From: a virus
Lineage: Duplodnaviria; Caudoviricetes
Strand: one strand, 5' to 3'
Length of the DNA stretch: 42,780 nt
Virus record (IMG/VR): IMGVR_UViG_3300030376_000768
Location: 1-42,780 of that record
How positions within the stretch are numbered: the first letter of the stretch is position 1; each line of letters starts with the position of its first letter. Positions 1 to 42,780 of this stretch are shown piece after piece. The position numbers and the translations under genes were made by a program. The notes under the pieces are model-generated. The model had not been told where the DNA came from and searched no databases. It saw nothing but the letters and a program-made list of their open reading frames with translations.

Positions 1-90
1 CATTGCAACTAATAAATATATTAGTTTTCCGTCTAGATTTATTTATTTTACCCCTACCAGGGGGTTTTGAATGCTTACCATATAGATGAA
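1..90 (+). repeat. Direct terminal repeat, left copy
   Basis: 1-90 equals 42691-42780 except C78 vs T42768; lies between the starts of the two gene arms. Confidence 0.9.
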
Positions 91-175
91 CTGCAAGAAA
101 TAAATATCTCGCAGAAATTATCATATTAGCAGGGGGGTTATTTAAATTATTTTTAGGTTATTTTGTATTTACCTA

Positions 176-204
176 TTGACTTTTGATTAAAAATATGATA
201 TAAT
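176..204 (+). promoter_or_regulatory. Sigma70-type promoter P1
   Basis: TTGACT-17 bp-TATAAT with extended -10 TG. Confidence 0.8.
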
Positions 205-307
205 ATTATTATAGTATCATGTAAATATTGATATAATTGTTTTTTAGTTTGTTTAAAGTTAGTTATACAGACTGTATCAATGTTTCATGATATAATTAAG
301 AAAGTTC

Positions 308-336
308 TTGACTTTCTCTCAATCATGTGGTATAAT
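308..336 (+). promoter_or_regulatory. Sigma70-type promoter P2, predicted leaderless start at ATG 343
   Basis: TTGACT-17 bp-TATAAT-ATTAGT-ATG, extended -10 TG. Confidence 0.8.
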
Positions 337-342
337 ATTAGT

Positions 343-876
343 ATGAATGAAAAATTAAAATCTACAGACAGTGTAGGTAGGTATAGAACTTTATCTCTTT
401 TTTGGGAATGGAACAATCCAGGAGATAAACCTGCATTGTTTACAACAAAGCCTGAAGACATTGTTAGGGATAATGTAACGTATAAGTCTATGAAGAAGTT
501 ATATATGTCCTATGAGCATGCTCCTGGGTTTGAATATGACTTTGCTATAGATGTCTTAGGTTCTTGGGAACATTGGCAAAAGCTTGTCAATGGTAGTAAA
601 GAAATCCAAGAAATGATAAAAGACTGGCAACACGAGTTAGACATAAGATTAAAGGCACAGGGCATAAAAGCCATCATGAGACACAGTTTGGATGATGACC
701 CTAAAGGACTGCAAGCAGCTAAGTACCTTGTAGAGAAAGGTTACGCTAAACGTGCAGGACGACCAAGTAAAGAAGAAGTAGAACGAGAACTCAAATCAGA
801 TGCTAAGGCTGCAAAAGAAAGACAGGCTGACTTAGAACGTATAGGTTTAAAAGTTGTAAATGGAAAAGATAATTAG
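343..876 (+). CDS. Probable terminase small subunit
   Basis: First gene of the virion arm; helical, with AAKYLVEKGY..KRAGRPSK C-terminal motif of the kind seen in TerS-like genes; start moved from 280 to 343 because the upstream part overlaps the promoter. Confidence 0.55.
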   Translation: MNEKLKSTDSVGRYRTLSLFWEWNNPGDKPALFTTKPEDIVRDNVTYKSMKKLYMSYEHAPGFEYDFAIDVLGSWEHWQKLVNGSKEIQEMIKDWQHELDIRLKAQGIKAIMRHSLDDDPKGLQAAKYLVEKGYAKRAGRPSKEEVERELKSDAKAAKERQADLERIGLKVVNGKDN

Positions 877-952
877 TTTTTTAACATTTCTTACTGTTAT
901 GCCTATAACACCAACAGTATTATTTATTATATCTTTATATCAAGGAATGTAA
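860..952 (+). CDS. 30-aa hydrophobic peptide
   Basis: Manual translation MEKIISFLTFLTVMPITPTVLFIISLYQGM; exactly fills the gap to the next gene. Confidence 0.4.
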   Translation: MEKIISFLTFLTVMPITPTVLFIISLYQGM

Positions 953-953
953 C

Positions 954-1217
954 ATGGCAATGCTTTACAGACAGAACGATGGAACAATGGGACCAATTAA
1001 CCCAGCAAATCAAACTAATCAAGCTCGTAGAGACCTTGCCGCAGGTGAGTCACCAGCTAAGGACCTTCCAGGTAAAGGTGCTAATAGAGGTACTTCAGGC
1101 GTTCTAGGAAGTGGTGAAGGTATGGGTACAGCTACTGGAAGAGAGGCAGGATTAGTAGGTTCTGTTAACCCTGAAGTACAAAATGATGATGTACTGTTAC
1201 CATATCAAAAACTATAA
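954..1217 (+). CDS. Hypothetical Gly-rich protein
   Basis: ORF with AAGGA RBS; stop coupled to next start (TAATG). Confidence 0.7.
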   Translation: MAMLYRQNDGTMGPINPANQTNQARRDLAAGESPAKDLPGKGANRGTSGVLGSGEGMGTATGREAGLVGSVNPEVQNDDVLLPYQKL

Positions 1218-1468
1218 TGCCTTATCAAACTAAAGGTAAAAGAGATTACAAGAAAGAACTAAACTGGGAAAAGAAAAAGAAACCTAGTAGAGTAAAAGAT
1301 AGGGCTTCACGCAACGCAGCTAGAAAGAAAGCTGGTCTTAAGAAGGGAGACCCTCGTCAAGTAGACCATAAAGATAATAACCCTAGAAATAACAGTAAAA
1401 AGAATCTGCGAAAGGTTGCAGCTAAGACTAATCTAAAGAAAGAATCAAAGAGGAAAAAACGTGGCTAA
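1217..1468 (+). CDS. Small basic HNH-motif protein
   Basis: VDHKDNNPRNNSKKNLR resembles a minimal HNH motif; very Lys/Arg-rich. Confidence 0.6.
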   Translation: MPYQTKGKRDYKKELNWEKKKKPSRVKDRASRNAARKKAGLKKGDPRQVDHKDNNPRNNSKKNLRKVAAKTNLKKESKRKKRG

Positions 1469-1808
1469 AATAGACTTACCTACCATATCATCTGGTTATG
1501 CTAGTAATACAACATTTAATACTACATTTACCACAATAGAAAACGAGTTCCAACAAAAAGTATTATATCGAGATAATCCTACTGGTGAACCTAACTCCAT
1601 GCAGAATGACCTCGACATGAATAGTAATGACATCAACAATGTAAAAGATATTACAATGACTGGTGACTTTACTGTAGACGGGGTGGATTATTTAACATCA
1701 ATGAAAACCGTATATGATGATTACCTAGCATTAGTTGATAGGGTAACAATTAGTACAGATTCTCCTTCTGGTGGTTCAGATGGTGATATCTGGTTTAAAG
1801 TAACTTAA
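1461..1808 (+). CDS. Putative tail/appendage structural protein
   Basis: LDMNSNDINNV fibre-type motif and C-terminal ISTDSPSGGSDGDIWF typical of fibre proteins. Confidence 0.6.
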   Translation: MAKIDLPTISSGYASNTTFNTTFTTIENEFQQKVLYRDNPTGEPNSMQNDLDMNSNDINNVKDITMTGDFTVDGVDYLTSMKTVYDDYLALVDRVTISTDSPSGGSDGDIWFKVT

Positions 1809-1821
1809 GGAGAAATAATAA

Positions 1822-2214
1822 ATGGCAGCTTTATCGGATTATGCAGAAAAGCTATTACTAGACTATGCGATGACAGACGGTTCTGTTACTCGTCCTACAG
1901 CTTGGTATGTAGCTCTATATACATCAGCACCTAGTGATTCAGGTGGTGGTACAGAAGTTTCAGGTAGTGGATATTCAAGACAATCAGTAACTTTTGCAGC
2001 AGCTACATCAGGTGCAGGTACTACATCTAACACAAATGCACAAACATTTACAGCTTCAGGTGGAGCTTTTGGTACTGTAGTAGCTATTGGTATTCATGAT
2101 GCTTCATCAGGTGGTAACTTGTTATGGCATGGTAATATGACAGCATCTAAAACAATTGCTGATGGTGACACACTAGAATTTTCTATTGGTAATATCGACT
2201 TAACTTTAGCTTAA
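1822..2214 (+). CDS. Putative virion appendage/tail-fibre-associated protein
   Basis: AAGGAG RBS; YVALYTSAP...GTEVSGSGYSRQSVTF...GNLL motif pattern of a widespread phage structural family. Confidence 0.65.
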   Translation: MAALSDYAEKLLLDYAMTDGSVTRPTAWYVALYTSAPSDSGGGTEVSGSGYSRQSVTFAAATSGAGTTSNTNAQTFTASGGAFGTVVAIGIHDASSGGNLLWHGNMTASKTIADGDTLEFSIGNIDLTLA

Positions 2215-2223
2215 GGACAAGTT

Positions 2224-3042
2224 ATGTCTGACGGCTATAGAGTCTTAGAATCTGGGAATGATAACAGGATTACAGAAGCCGGTGTATTTAGAATAACAGA
2301 AGGTTTTCTATTAGGTGAAGCTGCTCTTGTAGGTTCTGGTACGTTAAGTGCAGATGCAGATGCTAAAGTACATCCAGAAAGTTCTTTAACTGGTACAGGC
2401 ACATTAGCTTCAATAGGTGTTAGAATACATCCAGGGGCAGGCGCACTAACTGGCACAGGAACAATTAGTGCAGATGGTGATTTAACTTCTATAGCATTAA
2501 CAGATTTATCAGGTGCTGGAAGTATAAGTTCTGTAGGTGATAGAAAAATATATGGAGCAAGTGCATTAACTGGTACAGCTACAATAAGTATAGTACCATC
2601 ACATACTTTACCAGCTTTTGCAGATTTAACTGCAACAGGTAGTAAGTTATCTGCAGGTGTAAAAACTTTATTTGGTCATGCTGATTTTACTGGAACAGGT
2701 ACTGCAGTATTTACAGAATCATTTACTGCTAAACCATTAGCAGACTTAACTGGTACAGGTTCTATAACAGTAGCAGGTATAGTTAAAAAATTAGTATCTA
2801 TAGCTTTACCAGGTACAGGAACATTAAGTGCTGTTGGAGATAAAAAGAAAATTGTTTCTATAGCTTTAGCTGGTTCAAGTACTTTAACTGCAGATGCTTT
2901 AGAAACAGACATGTATGTTAAAGTAAGTGGTGTATGGAAAGATTCACAACCATTTGTTAATTATAAAGGTACTTGGAAAGAACCTGAAATATTTATTAAA
3001 GTCAGTGGTGCTTGGAAAAAAGTTTATAGGAAGGGCACTTAA
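2224..3042 (+). CDS. Structural protein with ten 20-aa Gly/Thr repeats
   Basis: L(T/S)G(T/A)G(T/S) recurs every 20 aa; C-terminal YVKVSGxWK repeats. Confidence 0.7.
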   Translation: MSDGYRVLESGNDNRITEAGVFRITEGFLLGEAALVGSGTLSADADAKVHPESSLTGTGTLASIGVRIHPGAGALTGTGTISADGDLTSIALTDLSGAGSISSVGDRKIYGASALTGTATISIVPSHTLPAFADLTATGSKLSAGVKTLFGHADFTGTGTAVFTESFTAKPLADLTGTGSITVAGIVKKLVSIALPGTGTLSAVGDKKKIVSIALAGSSTLTADALETDMYVKVSGVWKDSQPFVNYKGTWKEPEIFIKVSGAWKKVYRKGT

Positions 3043-3044
3043 TT

Positions 3045-3350
3045 ATGACTATACATTATGGTGAATTTTATAGTGGTACAAAAACAGATTTAATTCGAGA
3101 ACTAGAAACTGGTTCAGATATAAGAATTACAGAAGGTGGTGATACTAGAATTACAGGTACAGTATCTGTAGGTGGTGGTTCTAGTCTTTTAAGTGCTACA
3201 GGAACTAAGACAGGTTTTATAGGTCAGATGTATGTTAATGTTTCAGGAGCTTGGAAAGATAGTGAACCATATGTTAAACACGAGGGAAGTTGGAAACATC
3301 CAACAGAAATTTATAAAAAAGTAGGAATTAACTGGGTAAGGGTATATTAA
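3045..3350 (+). CDS. Short paralog of 2224-3042
   Basis: Shares RITEGG.TRIT N-terminal and MYVxVSGxWKDSxP C-terminal motifs. Confidence 0.7.
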   Translation: MTIHYGEFYSGTKTDLIRELETGSDIRITEGGDTRITGTVSVGGGSSLLSATGTKTGFIGQMYVNVSGAWKDSEPYVKHEGSWKHPTEIYKKVGINWVRVY

Positions 3351-3794
3351 ATGGCAAATGTAAAAATATCAGGACTAACGGGAGCTTCATCAGTAGCAGA
3401 CGCTAATGAGTTTGAAATTAATGAATCAGGAACTTCTAAAAAGGTTACTGGTACACAGATTAAAACATTTGTATATTCTCCCAATGAAATAGAATTAACA
3501 GGTACTGGGTCTTTAGAATTACCAACAGGTACAACAGCACAAAGACCAGGGTCACCAGCAGCAGGTATGTTTAGGTATAACTCAACTACTGGAGCATTTG
3601 AAGGTTATACAGATGCTTGGGGCTCTATCGGTGGAGGTGCTTCTGCAGGAGGTGTAATTTATGAAAATGCTCTTACAATTTCATCAGACTATACTTTAAC
3701 AACAAACAAGAATGGAATGTCAGTAGGACCAATTACAGTTGGTACAGGTGTTACTGTTACTATTCCTTCTGGACAACGATGGGTGGTATTATAA
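3351..3794 (+). CDS. Tail fibre-like protein
   Basis: MANVKISGL start; LPTGTTAQRP...GMFRYNSTTGAFEGY fibre motif. Confidence 0.7.
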   Translation: MANVKISGLTGASSVADANEFEINESGTSKKVTGTQIKTFVYSPNEIELTGTGSLELPTGTTAQRPGSPAAGMFRYNSTTGAFEGYTDAWGSIGGGASAGGVIYENALTISSDYTLTTNKNGMSVGPITVGTGVTVTIPSGQRWVVL

Positions 3795-3795
3795 T

Positions 3796-4002
3796 ATGGC
3801 TTCAATAATAAATGCAGATACAAGTGGTGGATTAAAATTAACTTCTGATACTTCTGGAACAATACAACTACAATCTGGGGGTTCAACAAAATTTGAAGTA
3901 ACTAGTACTACAATAGTATTAACAGGACTTCCAACATCTGACCCAGCTAATGCTGGTCAACTATGGAATAGTTCTGGCACTTTAAAAATTTCGGCAGGAT
4001 AG
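3796..4002 (+). CDS. Small fibre-associated protein
   Basis: Start moved to ATG 3796; GLPTSDPANAGQLWNSSGTLKIS motif. Confidence 0.6.
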   Translation: MASIINADTSGGLKLTSDTSGTIQLQSGGSTKFEVTSTTIVLTGLPTSDPANAGQLWNSSGTLKISAG

Positions 4003-4014
4003 GGAGAACAAATA

Positions 4015-4611
4015 ATGTCAAGTATAGTAATTAATGGAGACACTTCTGGAGCTATTACAGTTGCAGCACCAGCAGTAGCAGGTTCAAACACACTTACACT
4101 ACCTGCAACAACAGGAACAATTTTAGATACTAACAGCTCTCTAGCCTCATCTAAATTAACTGGTGCATTACCTGCTATTGACGGTTCTGCTTTAACAGGC
4201 GTTAGTGCTGGTAAAATCTTGCAAGTTGTACATGCTACACAAAACACAGAAGTGCTTACAACTAGTACATCATTAATTGATACTGGATTAACTGCTAGTA
4301 TTACACCATCTGCAACAAGTTCTAAAATTGCTGTTTTTTATAATGTTCCAATTCTTACACAAGCAAATGAAATAGTGATGTTTGCATTAATTAGAGGTAC
4401 TACAAATATTTTAAATAATGTTAGAGCTTTATCACAAAATCCAAATGGTGCTGTAAATTTTCCAGCAAATTATTTAGATTCACCAAGCACAACATCTGCT
4501 ACTACATATAAAGTACAATTTGGGCATTTGGGTACACCATCTTCTGGTTCTGCTGTTAATTGGAATAATCAAAGTCCATCACAAATAATGTTAATGGAGG
4601 TAGCAGGATAA
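4015..4611 (+). CDS. Tail fibre-like protein
   Basis: TLTLPATTGT, LPAIDGSALTG, GKILQVV, LDSPSTTSATTYKVQ motifs common in aquatic podovirus fibres. Confidence 0.7.
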   Translation: MSSIVINGDTSGAITVAAPAVAGSNTLTLPATTGTILDTNSSLASSKLTGALPAIDGSALTGVSAGKILQVVHATQNTEVLTTSTSLIDTGLTASITPSATSSKIAVFYNVPILTQANEIVMFALIRGTTNILNNVRALSQNPNGAVNFPANYLDSPSTTSATTYKVQFGHLGTPSSGSAVNWNNQSPSQIMLMEVAG

Positions 4612-4889
4612 TGTTAAAAGCTGAAGCAATTATAAAATTAAATCCAAATGTTGTTACTGTTCGTGGTGGTGACAAAGCATATGATAAAGATAACAATGAA
4701 GTAACTTATGATAATCCTGCTGTTGAAGCATTAGTATTAGCAAATGCTTATAAAGAACAAAGAGCAGCAGAATATAAACCATTAGCTGAACAACTAGATA
4801 TGCAATATCATGATTCACAAAATGGTACAGAAACATGGCTTGACCATATAAAAGAAGTCAAAGCAAAGTATCCAAAGGGAGATGAATAA
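4611..4889 (+). CDS. Putative fibre assembly chaperone
   Basis: YKEQRAAEY..LAEQLDMQYHD...W..HI..VKAKYPK motif directly after a fibre gene. Confidence 0.6.
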   Translation: MLKAEAIIKLNPNVVTVRGGDKAYDKDNNEVTYDNPAVEALVLANAYKEQRAAEYKPLAEQLDMQYHDSQNGTETWLDHIKEVKAKYPKGDE

Positions 4890-5950
4890 TGTCAGTAGTT
4901 ATTAACGGAACAAATGGTGTTACATATAATGATGGCACTGTACAAGCATCTGCTCCTGTAGGTAAAAATAAAATTATCAATGGTGATATGAGAATAGACC
5001 AAAGAGATGGTACATCTACTATTAATGCAACAGGCGTTACTTACAATGTTGATAGATGGTTAGGTAGAGGGGTTGGTTCTGCTGGAGTATTTACACTAGC
5101 ACAAAGTACAACTTCACCTGTAGATTATACAAATTCTTTAAAAGCAACAGTTACTACAGCAGACAGCTCTATTGCTAGTGGGTCTTCTTATAGAATTCAA
5201 CAAATGGTTGAAGGTTATAATCTGGCAGACCTTAATTGGGGAACTGCAGATGCACAGTCAGTAACTTTATCTTTTTGGGTTCGTTCAAGTGTAACAGGAA
5301 CATTTGGTGGTTCAGTAGCTAATGGTGATTATAATAGATTTAATGTATTTTCTTATACTGTATCTTCTGCAGATACTTGGGAATACAAAACAGTAACTAT
5401 TGCAGGTGATACATCAGGAACATGGGTAACCAATAATGCTTTAGGATTAAGATTAAATTTTAGTATAGGTGCTGGAAGTACTTTACTAACTTCTGCTGGT
5501 TCATGGGGTTCTTCAGCAAAAGAAGGAGTTACTGGACAAGTAAATCTAATTGCTACAAATAGTGCAACTTTTCATATTACTGGAGTACAACTAGAAACAG
5601 GTACAACAGAAACACCATTTGAATATTTACAGTTAGGACAACAACTATCCTTATGTCAAAGGTATTATCAATACTATGACCAAGGTGTCAATGCTTATTC
5701 AAGCACAGGTATTATAGGCTTTCCTTTAAGTACTTGTATGAGAAGTACACCTACATTAACATTAAGTTATTCTGGAACAGCTAACAGAGTTTATAGAATT
5801 GATACTGGTGCTACATCAGATTTAACTATTGCTGCTACTGCTTTAACAGATAAATCTTTTGTAAGTTTATTTGCTACTAGTCCAGGAGGATGGGCAAGTG
5901 CAGCAGGTGTAGGATTTAGGTCAACCTTTGTTTTTGATGCGGAGTTATAA
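4889..5950 (+). CDS. Tail fibre / receptor-binding protein with carbohydrate-binding-like domain
   Basis: KNKIINGDMRIDQR, DRW, VTLSFWV, ITGVQLE.G...TPFE, LCQRYY motifs. Confidence 0.75.
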   Translation: MSVVINGTNGVTYNDGTVQASAPVGKNKIINGDMRIDQRDGTSTINATGVTYNVDRWLGRGVGSAGVFTLAQSTTSPVDYTNSLKATVTTADSSIASGSSYRIQQMVEGYNLADLNWGTADAQSVTLSFWVRSSVTGTFGGSVANGDYNRFNVFSYTVSSADTWEYKTVTIAGDTSGTWVTNNALGLRLNFSIGAGSTLLTSAGSWGSSAKEGVTGQVNLIATNSATFHITGVQLETGTTETPFEYLQLGQQLSLCQRYYQYYDQGVNAYSSTGIIGFPLSTCMRSTPTLTLSYSGTANRVYRIDTGATSDLTIAATALTDKSFVSLFATSPGGWASAAGVGFRSTFVFDAEL

Positions 5951-5952
5951 TT

Positions 5953-6111
5953 ATGACAATTGAATCAGTAAGAGTATTAAGAGATAATAATGGAACTAAA
6001 ACAGGTTATATTATTGACGAAGTTAAAATAGTTCCTTTAGCAGAAGATAATACAGACTATCAACATATACAAAAATGGTTAGAGAAAGGTAATAAAGCAA
6101 GTGAAGCCTAG
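5953..6111 (+). CDS. Small fibre chaperone-like protein (52 aa)
   Basis: Manual translation; VPLAEDNTDYQHIQKWLEKGN motif following a fibre gene. Confidence 0.6.
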   Translation: MTIESVRVLRDNNGTKTGYIIDEVKIVPLAEDNTDYQHIQKWLEKGNKASEA

Positions 6112-6268
6112 TCCAGAAGAAACTAAACAAGCTATCAAAGAAGGACTAACTGAATGGTTAGAAGATAAATTTTCTGAGTTTGGTAAGCTAAGTTTAAAAG
6201 CTATATTAGCACTACTAGTTGCTGCATTAGTTTATTTTTGGGCTGCTAGTCAAGGTTGGAAGATTTGA
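6101..6268 (+). CDS. 55-aa single-TM membrane protein (lysis-module candidate)
   Basis: GTG start; KAILALLVAALVYFWAA hydrophobic stretch; stop overlaps TTG of next gene. Confidence 0.6.
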   Translation: MKPSPEETKQAIKEGLTEWLEDKFSEFGKLSLKAILALLVAALVYFWAASQGWKI

Positions 6269-6696
6269 TTAGTTTGCTTACACATTTAATACCAATAGGT
6301 TTAGGATTTGTTGCTAAACTAACAGCAATTAAATCCGAACAAGCACATCAACAAAATCAATTGATGTTGCAAGCTTTAGCTGCTAAAGAAGGTTCATTGC
6401 AGAAAGCAAGAGAAGCTGCAAGTACTGAAGGTAAAATGGCTGCTTGGAATAGAAGGGTACTAATGTTTGCAATATTATCATTAGTAGCTGTCTATCCTTT
6501 AGCAGGTGTTTTAGGAATAGATACAGTAGTTAAAGTAGTAGAACAGCCAACAAGTTTTTTGTTTGGCATATTTGAATTTGGTGGAGACATTAAATTTGAA
6601 ACAATAAAGGGGCTTTACAAGTTTGATGAAATATTTACATGGGCAACCATGATTGTAGAGTTTTATTTCGGTGGACAATTAGCAAAGGGGAAATAG
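6265..6696 (+). CDS. Holin-like membrane protein
   Basis: Several hydrophobic segments and C-terminal IVEFYFGG as in 3-TM holin-like proteins; exact start uncertain (6256 or 6265). Confidence 0.55.
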   Translation: MISLLTHLIPIGLGFVAKLTAIKSEQAHQQNQLMLQALAAKEGSLQKAREAASTEGKMAAWNRRVLMFAILSLVAVYPLAGVLGIDTVVKVVEQPTSFLFGIFEFGGDIKFETIKGLYKFDEIFTWATMIVEFYFGGQLAKGK

Positions 6697-6698
6697 AT

Positions 6699-6821
6699 AT
6701 GCCAATGGTAAATGGAAAGAAATATGCTTACACAAAAGAAGGTATGAAAAAAGCAGCAGCAGCAAAAAAGAAAAAGAAAAAAGTAATGAAAAAGAAAAAA
6801 CCTATGAAAAAGGGTTATTAA
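6699..6821 (+). CDS. 40-aa Lys-rich mini-protein
   Basis: MPMVNGKKYAYTKEGMKKAAAAKKKKKK; start moved to ATG 6699. Confidence 0.65.
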   Translation: MPMVNGKKYAYTKEGMKKAAAAKKKKKKVMKKKKPMKKGY

Positions 6822-6822
6822 A

Positions 6823-6969
6823 ATGGCTGAAGCTAAAAAGTTTAAGCCTCATATGATGTATGATAAAAAAACTGGTAAAGGACAAATGGTATTTACTAAG
6901 AAAAAACATTTGGCTTTAAAAGCTAAAGGTCATACACATACTAAACCAAAATCTAAGAAGAAGAAATAA
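6823..6969 (+). CDS. 48-aa Lys-rich mini-protein
   Basis: Manual translation MAEAKKFKPHMMYDKKTGKG...HLALKAKGHTH; TAATG coupling to next gene. Confidence 0.65.
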   Translation: MAEAKKFKPHMMYDKKTGKGQMVFTKKKHLALKAKGHTHTKPKSKKKK

Positions 6970-7274
6970 TGGCTAAGACACCAGCATGGACAAGAAAAGA
7001 AGGTAAGAATCCTAAGGGAGGATTAAATGCTAAAGGTAGAGCTAGTGCAAAAGCACAAGGCTCTAACCTTAAAGCACCAGTTAAGTCTGGTACAAATCCT
7101 AGACGTGTTTCTTTTGCTGCTAGATTTGCAGGAATGAAAGGTCCTATGAAAGATAGTAAAGGTAGACCAACACGTAAAGCATTAGCACTTAAAGCTTGGG
7201 GATTTGGTTCTGTTGAGGCAGCAAGAAACTTTGCTAACAGACATAAAAAATCTAATAAAAAGAAGAAAGCTTAA
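6969..7274 (+). CDS. Basic conserved phage protein (DUF6321-like)
   Basis: PAWTRKEGKNPKGGLNAKGRAS...RRVSFAARF motif recalled from this family. Confidence 0.65.
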   Translation: MAKTPAWTRKEGKNPKGGLNAKGRASAKAQGSNLKAPVKSGTNPRRVSFAARFAGMKGPMKDSKGRPTRKALALKAWGFGSVEAARNFANRHKKSNKKKKA

Positions 7275-7462
7275 TGGCAACTACTAAAAAGAAAAGTACA
7301 GTAAACAAAGCAGGTAACTATACTAAACCTACAATGAGGAAAGCTTTATTCAATAAGATTAAAGCCGGTGGTAAAGGTGGTAAACCTGGACAATGGTCAG
7401 CTCGTAAAGCACAGATGTTAGCTAAACAATATAAAGCCAAAGGTGGTGGTTACCGTGGCTAA
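7274..7462 (+). CDS. Basic protein, DUF5872-like N-terminal half
   Basis: NYTKPTMRK...GGKPGQWSARKAQMLAKQYKAKGGGY. Confidence 0.65.
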   Translation: MATTKKKSTVNKAGNYTKPTMRKALFNKIKAGGKGGKPGQWSARKAQMLAKQYKAKGGGYRG

Positions 7463-7691
7463 AGCTAAATCGCAAAAGAGTTTAACTAAATGGACAAAAC
7501 AAAAATGGAGAACATCTGATGGTACGAAGAGTAAAGGTAAAAAAAGATACCTTCCTGACGCAGCTTGGAAATCACTTACGCCAGCTGAAAAGAAAGCTAC
7601 TAACGCTGCCAAAGCAAAAGGTAATCGCAAAGGTAAGCAGCATGTGGCACAACCTAAAAAGGTAGCAAAGAAGACAGCAAGGTACAGATAA
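7455..7691 (+). CDS. Basic protein, DUF5872-like C-terminal half
   Basis: QKSLTKWTKQKW...RYLPDAAW...ATN; GTG start at 7455 preferred. Confidence 0.6.
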   Translation: MAKAKSQKSLTKWTKQKWRTSDGTKSKGKKRYLPDAAWKSLTPAEKKATNAAKAKGNRKGKQHVAQPKKVAKKTARYR

Positions 7692-7692
7692 C

Positions 7693-9225
7693 ATGACTCA
7701 GATTGACCAAATCAGAGAGGCTGCAGAAGCAGACCTACTTACATTTATTAAATTAGTAGCACCCCACTTATTACTTGGAGCAATTCATGAAGAGTTAATA
7801 AGTTGGTGGAGTAGAACAAGTAGAAAAGATAATCAGTTAGTATTACTTCCTCGTGGACATATGAAGAGTAAACTAGCTGCATATAGAACAGCATGGTATA
7901 TAACTAAACATCCTGAGACTACTGTATTATATGTATCAGCAACAGCAGACTTAGCAGAGAAACAGCTATATGCTATTAAACAGATAATTGATTCCCCTAT
8001 ATATCGTAGGTACTGGAGTAACATGATACATCCAGAGGAAGGAAAACGAGAAAAGTGGGCAGTAGCTGAAATAGCTGTTGACCATCCACAAAGAAAGCTA
8101 GAGGGGATTAGAGATGCGACAGTTAAAGCAGTTGGGCTTACAAGTAATACAACTGGTTTTCATGCCGATATTGTTGTCCTTGATGATATTGTTGTGCCTG
8201 GTAATGCTTATTCACAAGATGGTAGGGAAAAAGTAGGAAATGCTTATTCACAGCTAGCATCTATTGAAAATCCTGGTGCTCAAGAATGGGTAGTAGGAAC
8301 TAGGTATCATCCTAAAGATATATATGATACTATGATTAATATGAAAGAAACTCACTATGATGAAGAAGGTGATGTAGAAAAAGAAGATGAAGTATATGAG
8401 TTATTTCAAAGAGTAGTAGAAAAAGATGGTGAATTCTTATGGGCTAAAAGAACTCGTAAAGATGGTAAATCATTTGGATTTGATAGTAAAGAGTTAGCTA
8501 GAATTAAAGCAAAGTATATTGACACTACACAGTTTTATGCTCAATATTACAATGACCCTAATACAACAGAAAGTGCTAGGATAAGTGCAGATAACTTTCA
8601 GTACTTTGATAAAGCAGCATTAAATGTTAGAGAGGGTGACTGGTATTTAAGAGATAGAAAACTAAATATATTTGCTGCAATTGACTTTGCATTTAGTTTA
8701 AGAAGACAAGCTGACTATACTGCTTTAGTAGTTGTTGGTGTTGACCATCAAAACAATTTCTATGTATTAGATATAGATAGATTTAAAACAGAGAAGATTG
8801 TAGACTACTATCAACATATATTAAGAGCTTGGGAAAAGTGGGGATTTAGAAAAATAAGAGCTGAGGTTACAGTAGCCCAACAAACCATCGTTAAAGAGCT
8901 TAAGGACAGTTATCTTAAACCAAATGGTATCCCACTATCAGTTGATGAATTTAGACCTACTAGAAGCTTAGGAGACAAAGCACAGAGGGTAGGAGCAGTA
9001 CTAGAACCTAAGTATGATAATTTACAAGTTTGGCATTATAAAGGTGGTAATTGTCAAACACTAGAAGAAGAATTAGTGATGGTACATCCACCACATGATG
9101 ATATTAAAGATGCACTATCAAATGCTATGGCAATATCATTAGCACCTAAACTTAGAGCAAACACAGGTTTAGGATTTAATAAACCTTTACCAACCCATAG
9201 TAGGTTTGGTGGTATAACACATTAA
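7693..9225 (+). CDS. terL: Terminase large subunit
   Basis: LPRGHMKS Walker A variant, VVLDD Walker B, VVGTRY coupling motif, nuclease IDFA...ADYTA...HDDIKDAL. Confidence 0.95.
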   Translation: MTQIDQIREAAEADLLTFIKLVAPHLLLGAIHEELISWWSRTSRKDNQLVLLPRGHMKSKLAAYRTAWYITKHPETTVLYVSATADLAEKQLYAIKQIIDSPIYRRYWSNMIHPEEGKREKWAVAEIAVDHPQRKLEGIRDATVKAVGLTSNTTGFHADIVVLDDIVVPGNAYSQDGREKVGNAYSQLASIENPGAQEWVVGTRYHPKDIYDTMINMKETHYDEEGDVEKEDEVYELFQRVVEKDGEFLWAKRTRKDGKSFGFDSKELARIKAKYIDTTQFYAQYYNDPNTTESARISADNFQYFDKAALNVREGDWYLRDRKLNIFAAIDFAFSLRRQADYTALVVVGVDHQNNFYVLDIDRFKTEKIVDYYQHILRAWEKWGFRKIRAEVTVAQQTIVKELKDSYLKPNGIPLSVDEFRPTRSLGDKAQRVGAVLEPKYDNLQVWHYKGGNCQTLEEELVMVHPPHDDIKDALSNAMAISLAPKLRANTGLGFNKPLPTHSRFGGITH

Positions 9226-9235
9226 GGAATAAATT

Positions 9236-11077
9236 ATGGCAGGTGAAGTAGCTGAAATAGAACAGGCGATTGGACAAGAGAATATAGCTAGAGTAATGTC
9301 TGGATTATATAATCAATGGTGGACTCAACGTCAAGAAAAAGAAACAGAGTGGAGAGAGTTAAGAAACTATCTTTTTGCTACTGATACTACAACTACAACT
9401 AATAGTACTCTCCCCTGGAAGAATAAAACAACTCTACCTAAGTTAACTCAGATTAGAGATAATTTACATGCAAACTATATGGATGCATTATTTCCTAATG
9501 ATAACTGGATGAAATGGGAAGGAGCTTCTAGAGAAGATGTAACTATTAAAAAAAGAAAAGCTATTGAAGCTTATTTAAAAACTAAATTAAAAGAATCTAA
9601 ATTTAGAGAAGAAGTAAGTTTGCTAGTATATGATTATATTGACTATGGTAATGCTTTTGGTGAAGTAAGATATGTTAATGAAGACCATGTTGATTTAGAA
9701 ACAGGTGAAGTTATTACAACATATAATGGTCCTAAACTAAAACGTATATCACCATTTGATATTGTATTTAATCCTGTAGCTAGTTCTTTTGCTAAGTCAC
9801 CTAAGTTTACTAGATATATTAAATCTATTGGTGAACTAAAAATAGATGTAGAAGAAAGACCAGATTTACAATATAAAAAATCAGCATTTGATAAAGCAAT
9901 AGATATTAGAAACTCTATATCTATGTTTAGACAAGAAGATGTTAATAAAGCAGATGCATTTATAGCTGATGGTTTTGGTACACTACAAGAATACTATCAA
10001 TCTGGTATGGTAGAAGTTATTGAGTTTGAAGGAGACTTCTATGATAAAGATGAAGATAAACTACATAAGAATAGAATTATTACTATTATTGATAGAAACT
10101 ATGTAATACGTAATATTGAGAATCCTAGTTATATTGGTAGAGATAGTAAAGCTCATGTAGCATGGAGAAAAAGACCTGATAACTTATATGGTATGGGTCC
10201 TCTAGATAATCTAGTAGGTATGCAATATAGATTAGACCATTTAGAAAATGCTAAAGCAGATGCTATGGATTTAACTATACATCCACCTATGGTAATTAAA
10301 GGTGAAGTAGACCCATTTGAATGGGGACCTGAAACAACTATTCATTTACAAGAAGATGGTAATATTACTATGTTACCACCTAACCCTGCTGCTTTTCAAG
10401 TTAACAATGAATTAGTAGCATTAATGAATACTATGGAACAAATGGCAGGTGCTCCTAAAGAAGCTATGGGTATTAGAACACCAGGTGAGAAAACAGCATT
10501 TGAAGTACAATCATTACAGAATGCTGCTGGTAGAATATTCCAGAACAAAGTTAATCAATTTGAAGTAGAGTTTTTAGAACCTATTTTAAATATGATGCTA
10601 GAAACAGCTAAGCGTAATTTAGATTTACCTGAACTAGCTAAAGTATATGATGATGACTTTGGAGTACAAGACTTCTTATCTATTACTAAAGAAGATTTAA
10701 CTGCTAGAGGTAAGATTAGACCTATAGGTGCTAGACATTATGCTGCTAGAGCGCAGTTACTACAAAATATGTTAGGAGTATTTAATAGTCCAATAGGACA
10801 AATGATTAGTCCACATGTATCACCTAAGCTTATAGCTAAAATGGTAGAAGAATATATGGGCTTTGACCAATATGGATTTATGAAAGATAACGCTGCATTA
10901 TTTGAAGCTGCTGAACAAGAGAAAATAAAAATGCAGATACAACAGGATTTACAGGCACAACAAGCTCAACCAGGAATGGAAGAGCAAATGGTTGACCAAC
11001 AGATTCAACAAGTAGAAGCTACACAAGTAGCTCCTGAGCAAGACTTAGATGAAGATGATGATATACCTGTAATGTAA
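9236..11077 (+). CDS. Portal protein
   Basis: 613 aa directly after TerL; DYGNAF, RISPFDIVF, YGMGP, EKTAFEV motifs; Gln-rich tail. Confidence 0.9.
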   Translation: MAGEVAEIEQAIGQENIARVMSGLYNQWWTQRQEKETEWRELRNYLFATDTTTTTNSTLPWKNKTTLPKLTQIRDNLHANYMDALFPNDNWMKWEGASREDVTIKKRKAIEAYLKTKLKESKFREEVSLLVYDYIDYGNAFGEVRYVNEDHVDLETGEVITTYNGPKLKRISPFDIVFNPVASSFAKSPKFTRYIKSIGELKIDVEERPDLQYKKSAFDKAIDIRNSISMFRQEDVNKADAFIADGFGTLQEYYQSGMVEVIEFEGDFYDKDEDKLHKNRIITIIDRNYVIRNIENPSYIGRDSKAHVAWRKRPDNLYGMGPLDNLVGMQYRLDHLENAKADAMDLTIHPPMVIKGEVDPFEWGPETTIHLQEDGNITMLPPNPAAFQVNNELVALMNTMEQMAGAPKEAMGIRTPGEKTAFEVQSLQNAAGRIFQNKVNQFEVEFLEPILNMMLETAKRNLDLPELAKVYDDDFGVQDFLSITKEDLTARGKIRPIGARHYAARAQLLQNMLGVFNSPIGQMISPHVSPKLIAKMVEEYMGFDQYGFMKDNAALFEAAEQEKIKMQIQQDLQAQQAQPGMEEQMVDQQIQQVEATQVAPEQDLDEDDDIPVM

Positions 11078-11087
11078 CCGTAAAAGC

Positions 11088-11116
11088 TTGACTTTTACTT
11101 AAAAATATGGTATAAT
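11088..11116 (+). promoter_or_regulatory. Sigma70-type promoter P3, predicted leaderless start at ATG 11123
   Basis: TTGACT-17 bp-TATAAT-TATAGT-ATG, extended -10 TG. Confidence 0.8.
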
Positions 11117-11122
11117 TATAGT

Positions 11123-11329
11123 ATGGATTTAAAAAGTGAAAAGGCTAAAGCCTTAACAAAGAAACAAGTATTTGAAGAGTTAAGAGAGTATTTAACTGAA
11201 CAGGTAGAGATATCAAATAGAAAGTGTATGGATGAAGAGAACTTTAAACTTCCTGCTTTTAATGAATATCAAGCTTATCAGAGAGGTATTCAAAAAGCTT
11301 TATCAAAACTATATAATTTATTACCTTGA
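11123..11329 (+). CDS. Hypothetical protein between portal and scaffold
   Basis: 68 aa, YQAYQRG motif, conserved position in head modules. Confidence 0.7.
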   Translation: MDLKSEKAKALTKKQVFEELREYLTEQVEISNRKCMDEENFKLPAFNEYQAYQRGIQKALSKLYNLLP

Positions 11330-11346
11330 CCAAAGGAGAAAGTAAC

Positions 11347-12060
11347 ATGAATGATGAAGTAAAAACAGAAACAACTGAAACACCTGTACAAGAACCTACC
11401 CAGGAGACTGTACAACAAGATACTCAACCAAAGGCATTTGAGATTCCGACCGAAGCTCAAGAGTTAGTGGGAGAAGGTAAAAAGTATCAGAGTCCAGAGG
11501 ATGCTTTAAAGTCTGTTCCTCATGCACAGAAACATATTGAGACTTTAGAGTCTGAATTAGCTTCTGTAAGAGAAGAACTAACTAAGCGTCAAACGACTCA
11601 AGAACTTATAGATGAATTAAAGTCTGGAGTTCAAACACCAGCACAGACCGTGCAAAGTGGAGAACTTAATCAAGATAATGTGATGGATTTAGTTAATCAA
11701 ACTATTGCAACAAGAGAAGCAAATGCTAAAGCAGAGTCTAATGCTCAGTCAGTAGCTGCGAAGTTTACTGAACAGTATGGTGATAAAGCTGAAGATACTT
11801 ACAACTCTATTGCAAAAGAACTTAACTTATCTGTTAAACAACTTAACGAGCTTGCAGCAACAAGCCCTACAGTAGTATTAAAAGCAGCAGGTTTATCTGC
11901 AGCTAAAGCACCAGTAGCTAGTTCTAGTGGTGATATTAATACTGAAGCATTGAGTCAACAAGCTAAACCAGCTGAACTATCTGCAAAGGTAGAAGGTGGT
12001 TCAACTAAAGAACTCTTAGCAGCGTGGGGTAGAGCTAAAGCTAAAATTAATCAGTCTTAA
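11347..12060 (+). CDS. Capsid scaffolding protein
   Basis: Acidic coiled coil upstream of the capsid gene; LVGEGKKY motif; GGAG RBS before ATG 11347. Confidence 0.8.
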   Translation: MNDEVKTETTETPVQEPTQETVQQDTQPKAFEIPTEAQELVGEGKKYQSPEDALKSVPHAQKHIETLESELASVREELTKRQTTQELIDELKSGVQTPAQTVQSGELNQDNVMDLVNQTIATREANAKAESNAQSVAAKFTEQYGDKAEDTYNSIAKELNLSVKQLNELAATSPTVVLKAAGLSAAKAPVASSSGDINTEALSQQAKPAELSAKVEGGSTKELLAAWGRAKAKINQS

Positions 12061-12073
12061 GGAGACTTAAAGA

Positions 12074-13060
12074 ATGGCACATACTACTGCAAATACAACT
12101 GCGTTCATTGAATCGCAACAGTATTCTCAGTTTATTCTTGATAATTTACACGACTACCTTCTTCCAGAAGGAATGTATCGTGATGTAACAGACTTCGGTT
12201 CAGGTACAACACTAAACATTAAAACAGTTGGTACTGTAACACTTCAAGATGCAGCAGAGGATACACCTCTGAACTTTACAAACATAGACACAGGTACTAT
12301 CACTCTATCTATCACTGATTACATTGGTGATGCATGGAAAGTAACTGATGACCTACGTGAAGATGGTTCACAGGTAGACCAACTCATGGCTATGAGAGCT
12401 ATGGAATCTACACGTGCTCTTGGTGAAAACCACGAAGGACGTTTCTTAGCTGTTGCTAATGGCGGACAAACAGCAGCTAATCTTAACTTAGTTAATAATA
12501 GACCTCACCGTTTCGTAGCTGGTGGTAAAGATGCAACATCTAGAAATGTTGTTCTAGGCGACTTTGTAGCTATGAAACTAGCGTTTGACAAAGCTAATGC
12601 ACCTGCTTCAGGTCGTATTGCTATTGTTGACCCTATCGTAGAGGCAACACTCAACACATTAATCTCAAGTACAAACGTTGTTAATAATACTCCACAATTC
12701 CAGGGTGTTCTTAATGAAGGTTTTGCTAGAGACCATCGTTTCGTAAGAAACATTATGGGTTGGGATATTTACACTTCTAACTTCTTACCATCACTTACAG
12801 CAACAGAAACTATTGACGGGTCAGCATATGACCTAGCTAATGATACAGCTGAAATTGGTGATAAGGCTAACATCTTCATGTGCGTAGCAGATGATTCATG
12901 TAAGCCTGTTATGCATGCATGGAGACGTGCTCCGCAAACAGAAGGTTGGAGAGACCAAGAAGAAAGAGCTGATAAATATCAGGTTACTTCTAGGTTCGGG
13001 TTTGGTGTTCAGCGTGCTGATACACTAGGCGTTCTATTAACTGATGAAGCAACTTACTAA
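12074..13060 (+). CDS. Major capsid protein
   Basis: 328 aa after scaffold, strong AAGGAG RBS; AFIESQQYS, GTTLNIKTVG, RFGFGVQR. Confidence 0.9.
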   Translation: MAHTTANTTAFIESQQYSQFILDNLHDYLLPEGMYRDVTDFGSGTTLNIKTVGTVTLQDAAEDTPLNFTNIDTGTITLSITDYIGDAWKVTDDLREDGSQVDQLMAMRAMESTRALGENHEGRFLAVANGGQTAANLNLVNNRPHRFVAGGKDATSRNVVLGDFVAMKLAFDKANAPASGRIAIVDPIVEATLNTLISSTNVVNNTPQFQGVLNEGFARDHRFVRNIMGWDIYTSNFLPSLTATETIDGSAYDLANDTAEIGDKANIFMCVADDSCKPVMHAWRRAPQTEGWRDQEERADKYQVTSRFGFGVQRADTLGVLLTDEATY

Positions 13061-13071
13061 GGAGAAAAATT

Positions 13072-13539
13072 ATGACTATCGAATTGGCTCCTATAAGGGG
13101 CGTTGCAAATCATTATGGGACTCGTACTACTAAAAATAAATATGGTGGTCAAGAGTCTACAAAAGAAGGTATTGTTAAAAGTGCGGAGTGGACTTTTAGC
13201 TTTGACAATCTTTCAACAACACTAAATAGTAATCTTCCACAAACAATACCTGCAAATGCTTCTATTGTTGAAGCTGTATTGTATGTAGATGATGCATGGA
13301 TTGGTGGTACTAATCTAACTATTGGTTTGTATCAAGCTGATGGCACTGTAATTGATGCTGATGGTTTGGTAGCAGCAACTGCAACATCAGCATTAACAGC
13401 AAATAAAGTTGTTGTTGGTGCAGGTGCCCTAGTAGGCACTACAATTGGTGCAAATGCAGGGCAATTAGTAGCAGCAACTACAGGTACTTATACTGCAGGT
13501 ACTGCTAGAGTCGTAGTTAAATTTAAATACGACGTGTAA
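13072..13539 (+). CDS. Putative capsid decoration / minor capsid protein
   Basis: Strong RBS, Ala/Gly/Thr-rich beta-type sequence directly after the capsid gene. Confidence 0.6.
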   Translation: MTIELAPIRGVANHYGTRTTKNKYGGQESTKEGIVKSAEWTFSFDNLSTTLNSNLPQTIPANASIVEAVLYVDDAWIGGTNLTIGLYQADGTVIDADGLVAATATSALTANKVVVGAGALVGTTIGANAGQLVAATTGTYTAGTARVVVKFKYDV

Positions 13540-13545
13540 TATCTC

Positions 13546-13572
13546 GGTAACGCCCTCTTAGGAGGGCTTACC
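13546..13572 (+). terminator. Stem-loop after capsid genes (attenuator or mRNA stabiliser)
   Basis: GGTAA-C-GCCCTC TTAG GAGGGC-TTACC; weak U tract. Confidence 0.55.
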
Positions 13573-13595
13573 CCTAATTTAATACAGGAAACATT

Positions 13596-14165
13596 ATGAC
13601 AATACAACATAAACTCATTACAGGTGCAGACCTACATGAACCAAAAGGAGTAGCATCAGCTTCTAATAAAACTGTTTATGTTGCTAATGGTTCTGGTTCA
13701 GGTGCATGGTCTACTATAGCAACAGATAGTTTAGCTTTACCAAAAGGTAAGTTTTACTTCTATAATACTAGTTCTCCATATACACTAGCTCATAGTAGTT
13801 CTACTGCAAAAGTAGCACCAACTACAGTAGCTTCAGGATATGGTAGTTTAGTTACAGAAGCAACATCAGCTAGATTAACATATACAGGAACACCTACAAC
13901 AATAGTAAAACTAGACTATGATGTAAGTCTAAGTCAATCTTCTGGTGCAGATAGAGATATAATGGTATCAATTCATAGGAACGGTACTGTTATCCCTGGT
14001 TCTCAATCAGTTGTAACTTCTGTTACAGGTGATTTAGTTCAGATGGCAGGTTCATGTTTTTATAATGCTGCTACAAATGATTACTTTGAAATCTATGCAC
14101 AAAATACATCATCATCTGGTGATATGGTGTTTCAAAAAGTAGCATTAACTTTAACAGCTACATAG
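13596..14165 (+). CDS. Virion structural protein
   Basis: LHEPKGV...VYVANGSGSGAW N-terminus, beta-rich C-terminus. Confidence 0.6.
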   Translation: MTIQHKLITGADLHEPKGVASASNKTVYVANGSGSGAWSTIATDSLALPKGKFYFYNTSSPYTLAHSSSTAKVAPTTVASGYGSLVTEATSARLTYTGTPTTIVKLDYDVSLSQSSGADRDIMVSIHRNGTVIPGSQSVVTSVTGDLVQMAGSCFYNAATNDYFEIYAQNTSSSGDMVFQKVALTLTAT

Positions 14166-14173
14166 GATAAATT

Positions 14174-14953
14174 ATGGCTAAAATGAATTTACTAGCAATG
14201 ACTCAAGACATTTTATCTGATATGGATTCAGATGATGTCAATAGCATTAATGATAGTGTAGAAGCTTTACAAGTAGCACAGATAATTAAGACTACTTACT
14301 ACAATATTATTGATGGTAAGAACTATGCGTTCTTATATGAACTATTTAAGTTAACAGCTAGTGGTACAGATGATAGACCTACTCATATGAAGTTACCTGA
14401 AGATATTATTGACCTAAAATGGATTAAGTATAACAATAAAAAGAAAGCTACAGATAAAGATAACTTTGAAATGATAACATATAAATTACCAGAAGACTTT
14501 ATGGATATAGTAGATGCTAGAGATAGCACAGCTACTAACATAAAGAAAGTTACAGATACTACTGGTATTACTCTTAATATACTTAATGATAAATGTCCAC
14601 AGTATTTTACATCATTTGATGATGAAACAATTGTAATGGATGCATTTATAAAAACTTTAGAGTCAACACTACAAAATAGTAAAACTCAGTGTCATGGTAA
14701 AAGGTCTGTAGCATTTACAATGTCAGATACATTTACTCCTGACTTACCTGTACAGATGTTTACATACTTACTTAATGAAGCTAAGTCTGCTTGTTTCTTA
14801 ACATTGAAACAAATGGCTAATCAAAAAGCAGAACAGATTTCTGTAACTCAAAGACGTAGAATGAGTCAGGATGCTTGGAAGATTGCTAAAGGTATTAGAT
14901 ATCCTAACTATGGTAGACATTCAGCTAACAAAACAGGAGGGTCTAAATATTGA
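14174..14953 (+). CDS. Tail adaptor (tail tubular protein A-like)
   Basis: LLAMTQDILSDMDSDDVNSI..SVEA.QVA start; size and position. Confidence 0.7.
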   Translation: MAKMNLLAMTQDILSDMDSDDVNSINDSVEALQVAQIIKTTYYNIIDGKNYAFLYELFKLTASGTDDRPTHMKLPEDIIDLKWIKYNNKKKATDKDNFEMITYKLPEDFMDIVDARDSTATNIKKVTDTTGITLNILNDKCPQYFTSFDDETIVMDAFIKTLESTLQNSKTQCHGKRSVAFTMSDTFTPDLPVQMFTYLLNEAKSACFLTLKQMANQKAEQISVTQRRRMSQDAWKIAKGIRYPNYGRHSANKTGGSKY

Positions 14954-15165
14954 CTTTTAATACACAGAATACTCAGTCTTTTATACATAAAGAACAATAT
15001 GGTAAGAAAAAGAAATCATTGGCAAAACAGGTTAAGAAACTACTTTCTACTAGTAAAACTAGTCAACTTAATTCGTTTAAAAGTCTTGATACTAAAACAC
15101 AAGTAAGTAAATTTAAGAAAGTTAAACCACCTAAGTTAGCAAGGAAGAAAACAATAAGGAGATAG
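14950..15165 (+). CDS. Lys-rich hypothetical protein
   Basis: TTG start overlapping previous stop, GGAGG RBS. Confidence 0.55.
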   Translation: MTFNTQNTQSFIHKEQYGKKKKSLAKQVKKLLSTSKTSQLNSFKSLDTKTQVSKFKKVKPPKLARKKTIRR

Positions 15166-15167
15166 AC

Positions 15168-15458
15168 ATGACCAATGTCAAAAAGAGTTGGAAGACTCAC
15201 GGTAAGATGGAATTACAAGCAGTAGTTAAACCTAATACATCACATTTAATATTTCAATGGAGTGATGGTGGTGAAATACCTAATGCATTATCAGGTACTT
15301 ATACATCATTAGTGTTTATGAATACAGATGTTGCTAGTTATTTAGCTAAGACAGAACCTAAACCAGAAGTAGATTTGTTAGCAAAAGCTAAAGCTAAAAC
15401 AGAAAAACGAATAGCTAAGAAAAAATTAAAAGAGGAAATGAATGGCACAGAAAGCTGA
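15168..15458 (+). CDS. Hypothetical protein
   Basis: AGGAG RBS; GGEIPNALSGTYTS motif. Confidence 0.7.
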   Translation: MTNVKKSWKTHGKMELQAVVKPNTSHLIFQWSDGGEIPNALSGTYTSLVFMNTDVASYLAKTEPKPEVDLLAKAKAKTEKRIAKKKLKEEMNGTES

Positions 15459-17691
15459 AGCAGCTTATAGGTCTTTTGTTAAGGGATTAATAACTGAAGC
15501 AAATCAGTTAACATTTCCTGACAATGCATCAATAGACGAATCTAACTTTGTACTTAACCGTGATGGGTCTAGGTCTAGAAGGTTAGGTGTTGACTATGAG
15601 TCTTCATATGCTTTAACAGCTACTGGGTTAACTGCTACAGATATTAAAGAAGGTAAGCAATCATTTCATGTATGGGAAAGTCCTGATGGAGATACATCAG
15701 TATCATTAGGTCTTGTACGTATTAAAGATAAAATATGGTTTATGAACTTACTTGCAAATGCACCATCAGCAGATTTAAAGAATGGTGGTTCTCCAATTAC
15801 TATTGCAGGTTTAAGTAATAATAAAATAGAAACATCTGTTATTAATAACAAATGTGTTATTGTATCAAAAGATTTATCTGCTCCTGTATTATTATCATAT
15901 GATAAGACTACAGGTACTGTAACACAGACAACTATTACTCTAGAGATACGTGATATATATGGAGTAGATGATGGTCTATTTCTTGATACTAGACCTACTA
16001 CACTAAGTAATGAACATAAGTATAACTTACGTAACCAAGGTTGGAATAAAAATATTGTAACAAGTACTGGTGTTGATGCTATTGACTATACTTATACAAA
16101 ATTAGGACAGTATCCATCTAATGCAGATAACTGGACATTAGGTAAAATATCTAATACAGCTAGCTCTGACTATGAAAAGTATGACCCAGATACATTAGTT
16201 AAAAACTCATTTTCTAACTATCAAATAGCTAAAGGTAGTTTTATTATAGATGCATTTGATAGAGGTACATCTAGAATGGCTAAGTCTGATGTTAGTGTTG
16301 GTTTACCTACAGATAGAGAAGAAGGTAATATTAGTACTATTACTTCTTATGCACAACGATTATTTTATTCTGGTATAGAATCTTCTGTATCTAATGGAGA
16401 TGCTAGAAGTCCTAATTACTCAGGGTATATATTCTTTAGTAAAGTTATAAGAAATGATGAAGACTTAGGTAAGTGTCATCAAGAAGCTGACCCTACAGAC
16501 CCAGGTATTAATGATTTAATAGATACAGATGGTGGTTCTATACAGATACCAGATATCACTAAGGTAGTTAAAATTATAGCTTCTCAAGCCTCAGTATTAG
16601 TTTTTGCAGAAAATGGCGTGTGGGAGGTTTATGGAGATACTGGAGGGTTTATTGCTACATCCTTCCAAGCAAGTAAGATATCTACTAATGGTATTACAAA
16701 TGGAGACTCTGTAGTTAATGTAAATGGTAACTTTATTTACTGGTCTAAAGCTGGTATATACTTACTTAAACCTGACCAAGCATCAGGTAGATTTGCAGCA
16801 GAATCTATATCATTAACTACTATACAAACACTATATTTACAGATACCTGAAGTAGCTAAGAACTTCTGTAAAGGTCTTTATGATGAGAAAGAAAATAGAA
16901 TTAGATACCTTTACAATGATAGTACTGATTACTCAGCTACTAATTATCCTAATAGCTATAATAAAGAACTAGTATATGACTTAACATTAAAAGCTTGGTA
17001 TAAAAATTCAATATCAAGTTTAGCTTCAGATTCACCTTATATAGCTGATTATGTACCTATACCAGGATATACAGTAACATCTAGAGAAGAATCTGTTGTA
17101 TCAGGTACATCTAGTGTAATAGTTACTGATGGAACTGGTGTAGTAGTAGATGATGACATACCTGTAAGTAGAACAGAACAGTTTAGTTTCTTAACTATAG
17201 TAGGAACATCATTTACTTTATCTAAATATAATGGTAGTGATTTCTTAGATTGGAAAACTAAAGATTCAGTAGGTGTAGACTTTAGTAGTTTCTTATATAC
17301 AGGTTATGAATTGTTTGGTGATGTAATGAGACAGAAACAAATACCTTATGTATTCTTTTACTTTGAACTAACAGAAGATGGATTTGAAGCATCAGGTGAT
17401 GACTTAGTATTTAAGAATCAATCATCTTGTAAAGTACAAGCACAATGGGGTTGGTCTAATTCTGCAGCTAATGGTAAATGGGGTAAAGAATTCCAAGCTT
17501 ATAGAATACTAAGAAACTATACACCATCAGGCGCAGCAGATGCATATGACAGTGGTGAGTCTATGGTAGTTACTAAAAATAAACTTAGAGGTTCAGGTAA
17601 ATCTATAAGTTTATATATTAGGTCAGAACAAGGAAAGGACATGAAGTTGTTAGGATGGGGACATCCAGTAACTATGCTATCAACTCCTTAA
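15442..17691 (+). CDS. Tail nozzle (tail tubular protein B-like)
   Basis: 749 aa beta-rich; FVKGLITEA...RRLG start typical of podovirus nozzle proteins. Confidence 0.8.
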   Translation: MAQKAEAAYRSFVKGLITEANQLTFPDNASIDESNFVLNRDGSRSRRLGVDYESSYALTATGLTATDIKEGKQSFHVWESPDGDTSVSLGLVRIKDKIWFMNLLANAPSADLKNGGSPITIAGLSNNKIETSVINNKCVIVSKDLSAPVLLSYDKTTGTVTQTTITLEIRDIYGVDDGLFLDTRPTTLSNEHKYNLRNQGWNKNIVTSTGVDAIDYTYTKLGQYPSNADNWTLGKISNTASSDYEKYDPDTLVKNSFSNYQIAKGSFIIDAFDRGTSRMAKSDVSVGLPTDREEGNISTITSYAQRLFYSGIESSVSNGDARSPNYSGYIFFSKVIRNDEDLGKCHQEADPTDPGINDLIDTDGGSIQIPDITKVVKIIASQASVLVFAENGVWEVYGDTGGFIATSFQASKISTNGITNGDSVVNVNGNFIYWSKAGIYLLKPDQASGRFAAESISLTTIQTLYLQIPEVAKNFCKGLYDEKENRIRYLYNDSTDYSATNYPNSYNKELVYDLTLKAWYKNSISSLASDSPYIADYVPIPGYTVTSREESVVSGTSSVIVTDGTGVVVDDDIPVSRTEQFSFLTIVGTSFTLSKYNGSDFLDWKTKDSVGVDFSSFLYTGYELFGDVMRQKQIPYVFFYFELTEDGFEASGDDLVFKNQSSCKVQAQWGWSNSAANGKWGKEFQAYRILRNYTPSGAADAYDSGESMVVTKNKLRGSGKSISLYIRSEQGKDMKLLGWGHPVTMLSTP

Positions 17692-17692
17692 T

Positions 17693-17998
17693 ATGGAAAT
17701 ATTGTACGAAGAGCCTGACAATGGTTTTATAGCAGTAGATTTTAATAAAGATATGAATGAATGGACTATGCATATAGAATGTCATTCATGGAGTCATAAT
17801 AAATTTAAAAGATACTTAAAAGGTTTAGAAGTAGCTAAACAAAAACTTAGAGATAGAGGTATTAAAAGAGTTTTTGGTTTATGTGAAACAAAGAAAGAAA
17901 GAAAGTTTAATATAGTATTTGGAGCAAAAGCAGTACCAAATGGTATAGTACTTACAGAAGATGGTTTATTAAATTATTTAACAGTACTGGAGATTTAA
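17693..17998 (+). CDS. Small protein, possible GNAT-like tail assembly factor
   Basis: Position between nozzle and internal proteins (T7 gp13-like slot); weak GNAT-like pattern. Confidence 0.45.
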   Translation: MEILYEEPDNGFIAVDFNKDMNEWTMHIECHSWSHNKFKRYLKGLEVAKQKLRDRGIKRVFGLCETKKERKFNIVFGAKAVPNGIVLTEDGLLNYLTVLEI

Positions 17999-17999
17999 C

Positions 18000-18596
18000 A
18001 TGGGTAAAGTAGTAAAAAAGGTAGCTAAAGTAGCAGTACCAGTAGCTCTAGTAGCATCAGGGTTTGGTTTTGCTGGTATGGGTCCATTCGCTGGATTAGC
18101 AAAGTATAGTGCAGTGGCTGGTCAAGTAGCTAAGTATGGTGGTCTTGCAATGCAAGGTTATAGTTCTATACAAGGACAAAAATATCAGAAAAAACAAGCT
18201 GGTTTTCAACGACAACAAGTAGAAGAACAAAACAAAGCTAATGAAGCTAGGAATAGATATAACCAATTATTACAAAAACGAAGTAGACTACAAACATTAA
18301 GACAAGCTAGAATACAACAAGGACAAATTGCAGGTTCTATGGGTGGTACTTTAGGTGCTGGAGGTACTTCAAGTTATGTTGGTTCTGTAGGTAGTATTGG
18401 TACACAAGCATCAACAAACTTAGGTAATATTAATGTAGCAGAAGATGTAGGTAATCAAATTACTGCATTAAATACTCGTGCAGCTAACTTTGGTAGTCAA
18501 GCAAATACAGCAGGTTCTAGAGGAAGTATGTGGAAAGATATGGGAAGTCTAGGTGGTAGTTTATTTGCATCTTCTGACAAATTATTTGATACTTAA
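18000..18596 (+). CDS. Internal virion (ejection) protein
   Basis: Hydrophobic Gly/Ala N-terminus, Gln-rich coiled coil; position. Confidence 0.7.
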   Translation: MGKVVKKVAKVAVPVALVASGFGFAGMGPFAGLAKYSAVAGQVAKYGGLAMQGYSSIQGQKYQKKQAGFQRQQVEEQNKANEARNRYNQLLQKRSRLQTLRQARIQQGQIAGSMGGTLGAGGTSSYVGSVGSIGTQASTNLGNINVAEDVGNQITALNTRAANFGSQANTAGSRGSMWKDMGSLGGSLFASSDKLFDT

Positions 18597-18610
18597 CCTT
18601 AAGGATATAA

Positions 18611-21600
18611 ATGGAAAAAGAAATTGACAATGGTTTTGCTCCAGGACAACCAATACCTCCATATAACCCTATGGGAATGGTTAGTCCTGATTCAGTAGAC
18701 GAAGTAAAAGATAATGCTTTTTATACTACTGCTTTAGAAGCACTTAGTGGTAGTGAAGATGCATTTGAAAATACTGATAAAGTTTATGACGATATTATAA
18801 ATGAGTATAGTACTCTTGGTATGTCTGCTACTGTAAATAATGCTAAACAAAGAGCATTAACAGAACAAGATATTAGTACTAAAGAAACTATCGCAGGTTT
18901 AATAGAAGATGAAACTGTATCTGTACAAGATAAACAAAATATATTACAAGCATATACTTATGGATTTCAATTACCACAAACTTTAAAAGATAAATATATT
19001 AATACCATATCATCTATGGAAGCAGCAACTAGTACTGATGATGAAGTAGTAACATTAGATATGAGTATTGATAAACAAAAGTTAGTAGACTCTGCTATGG
19101 AAGTAGGTACAACTTTAAGAAAAAAGATTATAGATTTTAAACAAGAGTATCCAGAAAAAGATGTTAATGAAGAAGTAGCTACTAAATTACTACGTAGTAT
19201 GGCTTCATTACAACCTGGGTTTACTCAGTTTTTAGAAATGGATGAAGATACTTTAGAAGAAAATGATGGTTTCTTTTATGGTGTAGGTGTAAATGTATCA
19301 CAACTAATTAACTCTTTACTTGTAGAGTTACCTATGTATGTTACACAACTATTATCTGTTCCTGCAGGTAAAACAAATGCTTTAGATGGATTACTATTAG
19401 AAGATGATGAAAAAAGAAAAGCACTTAAAAACTTTACAGAAATAAGAAAATATGTTGAAGAAGTTTATGCATCTGGAGATAAAGAAAAAGTATATGGTAT
19501 ATTTAATGACTATCAAAATATAGGTGTACTTGGTGATGTAGCTTTAAACTGGAAAGACTTTTGGCAAACAGTATTTAGAGTAGGTGGTTTAATAGCTACA
19601 GAAGAAGAGTTTGAAGATTATATACGTCAAGAGTCTATTACTATGAGTACTTTTGAAACTATTGATGATGGTTTTATGTGGGTAGCTAAAAAAGCTAGTC
19701 CAGATAATCCTGAAGCAGTTAAAGTACCTCTTGAAATTGCATCATTCTTTACTTTATGGGGACTTAAAAAAGGTAAAGGTTTAGTTAGAAGTGGTACAAG
19801 AAGATATTCATTAGGTAGGTCAGGTTATGATAGTTCTGTTGCTAAGTTTACTGAAGCTTTAGATAAAGCAGAAATTCAAGCAGAAGGACCTATTAAATTT
19901 CAACAAGATTCTAAAACTCCATTAACTTGGCAAGAAGTATTTATAACTGAAAAAAATGCACAAGGTAGACCTATAGTAAATCAAAATACTTTAATTGATA
20001 GAGTTAATGATATACCTTTAAGAAGTCCAGAACAGGCTACACGAGTAGCTAATCCTAAAGTAGGTAAAGAGTTAGATATAGAAATTGTTGCAGATGAATC
20101 TGGAAATACAGCTAAAAGAGCTGGAGTAAAAAGAACATCTATTATAGCTTTAGCCTTTGCTCCTATCTTAGGTGGTATATTAAATAAAAGTAAACATGTA
20201 GACTTACATGAATGGTCATTACAAAAAAGAATGTATGAAAGAATGTCTAATGATTACTTTACTAATCAAGGATTCTTATTCCCAGAAAAAAGAAAGACAT
20301 GGATTAGAGATACAGACAATGTATTAGATGATATATCTGCTGGTGTAGATGTATATCAAAGAAACTCTGATAGTGTATTTTCTAGTAAAGACTGGGGACT
20401 AAATGCTTCTATTGTATTTAGTAAGAATGCAGATGTACATTATAAAAATATAGGTGAAGTTACTGATGCTTATAATGTTATTGTAGAAAAAATTAAAGAC
20501 TCTGGTAAAAAAGACTTTGAGGTAATCATAGAACATGTAGATGCTAATGATGCTGTTATAAAATCGTTTAAAACTTTAGATGAACTAAATGCTTATCCAC
20601 AATTTAAACGTCCAGTTGACTCAGTTAAAAACTTAGAAGCAGAGAAAAAAAGATTAATAGCTGAAGCTAGTGAAGCTAGAAAGATTAGACTTAATAAGAA
20701 AAGAGTTGCAGCTGAAGCTGAGTTACAAGGTGTAACACCTGATGCTTGGTTAAAACAAGCTACTAGAAATGCACAACTTAGAGAAATAGAACTTAAACAA
20801 ATTGAACAGAATCTACAAGTAGCTAAACAAGTAGAAGGTAAACGTACTCAAGAACCTAATATAAGAATTAGAATTAATAGAGATGCAGATTATTATGATT
20901 CTGCACAACAGATAACTGATGGTTTTGCTAATCCACCTAAAAGAGGATGGTGGTTTACTAAAGCATTGTTTGATAGTGATATTGTTTGGAAAGGTATAGC
21001 ACACTTCGGTACAATTAATCGTAAGATGGAAGAAGTAATGCATAGTGCTGGTCTACGTGGTGTAGGTTGGATGAAAGAATCTTTACAATCATTACAAAAA
21101 GATATTAATAAACTAAGCCAGTCAGGTAGAAATGATATAGCTTTACTATATAAGAAGTCTTTAGACTATAAAGATTACTTAGATGTAAATGATATTACTA
21201 CTATGTTAGATAGACCTAACCTAGACTTAGAGACTGCTTATCTATATCAAAAGATTATTACTAAAACAAGAGCTTTAAATCAATTTAGATATAATGCAGA
21301 AAATATTTATGAATTAAATAGATTAAAAGCAGAAGGATATACTGGTTCTTTTAAAGTTATTAGAAGAGACATGGAAGGTAATCCTGTTGTAGATAGTAAA
21401 GGTAAACAATATACTGAAAATGTAGTAGTTAAAGAGCTTACAGATGCAGAAAAAATATTAGGTACAGAACAAGTATTTGACTATAGTAAGAATTCAGGAG
21501 TAGATAATCGTTTTGTTGGTAATCAACCAATCTACAGATTAAGTAAAATACATTTTGATAAAGATGGTAAAGCTTATGAGTATGGTGTTTTTGGTGCACA

Positions 21601-24283
21601 ACAACAATCAGTAATACCACAAATAGTAATACCTAGTCGTACTGGACATATGCCTGCTATTATGAAAGGCTCTCATTTTGTAAGAATGTATCCAAAAGAG
21701 TTTACATTAAATGGTATTACAAGAACATATGAGAATCATATAAAGAATGGTGGTAGCTATGAGTCTTGGATACAAGAAATGAAACCATATCAAAGAGCTG
21801 TAATGGTATCTCCTACAGCTATTGGTGCAGGTAGATGGCTTAAAAATGATTTAAATTCCTGGGCTAGAGAAGCTAATATAGATATCAATGCTAATTTCTT
21901 TGAAGTAGAAATAGCTAGTGAACTAAGACGAGCAGATAGAATAGAAGCTAATGTTATTAGAGAACAAGCTATGTCAGCTTCTAGACAACGTACTGAGTTA
22001 CCTATAGCTAAGGCTGTATATGAAGACCCACTAGCATCTTTTGTTGTTACAACTGAAGCTAATGGTGCAAGAGCATATATGCAACCATTACTAGCTGAGT
22101 ATAAAGCTAGATATATGAATCAATATAAAGATAAACTTGTAGAAGTTTTAGATGACTTTCCTAAAGATGAAACACAAATTAAAATGAAAGATGGTTTTGT
22201 TGATTTAGAAAATGTAGCTTTAAAAGAATACAGACAGATTATGATATTAGAACAAGGATATCAACCTAACTGGATTGGTAGAGCTTTACAAAAAGGTGCA
22301 GGAACTATAGCTAAATATGCTGAAGACTCAGCAGCTAATACTAAAGTACCTTTGTTACAAAAAGCTATAGAAAAAGCATTACCTGCAATATATGAAACTG
22401 CTAGAAAACCTAGTTTATTACAACAAACTCCAATGAGAGTTACTTCTATACTTAAGATTCAATGGCAAATACCTTGGTGGCATTGGATGATACAAACAGC
22501 TAACTCATGGGGACATTTAGCAGTAGGTGGATATGCAGGTTTTAATGCACAATCATTAAAAAACTACATAAAAACAGCTACTGATTCTGCTAGAGTAGTA
22601 CATATGATTACTAGAAATAACATGTCTGCTAAGAAGTATGCTAAAGAATTAGAAGCAGGGTTAGAGTGGATGGCAGAAAATGATGCTAAGATATTAGGAA
22701 AAACAGATGATATTTTAAATTTATCTAAAGAAGATATAGCATTAATAGTTAACAATGGACGTAGTTCTAGTTTCTTTCAGATAGCTGACCATACATTTGC
22801 TAAGAACTTTTGGAGACAAGGACCTAAACAAATTAGTGCAGGTAAGACAACAACGTTTTTTGGTAAAGCTAATGAAAAAATAGGTCAAGTAGGCTTTGAA
22901 CAAGGCGAGTTAATGGGTAGGGTAAACACCTGGATGGCTGCTAGAATAGATTGGGTACAAAAGAATCCAGGTAAAAACTGGAGAAGTGCTCAAGCTTTAG
23001 ATGAGATTACTGCTGGTGCACGTAAGTTAGCAGGTTCTATGGACCAGTATGGTGAAATGGGTATACAACGTGTACCTATCCTAGCTACATTTGCACAGTT
23101 CAGTTCATTTATATTTAAGTCATCAGAAGGTCTATGGAATACATCAGCTACACCATTTAACCCTAGACAGATGGCAGCATTAACTGCATGGAATACAGCA
23201 GTGTATGGTGTTAGAGGTGGTGTTTGGTATGGTATGGGTACACTAGTATTTGACCTATATAAACAATTATTTGGTGAAGATGTAGCAACAGAACAAATAA
23301 ATAAACTAGATGATTTGTCATTATTAAATATAGTAGTAAATGGATTTAGTGATGCTATGTTACCTACATATGACGAAAATGGTAATTTACTTAAATCTGA
23401 TTTAGAGTTTAATTTAAGATTCTCACCTATGGGTGCTGATATGCCACTTGGTGGTTATGGTGCTATATGGGAGTTCTTGTTTGGTGAACATGATGCTGGT
23501 AATATGGCGTTTGGTCCATCAGGACAGTTAATAAAAGATATAGCAGGTAAAGATGGAACACTTGATTTGTTACAAGCTATATGGTCTAAACCTACAAGTG
23601 ATATATCACAGACAGAAGACCAGATTTTAGCTTCATTAGAAGCTGTAGCTAAACTATCTGGACTAACTAGTGGTATTTCTAGAGTAGTCTTGATGAATTT
23701 ACTTGAAGATAAAAGAAGTAAACTAGGTCAATTACAAGGACAAAATCTTACTAAAGCTGAGAAATGGTTATGGGGTTGGTCTTCAGTACAAAGTAAAGCA
23801 GAAAGATTAGTTTTTGAAAACTTTGCTAATGCTAAAGATATGAAAACAGCTAACAAAGAATTAGCTGAAAGTATATATAAAGGTATGATAATGACTCTAG
23901 GTAGAAATCCTACAATGTCTGAGTTAATTACATTACAAAGAGGACTTAAGTATACATTATCAGGTTCTGACTATTTAGATGAAGAAAGATATAGAGAAAT
24001 TATTAAGCTTACTACACAAATTAATGAGCGTAATAGAGAGTCTATGTTTGAAAATATCTATTCAAGAGCTGTAGCAGATTCTAAACGAGGTGAAAGAGTA
24101 CATCCTAGTGTTATTGCTGAGTATGAGAATTTAGTTGAAATATATAAACAAAATGGTAATACTGTACAAAAAGAATCTTTAGAGCATATATTAGCTATAT
24201 TAAAATCAACTAACGCATCTAGAAAAGAATCAGATGTATTAAAAGAACGTAAGGAAAGTTTTGAAAAAGGAGAAATGTACTAA
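18611..24283 (+). CDS. Large internal virion (ejection) protein, 1890 aa
   Basis: Size, helical character, position among ejection genes; no catalytic motif recognised. Confidence 0.65.
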   Translation: MEKEIDNGFAPGQPIPPYNPMGMVSPDSVDEVKDNAFYTTALEALSGSEDAFENTDKVYDDIINEYSTLGMSATVNNAKQRALTEQDISTKETIAGLIEDETVSVQDKQNILQAYTYGFQLPQTLKDKYINTISSMEAATSTDDEVVTLDMSIDKQKLVDSAMEVGTTLRKKIIDFKQEYPEKDVNEEVATKLLRSMASLQPGFTQFLEMDEDTLEENDGFFYGVGVNVSQLINSLLVELPMYVTQLLSVPAGKTNALDGLLLEDDEKRKALKNFTEIRKYVEEVYASGDKEKVYGIFNDYQNIGVLGDVALNWKDFWQTVFRVGGLIATEEEFEDYIRQESITMSTFETIDDGFMWVAKKASPDNPEAVKVPLEIASFFTLWGLKKGKGLVRSGTRRYSLGRSGYDSSVAKFTEALDKAEIQAEGPIKFQQDSKTPLTWQEVFITEKNAQGRPIVNQNTLIDRVNDIPLRSPEQATRVANPKVGKELDIEIVADESGNTAKRAGVKRTSIIALAFAPILGGILNKSKHVDLHEWSLQKRMYERMSNDYFTNQGFLFPEKRKTWIRDTDNVLDDISAGVDVYQRNSDSVFSSKDWGLNASIVFSKNADVHYKNIGEVTDAYNVIVEKIKDSGKKDFEVIIEHVDANDAVIKSFKTLDELNAYPQFKRPVDSVKNLEAEKKRLIAEASEARKIRLNKKRVAAEAELQGVTPDAWLKQATRNAQLREIELKQIEQNLQVAKQVEGKRTQEPNIRIRINRDADYYDSAQQITDGFANPPKRGWWFTKALFDSDIVWKGIAHFGTINRKMEEVMHSAGLRGVGWMKESLQSLQKDINKLSQSGRNDIALLYKKSLDYKDYLDVNDITTMLDRPNLDLETAYLYQKIITKTRALNQFRYNAENIYELNRLKAEGYTGSFKVIRRDMEGNPVVDSKGKQYTENVVVKELTDAEKILGTEQVFDYSKNSGVDNRFVGNQPIYRLSKIHFDKDGKAYEYGVFGAQQQSVIPQIVIPSRTGHMPAIMKGSHFVRMYPKEFTLNGITRTYENHIKNGGSYESWIQEMKPYQRAVMVSPTAIGAGRWLKNDLNSWAREANIDINANFFEVEIASELRRADRIEANVIREQAMSASRQRTELPIAKAVYEDPLASFVVTTEANGARAYMQPLLAEYKARYMNQYKDKLVEVLDDFPKDETQIKMKDGFVDLENVALKEYRQIMILEQGYQPNWIGRALQKGAGTIAKYAEDSAANTKVPLLQKAIEKALPAIYETARKPSLLQQTPMRVTSILKIQWQIPWWHWMIQTANSWGHLAVGGYAGFNAQSLKNYIKTATDSARVVHMITRNNMSAKKYAKELEAGLEWMAENDAKILGKTDDILNLSKEDIALIVNNGRSSSFFQIADHTFAKNFWRQGPKQISAGKTTTFFGKANEKIGQVGFEQGELMGRVNTWMAARIDWVQKNPGKNWRSAQALDEITAGARKLAGSMDQYGEMGIQRVPILATFAQFSSFIFKSSEGLWNTSATPFNPRQMAALTAWNTAVYGVRGGVWYGMGTLVFDLYKQLFGEDVATEQINKLDDLSLLNIVVNGFSDAMLPTYDENGNLLKSDLEFNLRFSPMGADMPLGGYGAIWEFLFGEHDAGNMAFGPSGQLIKDIAGKDGTLDLLQAIWSKPTSDISQTEDQILASLEAVAKLSGLTSGISRVVLMNLLEDKRSKLGQLQGQNLTKAEKWLWGWSSVQSKAERLVFENFANAKDMKTANKELAESIYKGMIMTLGRNPTMSELITLQRGLKYTLSGSDYLDEERYREIIKLTTQINERNRESMFENIYSRAVADSKRGERVHPSVIAEYENLVEIYKQNGNTVQKESLEHILAILKSTNASRKESDVLKERKESFEKGEMY

Positions 24284-26085
24284 TGGCAAAGCCAATTTTT
24301 GACACAACTAAAATTAAGCAGAATGCTCCAGGGCTTACTTATGCTACACCTCAGTCTATGCCAGCTAAGTATAATACTTTAGGTGGAGTAGCTCAGGTAG
24401 CTAAGGAAGGCATTGATATGGCTGTTGCTTATAAAGATGATAAAGTAAATACAGAAGCTGAAGATGCTGCAAATGAATTAACTGATGAATATTTCGAAGG
24501 TTCTGAAACATATGAAAATGATTTAGAACAACGTAAATTAAGATTAGAGTCGGAGTTAGAAACAGATGCCGGTAATTCAGAGATTATCTCAGAACTTAAT
24601 GAATTAGATAATAAATTAGCTTTATCTAAAGACCAAGGTCAAATAGGACCTGGAGAACAAAGATATAGAATGATGTCTAAAGCTCAAGAACTAACTAGTA
24701 AATATCCTGCATATCAAGCAGAAATTGCTGCTAAAATGAATAGTGTATTTGCTGCTACAGGACTTAATGATATACTTGCTGCTGACTCTGCACTATTAAA
24801 AACTAGAGCTGATGCTGCTATTGAAAGACAAAAAGATAAAATAGAACTTGTACAAGAATTTGTTGGTTCTGTTGATGGAATGAGTCAAGATGAAATAGAC
24901 TATAACTATAACAAAGTAGTTAATGCAAAAGCTGATTCTACAAGAATGGACTTTTATATAAACTCTATGAAAAATGCAGACCAGAAAGCAAAATGGGAAG
25001 CTTACAGTGAATGGAAAAATACTCCTGGAGCATTTCAAAGAACACAAGCTACTATCTTTGGTGCTGTAAATGCACAGTTAATTCAAATATCTAATACTCC
25101 TGGTATTGATATTGATACAAAAATGAAAGTAGCTAGGGAAGCTATTACAAGAGCTAGAACAAGTATTATTGAGTTATCAGGTACTATTCCTAAAGATGCA
25201 AATGAAGGAAACTTATTTATTGAAAATATGTTAACTGAAATTAATGCTATGGAAGAAGATTTTCAAAAAGAAGAAGATGGTACTGTAGCATTAACACAAC
25301 TTACAAATAAAGCTAAGATAATTACTACTCGTCAACAAATAAACTTAAGTCATAAAATTAATATACCTGAGTTTGAGTTAAACATGAAGTTAATAGAAAG
25401 TTTAGGTAAAATTAGACCAACGACAGCTCTTAATAAGCTTGATTCTTTAGTTACTAAGTTAAGTAACCAAGCTGTTATAAGTACAGCAGGTGTAACTGCA
25501 GGTAGTTCACTATCTGAAGAATATCCTGGAGTTACTGGTGGTAATCAACAAGTAATGCAGGATGCTATGCTAATTGGTATTGAAGCTAAAAAGTATTTAG
25601 AACAAGAAGGAGAGTTATCATCTACACATATACTTATGTATAATAATGCATTAACTTTACCTCAATCTAGACTTAGTGGAGAACAGTTATTACAGTTTCA
25701 AGATACTTATCTTAATAAGTTTGTAACTAATATGCCAGAAGAAGTACTTACTGGATTAGTTAACAATAGTAATTTCTCATCTGCTCTAGCTAGCCACTTA
25801 GATGTATATACTTTAACTGCTGGACAATCTTTATTTGGTATTCTTGGAGACAATGATATTAAATTAAGTAGAAATAAAACAGATAGTTCTTTATTTGTAA
25901 CTCAACAAAATAATCCTGAGTTAACTCCTACACAAATACAAGCTACAAATAATGCATTACAAAGAGTTACAAACATTGCATTAATTGAAAATAGATTAGC
26001 TAAAGCTGCAGGTAAACCAGAAGCATTAGAAAAAACTATAACTGATTTATTAGCTGAACATTTTACTAAGGTACAAATAAACTAA
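24283..26085 (+). CDS. Putative internal virion protein
   Basis: 600 aa helical; translationally coupled to both neighbours (TAATG). Confidence 0.6.
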   Translation: MAKPIFDTTKIKQNAPGLTYATPQSMPAKYNTLGGVAQVAKEGIDMAVAYKDDKVNTEAEDAANELTDEYFEGSETYENDLEQRKLRLESELETDAGNSEIISELNELDNKLALSKDQGQIGPGEQRYRMMSKAQELTSKYPAYQAEIAAKMNSVFAATGLNDILAADSALLKTRADAAIERQKDKIELVQEFVGSVDGMSQDEIDYNYNKVVNAKADSTRMDFYINSMKNADQKAKWEAYSEWKNTPGAFQRTQATIFGAVNAQLIQISNTPGIDIDTKMKVAREAITRARTSIIELSGTIPKDANEGNLFIENMLTEINAMEEDFQKEEDGTVALTQLTNKAKIITTRQQINLSHKINIPEFELNMKLIESLGKIRPTTALNKLDSLVTKLSNQAVISTAGVTAGSSLSEEYPGVTGGNQQVMQDAMLIGIEAKKYLEQEGELSSTHILMYNNALTLPQSRLSGEQLLQFQDTYLNKFVTNMPEEVLTGLVNNSNFSSALASHLDVYTLTAGQSLFGILGDNDIKLSRNKTDSSLFVTQQNNPELTPTQIQATNNALQRVTNIALIENRLAKAAGKPEALEKTITDLLAEHFTKVQIN

Positions 26086-26813
26086 TGACTACAGGTAGAA
26101 ATATTTTACAAACAGTAATAGACCATGATAGTGGTAAATCATTATCATTAGCAGCTAATGCTATGAAACAAGCACAGAGTTTGTTACAACGACCTACAAC
26201 AAGTCGTAGGCAACCAGAACCAGAAGTTAAAGAAACAGTAGAAGAAGCAGTTACTACTCCTGTTAAACCTGAGCCTAAGATAGAAGAAAAGGTAGTAGAG
26301 AAACCTTATGAAGCTAAAACATTTGCTGTAAAACAAGAAGAATCAAAGATAATAGAAAAGGAGATAACAAATGAGAAACCTACTATGGAGTTTGGTAGTA
26401 GTCGTCCTAGTGTTGAGCCTAGTAAAAAAGTAGATACGGACTATAGTATTAGTAAATATAACAACCCTGGAAACATAGAACAAGGTATACAATGGGAAGG
26501 TTTAGCTGAAGGAGGCTATGGTCCGAATGAAAGATTTGCAATATTTGAAACACCTCAAGCTGGTATAAGAGCTTTAAAGAAAGACTTAACTACTAAACTT
26601 GCTAGGTTTGATGGTAATTTACGTAATATGATTGAACAATATGCACCTGAGTCTGAGAATGATGTACAACGATATTTAGAAGTAGTCCAGCAAACTGCTG
26701 GAGTTAAAGATGTATATACAGAAGAAGACTTAGATAATATTGTAAAAGGGTTTATACGTATGGAAAACAAAAAAGAATTAGCTGATAAATATATATCATT
26801 AATGGAGAATTAA
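26085..26813 (+). CDS. Putative virion-associated lysozyme-like protein
   Basis: NNPGNI...FAIFETPQAGIRA...YAPESEND..RY..MEN motif behind a Pro/Glu-rich linker. Confidence 0.6.
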   Translation: MTTGRNILQTVIDHDSGKSLSLAANAMKQAQSLLQRPTTSRRQPEPEVKETVEEAVTTPVKPEPKIEEKVVEKPYEAKTFAVKQEESKIIEKEITNEKPTMEFGSSRPSVEPSKKVDTDYSISKYNNPGNIEQGIQWEGLAEGGYGPNERFAIFETPQAGIRALKKDLTTKLARFDGNLRNMIEQYAPESENDVQRYLEVVQQTAGVKDVYTEEDLDNIVKGFIRMENKKELADKYISLMEN

Positions 26814-26814
26814 T

Positions 26815-27360
26815 ATGGCTAAAAAAGACTTTGATTTAATACCAGCTCCTGTAAAAGCTTTTGCTAATGACATTCTTTTTAATTCATTACTTCCTGGTAA
26901 ATTACAAAACAAATTTACATACGATAATGATTTTTTTGCAGATAGTGATTTAACATTTATAAAAGAAAAGGTATTAGAAAGAATTAAAAAGACAGGTAAA
27001 AAGAAAGGTAACTTTGAATATAAACATTATCCTTCAGGAATTAGGTCTGTTGAAAGACGTGGTGGTTCTGTTACAGATGTGTTTACAGACCCTGAACAAA
27101 GAGTTAAAAAGTCTTTAGGTCAATTTGGTTATGAACTTGTAGATGATAAGATTATGATTACAGATAGATTTAATTTTAATGATGCACCTCAAGATAGACA
27201 AAATATACCTTTGTCTGAAAAACTAAAAACTATTACTGCAGATATTGATGCAGAAAAAATAAAATCTAATTATGGTAAGGTAAGAAAAGTAGCTCAAAAT
27301 TTAGGTTCTTCTGAAGGACAAGGAGCTACATTTAAGTTGGAAATAGATGCAAACAATTAA
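26815..27360 (+). CDS. Hypothetical protein
   Basis: GGAG RBS; SLGQF...ITDRFNFN motif. Confidence 0.7.
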   Translation: MAKKDFDLIPAPVKAFANDILFNSLLPGKLQNKFTYDNDFFADSDLTFIKEKVLERIKKTGKKKGNFEYKHYPSGIRSVERRGGSVTDVFTDPEQRVKKSLGQFGYELVDDKIMITDRFNFNDAPQDRQNIPLSEKLKTITADIDAEKIKSNYGKVRKVAQNLGSSEGQGATFKLEIDANN

Positions 27361-27388
27361 ATACATTGTTGCTATAACATTAGCAGTA

Positions 27389-27416
27389 CTAGGGGGAGAT
27401 TATATTGACCCCCTAG
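27389..27416. terminator. Inverted repeat at the convergence of the two arms
   Basis: CTAGGGGG-12 nt-CCCCCTAG; no clear U tracts. Confidence 0.5.
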
Positions 27417-27464
27417 CATTAGATGATAAAGATGTAGTTAAAGTTATCTATGAAGAATGTTATA

Positions 27465-27833
27465 TTACCAGACAAATTTCACAACATTAACAGGTATCCC
27501 TAGCTTCTGAGCATATCTAATCGCATACTGCGTACCACTACTTTTAGTATCCCATAAAGCTAATACATGGTCAGCATTGTTTATAATCTGTTTAGTACGT
27601 ATAAAGAAATGTTTACTATCAAAATTAGCTACAGGGTCTAATAGATGATAAGGTAAGAACCTTACTAAATCTATATTATGAGACTCTGCATAATGACTAA
27701 CAGCAGCATCAGGACCTCTAGCTGCGCCCATTAGAATACAAGTAGGATTAAGTTCTTTTACTGCTTTATCTACTGTTCTAAGAGTCCAGGCATCATCTAC
27801 TATACTTCTACTTCCTACGATAGCTAACTTCAT
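27465..27833 (-). CDS. SLOG-family protein (DUF2493/YspA-like)
   Basis: MKLAIVGSR, GAARGPD, LWDTKSSGT; start moved to ATG 27833 (ATGA overlap). Confidence 0.75.
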   Translation of the reverse strand: MKLAIVGSRSIVDDAWTLRTVDKAVKELNPTCILMGAARGPDAAVSHYAESHNIDLVRFLPYHLLDPVANFDSKHFFIRTKQIINNADHVLALWDTKSSGTQYAIRYAQKLGIPVNVVKFVW

Positions 27834-27970
27834 TCTGGATACCACGCACATTGTAATCTAACAACAAACAAATCAATCAGTAAATATTCTACTTGTTCTT
27901 TGTCTATTACTCCATTAGTAAACTCGAAACCCAAATGGATTCCGAGTATAGGGTAATAACTAAATTTCAC
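27830..27970 (-). CDS. 46-aa hypothetical protein
   Basis: Manual translation from GTG with GGAGG RBS; fills the gap between RNR and the SLOG gene. Confidence 0.55.
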   Translation of the reverse strand: MKFSYYPILGIHLGFEFTNGVIDKEQVEYLLIDLFVVRLQCAWYPE

Positions 27971-29822
27971 AAGAACCTCCAGTACACGCTAGTGTTTGAC
28001 TACCTTCAGTGTTATCATCTTCTTCAATGAATGAAGTCCAATCAATACTCTTAGGTGTTTTCTTAAGTAATTTATTATATTCTTCTTTAGTAGCATCTTG
28101 ATATGGTGCTTGTACGTATGTATGGTCACTGTGTGGTAGGAAAGATATACCTGATATCTCATCAAAATACTTCCATACCCATGCACCTACGTCCATCCAT
28201 TCATCATCTCTAACACTAATTGTTACAGAAGGTTTATGTTCACACCAATGTCTTTGGTATACTAACCAATTTTCCATCTGCTCTATAGCTGTCATATCAT
28301 TACGAGTAACAGCTCCTTTAGGTGCTTTCATAGGAAAGCTAAATACTGCAGTTGAATCAGGTCTATACTGTTCATCTTCTACTTGCACCCCTTTATCTTT
28401 TAAAAACTCATATATAGGGTCTTTCTTATCCATACGGATAGTTCTTATGTAATGCTCAGCGTGACGAGCATGTATGCCGCTAGCACTATCAACAAGCTGA
28501 GAAACAGTCCCAGAAGGTTTAACACATGTAATACTTGTGCTTCTTGGGATGTCAAGTTTGTCTGCGTATTTATGGTTTGTTTTTCTGGCATGGTCTCTCA
28601 TCTCCTCTAAAAATTTAGGGTCAGGATTAGATGTTATCTTAGCATCCATAATACCTGTTAGTGATACACCAAGTAATCTTTCTTCTACTGTGTTCTTACT
28701 CCAGTCATGAGATAAGAACTGAAAGTTAGTTAGATTAGATTGTAATGTACCAAGTATTGTAGCTAGTCTTACTTTGTTAAGTAGACTTTCTTTAGTATCA
28801 CCATTTCTTACAACTACTTCTGTTAAGTTACAAAACTGTTTATCACGCAATATAATTTCACTACATGGATTTGTTCCATAACTTAATGTTTCATCACGTC
28901 TTTTCCATTTAGCAGCTTGTTTTTGTGCTGCAACTCTGTTGAATATACCACGTTCTCCTGACTTAGACTTAACTAGAGACACCCATTCATCCATGAATGT
29001 TTCCATATCAGGTTTTTCTGTATAAGCAACTGAGTTATTAGCTAAACCACGCCATGCAAAATCATTGTACCAGGCACCCATTTTAGCCTCTCTCATGCGT
29101 TTATCTGTAAGATTTGATAGTGAGATAAGGGCAGAACGTCTAACACCACCAACGACTACAATTTCACCTACCATACAGATTATATCATGTACCTCTAACG
29201 AGGTTAGTTTACGTCCTGTTGCATGCTTGAATGACTCTATTACAAAGTCAAATAATCTTTTAAGAGGTTCAGGACCACTAGCTCTACCACCAAATGTTTT
29301 AAGTCTAGCACCGGCAGGTCTTACATGAGAGTAATCAATCTTGGGTATATCACCTTCCCATAGAGAAGATAATAGTTTCTTAAACGCTTTCGCCCATCCA
29401 AGTTTGCTGTCACCAACCACAATAGTATCATCAGTACTATGAAGTACTTCTGGTATCTCAGGTAACTTACCAATCTCTTGTCTCTCACAACTAAATCCTA
29501 CACCTGTTCCATTCATTAAAATATATAAAGCCTCACTAAAAGCTCTTTTATTATTAATAGCGAGATAAGAACAATTGTAAGCCGCAATATTGTCTCGTTC
29601 ACAAGCCTCTCCTGCTGACATCATAAGCCTCATACTAGGCATGATTTCTAAATTAAGTACTGCTTCTCGTATCTCTTTAAACTCTTTATCTAGTCCTTCG
29701 TTCTTAGACTTGAGGTAGTTAACCATTCTGTCTACTGTTTCTTCCCACGTCTCACGTCTTTTAAGCTCAGGTATAAAACGTGCGTATCTACTTGATGCTA
29801 TTACCGATTGGTAAATATCCAA
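27960..29822 (-). CDS. nrdJ: Class II (adenosylcobalamin-dependent) ribonucleoside-triphosphate reductase
   Basis: RRETWEETV, PSMR, GGVRRSA, TNPCSEI, CNLTEV, TCVKPSGT, C-terminal ACTGGSCEI; no small subunit gene seen. Confidence 0.93.
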   Translation of the reverse strand: MDIYQSVIASSRYARFIPELKRRETWEETVDRMVNYLKSKNEGLDKEFKEIREAVLNLEIMPSMRLMMSAGEACERDNIAAYNCSYLAINNKRAFSEALYILMNGTGVGFSCERQEIGKLPEIPEVLHSTDDTIVVGDSKLGWAKAFKKLLSSLWEGDIPKIDYSHVRPAGARLKTFGGRASGPEPLKRLFDFVIESFKHATGRKLTSLEVHDIICMVGEIVVVGGVRRSALISLSNLTDKRMREAKMGAWYNDFAWRGLANNSVAYTEKPDMETFMDEWVSLVKSKSGERGIFNRVAAQKQAAKWKRRDETLSYGTNPCSEIILRDKQFCNLTEVVVRNGDTKESLLNKVRLATILGTLQSNLTNFQFLSHDWSKNTVEERLLGVSLTGIMDAKITSNPDPKFLEEMRDHARKTNHKYADKLDIPRSTSITCVKPSGTVSQLVDSASGIHARHAEHYIRTIRMDKKDPIYEFLKDKGVQVEDEQYRPDSTAVFSFPMKAPKGAVTRNDMTAIEQMENWLVYQRHWCEHKPSVTISVRDDEWMDVGAWVWKYFDEISGISFLPHSDHTYVQAPYQDATKEEYNKLLKKTPKSIDWTSFIEEDDNTEGSQTLACTGGSCEI

Positions 29823-29831
29823 TGCTATCTC

Positions 29832-30029
29832 CTATTCTTCGTCGTTAAATGTAAAGTCTAATTGTTTAGTATGTTCATCTAAATCATTAGATAGTTCTTC
29901 GAGGTTGTCCTCGATTTTGTCTTGGAATTTATTAACTATATCTTCAGATGTAATATCTAGAATTTCTAATAGAGTAGTTTCATCTATCTTAGTTAACTCT
30001 TCGCAGACTTCTTTGAAAGATAAAGCCAT
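29832..30029 (-). CDS. Acidic hypothetical protein
   Basis: DETTLLEILDITSEDIVNKFQDKIE. Confidence 0.7.
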   Translation of the reverse strand: MALSFKEVCEELTKIDETTLLEILDITSEDIVNKFQDKIEDNLEELSNDLDEHTKQLDFTFNDEE

Positions 30030-30031
30030 AG

Positions 30032-30196
30032 TTATGACCGACCTTTCGGTTTCTTTTTGACCTTATCAAATTGTTTATCATTAGGTTTGGAATTAAAGAT
30101 TCTGTCCCATCCCTCTTTATACTTATCACTTGGTACTGCAGTTTTTAATTTTGCCCCAGTAATCTCGTAATCGTTTGTATCATTAGTCCCTGGCAT
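30032..30196 (-). CDS. 54-aa hypothetical protein
   Basis: Manual translation; KYKEGWDRIF motif; AAGGA RBS. Confidence 0.6.
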   Translation of the reverse strand: MPGTNDTNDYEITGAKLKTAVPSDKYKEGWDRIFNSKPNDKQFDKVKKKPKGRS

Positions 30197-30198
30197 AA

Positions 30199-30570
30199 TT
30201 AATCCTTTATAAAATTAAATTGTTGTACACCAACAAAGCCACATGATTGTGGTTCAGTTATATCAAAAGTAAATAACTCTGTGTCAGTAGGATGACTTGT
30301 TGGTAAATTACTATACTCTTTTAACAAACAACTAGCGGCTATATATTCCTTACAATTCTGACTATAGTATTGTATAGCTTTATCACAGTCATTAAAGTAT
30401 CCAACAAATTCTAAATCATTATATTTACCATTAAGACTAACAGTTAGAATATACTTACCTTCTGTCAAAGGTTCTGCTTTTGTAAAAGACATTCCTAACA
30501 ATAAATATAAACCAATAAGAGCAATGACTATAATTACATGACTTATATATGTTGTAATTAAGTTTTTCAT
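30199..30570 (-). CDS. Membrane-anchored or exported Cys-containing protein
   Basis: N-terminal hydrophobic helix then four Cys; start moved to ATG 30570. Confidence 0.65.
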   Translation of the reverse strand: MKNLITTYISHVIIVIALIGLYLLLGMSFTKAEPLTEGKYILTVSLNGKYNDLEFVGYFNDCDKAIQYYSQNCKEYIAASCLLKEYSNLPTSHPTDTELFTFDITEPQSCGFVGVQQFNFIKD

Positions 30571-30713
30571 TTCTTCTTCTCCTTTTTGCAATATCCTCGC
30601 ATGTTGTAACTACCCATGCTGGTATCAATAGAACACCACCACTGACCTTTATCCCAGATTCTAGCAGGTTCTTTGCATTTATTGCAAACTCGTTTTATTT
30701 TAAGTTTTACCAT
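30567..30713 (-). CDS. 48-aa putative zinc-binding protein
   Basis: Manual translation MVKLKIKRVCNKCKEPA...WWC...YCKK; ATGA coupling to next gene. Confidence 0.55.
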   Translation of the reverse strand: MVKLKIKRVCNKCKEPARIWDKGQWWCSIDTSMGSYNMRGYCKKEKKK

Positions 30714-30915
30714 TTTGGTACATATCTTTTAACAGTTCGATATAATGTATACATTTATCTAAATCTTGCATACCATTTTTTTCTTTGTATCTTAACAGAT
30801 ACTTAATAACATTACCTTCAATGAAAGGTATATTATTTTGTGTAATAAATTCAATAGGTTGTATCTTATACTTCATGTAATGCTTACCACCTACTTGTTT
30901 CTTAGTTGCTCTCAT
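30700..30915 (-). CDS. DUF3310 (T7 gp1.7-related nucleotide kinase-like) protein
   Basis: QVGGKHY..IQPIEFI...FIEGNVIKY..RY..KNG.QDL.K..HY. Confidence 0.8.
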   Translation of the reverse strand: MRATKKQVGGKHYMKYKIQPIEFITQNNIPFIEGNVIKYLLRYKEKNGMQDLDKCIHYIELLKDMYQNGKT

Positions 30916-30921
30916 AATAAT

Positions 30922-30950
30922 ATTATAGCACATATTCTATAAAAAGTCAA
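30922..30950 (-). promoter_or_regulatory. Sigma70-type promoter P4, predicted leaderless start at ATG 30915
   Basis: Minus strand TTGACT-17 bp-TATAAT-ATTATT-ATG. Confidence 0.8.
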
Positions 30951-30951
30951 G

Positions 30952-31719
30952 CTATTTCCTATACTTTCTTTTTAAGTAATGTAATGGTATAGCACATTCA
31001 TCAAATGAACCATCCTCTACATTATGTAACATGTACAATCCTCTCCAATGTTGATTAGTTTGATGAGACAAATAACCCTCATCATGCATGTAACAACTAC
31101 CACTGATAATAGCAGTCATTTGTTTGCCATCTGCTCTCATTCCATATGCTATGTCATGTCCTTGCTGATGTCCAGCTACACAAGACATATGCTTCTTGGT
31201 AAGTAAAGCACGAGCTGATGTTACTGGTCTACCCATAACACCACTAGCAAAGTAATGGCTGTAAGCAACACCATCAATACTAGTTACTTCTAAGAATGGA
31301 ATAACATCCCATCCTGCTTCTTTGTATTTTAAGTCTTCTATAGATATTAGACCTTCTAATTTTCTATCATATTCAATAGCTCTGGTAATTCTATCTTCAT
31401 GATTACCAATTGTAAGAACCATTTTAGGTTTGTATAACTTCTTCTTAGCTTTAGCTAATCTTTTGTTTAGTTCTTTCATAGGAGTTAACAAAGCTTCCAT
31501 ACCTTTTAATGATGCATTGATATCTGCTTTGTATGTTCTACCTTCAAAAGATTTTTTACCTACATCGTAGGAAGATAAGCTAGGCATATCTGCAAAGTCA
31601 CCAATCATTACAATCACATCAGGTTGTTTGTCAACAATATACTTACCTATCCATGTTAAATAAGATAAAGAAATCCCAGGCTTAACCTGGGTATCTCCAA
31701 TTACTAAATGTTTTTTCAT
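30952..31719 (-). CDS. Calcineurin-like metallophosphoesterase
   Basis: GDTQ, GDFAD, GNHE, SH, GHQQ motifs. Confidence 0.85.
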   Translation of the reverse strand: MKKHLVIGDTQVKPGISLSYLTWIGKYIVDKQPDVIVMIGDFADMPSLSSYDVGKKSFEGRTYKADINASLKGMEALLTPMKELNKRLAKAKKKLYKPKMVLTIGNHEDRITRAIEYDRKLEGLISIEDLKYKEAGWDVIPFLEVTSIDGVAYSHYFASGVMGRPVTSARALLTKKHMSCVAGHQQGHDIAYGMRADGKQMTAIISGSCYMHDEGYLSHQTNQHWRGLYMLHNVEDGSFDECAIPLHYLKRKYRK

Positions 31720-31907
31720 TAGTGTGTTGTCTCCATAGGAAGTTCAACTTCTTGTTCAGCGAACTCTTCCTCTGCTGTTTTAATTATACCCTCACGCATG
31801 AGAGCTTTGATAGCAAACGATAGCAAGAACTCTGTCTCTCGTTTGTCAACTTTAAAATCAAAGTCAACACTGCCATCTTTATTTTCTGATAAGTTTTTTA
31901 TAATCAT
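31719..31907 (-). CDS. Hypothetical protein
   Basis: 62-aa ORF coupled to neighbours. Confidence 0.65.
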   Translation of the reverse strand: MIIKNLSENKDGSVDFDFKVDKRETEFLLSFAIKALMREGIIKTAEEEFAEQEVELPMETTH

Positions 31908-32259
31908 TTATCCAATCCTTTCTAAAGTCTAGCCACATGAACCCTTCTTTCTCAGCCCATTGCCAGTATGTTGTTTTACTACGTTTGGTTATCTTATTAT
32001 CTGGATTCATAAACAAGAATATTATGGTGACTTCAGGATTACATTGTTTAAACCAAACCATTTTTTGCCTAGTAGCTAAATCTAGTTTACCTTTTGCTTC
32101 TATGTATACATCCTTTGCCATTTTAAAATCAGGATTATACTTCCGTGTTTTTACTGGCTGGATATATTCTATTACATCAGGTTCATACTTAACACTTGGG
32201 AAGTTTTGTTTAAGTACCTTCCAAGCACTAGCTTCTAGCTTACTTTTGAATGTAGGCAT
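31879..32259 (-). CDS. T7 endonuclease I-like Holliday junction resolvase
   Basis: FKSKLE, YEP, YNPDF, IEAKG PD-(D/E)xK motifs; start moved to ATG 32259. Confidence 0.85.
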   Translation of the reverse strand: MPTFKSKLEASAWKVLKQNFPSVKYEPDVIEYIQPVKTRKYNPDFKMAKDVYIEAKGKLDLATRQKMVWFKQCNPEVTIIFLFMNPDNKITKRSKTTYWQWAEKEGFMWLDFRKDWINDYKKLIRK

Positions 32260-32938
32260 TAAATCTTTCCTTCCATATGTCCTCCTCATGTTGCATAATC
32301 CATAGTACTGATGCATTCATAATGAACTCGTCATCATTACTATAAGCATCACGGACAACATCAAACATCTGTTGCCCAGTGACACAATCTGCAAGCATGG
32401 TCTTAGCTCGTTTGTTACCTATCTTTTCGATACCTTTGATGTTATCAGCAGTATCACCTTTAAGACATTGTTCAAAGAATAATCTAAGACCTCCTAACTC
32501 TGTCTGTTCAGTAAACTTATCGGGCTTTGTCCATCCTCTACCACTAATCTCCCATGAAAAGTGTTTACCTGGAACCATTAGTAAATCTTTATCTAATGAT
32601 ACAATCATAGTATCATCAGTCTGATTAATGCCTAGGGCATCATCAGCCTCTAATGTATCAGGTGCCAGCTCTGCATTCTGTTTGTCTAGAGCATATTCTC
32701 GTAGAGCTTCTAGATGCACGGGCTTAGGTGCAGTACGATTAGCTTTGTACTCAGGATAGATAGTCTTACGAAAGTTAGACTTACCTGATAAGAATGCACG
32801 ATAGCTATCTGCTCCAGTCTTAGTAAGCAATTCATCCAGCAATGCTTCTGCTCTATAAATTGCTATGTTAAGGTCATCATTCTCTGCAGATGCTGCACAT
32901 CTAAATACAACTAAATCATGGTCAATTAATGCTTGCAT
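32240..32938 (-). CDS. 5'-3' exonuclease (T7 gp6 / FEN family)
   Basis: NFRK..YPEYKANR, EADD, DKDL, GDTADNIKG. Confidence 0.9.
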   Translation of the reverse strand: MQALIDHDLVVFRCAASAENDDLNIAIYRAEALLDELLTKTGADSYRAFLSGKSNFRKTIYPEYKANRTAPKPVHLEALREYALDKQNAELAPDTLEADDALGINQTDDTMIVSLDKDLLMVPGKHFSWEISGRGWTKPDKFTEQTELGGLRLFFEQCLKGDTADNIKGIEKIGNKRAKTMLADCVTGQQMFDVVRDAYSNDDEFIMNASVLWIMQHEEDIWKERFNAYIQK

Positions 32939-32947
32939 ACCTATCTC

Positions 32948-33166
32948 CTATATAATTGGAGGTATATCAGGAAGATGACTACCATCCTCTGTTACTGGAG
33001 GTAAGTCATCAACTGTTGGATTAGCATAAGGTAGTATCTCATTAAGTACTGTTTCTTCACCTAAGTAAATACCATCATACACCTGGCTATCATAGTATAC
33101 TAATACTCCTAGGAATACAAATAGTATCCCTACGACTAGAGCATTAGCTAGAAATCTAGTATCCAT
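32948..33166 (-). CDS. Single-TM membrane protein
   Basis: ALVVGILFVFLGVLVYY then acidic Pro-rich tail. Confidence 0.6.
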   Translation of the reverse strand: MDTRFLANALVVGILFVFLGVLVYYDSQVYDGIYLGEETVLNEILPYANPTVDDLPPVTEDGSHLPDIPPII

Positions 33167-33723
33167 TAGAACGGTATGTCTGATTCAAGGTCATTGATAC
33201 TAGATGCTTCTGCTTGTTGACCTAAGACATACCCCTCATATAGTTTAGCAAGATTGATTACATCATTAGCTGATGCTTTGCTCCCTTCTATTGCTAGCGT
33301 TGATACTGCATTAGCTAACGATGACTGACGGACTATCATTACTTGCCTAGCTGCTCGTTCATCTTTGGTCTCGTAGTTACTGCCTGACACACGAGTAGGT
33401 GCTGATGAGGTTGAGCTTGCGGCTTGAGTAGTACCTTGTGCTGTACCGTCGTCACGTTTGTCTGTAACATCGTTAGCATCGTTGCCTACTGCTGTCCATT
33501 GCCAATAACCATTTGCATCCTTCTCTGTAGAAACGTGAACAACATCACCTTTCTGCCAGGTCTGTGCAGCTTTAAAGACTGCTGGGTTTGCAAAGGACAT
33601 TAGCTTTTTGTTTTGTGCTTGACCAGCATCATTCTTATACATGATTTCTATTGACTGGTATTGTCTACCATTCTTTGCTGAATGTGTGTTCAAGCTTGAT
33701 ACATCTACAACATTTACTTGCAT
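33166..33723 (-). CDS. Single-stranded DNA-binding protein (probable)
   Basis: OB-like N-terminus, acidic DLESDIPF tail, strong RBS. Confidence 0.7.
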   Translation of the reverse strand: MQVNVVDVSSLNTHSAKNGRQYQSIEIMYKNDAGQAQNKKLMSFANPAVFKAAQTWQKGDVVHVSTEKDANGYWQWTAVGNDANDVTDKRDDGTAQGTTQAASSTSSAPTRVSGSNYETKDERAARQVMIVRQSSLANAVSTLAIEGSKASANDVINLAKLYEGYVLGQQAEASSINDLESDIPF

Positions 33724-33740
33724 ATATAATCTCCTTAAGA

Positions 33741-34454
33741 TTAAGTTACGTCTTCTAGGTTACCCCAATTAGTACCTAGTTGTATATCAACCCTCATAGG
33801 AAGGTTGAATTCTTTACCAAATAACTTAGCATAGTTACTTGGGATATCTTCAAAACACTGTTTAACTGTTTCGACTATACTATTAGTATAACATAGTTTA
33901 TCATCAAAGTCAAGCATGATAGAATCATGCACAGTGTTTATTATCTTGATGCCTTCTGTACCTTTAAGTTTATTACGTAAAGATACTCTAGCTATAGCCA
34001 TAAGGTCAGCACCGAGTCCTTGCACAGGATAGTTAAGGATTCGTGTGCGTGGATACTTTACCTTACCCATACTATTTATTTCAGTAGGGTATTGATATGT
34101 CCTGCCAGTTGGCATAGTTAACATAAGGTCTCGTTTGGCATCTGCAAATATTTTGTCGTGCCATTCCTTGAGACCTGTATACTTTTTGTAAAACTGGTCA
34201 ATAACTTTTTGCCAGTAATCTTCATTACCTATATCTTTAAAGTTATTGTCCATAGCATAACTGTATGCACTACCACCGTAGATTAGACGGAAGACAAAAG
34301 TCTTTGCAATTAGTCTTGATGGTAGTGCAAACCTCTTTTGATTGTCCGAGTGCTGGTCAATCTCATTCTTAATTTCTTGTATTGCTGTAGCATCTTGAGA
34401 TAAGTATGTAGCACATACCCATTCTAGAGCTTTAGCATCAGCGTTTAGTATCAT
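33741..34454 (-). CDS. Family A DNA polymerase, C-terminal catalytic part
   Basis: Motif A DAKALE, motif B RLIAKTFVFRLIYGG (Phe at the E. coli 762-equivalent), NYPVQG, motif C VHDS. Confidence 0.92.
   Translation of the reverse strand: MILNADAKALEWVCATYLSQDATAIQEIKNEIDQHSDNQKRFALPSRLIAKTFVFRLIYGGSAYSYAMDNNFKDIGNEDYWQKVIDQFYKKYTGLKEWHDKIFADAKRDLMLTMPTGRTYQYPTEINSMGKVKYPRTRILNYPVQGLGADLMAIARVSLRNKLKGTEGIKIINTVHDSIMLDFDDKLCYTNSIVETVKQCFEDIPSNYAKLFGKEFNLPMRVDIQLGTNWGNLEDVT
33885..33913 (-). promoter_or_regulatory. Sigma70-type promoter inside the polymerase gene, upstream of the SSB gene
   Basis: Minus strand TTGACT-17 bp-TATACT with extended TG, same form as the other promoters. Confidence 0.7.
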
Positions 34455-34455
34455 G

Positions 34456-34692
34456 TTAGCCTCCGCAAGTTGCTTCTACTAACCTGCTGTTATAGTTTGT
34501 TATGATAGCTCTCTTAAGTTCAGACTTAGCTTCATCATCTAATAATGATAACGCTGCGTTAGGACCAAGAGATAGTATCATCTCACCAAATTCTACACCA
34601 ACAAAATGGTGATGAGCTTCTTCTTGTGCTTGTTGTTCTTCAGCTGAAGTTAGCTCGTCTTCTTGTGCTGCTAATATATCATCTCTACTCAT
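34456..34692 (-). CDS. 78-aa acidic protein between the two polymerase parts
   Basis: ATGA overlap with upstream stop, GGAG RBS. Confidence 0.65.
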   Translation of the reverse strand: MSRDDILAAQEDELTSAEEQQAQEEAHHHFVGVEFGEMILSLGPNAALSLLDDEAKSELKRAIITNYNSRLVEATCGG

Positions 34693-35855
34693 GTTGTTTC
34701 TCCGTATCTAGTTGTAAAGAGAGTCTTAATCTCTCCATCAAAGTTTTGTAAGTTAGGCTTACTACTACTTAGCCTACCTGTTTTTGCTACACATTGATTG
34801 AGTTGACCATGTATAATATCTTTATGCCAGTTCATCTCATCAATTAGTTTAACTAACCCATGATAGTATGTAGTCTTTCTTTTCTCTAGTGTAGCACGAG
34901 TTAGTAATGTTTGCAATATATCTTTGGCTTCTGCATTACCTTTGAGCTTACGCAATGTATCCTCATTGGTACTGTAGAATCCTTCTTTCTTAAGTTCAGT
35001 TCCTTCCAAAGGTTTTACTCTTTGGGGGAATTCTTTGTCTCTTTCATCCCATTTATACTTAACTTCGCCTGAGCGTGAGCCAGTTTTAAAATGTCCGATG
35101 GGGCGTTGAAAACGCTCTTTAATAGTCCCACCGTAAAGAAAAGCAGAAAGATGCTCCCCAGAATTGGGATTAAAACTATCGTAAGCATGATAGTTAAAAA
35201 GCTTTTTGTTAAGTTTGTCGATTTGTTCATCAAGTTCATCTCCTAATACTTGTGATTTATCATAGTCAAATTTAAGACCATTGAATTCTATCTCTTGTAG
35301 ACCAAGTAAATCTTGGTTGTGCAAAGAGATTAGCCGCCTCAGTTGAGGCTGGTCGGCTAACTCTTGCATTTGTAATGACATTACTTGTTCTGTTAGTTCT
35401 AAGTCTTTCTCTAGATATTCAGATAGTATGTCTTTTGGTACTTTGTTTGTATCAATTCCATTCTTCCAGTAGTTCTCTTTGACTTCATCTAGCTTAGTGC
35501 CCAGGTCATAGTACTCAGATACACCATTCAATGATGGGTAGCTCTGTGTTTGACTACGCATTATGAACTCTGTTAACTGACAGTCCCAGATTCTTTTGTT
35601 AGCAAAGGTAATACCATACCTAGCTAACCAATGTAAATCAAATTTAATATTGAACCCTACAAGCACATCGCACTTATCCACGGCTAATTGGATTTGTTTT
35701 AGTGATTCCTTGTAGGGGTCAACGGAGTATTCTATATCGTATATAGTTTTCTCGTCAGCCGTTAGTAATCCAACCATACAAAGTTTATTTGTTTGGTCAA
35801 ATGGATTACCTTTGTTACTAATAGTTGTTTCTACATCTAGTACTAAGTAACTCAT
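34689..35855 (-). CDS. Family A DNA polymerase, N-terminal part (3'-5' exonuclease and thumb)
   Basis: LDVET, GFNIKFD, YLEKD exonuclease motifs; FNPNS; TGRLSSSKPNLQN. Confidence 0.92.
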   Translation of the reverse strand: MSYLVLDVETTISNKGNPFDQTNKLCMVGLLTADEKTIYDIEYSVDPYKESLKQIQLAVDKCDVLVGFNIKFDLHWLARYGITFANKRIWDCQLTEFIMRSQTQSYPSLNGVSEYYDLGTKLDEVKENYWKNGIDTNKVPKDILSEYLEKDLELTEQVMSLQMQELADQPQLRRLISLHNQDLLGLQEIEFNGLKFDYDKSQVLGDELDEQIDKLNKKLFNYHAYDSFNPNSGEHLSAFLYGGTIKERFQRPIGHFKTGSRSGEVKYKWDERDKEFPQRVKPLEGTELKKEGFYSTNEDTLRKLKGNAEAKDILQTLLTRATLEKRKTTYYHGLVKLIDEMNWHKDIIHGQLNQCVAKTGRLSSSKPNLQNFDGEIKTLFTTRYGETT

Positions 35856-37087
35856 ATTTCCATATACCTCGCTATCTCTGGTTTAATTAAGACTTGTGTA
35901 TTACCATGTCTTAAGTCAGGCAATGTATCTTCATCACCTAACAGTTTGTTTTTACTTATGTTAAGGAACCGTTGGTTGCTGGTATTGTCTTGCTCTTTAC
36001 CAATACCAAGTATCCAGTCAGCTTCTCCTTGCTTTGCAGTCTTGCTGCTGTCTACATCATCCATTGTTAACCACAGCTTACCTTCACCAGTACCACCAGC
36101 CTGCGACACTGCAATGACTGGTGCGTACTGTTTAGCTATTTCTCTAGCCCATTGATACAATGCTTTAAGTTGTAAGTCATTACGTTCATTCCTAAAGCCT
36201 TTAACTTTATCTATCTGGTCAAAGATAATAAGTGATGGGTTAGTTGATTGTATCACTTGTTCAATTCTTTTAGTATTACTTGAATCTTCGTAATCATATA
36301 TCTTAATCCTATCACCTACTCTTTGTCTGTATTCATCAGCATTAATTTCTTTCTCTTCAAATAACTCTTTGTTTGTTACACCAAACAGAGCTTGGAAACA
36401 TCTGACTGCTACCTTCTTACCCTGTTCTTCGTTGTTGAACCAGAGTATGTCCCCATCTGTTTGTGATACCATATGAGTCATCTCTGATGCTAAGAAGGTA
36501 GTCTTACCTGTTTCTGGTCTAGCAAAGATGAAACCAAAGTCACCTTTACGTAGTGAACCTAGTGACTTGTTGAGCCAATCTAAACGCCATCGTAGTCCAG
36601 GCGTTTGGATTTGCGATTCATACAAGTCAATTAAGTTCATGTTAACTGATTCTATTTTATCTTTTATTTCTTCAGAGCTATCTAGTTCCTGCATTTTTTT
36701 AGTTAGTTCTTCTACATTAGTTGAACCATCTTCTACATCTAATGCTATCTTAGCTAACTCACCTGCAATACATCGTTTCTTGTGGTCATTAAGATACTTG
36801 ATTGCATTAGTTTCAGTACACTCTAGCCCATAGATTCTAGTAAGAGTTTCTGTTAGCTCTTGTCTTTCACTATTCTCTAATAGGTAGCTACTGTTGTACA
36901 CTAACTCAAAGTCTACTTGGCTAACTGCTATATCTTTACTAGAGTCGTAGTGCTGGTGTAACACTACGAATAGTTTGTAAAGATTAGTAAAGTTATCTTT
37001 GATATACTCTAGATTAATATACTTATAATACTTTTCATACAGCTCTCTATCTTTTAAGAATAGATTAAGTATTACTTCTTCAATCAT
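35852..37087 (-). CDS. DnaB-like (SF4) replicative helicase
   Basis: ARPETGKT Walker A, IIFDQ, VSQ, EADW, KNK motifs. Confidence 0.9.
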   Translation of the reverse strand: MIEEVILNLFLKDRELYEKYYKYINLEYIKDNFTNLYKLFVVLHQHYDSSKDIAVSQVDFELVYNSSYLLENSERQELTETLTRIYGLECTETNAIKYLNDHKKRCIAGELAKIALDVEDGSTNVEELTKKMQELDSSEEIKDKIESVNMNLIDLYESQIQTPGLRWRLDWLNKSLGSLRKGDFGFIFARPETGKTTFLASEMTHMVSQTDGDILWFNNEEQGKKVAVRCFQALFGVTNKELFEEKEINADEYRQRVGDRIKIYDYEDSSNTKRIEQVIQSTNPSLIIFDQIDKVKGFRNERNDLQLKALYQWAREIAKQYAPVIAVSQAGGTGEGKLWLTMDDVDSSKTAKQGEADWILGIGKEQDNTSNQRFLNISKNKLLGDEDTLPDLRHGNTQVLIKPEIARYMEI

Positions 37088-37769
37088 TTACTATCTCCGT
37101 TATAGTTTGTTTGTCATATTCTTTAGGGTCAAGCTCAGTAATAATAGCTTTGCTTGTTACACCTAAAGACCTTAGCCTGTTTCTAATACGTACTGCTTGT
37201 TTAGCCTTGTCTCTATCTAGCCATACATAAATCTTTTTATAGTCTTTAACTAATTGTGATTCGGCTTGCTTGCTCAACGAGCTGCCAAGCAAAGGCGAAG
37301 CACAATACTTATGAGTCCTAGCTATTTTAATAGCAGACAAAACATCTTCTACTACTATTATTGTATCACCTTCACCATATATTGTCAAGGGTTTTATACC
37401 ATTACTTTTGTATTTCATATTACCAAAGCCAAAGTTTCTACCTTGCCAATAAGATTTATTTTGTAATAATACTAATAGTTTCATATCAGGTTCCCATTCT
37501 ATATTATACTTTTCAATTTCATCTGGTCGTATGTCATACTTTAACAACCATTGCATGGCTACTTGTGGTATTTGTTTTATTGTACTAATAGTTAAGTTGC
37601 TATCTGCTTTAGTTTTCTCTGTTCCATACACTCTATCACGCAGGGTTTGTGTATCTTTCTTGCGTTCTAGTGTACCACAACCAAAGCACCAGTAACCGTT
37701 TCTATACTCAGCACGATTGTCCCTTGACCCACAATGTGGGCAAGGTCCAAGCTTAATAAAGTTACTCAT
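37080..37769 (-). CDS. DNA primase (zinc finger plus TOPRIM)
   Basis: CPHCGS...CFGC, VVED, WLDRD, DPKE. Confidence 0.88.
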   Translation of the reverse strand: MSNFIKLGPCPHCGSRDNRAEYRNGYWCFGCGTLERKKDTQTLRDRVYGTEKTKADSNLTISTIKQIPQVAMQWLLKYDIRPDEIEKYNIEWEPDMKLLVLLQNKSYWQGRNFGFGNMKYKSNGIKPLTIYGEGDTIIVVEDVLSAIKIARTHKYCASPLLGSSLSKQAESQLVKDYKKIYVWLDRDKAKQAVRIRNRLRSLGVTSKAIITELDPKEYDKQTITEIVND

Positions 37770-37938
37770 CGTACTCGTCGTCTACATGTCTTAAGTCTTC
37801 TCGTTCATCAATGTCATTGACATCACTTTGTATAGTACTAAAACATTTGTTGCACAAATCTACAAACTCACCTGACTCATGATGTTTACGAGTAGACTCA
37901 AAGTCAGATAAGTTTTTATCACAAGCACGACACCTCAT
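37762..37938 (-). CDS. 58-aa CxxC...CxxC zinc-finger protein
   Basis: Manual translation MRCRACDKNLSDFESTRK...DLCNKCF; AGGAG RBS. Confidence 0.7.
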   Translation of the reverse strand: MRCRACDKNLSDFESTRKHHESGEFVDLCNKCFSTIQSDVNDIDEREDLRHVDDEYDE

Positions 37939-38060
37939 GAACTGTTCTCCTTTTCTTTTTTAAGTAACCATATGTTATCATTGATTGAATCATAATCAGG
38001 TTCGAAATCATCCTTCTCATCTTCATCACCATAACACTCGTTAGTTCCCTCCATTTGCAT
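37935..38060 (-). CDS. 41-aa acidic peptide
   Basis: GGAGGT RBS; ATGA coupling to next gene. Confidence 0.5.
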   Translation of the reverse strand: MQMEGTNECYGDEDEKDDFEPDYDSINDNIWLLKKEKENSS

Positions 38061-38169
38061 TACCTCCATCTTCTAACCATTCATCAATTGACTCTGAAAT
38101 ATCTTCGGGTGCATGATTAATCTTAATCAAATCACCCGACGCTGTTTCTACCATTATATACCAATCCAT
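38041..38169 (-). CDS. 42-aa acidic peptide
   Basis: TAAGGAG RBS just downstream of promoter P5. Confidence 0.55.
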   Translation of the reverse strand: MDWYIMVETASGDLIKINHAPEDISESIDEWLEDGGNANGGN

Positions 38170-38190
38170 TTTCTTTCTCCTTACATAAAT

Positions 38191-38219
38191 ATTATATCAT
38201 ACTTTTGACTAAAAGTCAA
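38191..38219 (-). promoter_or_regulatory. Sigma70-type promoter P5 for the replication genes
   Basis: Minus strand TTGACT-17 bp-TATAAT with extended TG. Confidence 0.8.
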
Positions 38220-39084
38220 ATGAATGATTGTAACTATAAGTCTCAGCATCATGCCATGAATTTACTACTGACACAGGAATGTCAGAATAAACAACTGGGT
38301 CTCGATAAGAACCATCAACTAATGTAACTGTCTTATCTTTTTCATTAACTGATTCTAGTTCTAGCCATTCACCTTTCTTAATTACTACTGATGCATCACC
38401 TATACCGTAGTCATAGTCTTCGTTACAGACAACCCAGTCACCAATTGCAAAAGAGCAGGAGCTCTTGGCTGCCAGGGGCAGCGAAGTGCGATGCGTATTT
38501 TGCCTACCATAATTCATATATGGATACTTAGCAGTTTTAATTGGTTCAGGTTTCTTGTAACTGTTGTTACTGTACCATACACCATCATTCCAATGACCTT
38601 TCTCTTCATTCATGATACGATAATTACCATGTCTGTCAAGAAAGACTAGCTTACTATAGCCGATAACATTTTCAATAAGCTCAACAATTGGGTCTTCAAA
38701 TAGTCCCATGTTACCATGCTTACTTACTATCTTTTTGAGGATAGTGTTGTTGAATTGGATGGTATCGGATTGTTTATCATCACCGTAACCAGAGATGATG
38801 CCATTATGAATAAACCCAAGACCACTATTAACAAGGAACGGGTGGCAATTGTTTTTATCAATCGGACCGTGCGTTTTAATGCGAAAGTGTAAAAGTACCT
38901 GTTTGTTCTCATGTGGTTTATACTCCTTATAAAATTGTTTGAAAGTAAAGTAACCTTTCTTTACATGTAGTTCTTTATCTTCTGCAAACATAAAGCCTGC
39001 ACCATCTGGATTAGAATCATAACATCTTTGTAATGTAGTCTTACTAATCTTTTTGTTTTCTGATTTCATTATTGCTATGCACAT
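38209..39084 (-). CDS. Class II (Ntn) glutamine amidotransferase
   Basis: N-terminal Cys2, NPDGAG, HFRIKTHG, NCHPF, HNGII, SDT. Confidence 0.88.
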   Translation of the reverse strand: MCIAIMKSENKKISKTTLQRCYDSNPDGAGFMFAEDKELHVKKGYFTFKQFYKEYKPHENKQVLLHFRIKTHGPIDKNNCHPFLVNSGLGFIHNGIISGYGDDKQSDTIQFNNTILKKIVSKHGNMGLFEDPIVELIENVIGYSKLVFLDRHGNYRIMNEEKGHWNDGVWYSNNSYKKPEPIKTAKYPYMNYGRQNTHRTSLPLAAKSSCSFAIGDWVVCNEDYDYGIGDASVVIKKGEWLELESVNEKDKTVTLVDGSYRDPVVYSDIPVSVVNSWHDAETYSYNHSFDF

Positions 39085-40721
39085 ACTGTTGACTCCTTAA
39101 TGTAGTTATATAATTCTTTGAACTCTTTTTTAGTGTTGGTTAACCATGATACAAAAGATTCAAAGTGAGTTTGTTGCTTCAATGATACACTATGTATTGC
39201 AGGTTTGCAATACTCAATCATTGCTTTTACAAATTGCATGCGTATGTTGAACTCTTCTTTGTTAGCAGGAGTTGCAAAAATACGCAATTCAATTGTCTTG
39301 TTGTTGTTAAGATTAACAAAGTTATATCTACCAACATATCTATCTTTGTATGTAACACCATAAGGTGTCTTGATATCAAAGGTAGGGTCAGAGGTTTGAT
39401 AGTTAGTAGAACCACGACCAGCCATCAGTTTAACAAAGTCTTTGTTATCATCACGATTCATAAACTCAACAAGCTTACCAGCACCTAGTTGTGTAAATGC
39501 TGTACGACTAATGTGTACATGCATACCACATGATTCATGTGGATGTATATACTCTGGTAAGTCAGTCAAGAATGAATCGTATCGTGCTAGATGAGATGTA
39601 TAACCTGCTGGTCTAGATACTAACTCAAAACCATCACGAATACTACCATCATCTTTCATTAGAGCATGACCAAACATACTATCACCAACATACAATCGAC
39701 CAGCTCTACGCTTGTCTACTTGGAACTCCATCTCAATACCAAGATAAGGTTCATTAGCTAGTTTGTTGTGCTTGTCAAAGCCCAATGTTTCTTCTACTCT
39801 ATGAGAATAATTATGTACTCTGTAGTCACGACCACAACATTCAACACACATATCATCTCTTGTTTCTTCTTCAACGCATTTTGTATTACATTCAATGCAT
39901 CGAACTATATTAACATCACGACTATCATAACAAGTACCATCAAGCATTATCTCATGTTCAAGTAAGAATGTATGACTATTTGCATCATACTCATAACCGT
40001 ACTCATTTGTTAGCATTTCACTAGTCATATGTATACTACAGAACTGTGTTTTACCAGACAAACTAAACTGAGTCATTTGCGTTCTATGGTTTATCACTTT
40101 GGTAAGTGGACATTGATAGAACCTAACTTCATGGTCAACATACGAATTAATTTTATCAATCATACTTGGATTGAATAAATCATCTTGATAATTATTAGAT
40201 AGATGGTCAATCAATGTATTCATCATTAGTTCTGTAGTATGACTAGCTCTAGCAAAGCCTTTGACTCGACGAATCAAATGATTCTTGAATCCAGACTTTA
40301 ACCTACCATCTTTGTACTTCATTTCTAATGGATTGAGTTTGTAATATATAGTATCAAACATAGTACGATTGTCATGGTACTGACTTTGTATCCAATCTGA
40401 TACATACTTGTTTATACTTTGATTACGATAGACATAGATATGTGTATCATTCCATACTGCTAAAGCTAATTCAGGTTTATCCATCAATGCTTTACTAACG
40501 CTGAATTCTTCAGACATAAGTTTAAACACAGGTATTTCTAGATGTGTTCGCTTAGGTCCAACAAAATTACTTGGATGATAATCATATATACGTTTTCTAT
40601 GAACAGCACGTTTGATGTATAAGTCTTTGGTAAGGTATAACTTATCACCTTCTTTGACTAATGCATCGCTATCTGCTATAGAATACTTCTTAACAAAAGT
40701 TGTATGGCTTATAGGTTTCAT
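39075..40721 (-). CDS. Amidoligase (COOH-NH2 ligase type 2) with long N-terminal extension
   Basis: GIEMEF, DGSI..GFELVS, SCGMHVH, RY, TIELRIF; start moved to ATG 40721 (ATGA overlap, AGGAG RBS). Confidence 0.85.
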   Translation of the reverse strand: MKPISHTTFVKKYSIADSDALVKEGDKLYLTKDLYIKRAVHRKRIYDYHPSNFVGPKRTHLEIPVFKLMSEEFSVSKALMDKPELALAVWNDTHIYVYRNQSINKYVSDWIQSQYHDNRTMFDTIYYKLNPLEMKYKDGRLKSGFKNHLIRRVKGFARASHTTELMMNTLIDHLSNNYQDDLFNPSMIDKINSYVDHEVRFYQCPLTKVINHRTQMTQFSLSGKTQFCSIHMTSEMLTNEYGYEYDANSHTFLLEHEIMLDGTCYDSRDVNIVRCIECNTKCVEEETRDDMCVECCGRDYRVHNYSHRVEETLGFDKHNKLANEPYLGIEMEFQVDKRRAGRLYVGDSMFGHALMKDDGSIRDGFELVSRPAGYTSHLARYDSFLTDLPEYIHPHESCGMHVHISRTAFTQLGAGKLVEFMNRDDNKDFVKLMAGRGSTNYQTSDPTFDIKTPYGVTYKDRYVGRYNFVNLNNNKTIELRIFATPANKEEFNIRMQFVKAMIEYCKPAIHSVSLKQQTHFESFVSWLTNTKKEFKELYNYIKESTVCA

Positions 40722-40882
40722 ACGCAACTCCTTTTAATGAATTGAAAGACATCTTTAGGTGGCTTTTTATAAGCCTTAACCACTCTAAAGTCTGAACCTA
40801 TACGTTTAACACGAATACAATTATCCCAGCCATCTTTCCAGAAGACATCGAATAAATTGTTTGTTACATTTTTGACTACCAT
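40718..40882 (-). CDS. 54-aa basic hypothetical protein
   Basis: Manual translation MVVKNVTNNLFDVFWKDGWDNCIRVKR; GGAG RBS. Confidence 0.65.
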   Translation of the reverse strand: MVVKNVTNNLFDVFWKDGWDNCIRVKRIGSDFRVVKAYKKPPKDVFQFIKRSCV

Positions 40883-40927
40883 AACATATACTCCATGTTG
40901 TTAATAAAAATATAAGAGACGACGCTC

Positions 40928-41143
40928 TCACCCTGAGTGAGCGGAGGAGCGTGAGTCATCTTTTGCAATCTGCTGAAGCTTTCTAATCTCGTTCAGCAAC
41001 CGAGGTCTATCCCAAAAAGTAGGACTAGGATATTTTTTGAATATATTGTAATACTCAATACAATATACCTCATTCAATTCTTGTAGGTTAACGGCACCAT
41101 GACCATAACCTAGATTATACCATTTATATTGTTTATCAGTCAT
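40928..41143 (-). CDS. Early hypothetical protein
   Basis: Start moved to ATG 41143 (GGAG RBS). Confidence 0.55.
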   Translation of the reverse strand: MTDKQYKWYNLGYGHGAVNLQELNEVYCIEYYNIFKKYPSPTFWDRPRLLNEIRKLQQIAKDDSRSSAHSG

Positions 41144-41423
41144 TGTATCTCCAATTGTCACAGTTGTGAAATAAGGTTTTTGCGAAAGGTTTAATTCTTG
41201 TAACTCCAGGACCGTAATGATATACCTTTGGAACACTATCTACTGGTAACTCGTTGTTAGCTTTGTCAGCATCTTCTTGAACTTTTGCAATATACTTTAC
41301 ATAGTCAACATCACTGTTCTTAAGATACTTTCGGATACGCCAACCTTTACGGAAATCTTCATCAGATAATTCATCAGCTATTTTAAATGACATAATTGAT
41401 TTATTATACAATTCTAAAAACAT
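41136..41423 (-). CDS. Early hypothetical protein
   Basis: AGGAGTATATTATG initiation region. Confidence 0.7.
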   Translation of the reverse strand: MFLELYNKSIMSFKIADELSDEDFRKGWRIRKYLKNSDVDYVKYIAKVQEDADKANNELPVDSVPKVYHYGPGVTRIKPFAKTLFHNCDNWRYND

Positions 41424-41454
41424 AATATACTCCTAATAAATTGAAAAAAGAAAA

Positions 41455-41508
41455 GGTAATTTTTTAATCACCCTTCGCCCTGCGATGGGGGTGATTAAAA
41501 AATCTACC
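41455..41508 (-). promoter_or_regulatory. Long intergenic stem-loop (terminator or RNase III-type site)
   Basis: About 24-bp stem with small bulges, followed on the minus strand by TTTTCTTTTTT. Confidence 0.65.
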
Positions 41509-41656
41509 GAGTAGTATGACTATCTGGCTTAACATAATACTTCATAACATAATCATACGGAACATTGTGTATTGATATCAATGTTTGTACTTTAGCTAGA
41601 TAAGATATATCTTTTGGGACACTAAATTTATTGAATAATGATTCTAATTCATTCAT
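41504..41656 (-). CDS. 50-aa early hypothetical protein
   Basis: Manual translation MNELESLFNKFSVPK...; same AGGAGTATATTATG initiation region as the next gene. Confidence 0.65.
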   Translation of the reverse strand: MNELESLFNKFSVPKDISYLAKVQTLISIHNVPYDYVMKYYVKPDSHTTR

Positions 41657-41766
41657 AATATACTCCTATATAAAAAGAAAAAAGCAATCTGCTCTAAACG
41701 GAAACTCCGAGTCACTATGCTATAGTAGAATAATGACCGACCACCATTGTGAGAAATGTGCTAGCC

Positions 41767-41791
41767 AAAAAAAAAGGGGGAATAATCCCCC
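41767..41791 (-). terminator. Intrinsic terminator after the first early gene
   Basis: Minus strand GGGGGA-TTAT-TCCCCC followed by T9. Confidence 0.85.
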
Positions 41792-42598
41792 TAATTCTTA
41801 TGATACTTTACCTGCATCTGCTGAAGTTGAAGTAGTTGCGATTTCAATTTCCGCAGGACCAGCATTTTCTTTGCGCTCCCACTCTTTCTTTCTGGTTTCG
41901 CGTAATTCTGATATAGCATCCGCAATGTTAGTCATTACTTCCCGTTGCTGTTTAGAACCTCTACCAGCTAGATAAATTGCAGAATCAAGACACTGTTCTG
42001 CAATCACAAGTAGTTGACCAACAGATTTGCCTTGTTTGATACTATTGATTGAATCAAAAAATGCATTAGTTTTTGAATTACTCATTCGTAATACTCCTAT
42101 AAAATTGGCGAAATTGCCATGATTAAAGGTTCATAGGTTATGTGTGATTGTACAATTAGTTGTGGTTATCACTTGTGATAAGCAGAAGTAATTTTACAAT
42201 CATGCATGTTCTATGAAACTATTAATCATGAGCAATTTGGACAATTTTCTAGGAGTATTACGTGATTGAATGAGTAATTCAAAAACTAATGCAACGGGTT
42301 ATTTTTTGATTCAATCAATAGTATCGTGGGTTAACAAGGGAATTCTGTTGGGCTTTACTACTTGTAATTGCATAACTGTGTCTTCGTTTCTAGCAATTTA
42401 CGACGCCTGGAAGAGGCTCTAAAGAGTTACGGAAAGTTGACTGACATGAGGACAATGCTATACAGAATTACACGATACCAGAAAGATTAGAGTGAGAAGT
42501 AAATAACATGCTGGTACGAGGACGAAATTGATTCGCAACTACTTTGACCTCAGCAAATACTTATATATAAAGTCTCATAATAATTAGGGGGATTATTC
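41780..42598. repeat. Giant imperfect inverted repeat / predicted rod-like hairpin
   Basis: 42175-42598 aligns by eye along its length to the reverse complement of 41780-42172; apex TTATCAC-TT-GTGATAA at 42166-42181. Confidence 0.95.
41798..42085 (-). CDS. 95-aa helical protein, first early gene, encoded in one arm of the giant hairpin
   Basis: AGGAG RBS, intact frame, terminator right after stop; no family recognised. Confidence 0.75.
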   Translation of the reverse strand: MSNSKTNAFFDSINSIKQGKSVGQLLVIAEQCLDSAIYLAGRGSKQQREVMTNIADAISELRETRKKEWERKENAGPAEIEIATTSTSADAGKVS

Positions 42599-42690
42599 AA
42601 ACTTATTTTAGGGATACATATTTGGATAATCTTTCTGTGGGTAAACATAAATAAATCATATACTTAGGAGAGGTATAGTCTATAGATTAT

Positions 42691-42780
42691 CATTGCAACT
42701 AATAAATATATTAGTTTTCCGTCTAGATTTATTTATTTTACCCCTACCAGGGGGTTTTGAATGCTTATCATATAGATGAA
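42691..42780 (+). repeat. Direct terminal repeat, right copy
   Basis: 89 of 90 positions identical to 1-90. Confidence 0.9.

Follow-up and report, generated by a model that had tools for sequence, protein, structure and literature searches.

Hepatitis delta virus (HDV) and the Obelisks form unbranched rods of about 0.8-1 kb that carry an ORF on one arm, and both of their polarities fold. Eukaryotic hpRNA and miRNA genes (Drosophila hpRNAs, plant MIR genes) were born by inverted duplication of their target gene, and hok/sok, P22 sar and P1 c4 are short exposed RNAs whose pairing extends over tens of bases. Type I toxins are usually shorter than 60 aa and hydrophobic. Bacterial and phage genomes normally rid themselves of long inverted repeats. 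In the available parts of the respective papers, integron attC sites display 1.24 versus 0.39 G:T per strand, which favours folding of one strand (PMC5027507), Frpo/ssi promoters were sought in regulatory regions of 50-350 bp with -35/-10 boxes, the ORF not being covered (PMC11541004), and inverted repeats of 251-637 bp in Roseophage SIO1 were judged misplaced or misassembled and as lying away from the true ends (PMC6775973).

This study describes a tailed-phage locus in which a whole protein-coding unit faces a degenerate inverted copy of itself. The initial annotation knew of no such phage element and none was found in the literature searched: a title-level search, with most subscription papers outside it, returned no precedent for a full-length gene mirror. 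Likewise, the available main text of the paper on the related isolate MEP401 (PMC10580990) does not mention any hairpin, inverted repeat, terminal repeat or palindrome. Each class compared below has a defining feature that is either missing here or beyond a sequence-level check.

The window, i.e. the whole stretch of 42,780 nt that was analysed, is a near-complete tailed-phage genome (97% complete according to the virus record) with structural genes on the plus strand (280-27360) and early/replication genes on the minus strand. It was classified as an OM43-type zobellvirus, with a TerL 94.9% identical to that of MEP402 and 94.5% to that of MEP401, two Methylophilales phages of the Zobellviridae whose hosts are marine OM43 bacteria (PMC10580990, in part). 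A terminal direct repeat occupies 42691..42780 (89/90 identical to 1-90). Cultivated cobaviruses, which form a related subfamily, are described in the available sections of PMC6775973 as having direct terminal repeats of 159-173 bp and genomes of two arms pointing inward. Since the annotated ICBM1/ICBM2 repeats start with sequence similar to that around 42780, we infer that 42780 is the physical left end. The rod would then lie 183-1001 nt from this end, its outer edge being at 183 nt, which supports the earlier proposal that it adjoins a probable genome end. A conserved GC hairpin within the terminal repeat (42741..42753, plus) is terminator-like on the plus strand in the window, and its U tract is absent in MEP401 and MEP402. 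The phage also encodes a 5'-3' exonuclease and an endonuclease I.

Self-BLAST of the whole window returned a single long match in inverted orientation (41754-42623, 76.1% over 914 columns, E 1.8e-164); the runner-up among non-terminal matches had an E value of 8.5e-4. Together with the predicted fold, this bears out the collinear inverted copy initially noticed between 41780-42172 and 42175-42598. Segment 41780-42598 folds as a single unbranched rod on either strand (as RNA, -414.5 kcal/mol and z -32.8 for plus, -405.4 kcal/mol and z -35.7 for minus; as DNA, -256.6 kcal/mol and z -26.8 for plus), none of the 20 shuffles made in each case being as stable. Read on the plus strand, the ORF arm (41780..42172) is the exact antisense of the leader, the ORF and the 5' half of its terminator, and the mirror arm (42175..42598, plus) is a degenerate, sense-like copy of the leader, the ORF and the terminator 5' arm, with no conserved reading frame. 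A 50-codon plus-strand frame does start at the copied ATG (42270-42422); it was not kept in relatives, which ruled out a conserved mirror-encoded peptide. The arms align with 332 matches and 60 mismatches. Several details given at the outset proved accurate: many mismatches are transversions (40/60), and the first 48 coding nt are matched save for one bulge, which measures 8 nt. Multi-base insertions were said to lie mostly on the non-coding arm. This holds for the window (37 inserted bases versus 6 on the coding arm), L002, L034 and L036, but not for relatives L001 (11 versus 25) and MEP401 (8 versus 38).

The arms meet, as claimed, at TTATCAC-TT-GTGATAA (42166-42181), which is modelled as 6 bp with a 4-nt loop. 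This apex is part of a conserved cassette (42155..42192, plus) whose plus strand displays a CUUG loop along with three G-G mismatches. The cassette is letter-identical in the window, L001 and MEP401, and the ORF-less phages MEP402 and L016 have variants that were encountered in rod-bearing loci too. Two apex cassettes, one with a single stem and one with a two-hairpin tip, were found swapped among lineages (window, L034, L003, L030, L016), and exchange was also recorded between rod-bearing and ORF-less phages.

The 95-aa ORF (41798..42085, minus) is the first gene from the inferred left end, in the early/replication arm. It is preceded by an AGGAG Shine-Dalgarno (SD) sequence (42094..42098, minus), 8 nt 5' of the ATG and paired in the predicted rod, and followed by an intrinsic terminator (41767..41792, minus) whose 5' arm pairs with the mirror; the mirror ends at the terminator loop in 7/8 aligned loci. 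The SD sequence, the terminator, a dN/dS of 0.13-0.24 in 7/7 pairs and the existence of homologues (18 close, 29 at profile level) indicate a real gene. Just 5' of the SD sequence, a small leader hairpin (42106..42119) forms an alternative to the rod; it is kept in relatives with altered stems and broken in the mirror copy. Proteins of the family measure 95-126 aa and comprise three soluble helices. The model of the 95-aa protein displays three helices and a disordered C-terminal tail (AF2 pLDDT 77-81), and this tail carries a conserved SADxGK-type motif. Within the protein family (A5), the C-terminal 10 residues are the best conserved (SADxGK/AV-type ending), which suggests a linear motif binding a host protein, or a degradation signal. 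No informative match to the 95-aa protein was obtained in Pfam, PHROGs, PDB sequences, Foldseek PDB or the ESM Atlas; VIA-align reached a best Z of 7.1 against generic helical hairpins, and the sole Foldseek viral match was an uncharacterised relative, UFOVP369_26. In one record (L004:569-816), the ORF is 37 nt short and frameshifted while the mirror is full length, through an assembly error or a natural break; it was entered in the rod presence count only.

Related loci were drawn from IMG/VR, metagenomes and GenBank. The ORF family occurred in 19 distinct related records, three of which are cut at contig ends, and L035 was left out with only 10 nt of upstream DNA. The rod was present in all 18 others, including isolate MEP401; several of these are near-duplicates, so that they amount to about five deep lineages. 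The most distant is the MEP401 gp01 subfamily (P0020, P0024), whose proteins are 30-34% identical to that of the window. In every full-length locus the rod spans leader to terminator, and the arms are 68-78% alike across rod-bearing loci. None of these 18 records carries the ORF without a mirror arm, the finding that would have spoken for a decaying duplication. An assembly artefact was ruled out by the occurrence of the rod in 18 other records from separate assemblies, the isolate included, and by arms that are only 68-78% alike. Two candidates were set aside during the survey, namely the inverted matches of L007, an AT microsatellite, and L048, an unrelated sigma-like protein excluded from the ORF family.

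Close relatives MEP402, L016, L023 and L025 lack the ORF, as judged by HMM with the left-end region covered in all four, and none displayed an inverted repeat above 134 nt. Three of the four keep a stem of about 130 nt at the same place, some 100-130 nt before the first gene. As ORF-less relatives have this stem only and ORF carriers the full rod, the long rod appears as an extension of an older short stem that travels with the 95-aa ORF family. The leaders of ICBM1, ICBM2, ICP2 and CRP-4 were devoid of a long rod.

The ORF-less leaders are themselves GC-richer, hairpin-rich and non-coding (end and start of L006, i.e. MEP402; L016:3080-3711; L023:2700-3341), with 300-nt z-scores of about -3 to -9 and GNRA/CUUG loops on the antisense strand. 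Their z-scores are similar on both strands (genome background -1.3/-1.5 +/- 2), strand preference is weak by energy, and antisense was favoured in two of three short rods. They may be structured ncRNAs or end elements; no Rfam match was obtained for those of L049 (same contig as L016) or L023. In several relatives (L002, L031-L034, L036-L038), the stretch separating the rod from the inferred end contains a second, weaker inverted repeat (60-240 nt, 58-72%), at about 510-750 nt 5' of the ATG; none was detected in the window.

A clear relationship was observed between each mirror and the gene it faces. Mirrors best match the CDS of their own lineage (0.70-0.84 versus 0.43-0.80 off-lineage), and mismatches are largely held in common by close relatives (55/71 between the window and L002, 39/66 between L039 and L041). 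Mismatch sharing exceeded the permutation null in 6/10 lineage pairs, the apex being excluded. It did not in the window/L039 pair nor in 3/4 pairs with MEP401, so the MEP401 mirror could have had a separate origin. Differences in the ORF arm were copied by the mirror in 13/30 cases (window/L002) and 29/56 cases (L039/L041), the opposite pattern being encountered in neither pair. In the 8-locus alignment, 97/259 consensus pairs displayed changes on both sides, against 48.6 +/- 4.0 in shuffles that retain the relatedness among the 8 loci and 15-31 in slid controls. Over five close pairs, sites paired in both members underwent 77 changes, of which 50 were compensatory and 27 were wobble switches. 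Old bulges have been retained, and the bases on either side of them nonetheless follow the ORF. These comparisons argue that mirrors are inherited vertically yet co-vary with their own ORF, i.e. that the pairing is selected. The initial preference for selected pairing over neutral decay is hence supported by vertical inheritance and compensatory change, and a recent decaying snap-back was ruled out by the two-sided changes and by the way the mirror follows the ORF arm. Perfect runs also fall short of random length in two lineages, MEP401 (9 vs 15.9, P 0.001) and L036 (13 vs 19.5, P 0.039); the result is borderline for L001 and L041, and the window, L034 and L039 show no such shortening (Fisher P 0.0008 over five lineages).

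The first reading of the locus differed from ours as to the strand. It had G-U-compatible differences favouring the minus strand across the ORF and a minus-strand (coding) transcript forming the rod. In the window the wobble count for minus against plus is 10 to 6 within the ORF and 10 to 10 in all, which amounts to no bias. In relatives it is strongly reversed, and mismatch types as well as apical loops point to the plus strand, leaving the coding-strand rod without support. Over seven lineages, G-U pairs on plus outnumbered those on the coding strand 201:43, G-G exceeded C-C on plus 45:4, and U-U exceeded A-A 71:35. Plus wobble exceeds minus wobble 136:40 when the CDS is counted by itself, 61:3 in leader and foot, and 111:28 when the count is limited to four deep lineages. 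Only the window's own lineage is without bias (10:10 in the window, 8:6 in L002), and it is because of this neutral exception that the plus-strand preference was initially missed.

Fold energies agree: the plus strand is the more stable in all 15 loci that were folded, the margin being 12-14 kcal/mol for the window and L002 and 80-135 kcal/mol for most others. Perfect short leader hairpins bore GNRA or CUUG loops in 10/30 cases on plus and 0/30 on minus, a count that stands for about six independent hairpins, the background being 6/86 on plus and 0/86 on minus. Such loops are stable in RNA and DNA alike. At four-fold sites in early-arm genes, G+T is not in excess on plus (sense keto 0.52-0.55), which does not support a simple strand mutation bias as the cause of the preference. 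Stabilisation of plus and weakening of minus leave an identical base pattern, which the loop data alone tell apart. Strong folding is predicted for the sense strand as well, at -255 to -406 kcal/mol where the locus is full-length, and this fold would conceal the SD sequence, 5-11 of 12 bases of its region being paired in the sense fold across loci and 11/12 at 42094..42098. On sequence grounds, the plus strand, antisense to the ORF, has probably been selected to fold.

In its general form, our interpretation is that of a gene with its own second strand, and we hold it rather likely that an RNA, or a resected 3' genome end, would rebuild the whole unit as a duplex rod. The specific form that we prefer is tentative and is held at somewhat less than even confidence: the plus-strand rod may be a self-masked antisense RNA controlling the first early gene. 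Template switching between two short palindromes, namely the apex stem, found in ORF-less relatives as well, and the terminator, would have created the rod by duplication, which accounts for its boundaries. A plus-strand RNA would be transcribed whose 5' arm, the perfect antisense of the gene, is shielded by the wobble- and bulge-rich passenger arm. On meeting the true mRNA it would swap partner, as expected since pairing with the mRNA removes every mismatch. The perfect duplex so formed would block the SD sequence and invite RNase III, and the gene would be silenced. A first-entering host-interaction protein, presumed by this scheme to be harmful, would thus be switched off, or pre-empted in a second infection. 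The apex region is the likely place at which the mRNA itself starts or gets trimmed; an mRNA free of the mirror is suggested by the hairpin preceding the SD sequence, an alternative to the rod that relatives conserve and the mirror has lost. We prefer the antisense RNA on the ground that the rod accompanies this gene rather than the genome end and extends over the whole transcription unit. Three further traits are RNA-like: wobble is the largest mismatch class, plus-strand runs that include wobble are mostly not shorter than random, unlike perfect DNA-level runs, and U-U is enriched in multi-base loops (27:8). Against it stand the lack of a conserved sigma-70-like plus promoter upstream of the rod foot, where the region is mosaic between lineages, and the fact that, to our knowledge, the antisense RNAs described so far keep their pairing regions exposed, not hidden. 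Mismatch enrichment counts against it too, since its ranking (GG 2.42, GU 1.51, GA 0.65, UU 0.62; four classes only) fits DNA energies (2.16, 1.51, 0.92 and 0.03, respectively) at least as well as RNA energies (2.18, 3.55, 0.29 and 0.49).

That same ranking agrees with a reading in which the molecule that folds is single-stranded DNA, which we regard as possible but doubtful. The plus strand, which is the ORF template and has its 3' end at the left genome end, would become exposed where lagging-strand synthesis stays incomplete or 5'-3' resection takes place, and would fold back on itself as the rod. By analogy with Frpo or attC, and with similar reserve, the rod might then protect the first gene or restore a duplex template or priming site. 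The same strand bias is reported for folded attC sites (PMC5027507, in part), a DNA fold of -256.6 kcal/mol (z -26.8) is predicted, the rod lies 183-1001 nt from the inferred end, hairpin-rich leaders occur at that end in ORF-less relatives, the two nucleases are encoded by the phage, and a plus-strand promoter becomes unnecessary. Yet the long rod accompanies the ORF family rather than the genome end per se, the right end is without an equivalent long fold, and perfect runs are shorter than random, as though DNA-level pairing were penalised. By inspection, no conserved -35/-10 pair was seen in the apex-proximal duplex: the window has a 9/12 site at 42173-42200, and -10-like hexamers occur in four lineages but not in L036, L039 and L041. 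Nor was a virion RNA polymerase recognised in the phage's 1890-aa protein. The coding-strand rod of the initial annotation would act as a sense leader: a long minus transcript from the left end folds onto the ORF, hides the SD sequence and captures the terminator 5' arm, so that the ORF is silenced and later early genes are read through, while a short apex-proximal transcript expresses the ORF and mismatches are tuned for a weak rod. The stability of the sense rod, its coverage of 5-11/12 SD bases, the mirror's stop at the terminator loop and the needlessness of an antisense promoter all fit. We nevertheless find it unlikely, as functional RNA helices gain G-U pairs, in place of which the sense strand displays A-C and C-C (43 vs 201), and the special tetraloops sit on the opposite strand. 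Its weak promoter-like site on minus (42682-42655) scores 9/12, within chance (14 found vs 11.9 expected), and loses its -10 in L002.

Two other explanations were considered. Template-switch gene conversion could keep a functionless quasi-palindrome similar, strand-biased repair leaving tolerated mismatches; it would mimic compensatory change, the boundaries at two short palindromes fit it, and lineages have visibly traded apex cassettes and pieces of the mirror. Conversion is disfavoured because it would leave long perfect tracts, and observed runs are shorter than random. Bulges that remain while neighbouring bases track the ORF, 18/18 retention within an otherwise mosaic early region and the 27 wobble switches among 77 paired-site changes in five close pairs speak against it as well, and we judge it quite improbable. 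Least probable by far, and proposed by analogy, is a coding rod RNA of the HDV/Obelisk kind, integrated in DNA, that would circularise or replicate and be bound by its own protein. The whole-length unbranched rod with an ORF on one arm, the folding of both polarities and the joint gain and loss of rod and ORF would suit it; ribozyme, RNA family and protein family match are absent, the gene has its own SD sequence and intrinsic terminator, and the element keeps a fixed first-gene position with one copy per genome.

Comparison with the described systems leads to the same distinction between RNA and DNA. The likeness to HDV and Obelisks drawn by the initial annotation stands for the rod shape, since the phage rod is whole-length with an ORF on one arm, and does not extend to a ribozyme, an RNA family or a protein family match. 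Moreover, the phage element has a fixed locus in DNA genomes, including isolate MEP401. The window gave no Rfam match at gathering score (sub-threshold hairpin matches only, in 5 loci), and the protein gave no Pfam, PHROG or PDB sequence match to delta antigen or Oblin, whose models, in the latter case, may lie outside these libraries. A hammerhead-like reading of 41690-41740 was not conserved. With hpRNA and MIR genes the rod has in common an imperfect inverted coding copy, conserved pairing and the contrast between a wobble- and bulge-rich passenger and a target-complementary arm, but it occurs in a dsDNA phage and the intact gene itself is one arm; no Dicer or Argonaute appeared in the phage gene scan. 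As for hok/sok, P22 sar and P1 c4, the analogy would lie in a possibly harmful gene being controlled by antisense or by fold-back. Unlike type I toxin-antitoxin systems, pairing here extends in cis over about 330 bp and the full unit, and the protein is soluble, helical and 95 aa long; at 95-126 aa and three soluble helices, the family departs from type I toxins in both size and hydrophobicity. MITEs and REPINs differ by their dispersed copies, the rod being single-copy in the window, MEP401 and other loci. Like integron attC sites, in the available account (PMC5027507), it is an imperfect palindrome with strand-biased mismatches (G:T, purines), yet it is several times longer, contains a gene and occurs as a single copy, and no integrase was found among the 54 phage proteins scanned. 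Frpo/ssi elements of plasmid leading regions likewise fold back on the template strand of a first-entering gene (PMC11541004, in part), whereas here the whole gene is paired, the phage is double-stranded and conserved promoter boxes were not seen. SIO1 also offers inverted repeats in a zobellvirus, those being judged misplaced or misassembled in the available text (PMC6775973). The rod is thus functionally nearest to a eukaryotic hairpin-RNA gene if RNA and to attC or Frpo if DNA, and resembles HDV and Obelisks in shape only.

The importance of the locus lies in an inverted repeat kept down to about 30% protein identity, with about 330 predicted bp over coding sequence, and, in coastal phages of high abundance, in the joint evolution of a whole protein-coding unit and its non-coding mirror, which bears a clear strand signature. 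If our interpretation is true, these phages would possess a control element of a new class, be it a prokaryotic equivalent of hairpin-RNA silencing or a means of rescuing the first-entering gene by folding back. It would also provide a concrete route from a DNA gene to an HDV/Obelisk-shaped coding rod through one fold-back duplication, with no descent implied. A cultured pair on one host, FZCC0133, makes the identity of the folding molecule and its role directly testable, MEP401 having the rod and MEP402 neither rod nor ORF.

Some other features of the genome were recorded. The probable virion protein of 1890 aa (18611-24283, plus) had no PHROG, above-cut-off Pfam or PDB sequence match. The DNA polymerase is contained in two ORFs with a 78-aa ORF between them (33741-35855, minus), as in MEP401 and MEP402, and early genes at 38209-40727 (minus) include amidoligase and class II glutamine amidotransferase matches below the Pfam cut-off, like those of other zobellviruses. 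The mosaic early region displays a 34-nt direct repeat spanning two RBS regions (41421-41453 and 41654-41687) and a two-way terminator-like palindrome (41455-41508), both of which are possible recombination points for gene shuffling. Finally, motif GTCGGTCAT lies 3' of the terminator of the 95-aa ORF (41733..41741, minus), with a second copy at 30034-30042 (minus). Its spacing and -10 were not conserved, which ruled it out as a plus-strand promoter, and it is probably outside the rod element. This 9-mer occurs in 1-4 copies per genome (L001, L005, L006, L007, L016, L022, L023 and others), almost always on the coding strand of early/replication genes and even in the distant freshwater phage L007, and is a candidate phage-specific regulatory site.

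What the first reader, a model, noticed from the sequence alone, without database searches (positions are those of the whole stretch)
41767..41800. The rod ends exactly on the terminator: possible long-range antiterminator or translation-coupled switch
Seen: the outermost match, AATTAGGGGGATTATTC at 42582-42598, corresponds to the 5' arm and loop of the terminator (GGGGGA-TTAT-TCCCCC-T9), and similarity stops there. A minus-strand TAAAAT hexamer at 42605-42610 would put +1 at about 42598, the first paired base, although the -35 is poor. Inference: the first nucleotides of the transcript can capture the terminator 800 nt downstream, so rod and terminator are mutually exclusive. Rod formed would mean ORF silent and read-through into downstream early genes; rod opened would mean ORF translated and termination. 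A random duplication has no reason to end at this boundary.
Basis: partly seen in the sequence, partly recalled or inferred. Interest (0 to 1): 0.8.

Follow-up and report, generated by a model that had tools for sequence, protein, structure and literature searches.

The report
Phage first gene's conserved mirror hairpin
In a group of viruses of ocean bacteria the first gene sits beside a non-coding mirror copy that changes in step with it, and the mismatch pattern suggests that the gene's template strand, likely as single-stranded DNA, folds into an 800-base hairpin that would let the gene be read, rather than its RNA folding to block a stop signal.

Summary
The window is a whole Zobellviridae phage of OM43 bacteria. 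Bases 41780-42598 form an imperfect inverted repeat: a 95-aa first gene with ribosome-binding site and terminator, and a non-coding mirror copy. The repeat is kept in relatives down to 36% protein identity, each copy tracks its own gene, and in 9 of 9 full-length versions it ends inside the terminator hairpin. The antiterminator reading is weaker. No promoter puts +1 at 42598. The terminator still folds in phage MEP401, some relatives have shorter rods or none, and mismatches favour the opposite strand: 210 G.T-type pairs on the template strand against 49 on the coding strand, 74:1 between hairpin tip and start codon (the window itself is 10:10). Promoter-like signals sit at the hairpin tip in some relatives. 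Best reading (0.42): the template strand folds back, probably as single-stranded DNA, and the copy stands in for the missing non-template strand from promoter to terminator, like a plasmid Frpo promoter stretched over a whole gene. How that strand would become single-stranded is not shown. No Rfam family, protein family or description in print was found.

The parts
41767..41791 (-). Intrinsic terminator of the first gene (6-bp stem, 4-nt loop, U9)
   Evidence: a hairpin plus U-tract follows the stop codon in most homologous loci, L026 has it further off
41798..42085 (-). First early gene, 95 aa: three predicted helices and a low-confidence tail with a conserved C-terminal motif (STSADAGKVS-like); function unknown
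   Evidence: no PHROGs, PDB or Atlas match; no relative in genome contigs
42094..42098 (-). Shine-Dalgarno AGGAG, inside a 12-bp helix next to 24-26-bp perfect helices over the start of the gene
41780..42172 (.). Gene arm of the rod (terminator half, ORF, leader, promoter-like region)
42159..42188 (+). Conserved hairpin tip (type A): CTTG loop, 6-bp stem and three G.G mismatches spaced every 3 nt on the plus strand (C.C on the coding strand)
   Evidence: replaced by a two-hairpin Y-shaped tip (type B) in L022 and L043/L037
42193..42222 (+). Weak promoter-like sequence in the copy arm (TTTACA, TG, AACTAT); the matching position holds TTGACA-16-TACTAT in MEP402
   Evidence: weak in the window itself (score 5.3, rank 5 along the arm)
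42175..42598 (+). Non-coding mirror copy of the gene unit, about 85% identical over aligned bases, frameshifted by 6-8-nt insertions that are kept in place in relatives
42582..42598 (+). Outer 17-bp helix arm matching the terminator's first arm and loop (the finding)
42599..42616 (+). Decayed remnant of the terminator's second arm and U-tract; holds the TAAAAT hexamer (42605-42610, minus strand)
   Evidence: (I1)
42741..42754 (.). G+C-rich CCCC..GGGGG motif, likely near the outer end of the direct terminal repeat; 156 nt from the rod's end
   Evidence: PMC6775973 passages
41733..41741 (-). Conserved GTCGGTCAT motif just downstream of the terminator; candidate phage-specific promoter element for the next genes
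   Evidence: second exact copy at 30035-30042

Best explanation
The phage keeps a non-coding mirror copy of its first transcription unit, and the template (window plus) strand, likely as single-stranded DNA at the early end of the genome, is predicted to fold back into an 800-base hairpin in which the copy would stand in for the missing non-template strand from promoter to terminator. Shown: the repeat, its covariation, its end inside the terminator, and mismatches and tip loops that favour the template strand, most strongly between tip and start codon. Inferred: host RNA polymerase starts just below the tip; the copy re-anneals behind the polymerase and frees the mRNA for ribosomes; it ends about 10 nt before the seventh U because that is where a non-template strand is last needed to free the terminator's first arm, so the boundary would help termination rather than block it. 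Not shown: that this strand is ever single-stranded (5'-to-3' resection of the entering end or a lagging-strand gap are the candidates; its 3' end lies at this terminus), and what the protein does.
For: Mismatches over 11 loci: G.T on the template strand 210, on the coding strand 49; G.G 49 vs C.C 4; T.T 81 vs A.A 40. Tip to start codon 74:1, last third of the ORF 43:21; same direction with three alignment settings. Changes at 4-fold sites of two neighbouring genes predict a coding-strand G.T share of 0.71; observed 0.20, 46 of 229. The 130-195 nt round the tip fold better on the template strand in 16 of 16 loci. Template-strand tip loops are CTTG, TTTA, GCAA, T-rich or GC-GAA-GC, recalled as stable DNA loops. 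MEP402 has no gene-length rod but keeps the tip as a short hairpin whose copy arm carries TTGACA-16-TG-TACTAT (score 10.5) and which forms as one long hairpin only on the template strand with RNA parameters. A tip-proximal site is the best promoter of the gene arm in 4 of 12 loci. Rod end 9-13 nt before U7 in 8 of 9 loci (hand count). Frpo promoters work this way on plasmid single strands (PMC11541004, passages).
Against: The window (10:10), L050 (4:5) and L043 (6:9) show no G.T bias, so 8 of 11 loci carry it, and loci are related (about three deep lineages of full rods). The same spectrum also fits a coding-strand RNA selected for real interruptions, or biased repair. The mutation control is small (48 changes, 5 G sites). 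Promoter matches are weak in the window (2.5 and 5.3) and use an approximate E. coli matrix; related phages also lack top-scoring promoters at this end, so absence upstream is weak evidence. L044 has a GCGA loop on the coding strand. MEP401's rod ends 18 nt before U7. The phages are described as dsDNA (PMC10580990, section 7) and no source of a single strand is shown. CUUG and GCAA are also RNA loops.
Confidence: 0.42

Rival explanations
1. One reading: a minus-strand transcript starts at or above 42598; its 420-nt leader pairs with the ribosome-binding site, ORF and first terminator arm, silencing the gene and letting polymerase read through. Mismatches are chosen to be real breaks so that the RNA avoids long perfect helices.
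For: Terminator suppressed at equilibrium in 8 of 9 rods, by 2.8-15.6 kcal/mol; 163 Watson-Crick pairs and no transition mismatch beyond the stop codon; copy's second terminator arm broken so that it cannot self-fold; bulged bases on the coding strand are A/C-rich, 135 of 209; no helix above 25 bp on the coding strand. Fold-back silencing of full-length mRNA is known for aapA1 (PMC5416894, abstract).
Against: No promoter at the rod's end; MEP401 terminator folds; partial or absent rods in 9 of 24 loci; G.U almost absent on this strand near the tip; a conserved motif right after the terminator may start downstream genes without read-through.
Confidence: 0.2
2. The plus strand folds as DNA, but for replication or end processing: it turns a single-stranded 3' tail into duplex up to the inner edge of the terminal repeat, or primes synthesis as a hairpin; the gene is simply the sequence that was copied.
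For: Same strand bias; rod ends 156-164 nt from the G+C terminal motif in 5 of the 7 full rods where the motif was found, close to cobavirus repeats of 159-173 bp (PMC6775973); Y-shaped tips recall viral terminal hairpins (recalled).
Against: Distance is 226 and 238 nt in L043 and MEP401; the true repeat ends are not mapped; it does not explain the stop at the terminator; MEP402, ICP2, SIO1, the Manatee Spring phage and the first 8 kb of ICBM1/2 have no such rod.
Confidence: 0.15
3. The folding molecule is plus-strand RNA: either one antisense transcript that folds into a rod, or a short RNA made from the copy arm that pairs with the gene's template strand or with an antisense RNA as a decoy.
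For: G.U about 10% of pairs on this strand, as in ordinary RNA helices; U.U favoured over A.A; MEP402's copy-arm promoter would, on duplex DNA, drive an RNA through a G+C-rich structured stretch.
Against: No conserved plus-strand promoter firing into the rod; a transcript from the copy-arm promoter would not contain the tip, where the bias is strongest; no Rfam match.
Confidence: 0.15
4. No function: a hairpin-primed duplication kept alike by template switching, with strand-biased mutation or repair.
For: Template switching at imperfect palindromes is known (recalled); it can give joint change of both arms; some lineages lack the rod.
Against: Insertions stay in place while flanks are updated; conserved G.G ladder and swapped tip modules; fixed end at the terminator; about 1% of a small genome kept over deep divergence; mutation control points the other way.
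Confidence: 0.08

Closest known systems
Frpo / ssi single-strand DNA promoters of conjugative plasmids (PMC11541004, passages read)
   Same: Imperfect hairpin on the template strand just ahead of the earliest gene; -35/-10-like boxes in the stem (clear in MEP402, weak in the window).
   Different: In a dsDNA phage, no conjugative strand known; the hairpin covers the whole gene to its terminator; sequence similarity to Frpo not tested.
Fold-back-silenced type I toxin mRNAs such as aapA1 (PMC5416894, abstract read) and hok (recalled)
   Same: Upstream sequence able to pair with the ribosome-binding site and the 3' end of a small gene.
   Different: Pairing here is one continuous 400-bp rod; soluble helical 95-aa protein, not a short membrane peptide; no antitoxin RNA found; stability favours the other strand.
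Deltavirus and Obelisk rod RNAs (recalled; search listing only)
   Same: Rod with about 80% pairing, ORF on one side, start near the tip as in deltaviruses.
   Different: Linear part of a DNA phage genome; no ribozyme or Rfam match; gene also occurs without the rod.
N4 virion-polymerase hairpin promoters and T7-type end-processing hairpins (recalled)
   Same: DNA hairpin near the early end of a podovirus genome; small stable loops.
   Different: Those are tens of bases long; no phage RNA polymerase was noticed among this genome's ORFs (not searched for specifically).
Inverted repeats reported for roseophage SIO1 (PMC6775973, passages)
   Same: Same phage family.
   Different: SIO1 repeats are 98-100% identical, far apart and thought to be misassembly; no local rod.

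Membership tests
Frpo/ssi single-strand promoter | Hairpin favoured on the template strand, upstream of the earliest gene | tested here: met
Frpo/ssi single-strand promoter | Near-consensus -35 and -10 in the stem | tested here: inconclusive
   MEP402 10.5; best site of the gene arm in 4 of 12 loci; window 2.5 and 5.3
Frpo/ssi single-strand promoter | Lies on a strand delivered single-stranded (plasmid leading region) | tested here: not met
   dsDNA Zobellviridae phage; any transient single strand not testable here
Frpo/ssi single-strand promoter | Active on single-stranded and silent on double-stranded DNA | not testable with these tools
   needs in vitro transcription
RNA antiterminator / attenuator | Upstream RNA outcompetes the terminator hairpin | tested here: met
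   8 of 9 rods in folding models, not MEP401
RNA antiterminator / attenuator | Promoter upstream of the antiterminator sequence | tested here: inconclusive
   no site above 7.3 upstream of nine rods; RNA data too thin
RNA antiterminator / attenuator | Structure selected on the transcribed strand (G.U tolerated, A.C avoided) | tested here: not met
   49 G.U vs 210 A.C; window 10:10
Type I toxin-antitoxin mRNA | Small hydrophobic toxin plus separate antisense RNA | tested here: not met
   95-aa charged three-helix protein; no Rfam match
Viroid-like / deltavirus / Obelisk RNA | Circular RNA with ribozymes or Oblin/HDAg protein | tested here: not met
   no Rfam ribozyme; no fold match; fixed place in phage genomes
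Zobellviridae, MEP401-type OM43 phage | Terminase and early-gene order like MEP401/MEP402 | tested here: met
   TerL 94.5-94.9% identical; same neighbours

The most novel reading that the evidence does not exclude
A double-stranded DNA phage carries a self-duplexing gene: when the entering genome end is made single-stranded, for example by host nuclease attack, the surviving strand folds back and rebuilds a complete promoter-gene-terminator duplex, so that damage to the genome end itself switches on the first protein, which may then activate the GTCGGTCAT sites of the next genes.
Probability: 0.25. Interest if true: 0.92.

Novelty: new variant of a known kind. Interest (0 to 1): 0.78.

Why it matters
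Long inverted repeats are normally unstable and rare in small phage genomes, yet this lineage keeps a gene-length one and updates it as the gene changes. If the template strand folds, single-strand promoters exist in dsDNA phages and can cover a whole gene, which gives a new answer to how the first phage gene is expressed. MEP401 (full rod) and MEP402 (short hairpin) are cultured on the same host, so the models can be compared directly.

Tried and rejected
Rfam: nothing at gathering score in the window end (8 weak matches, all far below it), MEP402 start or 13 loci; ARAGORN 0 genes in 15 loci, so a tmRNA idea was dropped. Protein function: PHROGs 0, BFVD one uncharacterised phage protein at E 2.8e-4, PDB none, Atlas none, genome contigs none of 247 candidates. 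Public runs: 20 listed, one RNA run with share 0.04; four laid, all contigs; the RNA run covered only 41859-42101 at depth 2, and no joints were listed: no information on strand or ends. Programmed inversion between the arms: the tip has the same orientation in every locus that carries it, so not pursued. Assembly artefact: rejected, the repeat is imperfect, is covered by contigs of other runs and is present in a cultured phage. Family-wide feature: no gene-length rod in MEP402 (ends only), Manatee Spring phage, ICP2, SIO1 or the first 8 kb of ICBM1/2. Seven of 38 pattern matches were chance hits (short frames) and were dropped; seven more had too little upstream flank for the rod census, though L031, L037 and L044 were used for tip analyses.

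Full report
Context. The window is a complete phage genome with a 90-base terminal repeat. Its terminase is 94.5-94.9% identical to those of Methylophilales phages MEP401 and MEP402, Zobellviridae that infect OM43 bacteria. Early genes run on the minus strand from the 42780 end. The finding lies at the end of the first of them, a 95-aa ORF at 41798-42085.

Observation. The terminator and the 17-base match at 42582-42598 are as described; the match also covers 2 nt of the second arm. It is the outer helix of an inverted repeat centred at 42173/42174, with about 334 matches, 51 mismatches and 50 gap positions. Folding gives z = -28.9 (minus RNA) and -35.4 (plus DNA) against 20 shuffles. The right arm is a frameshifted copy of leader, ribosome-binding site, ORF and half the terminator. 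Weak similarity continues to 42616, with the G run of the second terminator arm broken; L050, L024, L039 and L048 show the same. The proposed -10 hexamer lies in this remnant.

Conservation. A pattern for the protein's conserved C-terminus gave 38 loci. Seven were chance matches and seven lacked enough upstream DNA. Of the other 24, 15 carry a full rod, 7 a partial one (clear in L026, weak in the L023, L040 and L054 types: scores 96, 56, 43, 45 against shuffle maxima of 23-28) and 2 none. Many are near-duplicates; nine distinct full rods, the window and MEP401 included, fall into about three deep lineages. MEP401's protein is 36% identical, yet its rod is intact. Each of the nine copy arms matches its own ORF best. 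At 340 window pairs, six relatives show 179 double changes that keep a Watson-Crick pair, against 29-45 when partners are slid by 1-2 columns; where the gene side changed the copy changed in 250 of 328 cases, elsewhere in 288 of 1592 (these count sequences, not events). Insertions of 5-8 nt near the start codon stay in place while their flanks change. All nine full rods end inside the terminator hairpin.

The antiterminator model. A minus-strand RNA starting at or above 42595 cannot form the terminator (penalty 13.3 kcal/mol); starting at or below 42586 it does. The same holds in 8 of 9 rods, though by only 2.8 and 4.0 kcal/mol in two, and in MEP401 the terminator forms with P = 0.96. No promoter supports the required start: with an approximate, recalled E. 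coli matrix the best sites upstream of nine rods score 5.0-7.3, the nearest ending 13 nt upstream (L039), whereas this phage's clear promoters score 12.9-13.6. This is weak evidence, since cobaviruses and ICP2 score only 9-10 at this end. A motif GTCGGTCAT follows the terminator in most relatives, in MEP402 too, and recurs at 30035-30042; it may start the next genes without read-through (inference; one-mismatch copies are not enriched, 13 against 8.4 expected).

Which strand folds. In strand-neutral alignments of 11 loci, mismatches that are G.T on the template (window plus) strand number 210 and on the coding strand 49; G.G 49 against C.C 4, T.T 81 against A.A 40, G.A 99 against C.T 63. The bias is 74:1 from tip to start codon and 43:21 in the last third of the ORF, in the same direction with three scoring schemes. 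Eight of 11 loci show it; the window (10:10), L050 and L043 do not, although the window has 15 G.G/T.T against 1 C.C/A.A. Mismatches are even over codon positions (123, 134, 121), so most arose in the copy. Changes at four-fold sites of two neighbouring genes predict a coding-strand G.T share of 0.71, against 0.20 observed, but rest on 48 changes. The region round the tip folds better on the template strand in 16 of 16 loci with DNA parameters, by only 0.5 kcal/mol in L044. The spectrum is symmetric in logic: stability selected on the template strand, or real interruptions selected on the coding strand. The tip speaks for the first: two interchangeable modules, a G.G ladder and a Y-shaped pair of small hairpins, are swapped between close relatives (L050 against L022, MEP401 against L043), and their template-strand loops are CTTG, TTTA, GCAA, T-rich or GC-GAA-GC, which I recall as stable DNA loops. 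L044's GCGA loop on the coding strand points the other way.

Promoter at the tip. TTGACA or TTGATA sits at the foot of the tip on the gene arm in L022, L043, L044, L023 and L054, and a tip-proximal site is the best of the arm in 4 of 12 loci scored. The window's sites are weak (2.5 and 5.3). MEP402, which lacks the gene-length rod, keeps the tip as a short hairpin whose copy arm reads TTGACA-16-TG-TACTAT (10.5). On duplex DNA that site points away from the early genes; on a folded template strand it would point into them. With RNA parameters the long hairpin formed only on the template strand; with DNA parameters the template strand led by 3 kcal/mol.

Mechanism. I read the element as a template strand that folds back and uses the copy as its non-template partner. 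Frpo promoters of plasmids adopt a structure that mimics duplex DNA and are read by host polymerase from a single strand (PMC11541004, passages). Extending the duplex over the gene would free the mRNA from the template, and the copy ends 9-13 nt before the seventh U in 8 of 9 rods (18 in MEP401; hand count, taking one search's end for L043), about where the upstream edge of a paused polymerase's bubble lies (recalled geometry). The boundary would then aid termination. The missing step is the single strand. The plus strand has its 3' end at this terminus, and the rod ends 156-164 nt from the G+C terminal motif in five of seven rods where it was found (226 and 238 in the other two), close to the 159-173-bp repeats of cobaviruses (PMC6775973); the true ends of this genome are not mapped.

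Protein. Three helices (residues 4-17, 22-40, 45-74) and a low-confidence tail; 18 and 26 relatives in two searches, none with a function; the C-terminal motif is kept with synonymous changes, so at protein level. No family or fold match.

Novelty. No Rfam match. The paper on MEP401/402 has 0 occurrences of 'terminal repeat', 'inverted', 'hairpin', 'non-coding', 'promoter' or 'terminator' in its main text (abstract and section 7 read; supplements not read and they could bear on this). Searches listed no description of such an element; I saw listings and abstract openings only, apart from passages of PMC6775973 and PMC11541004 and the abstract of PMC5416894. Subscription journals are mostly outside the library. 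Earlier notes of this scan hold nothing on this genome or look-alikes; three notes on other phages describe hairpin-rich or rod-like early regions and are unchecked leads.

Noticed in passing
window 41733-41741 and 30035-30042 (minus); most related loci: GTCGGTCAT motif after the terminator in most relatives and ahead of other genes, often followed by a TA-rich hexamer; candidate phage-specific promoter element.
   Followed up: partly
L007 1-260 with the last bases of L008 (MEP402): G+C-rich structured stretch, annotated as a 71-aa gene, with the same hairpin tip and a near-consensus promoter on the opposite strand; may be a non-coding RNA or a short form of the element.
   Followed up: partly
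window 41798-41830 (minus): C-terminal peptide STSADAGKV(S/A) is kept in otherwise very different homologues; possible binding tail or degradation tag.
   Followed up: partly
window 41459-41503: Hairpin with 15-bp perfect arms and a branched top between early genes, also seen in L041; possible RNase III site or two-way terminator.
   Followed up: no
L057 about 470-570 and L058 about 345-445 (cobaviruses ICBM2, ICBM1): A conserved non-coding stretch of about 100 nt ahead of the first gene, without an Rfam match at gathering score.
   Followed up: no
L009 35434-35629 and 1717-1915: Repetitive self-complementary stretches in the Manatee Spring phage, unlike the rod.
   Followed up: no
window 77 and 42767: The 90-base terminal repeat differs at one base between its two copies.
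   Followed up: no
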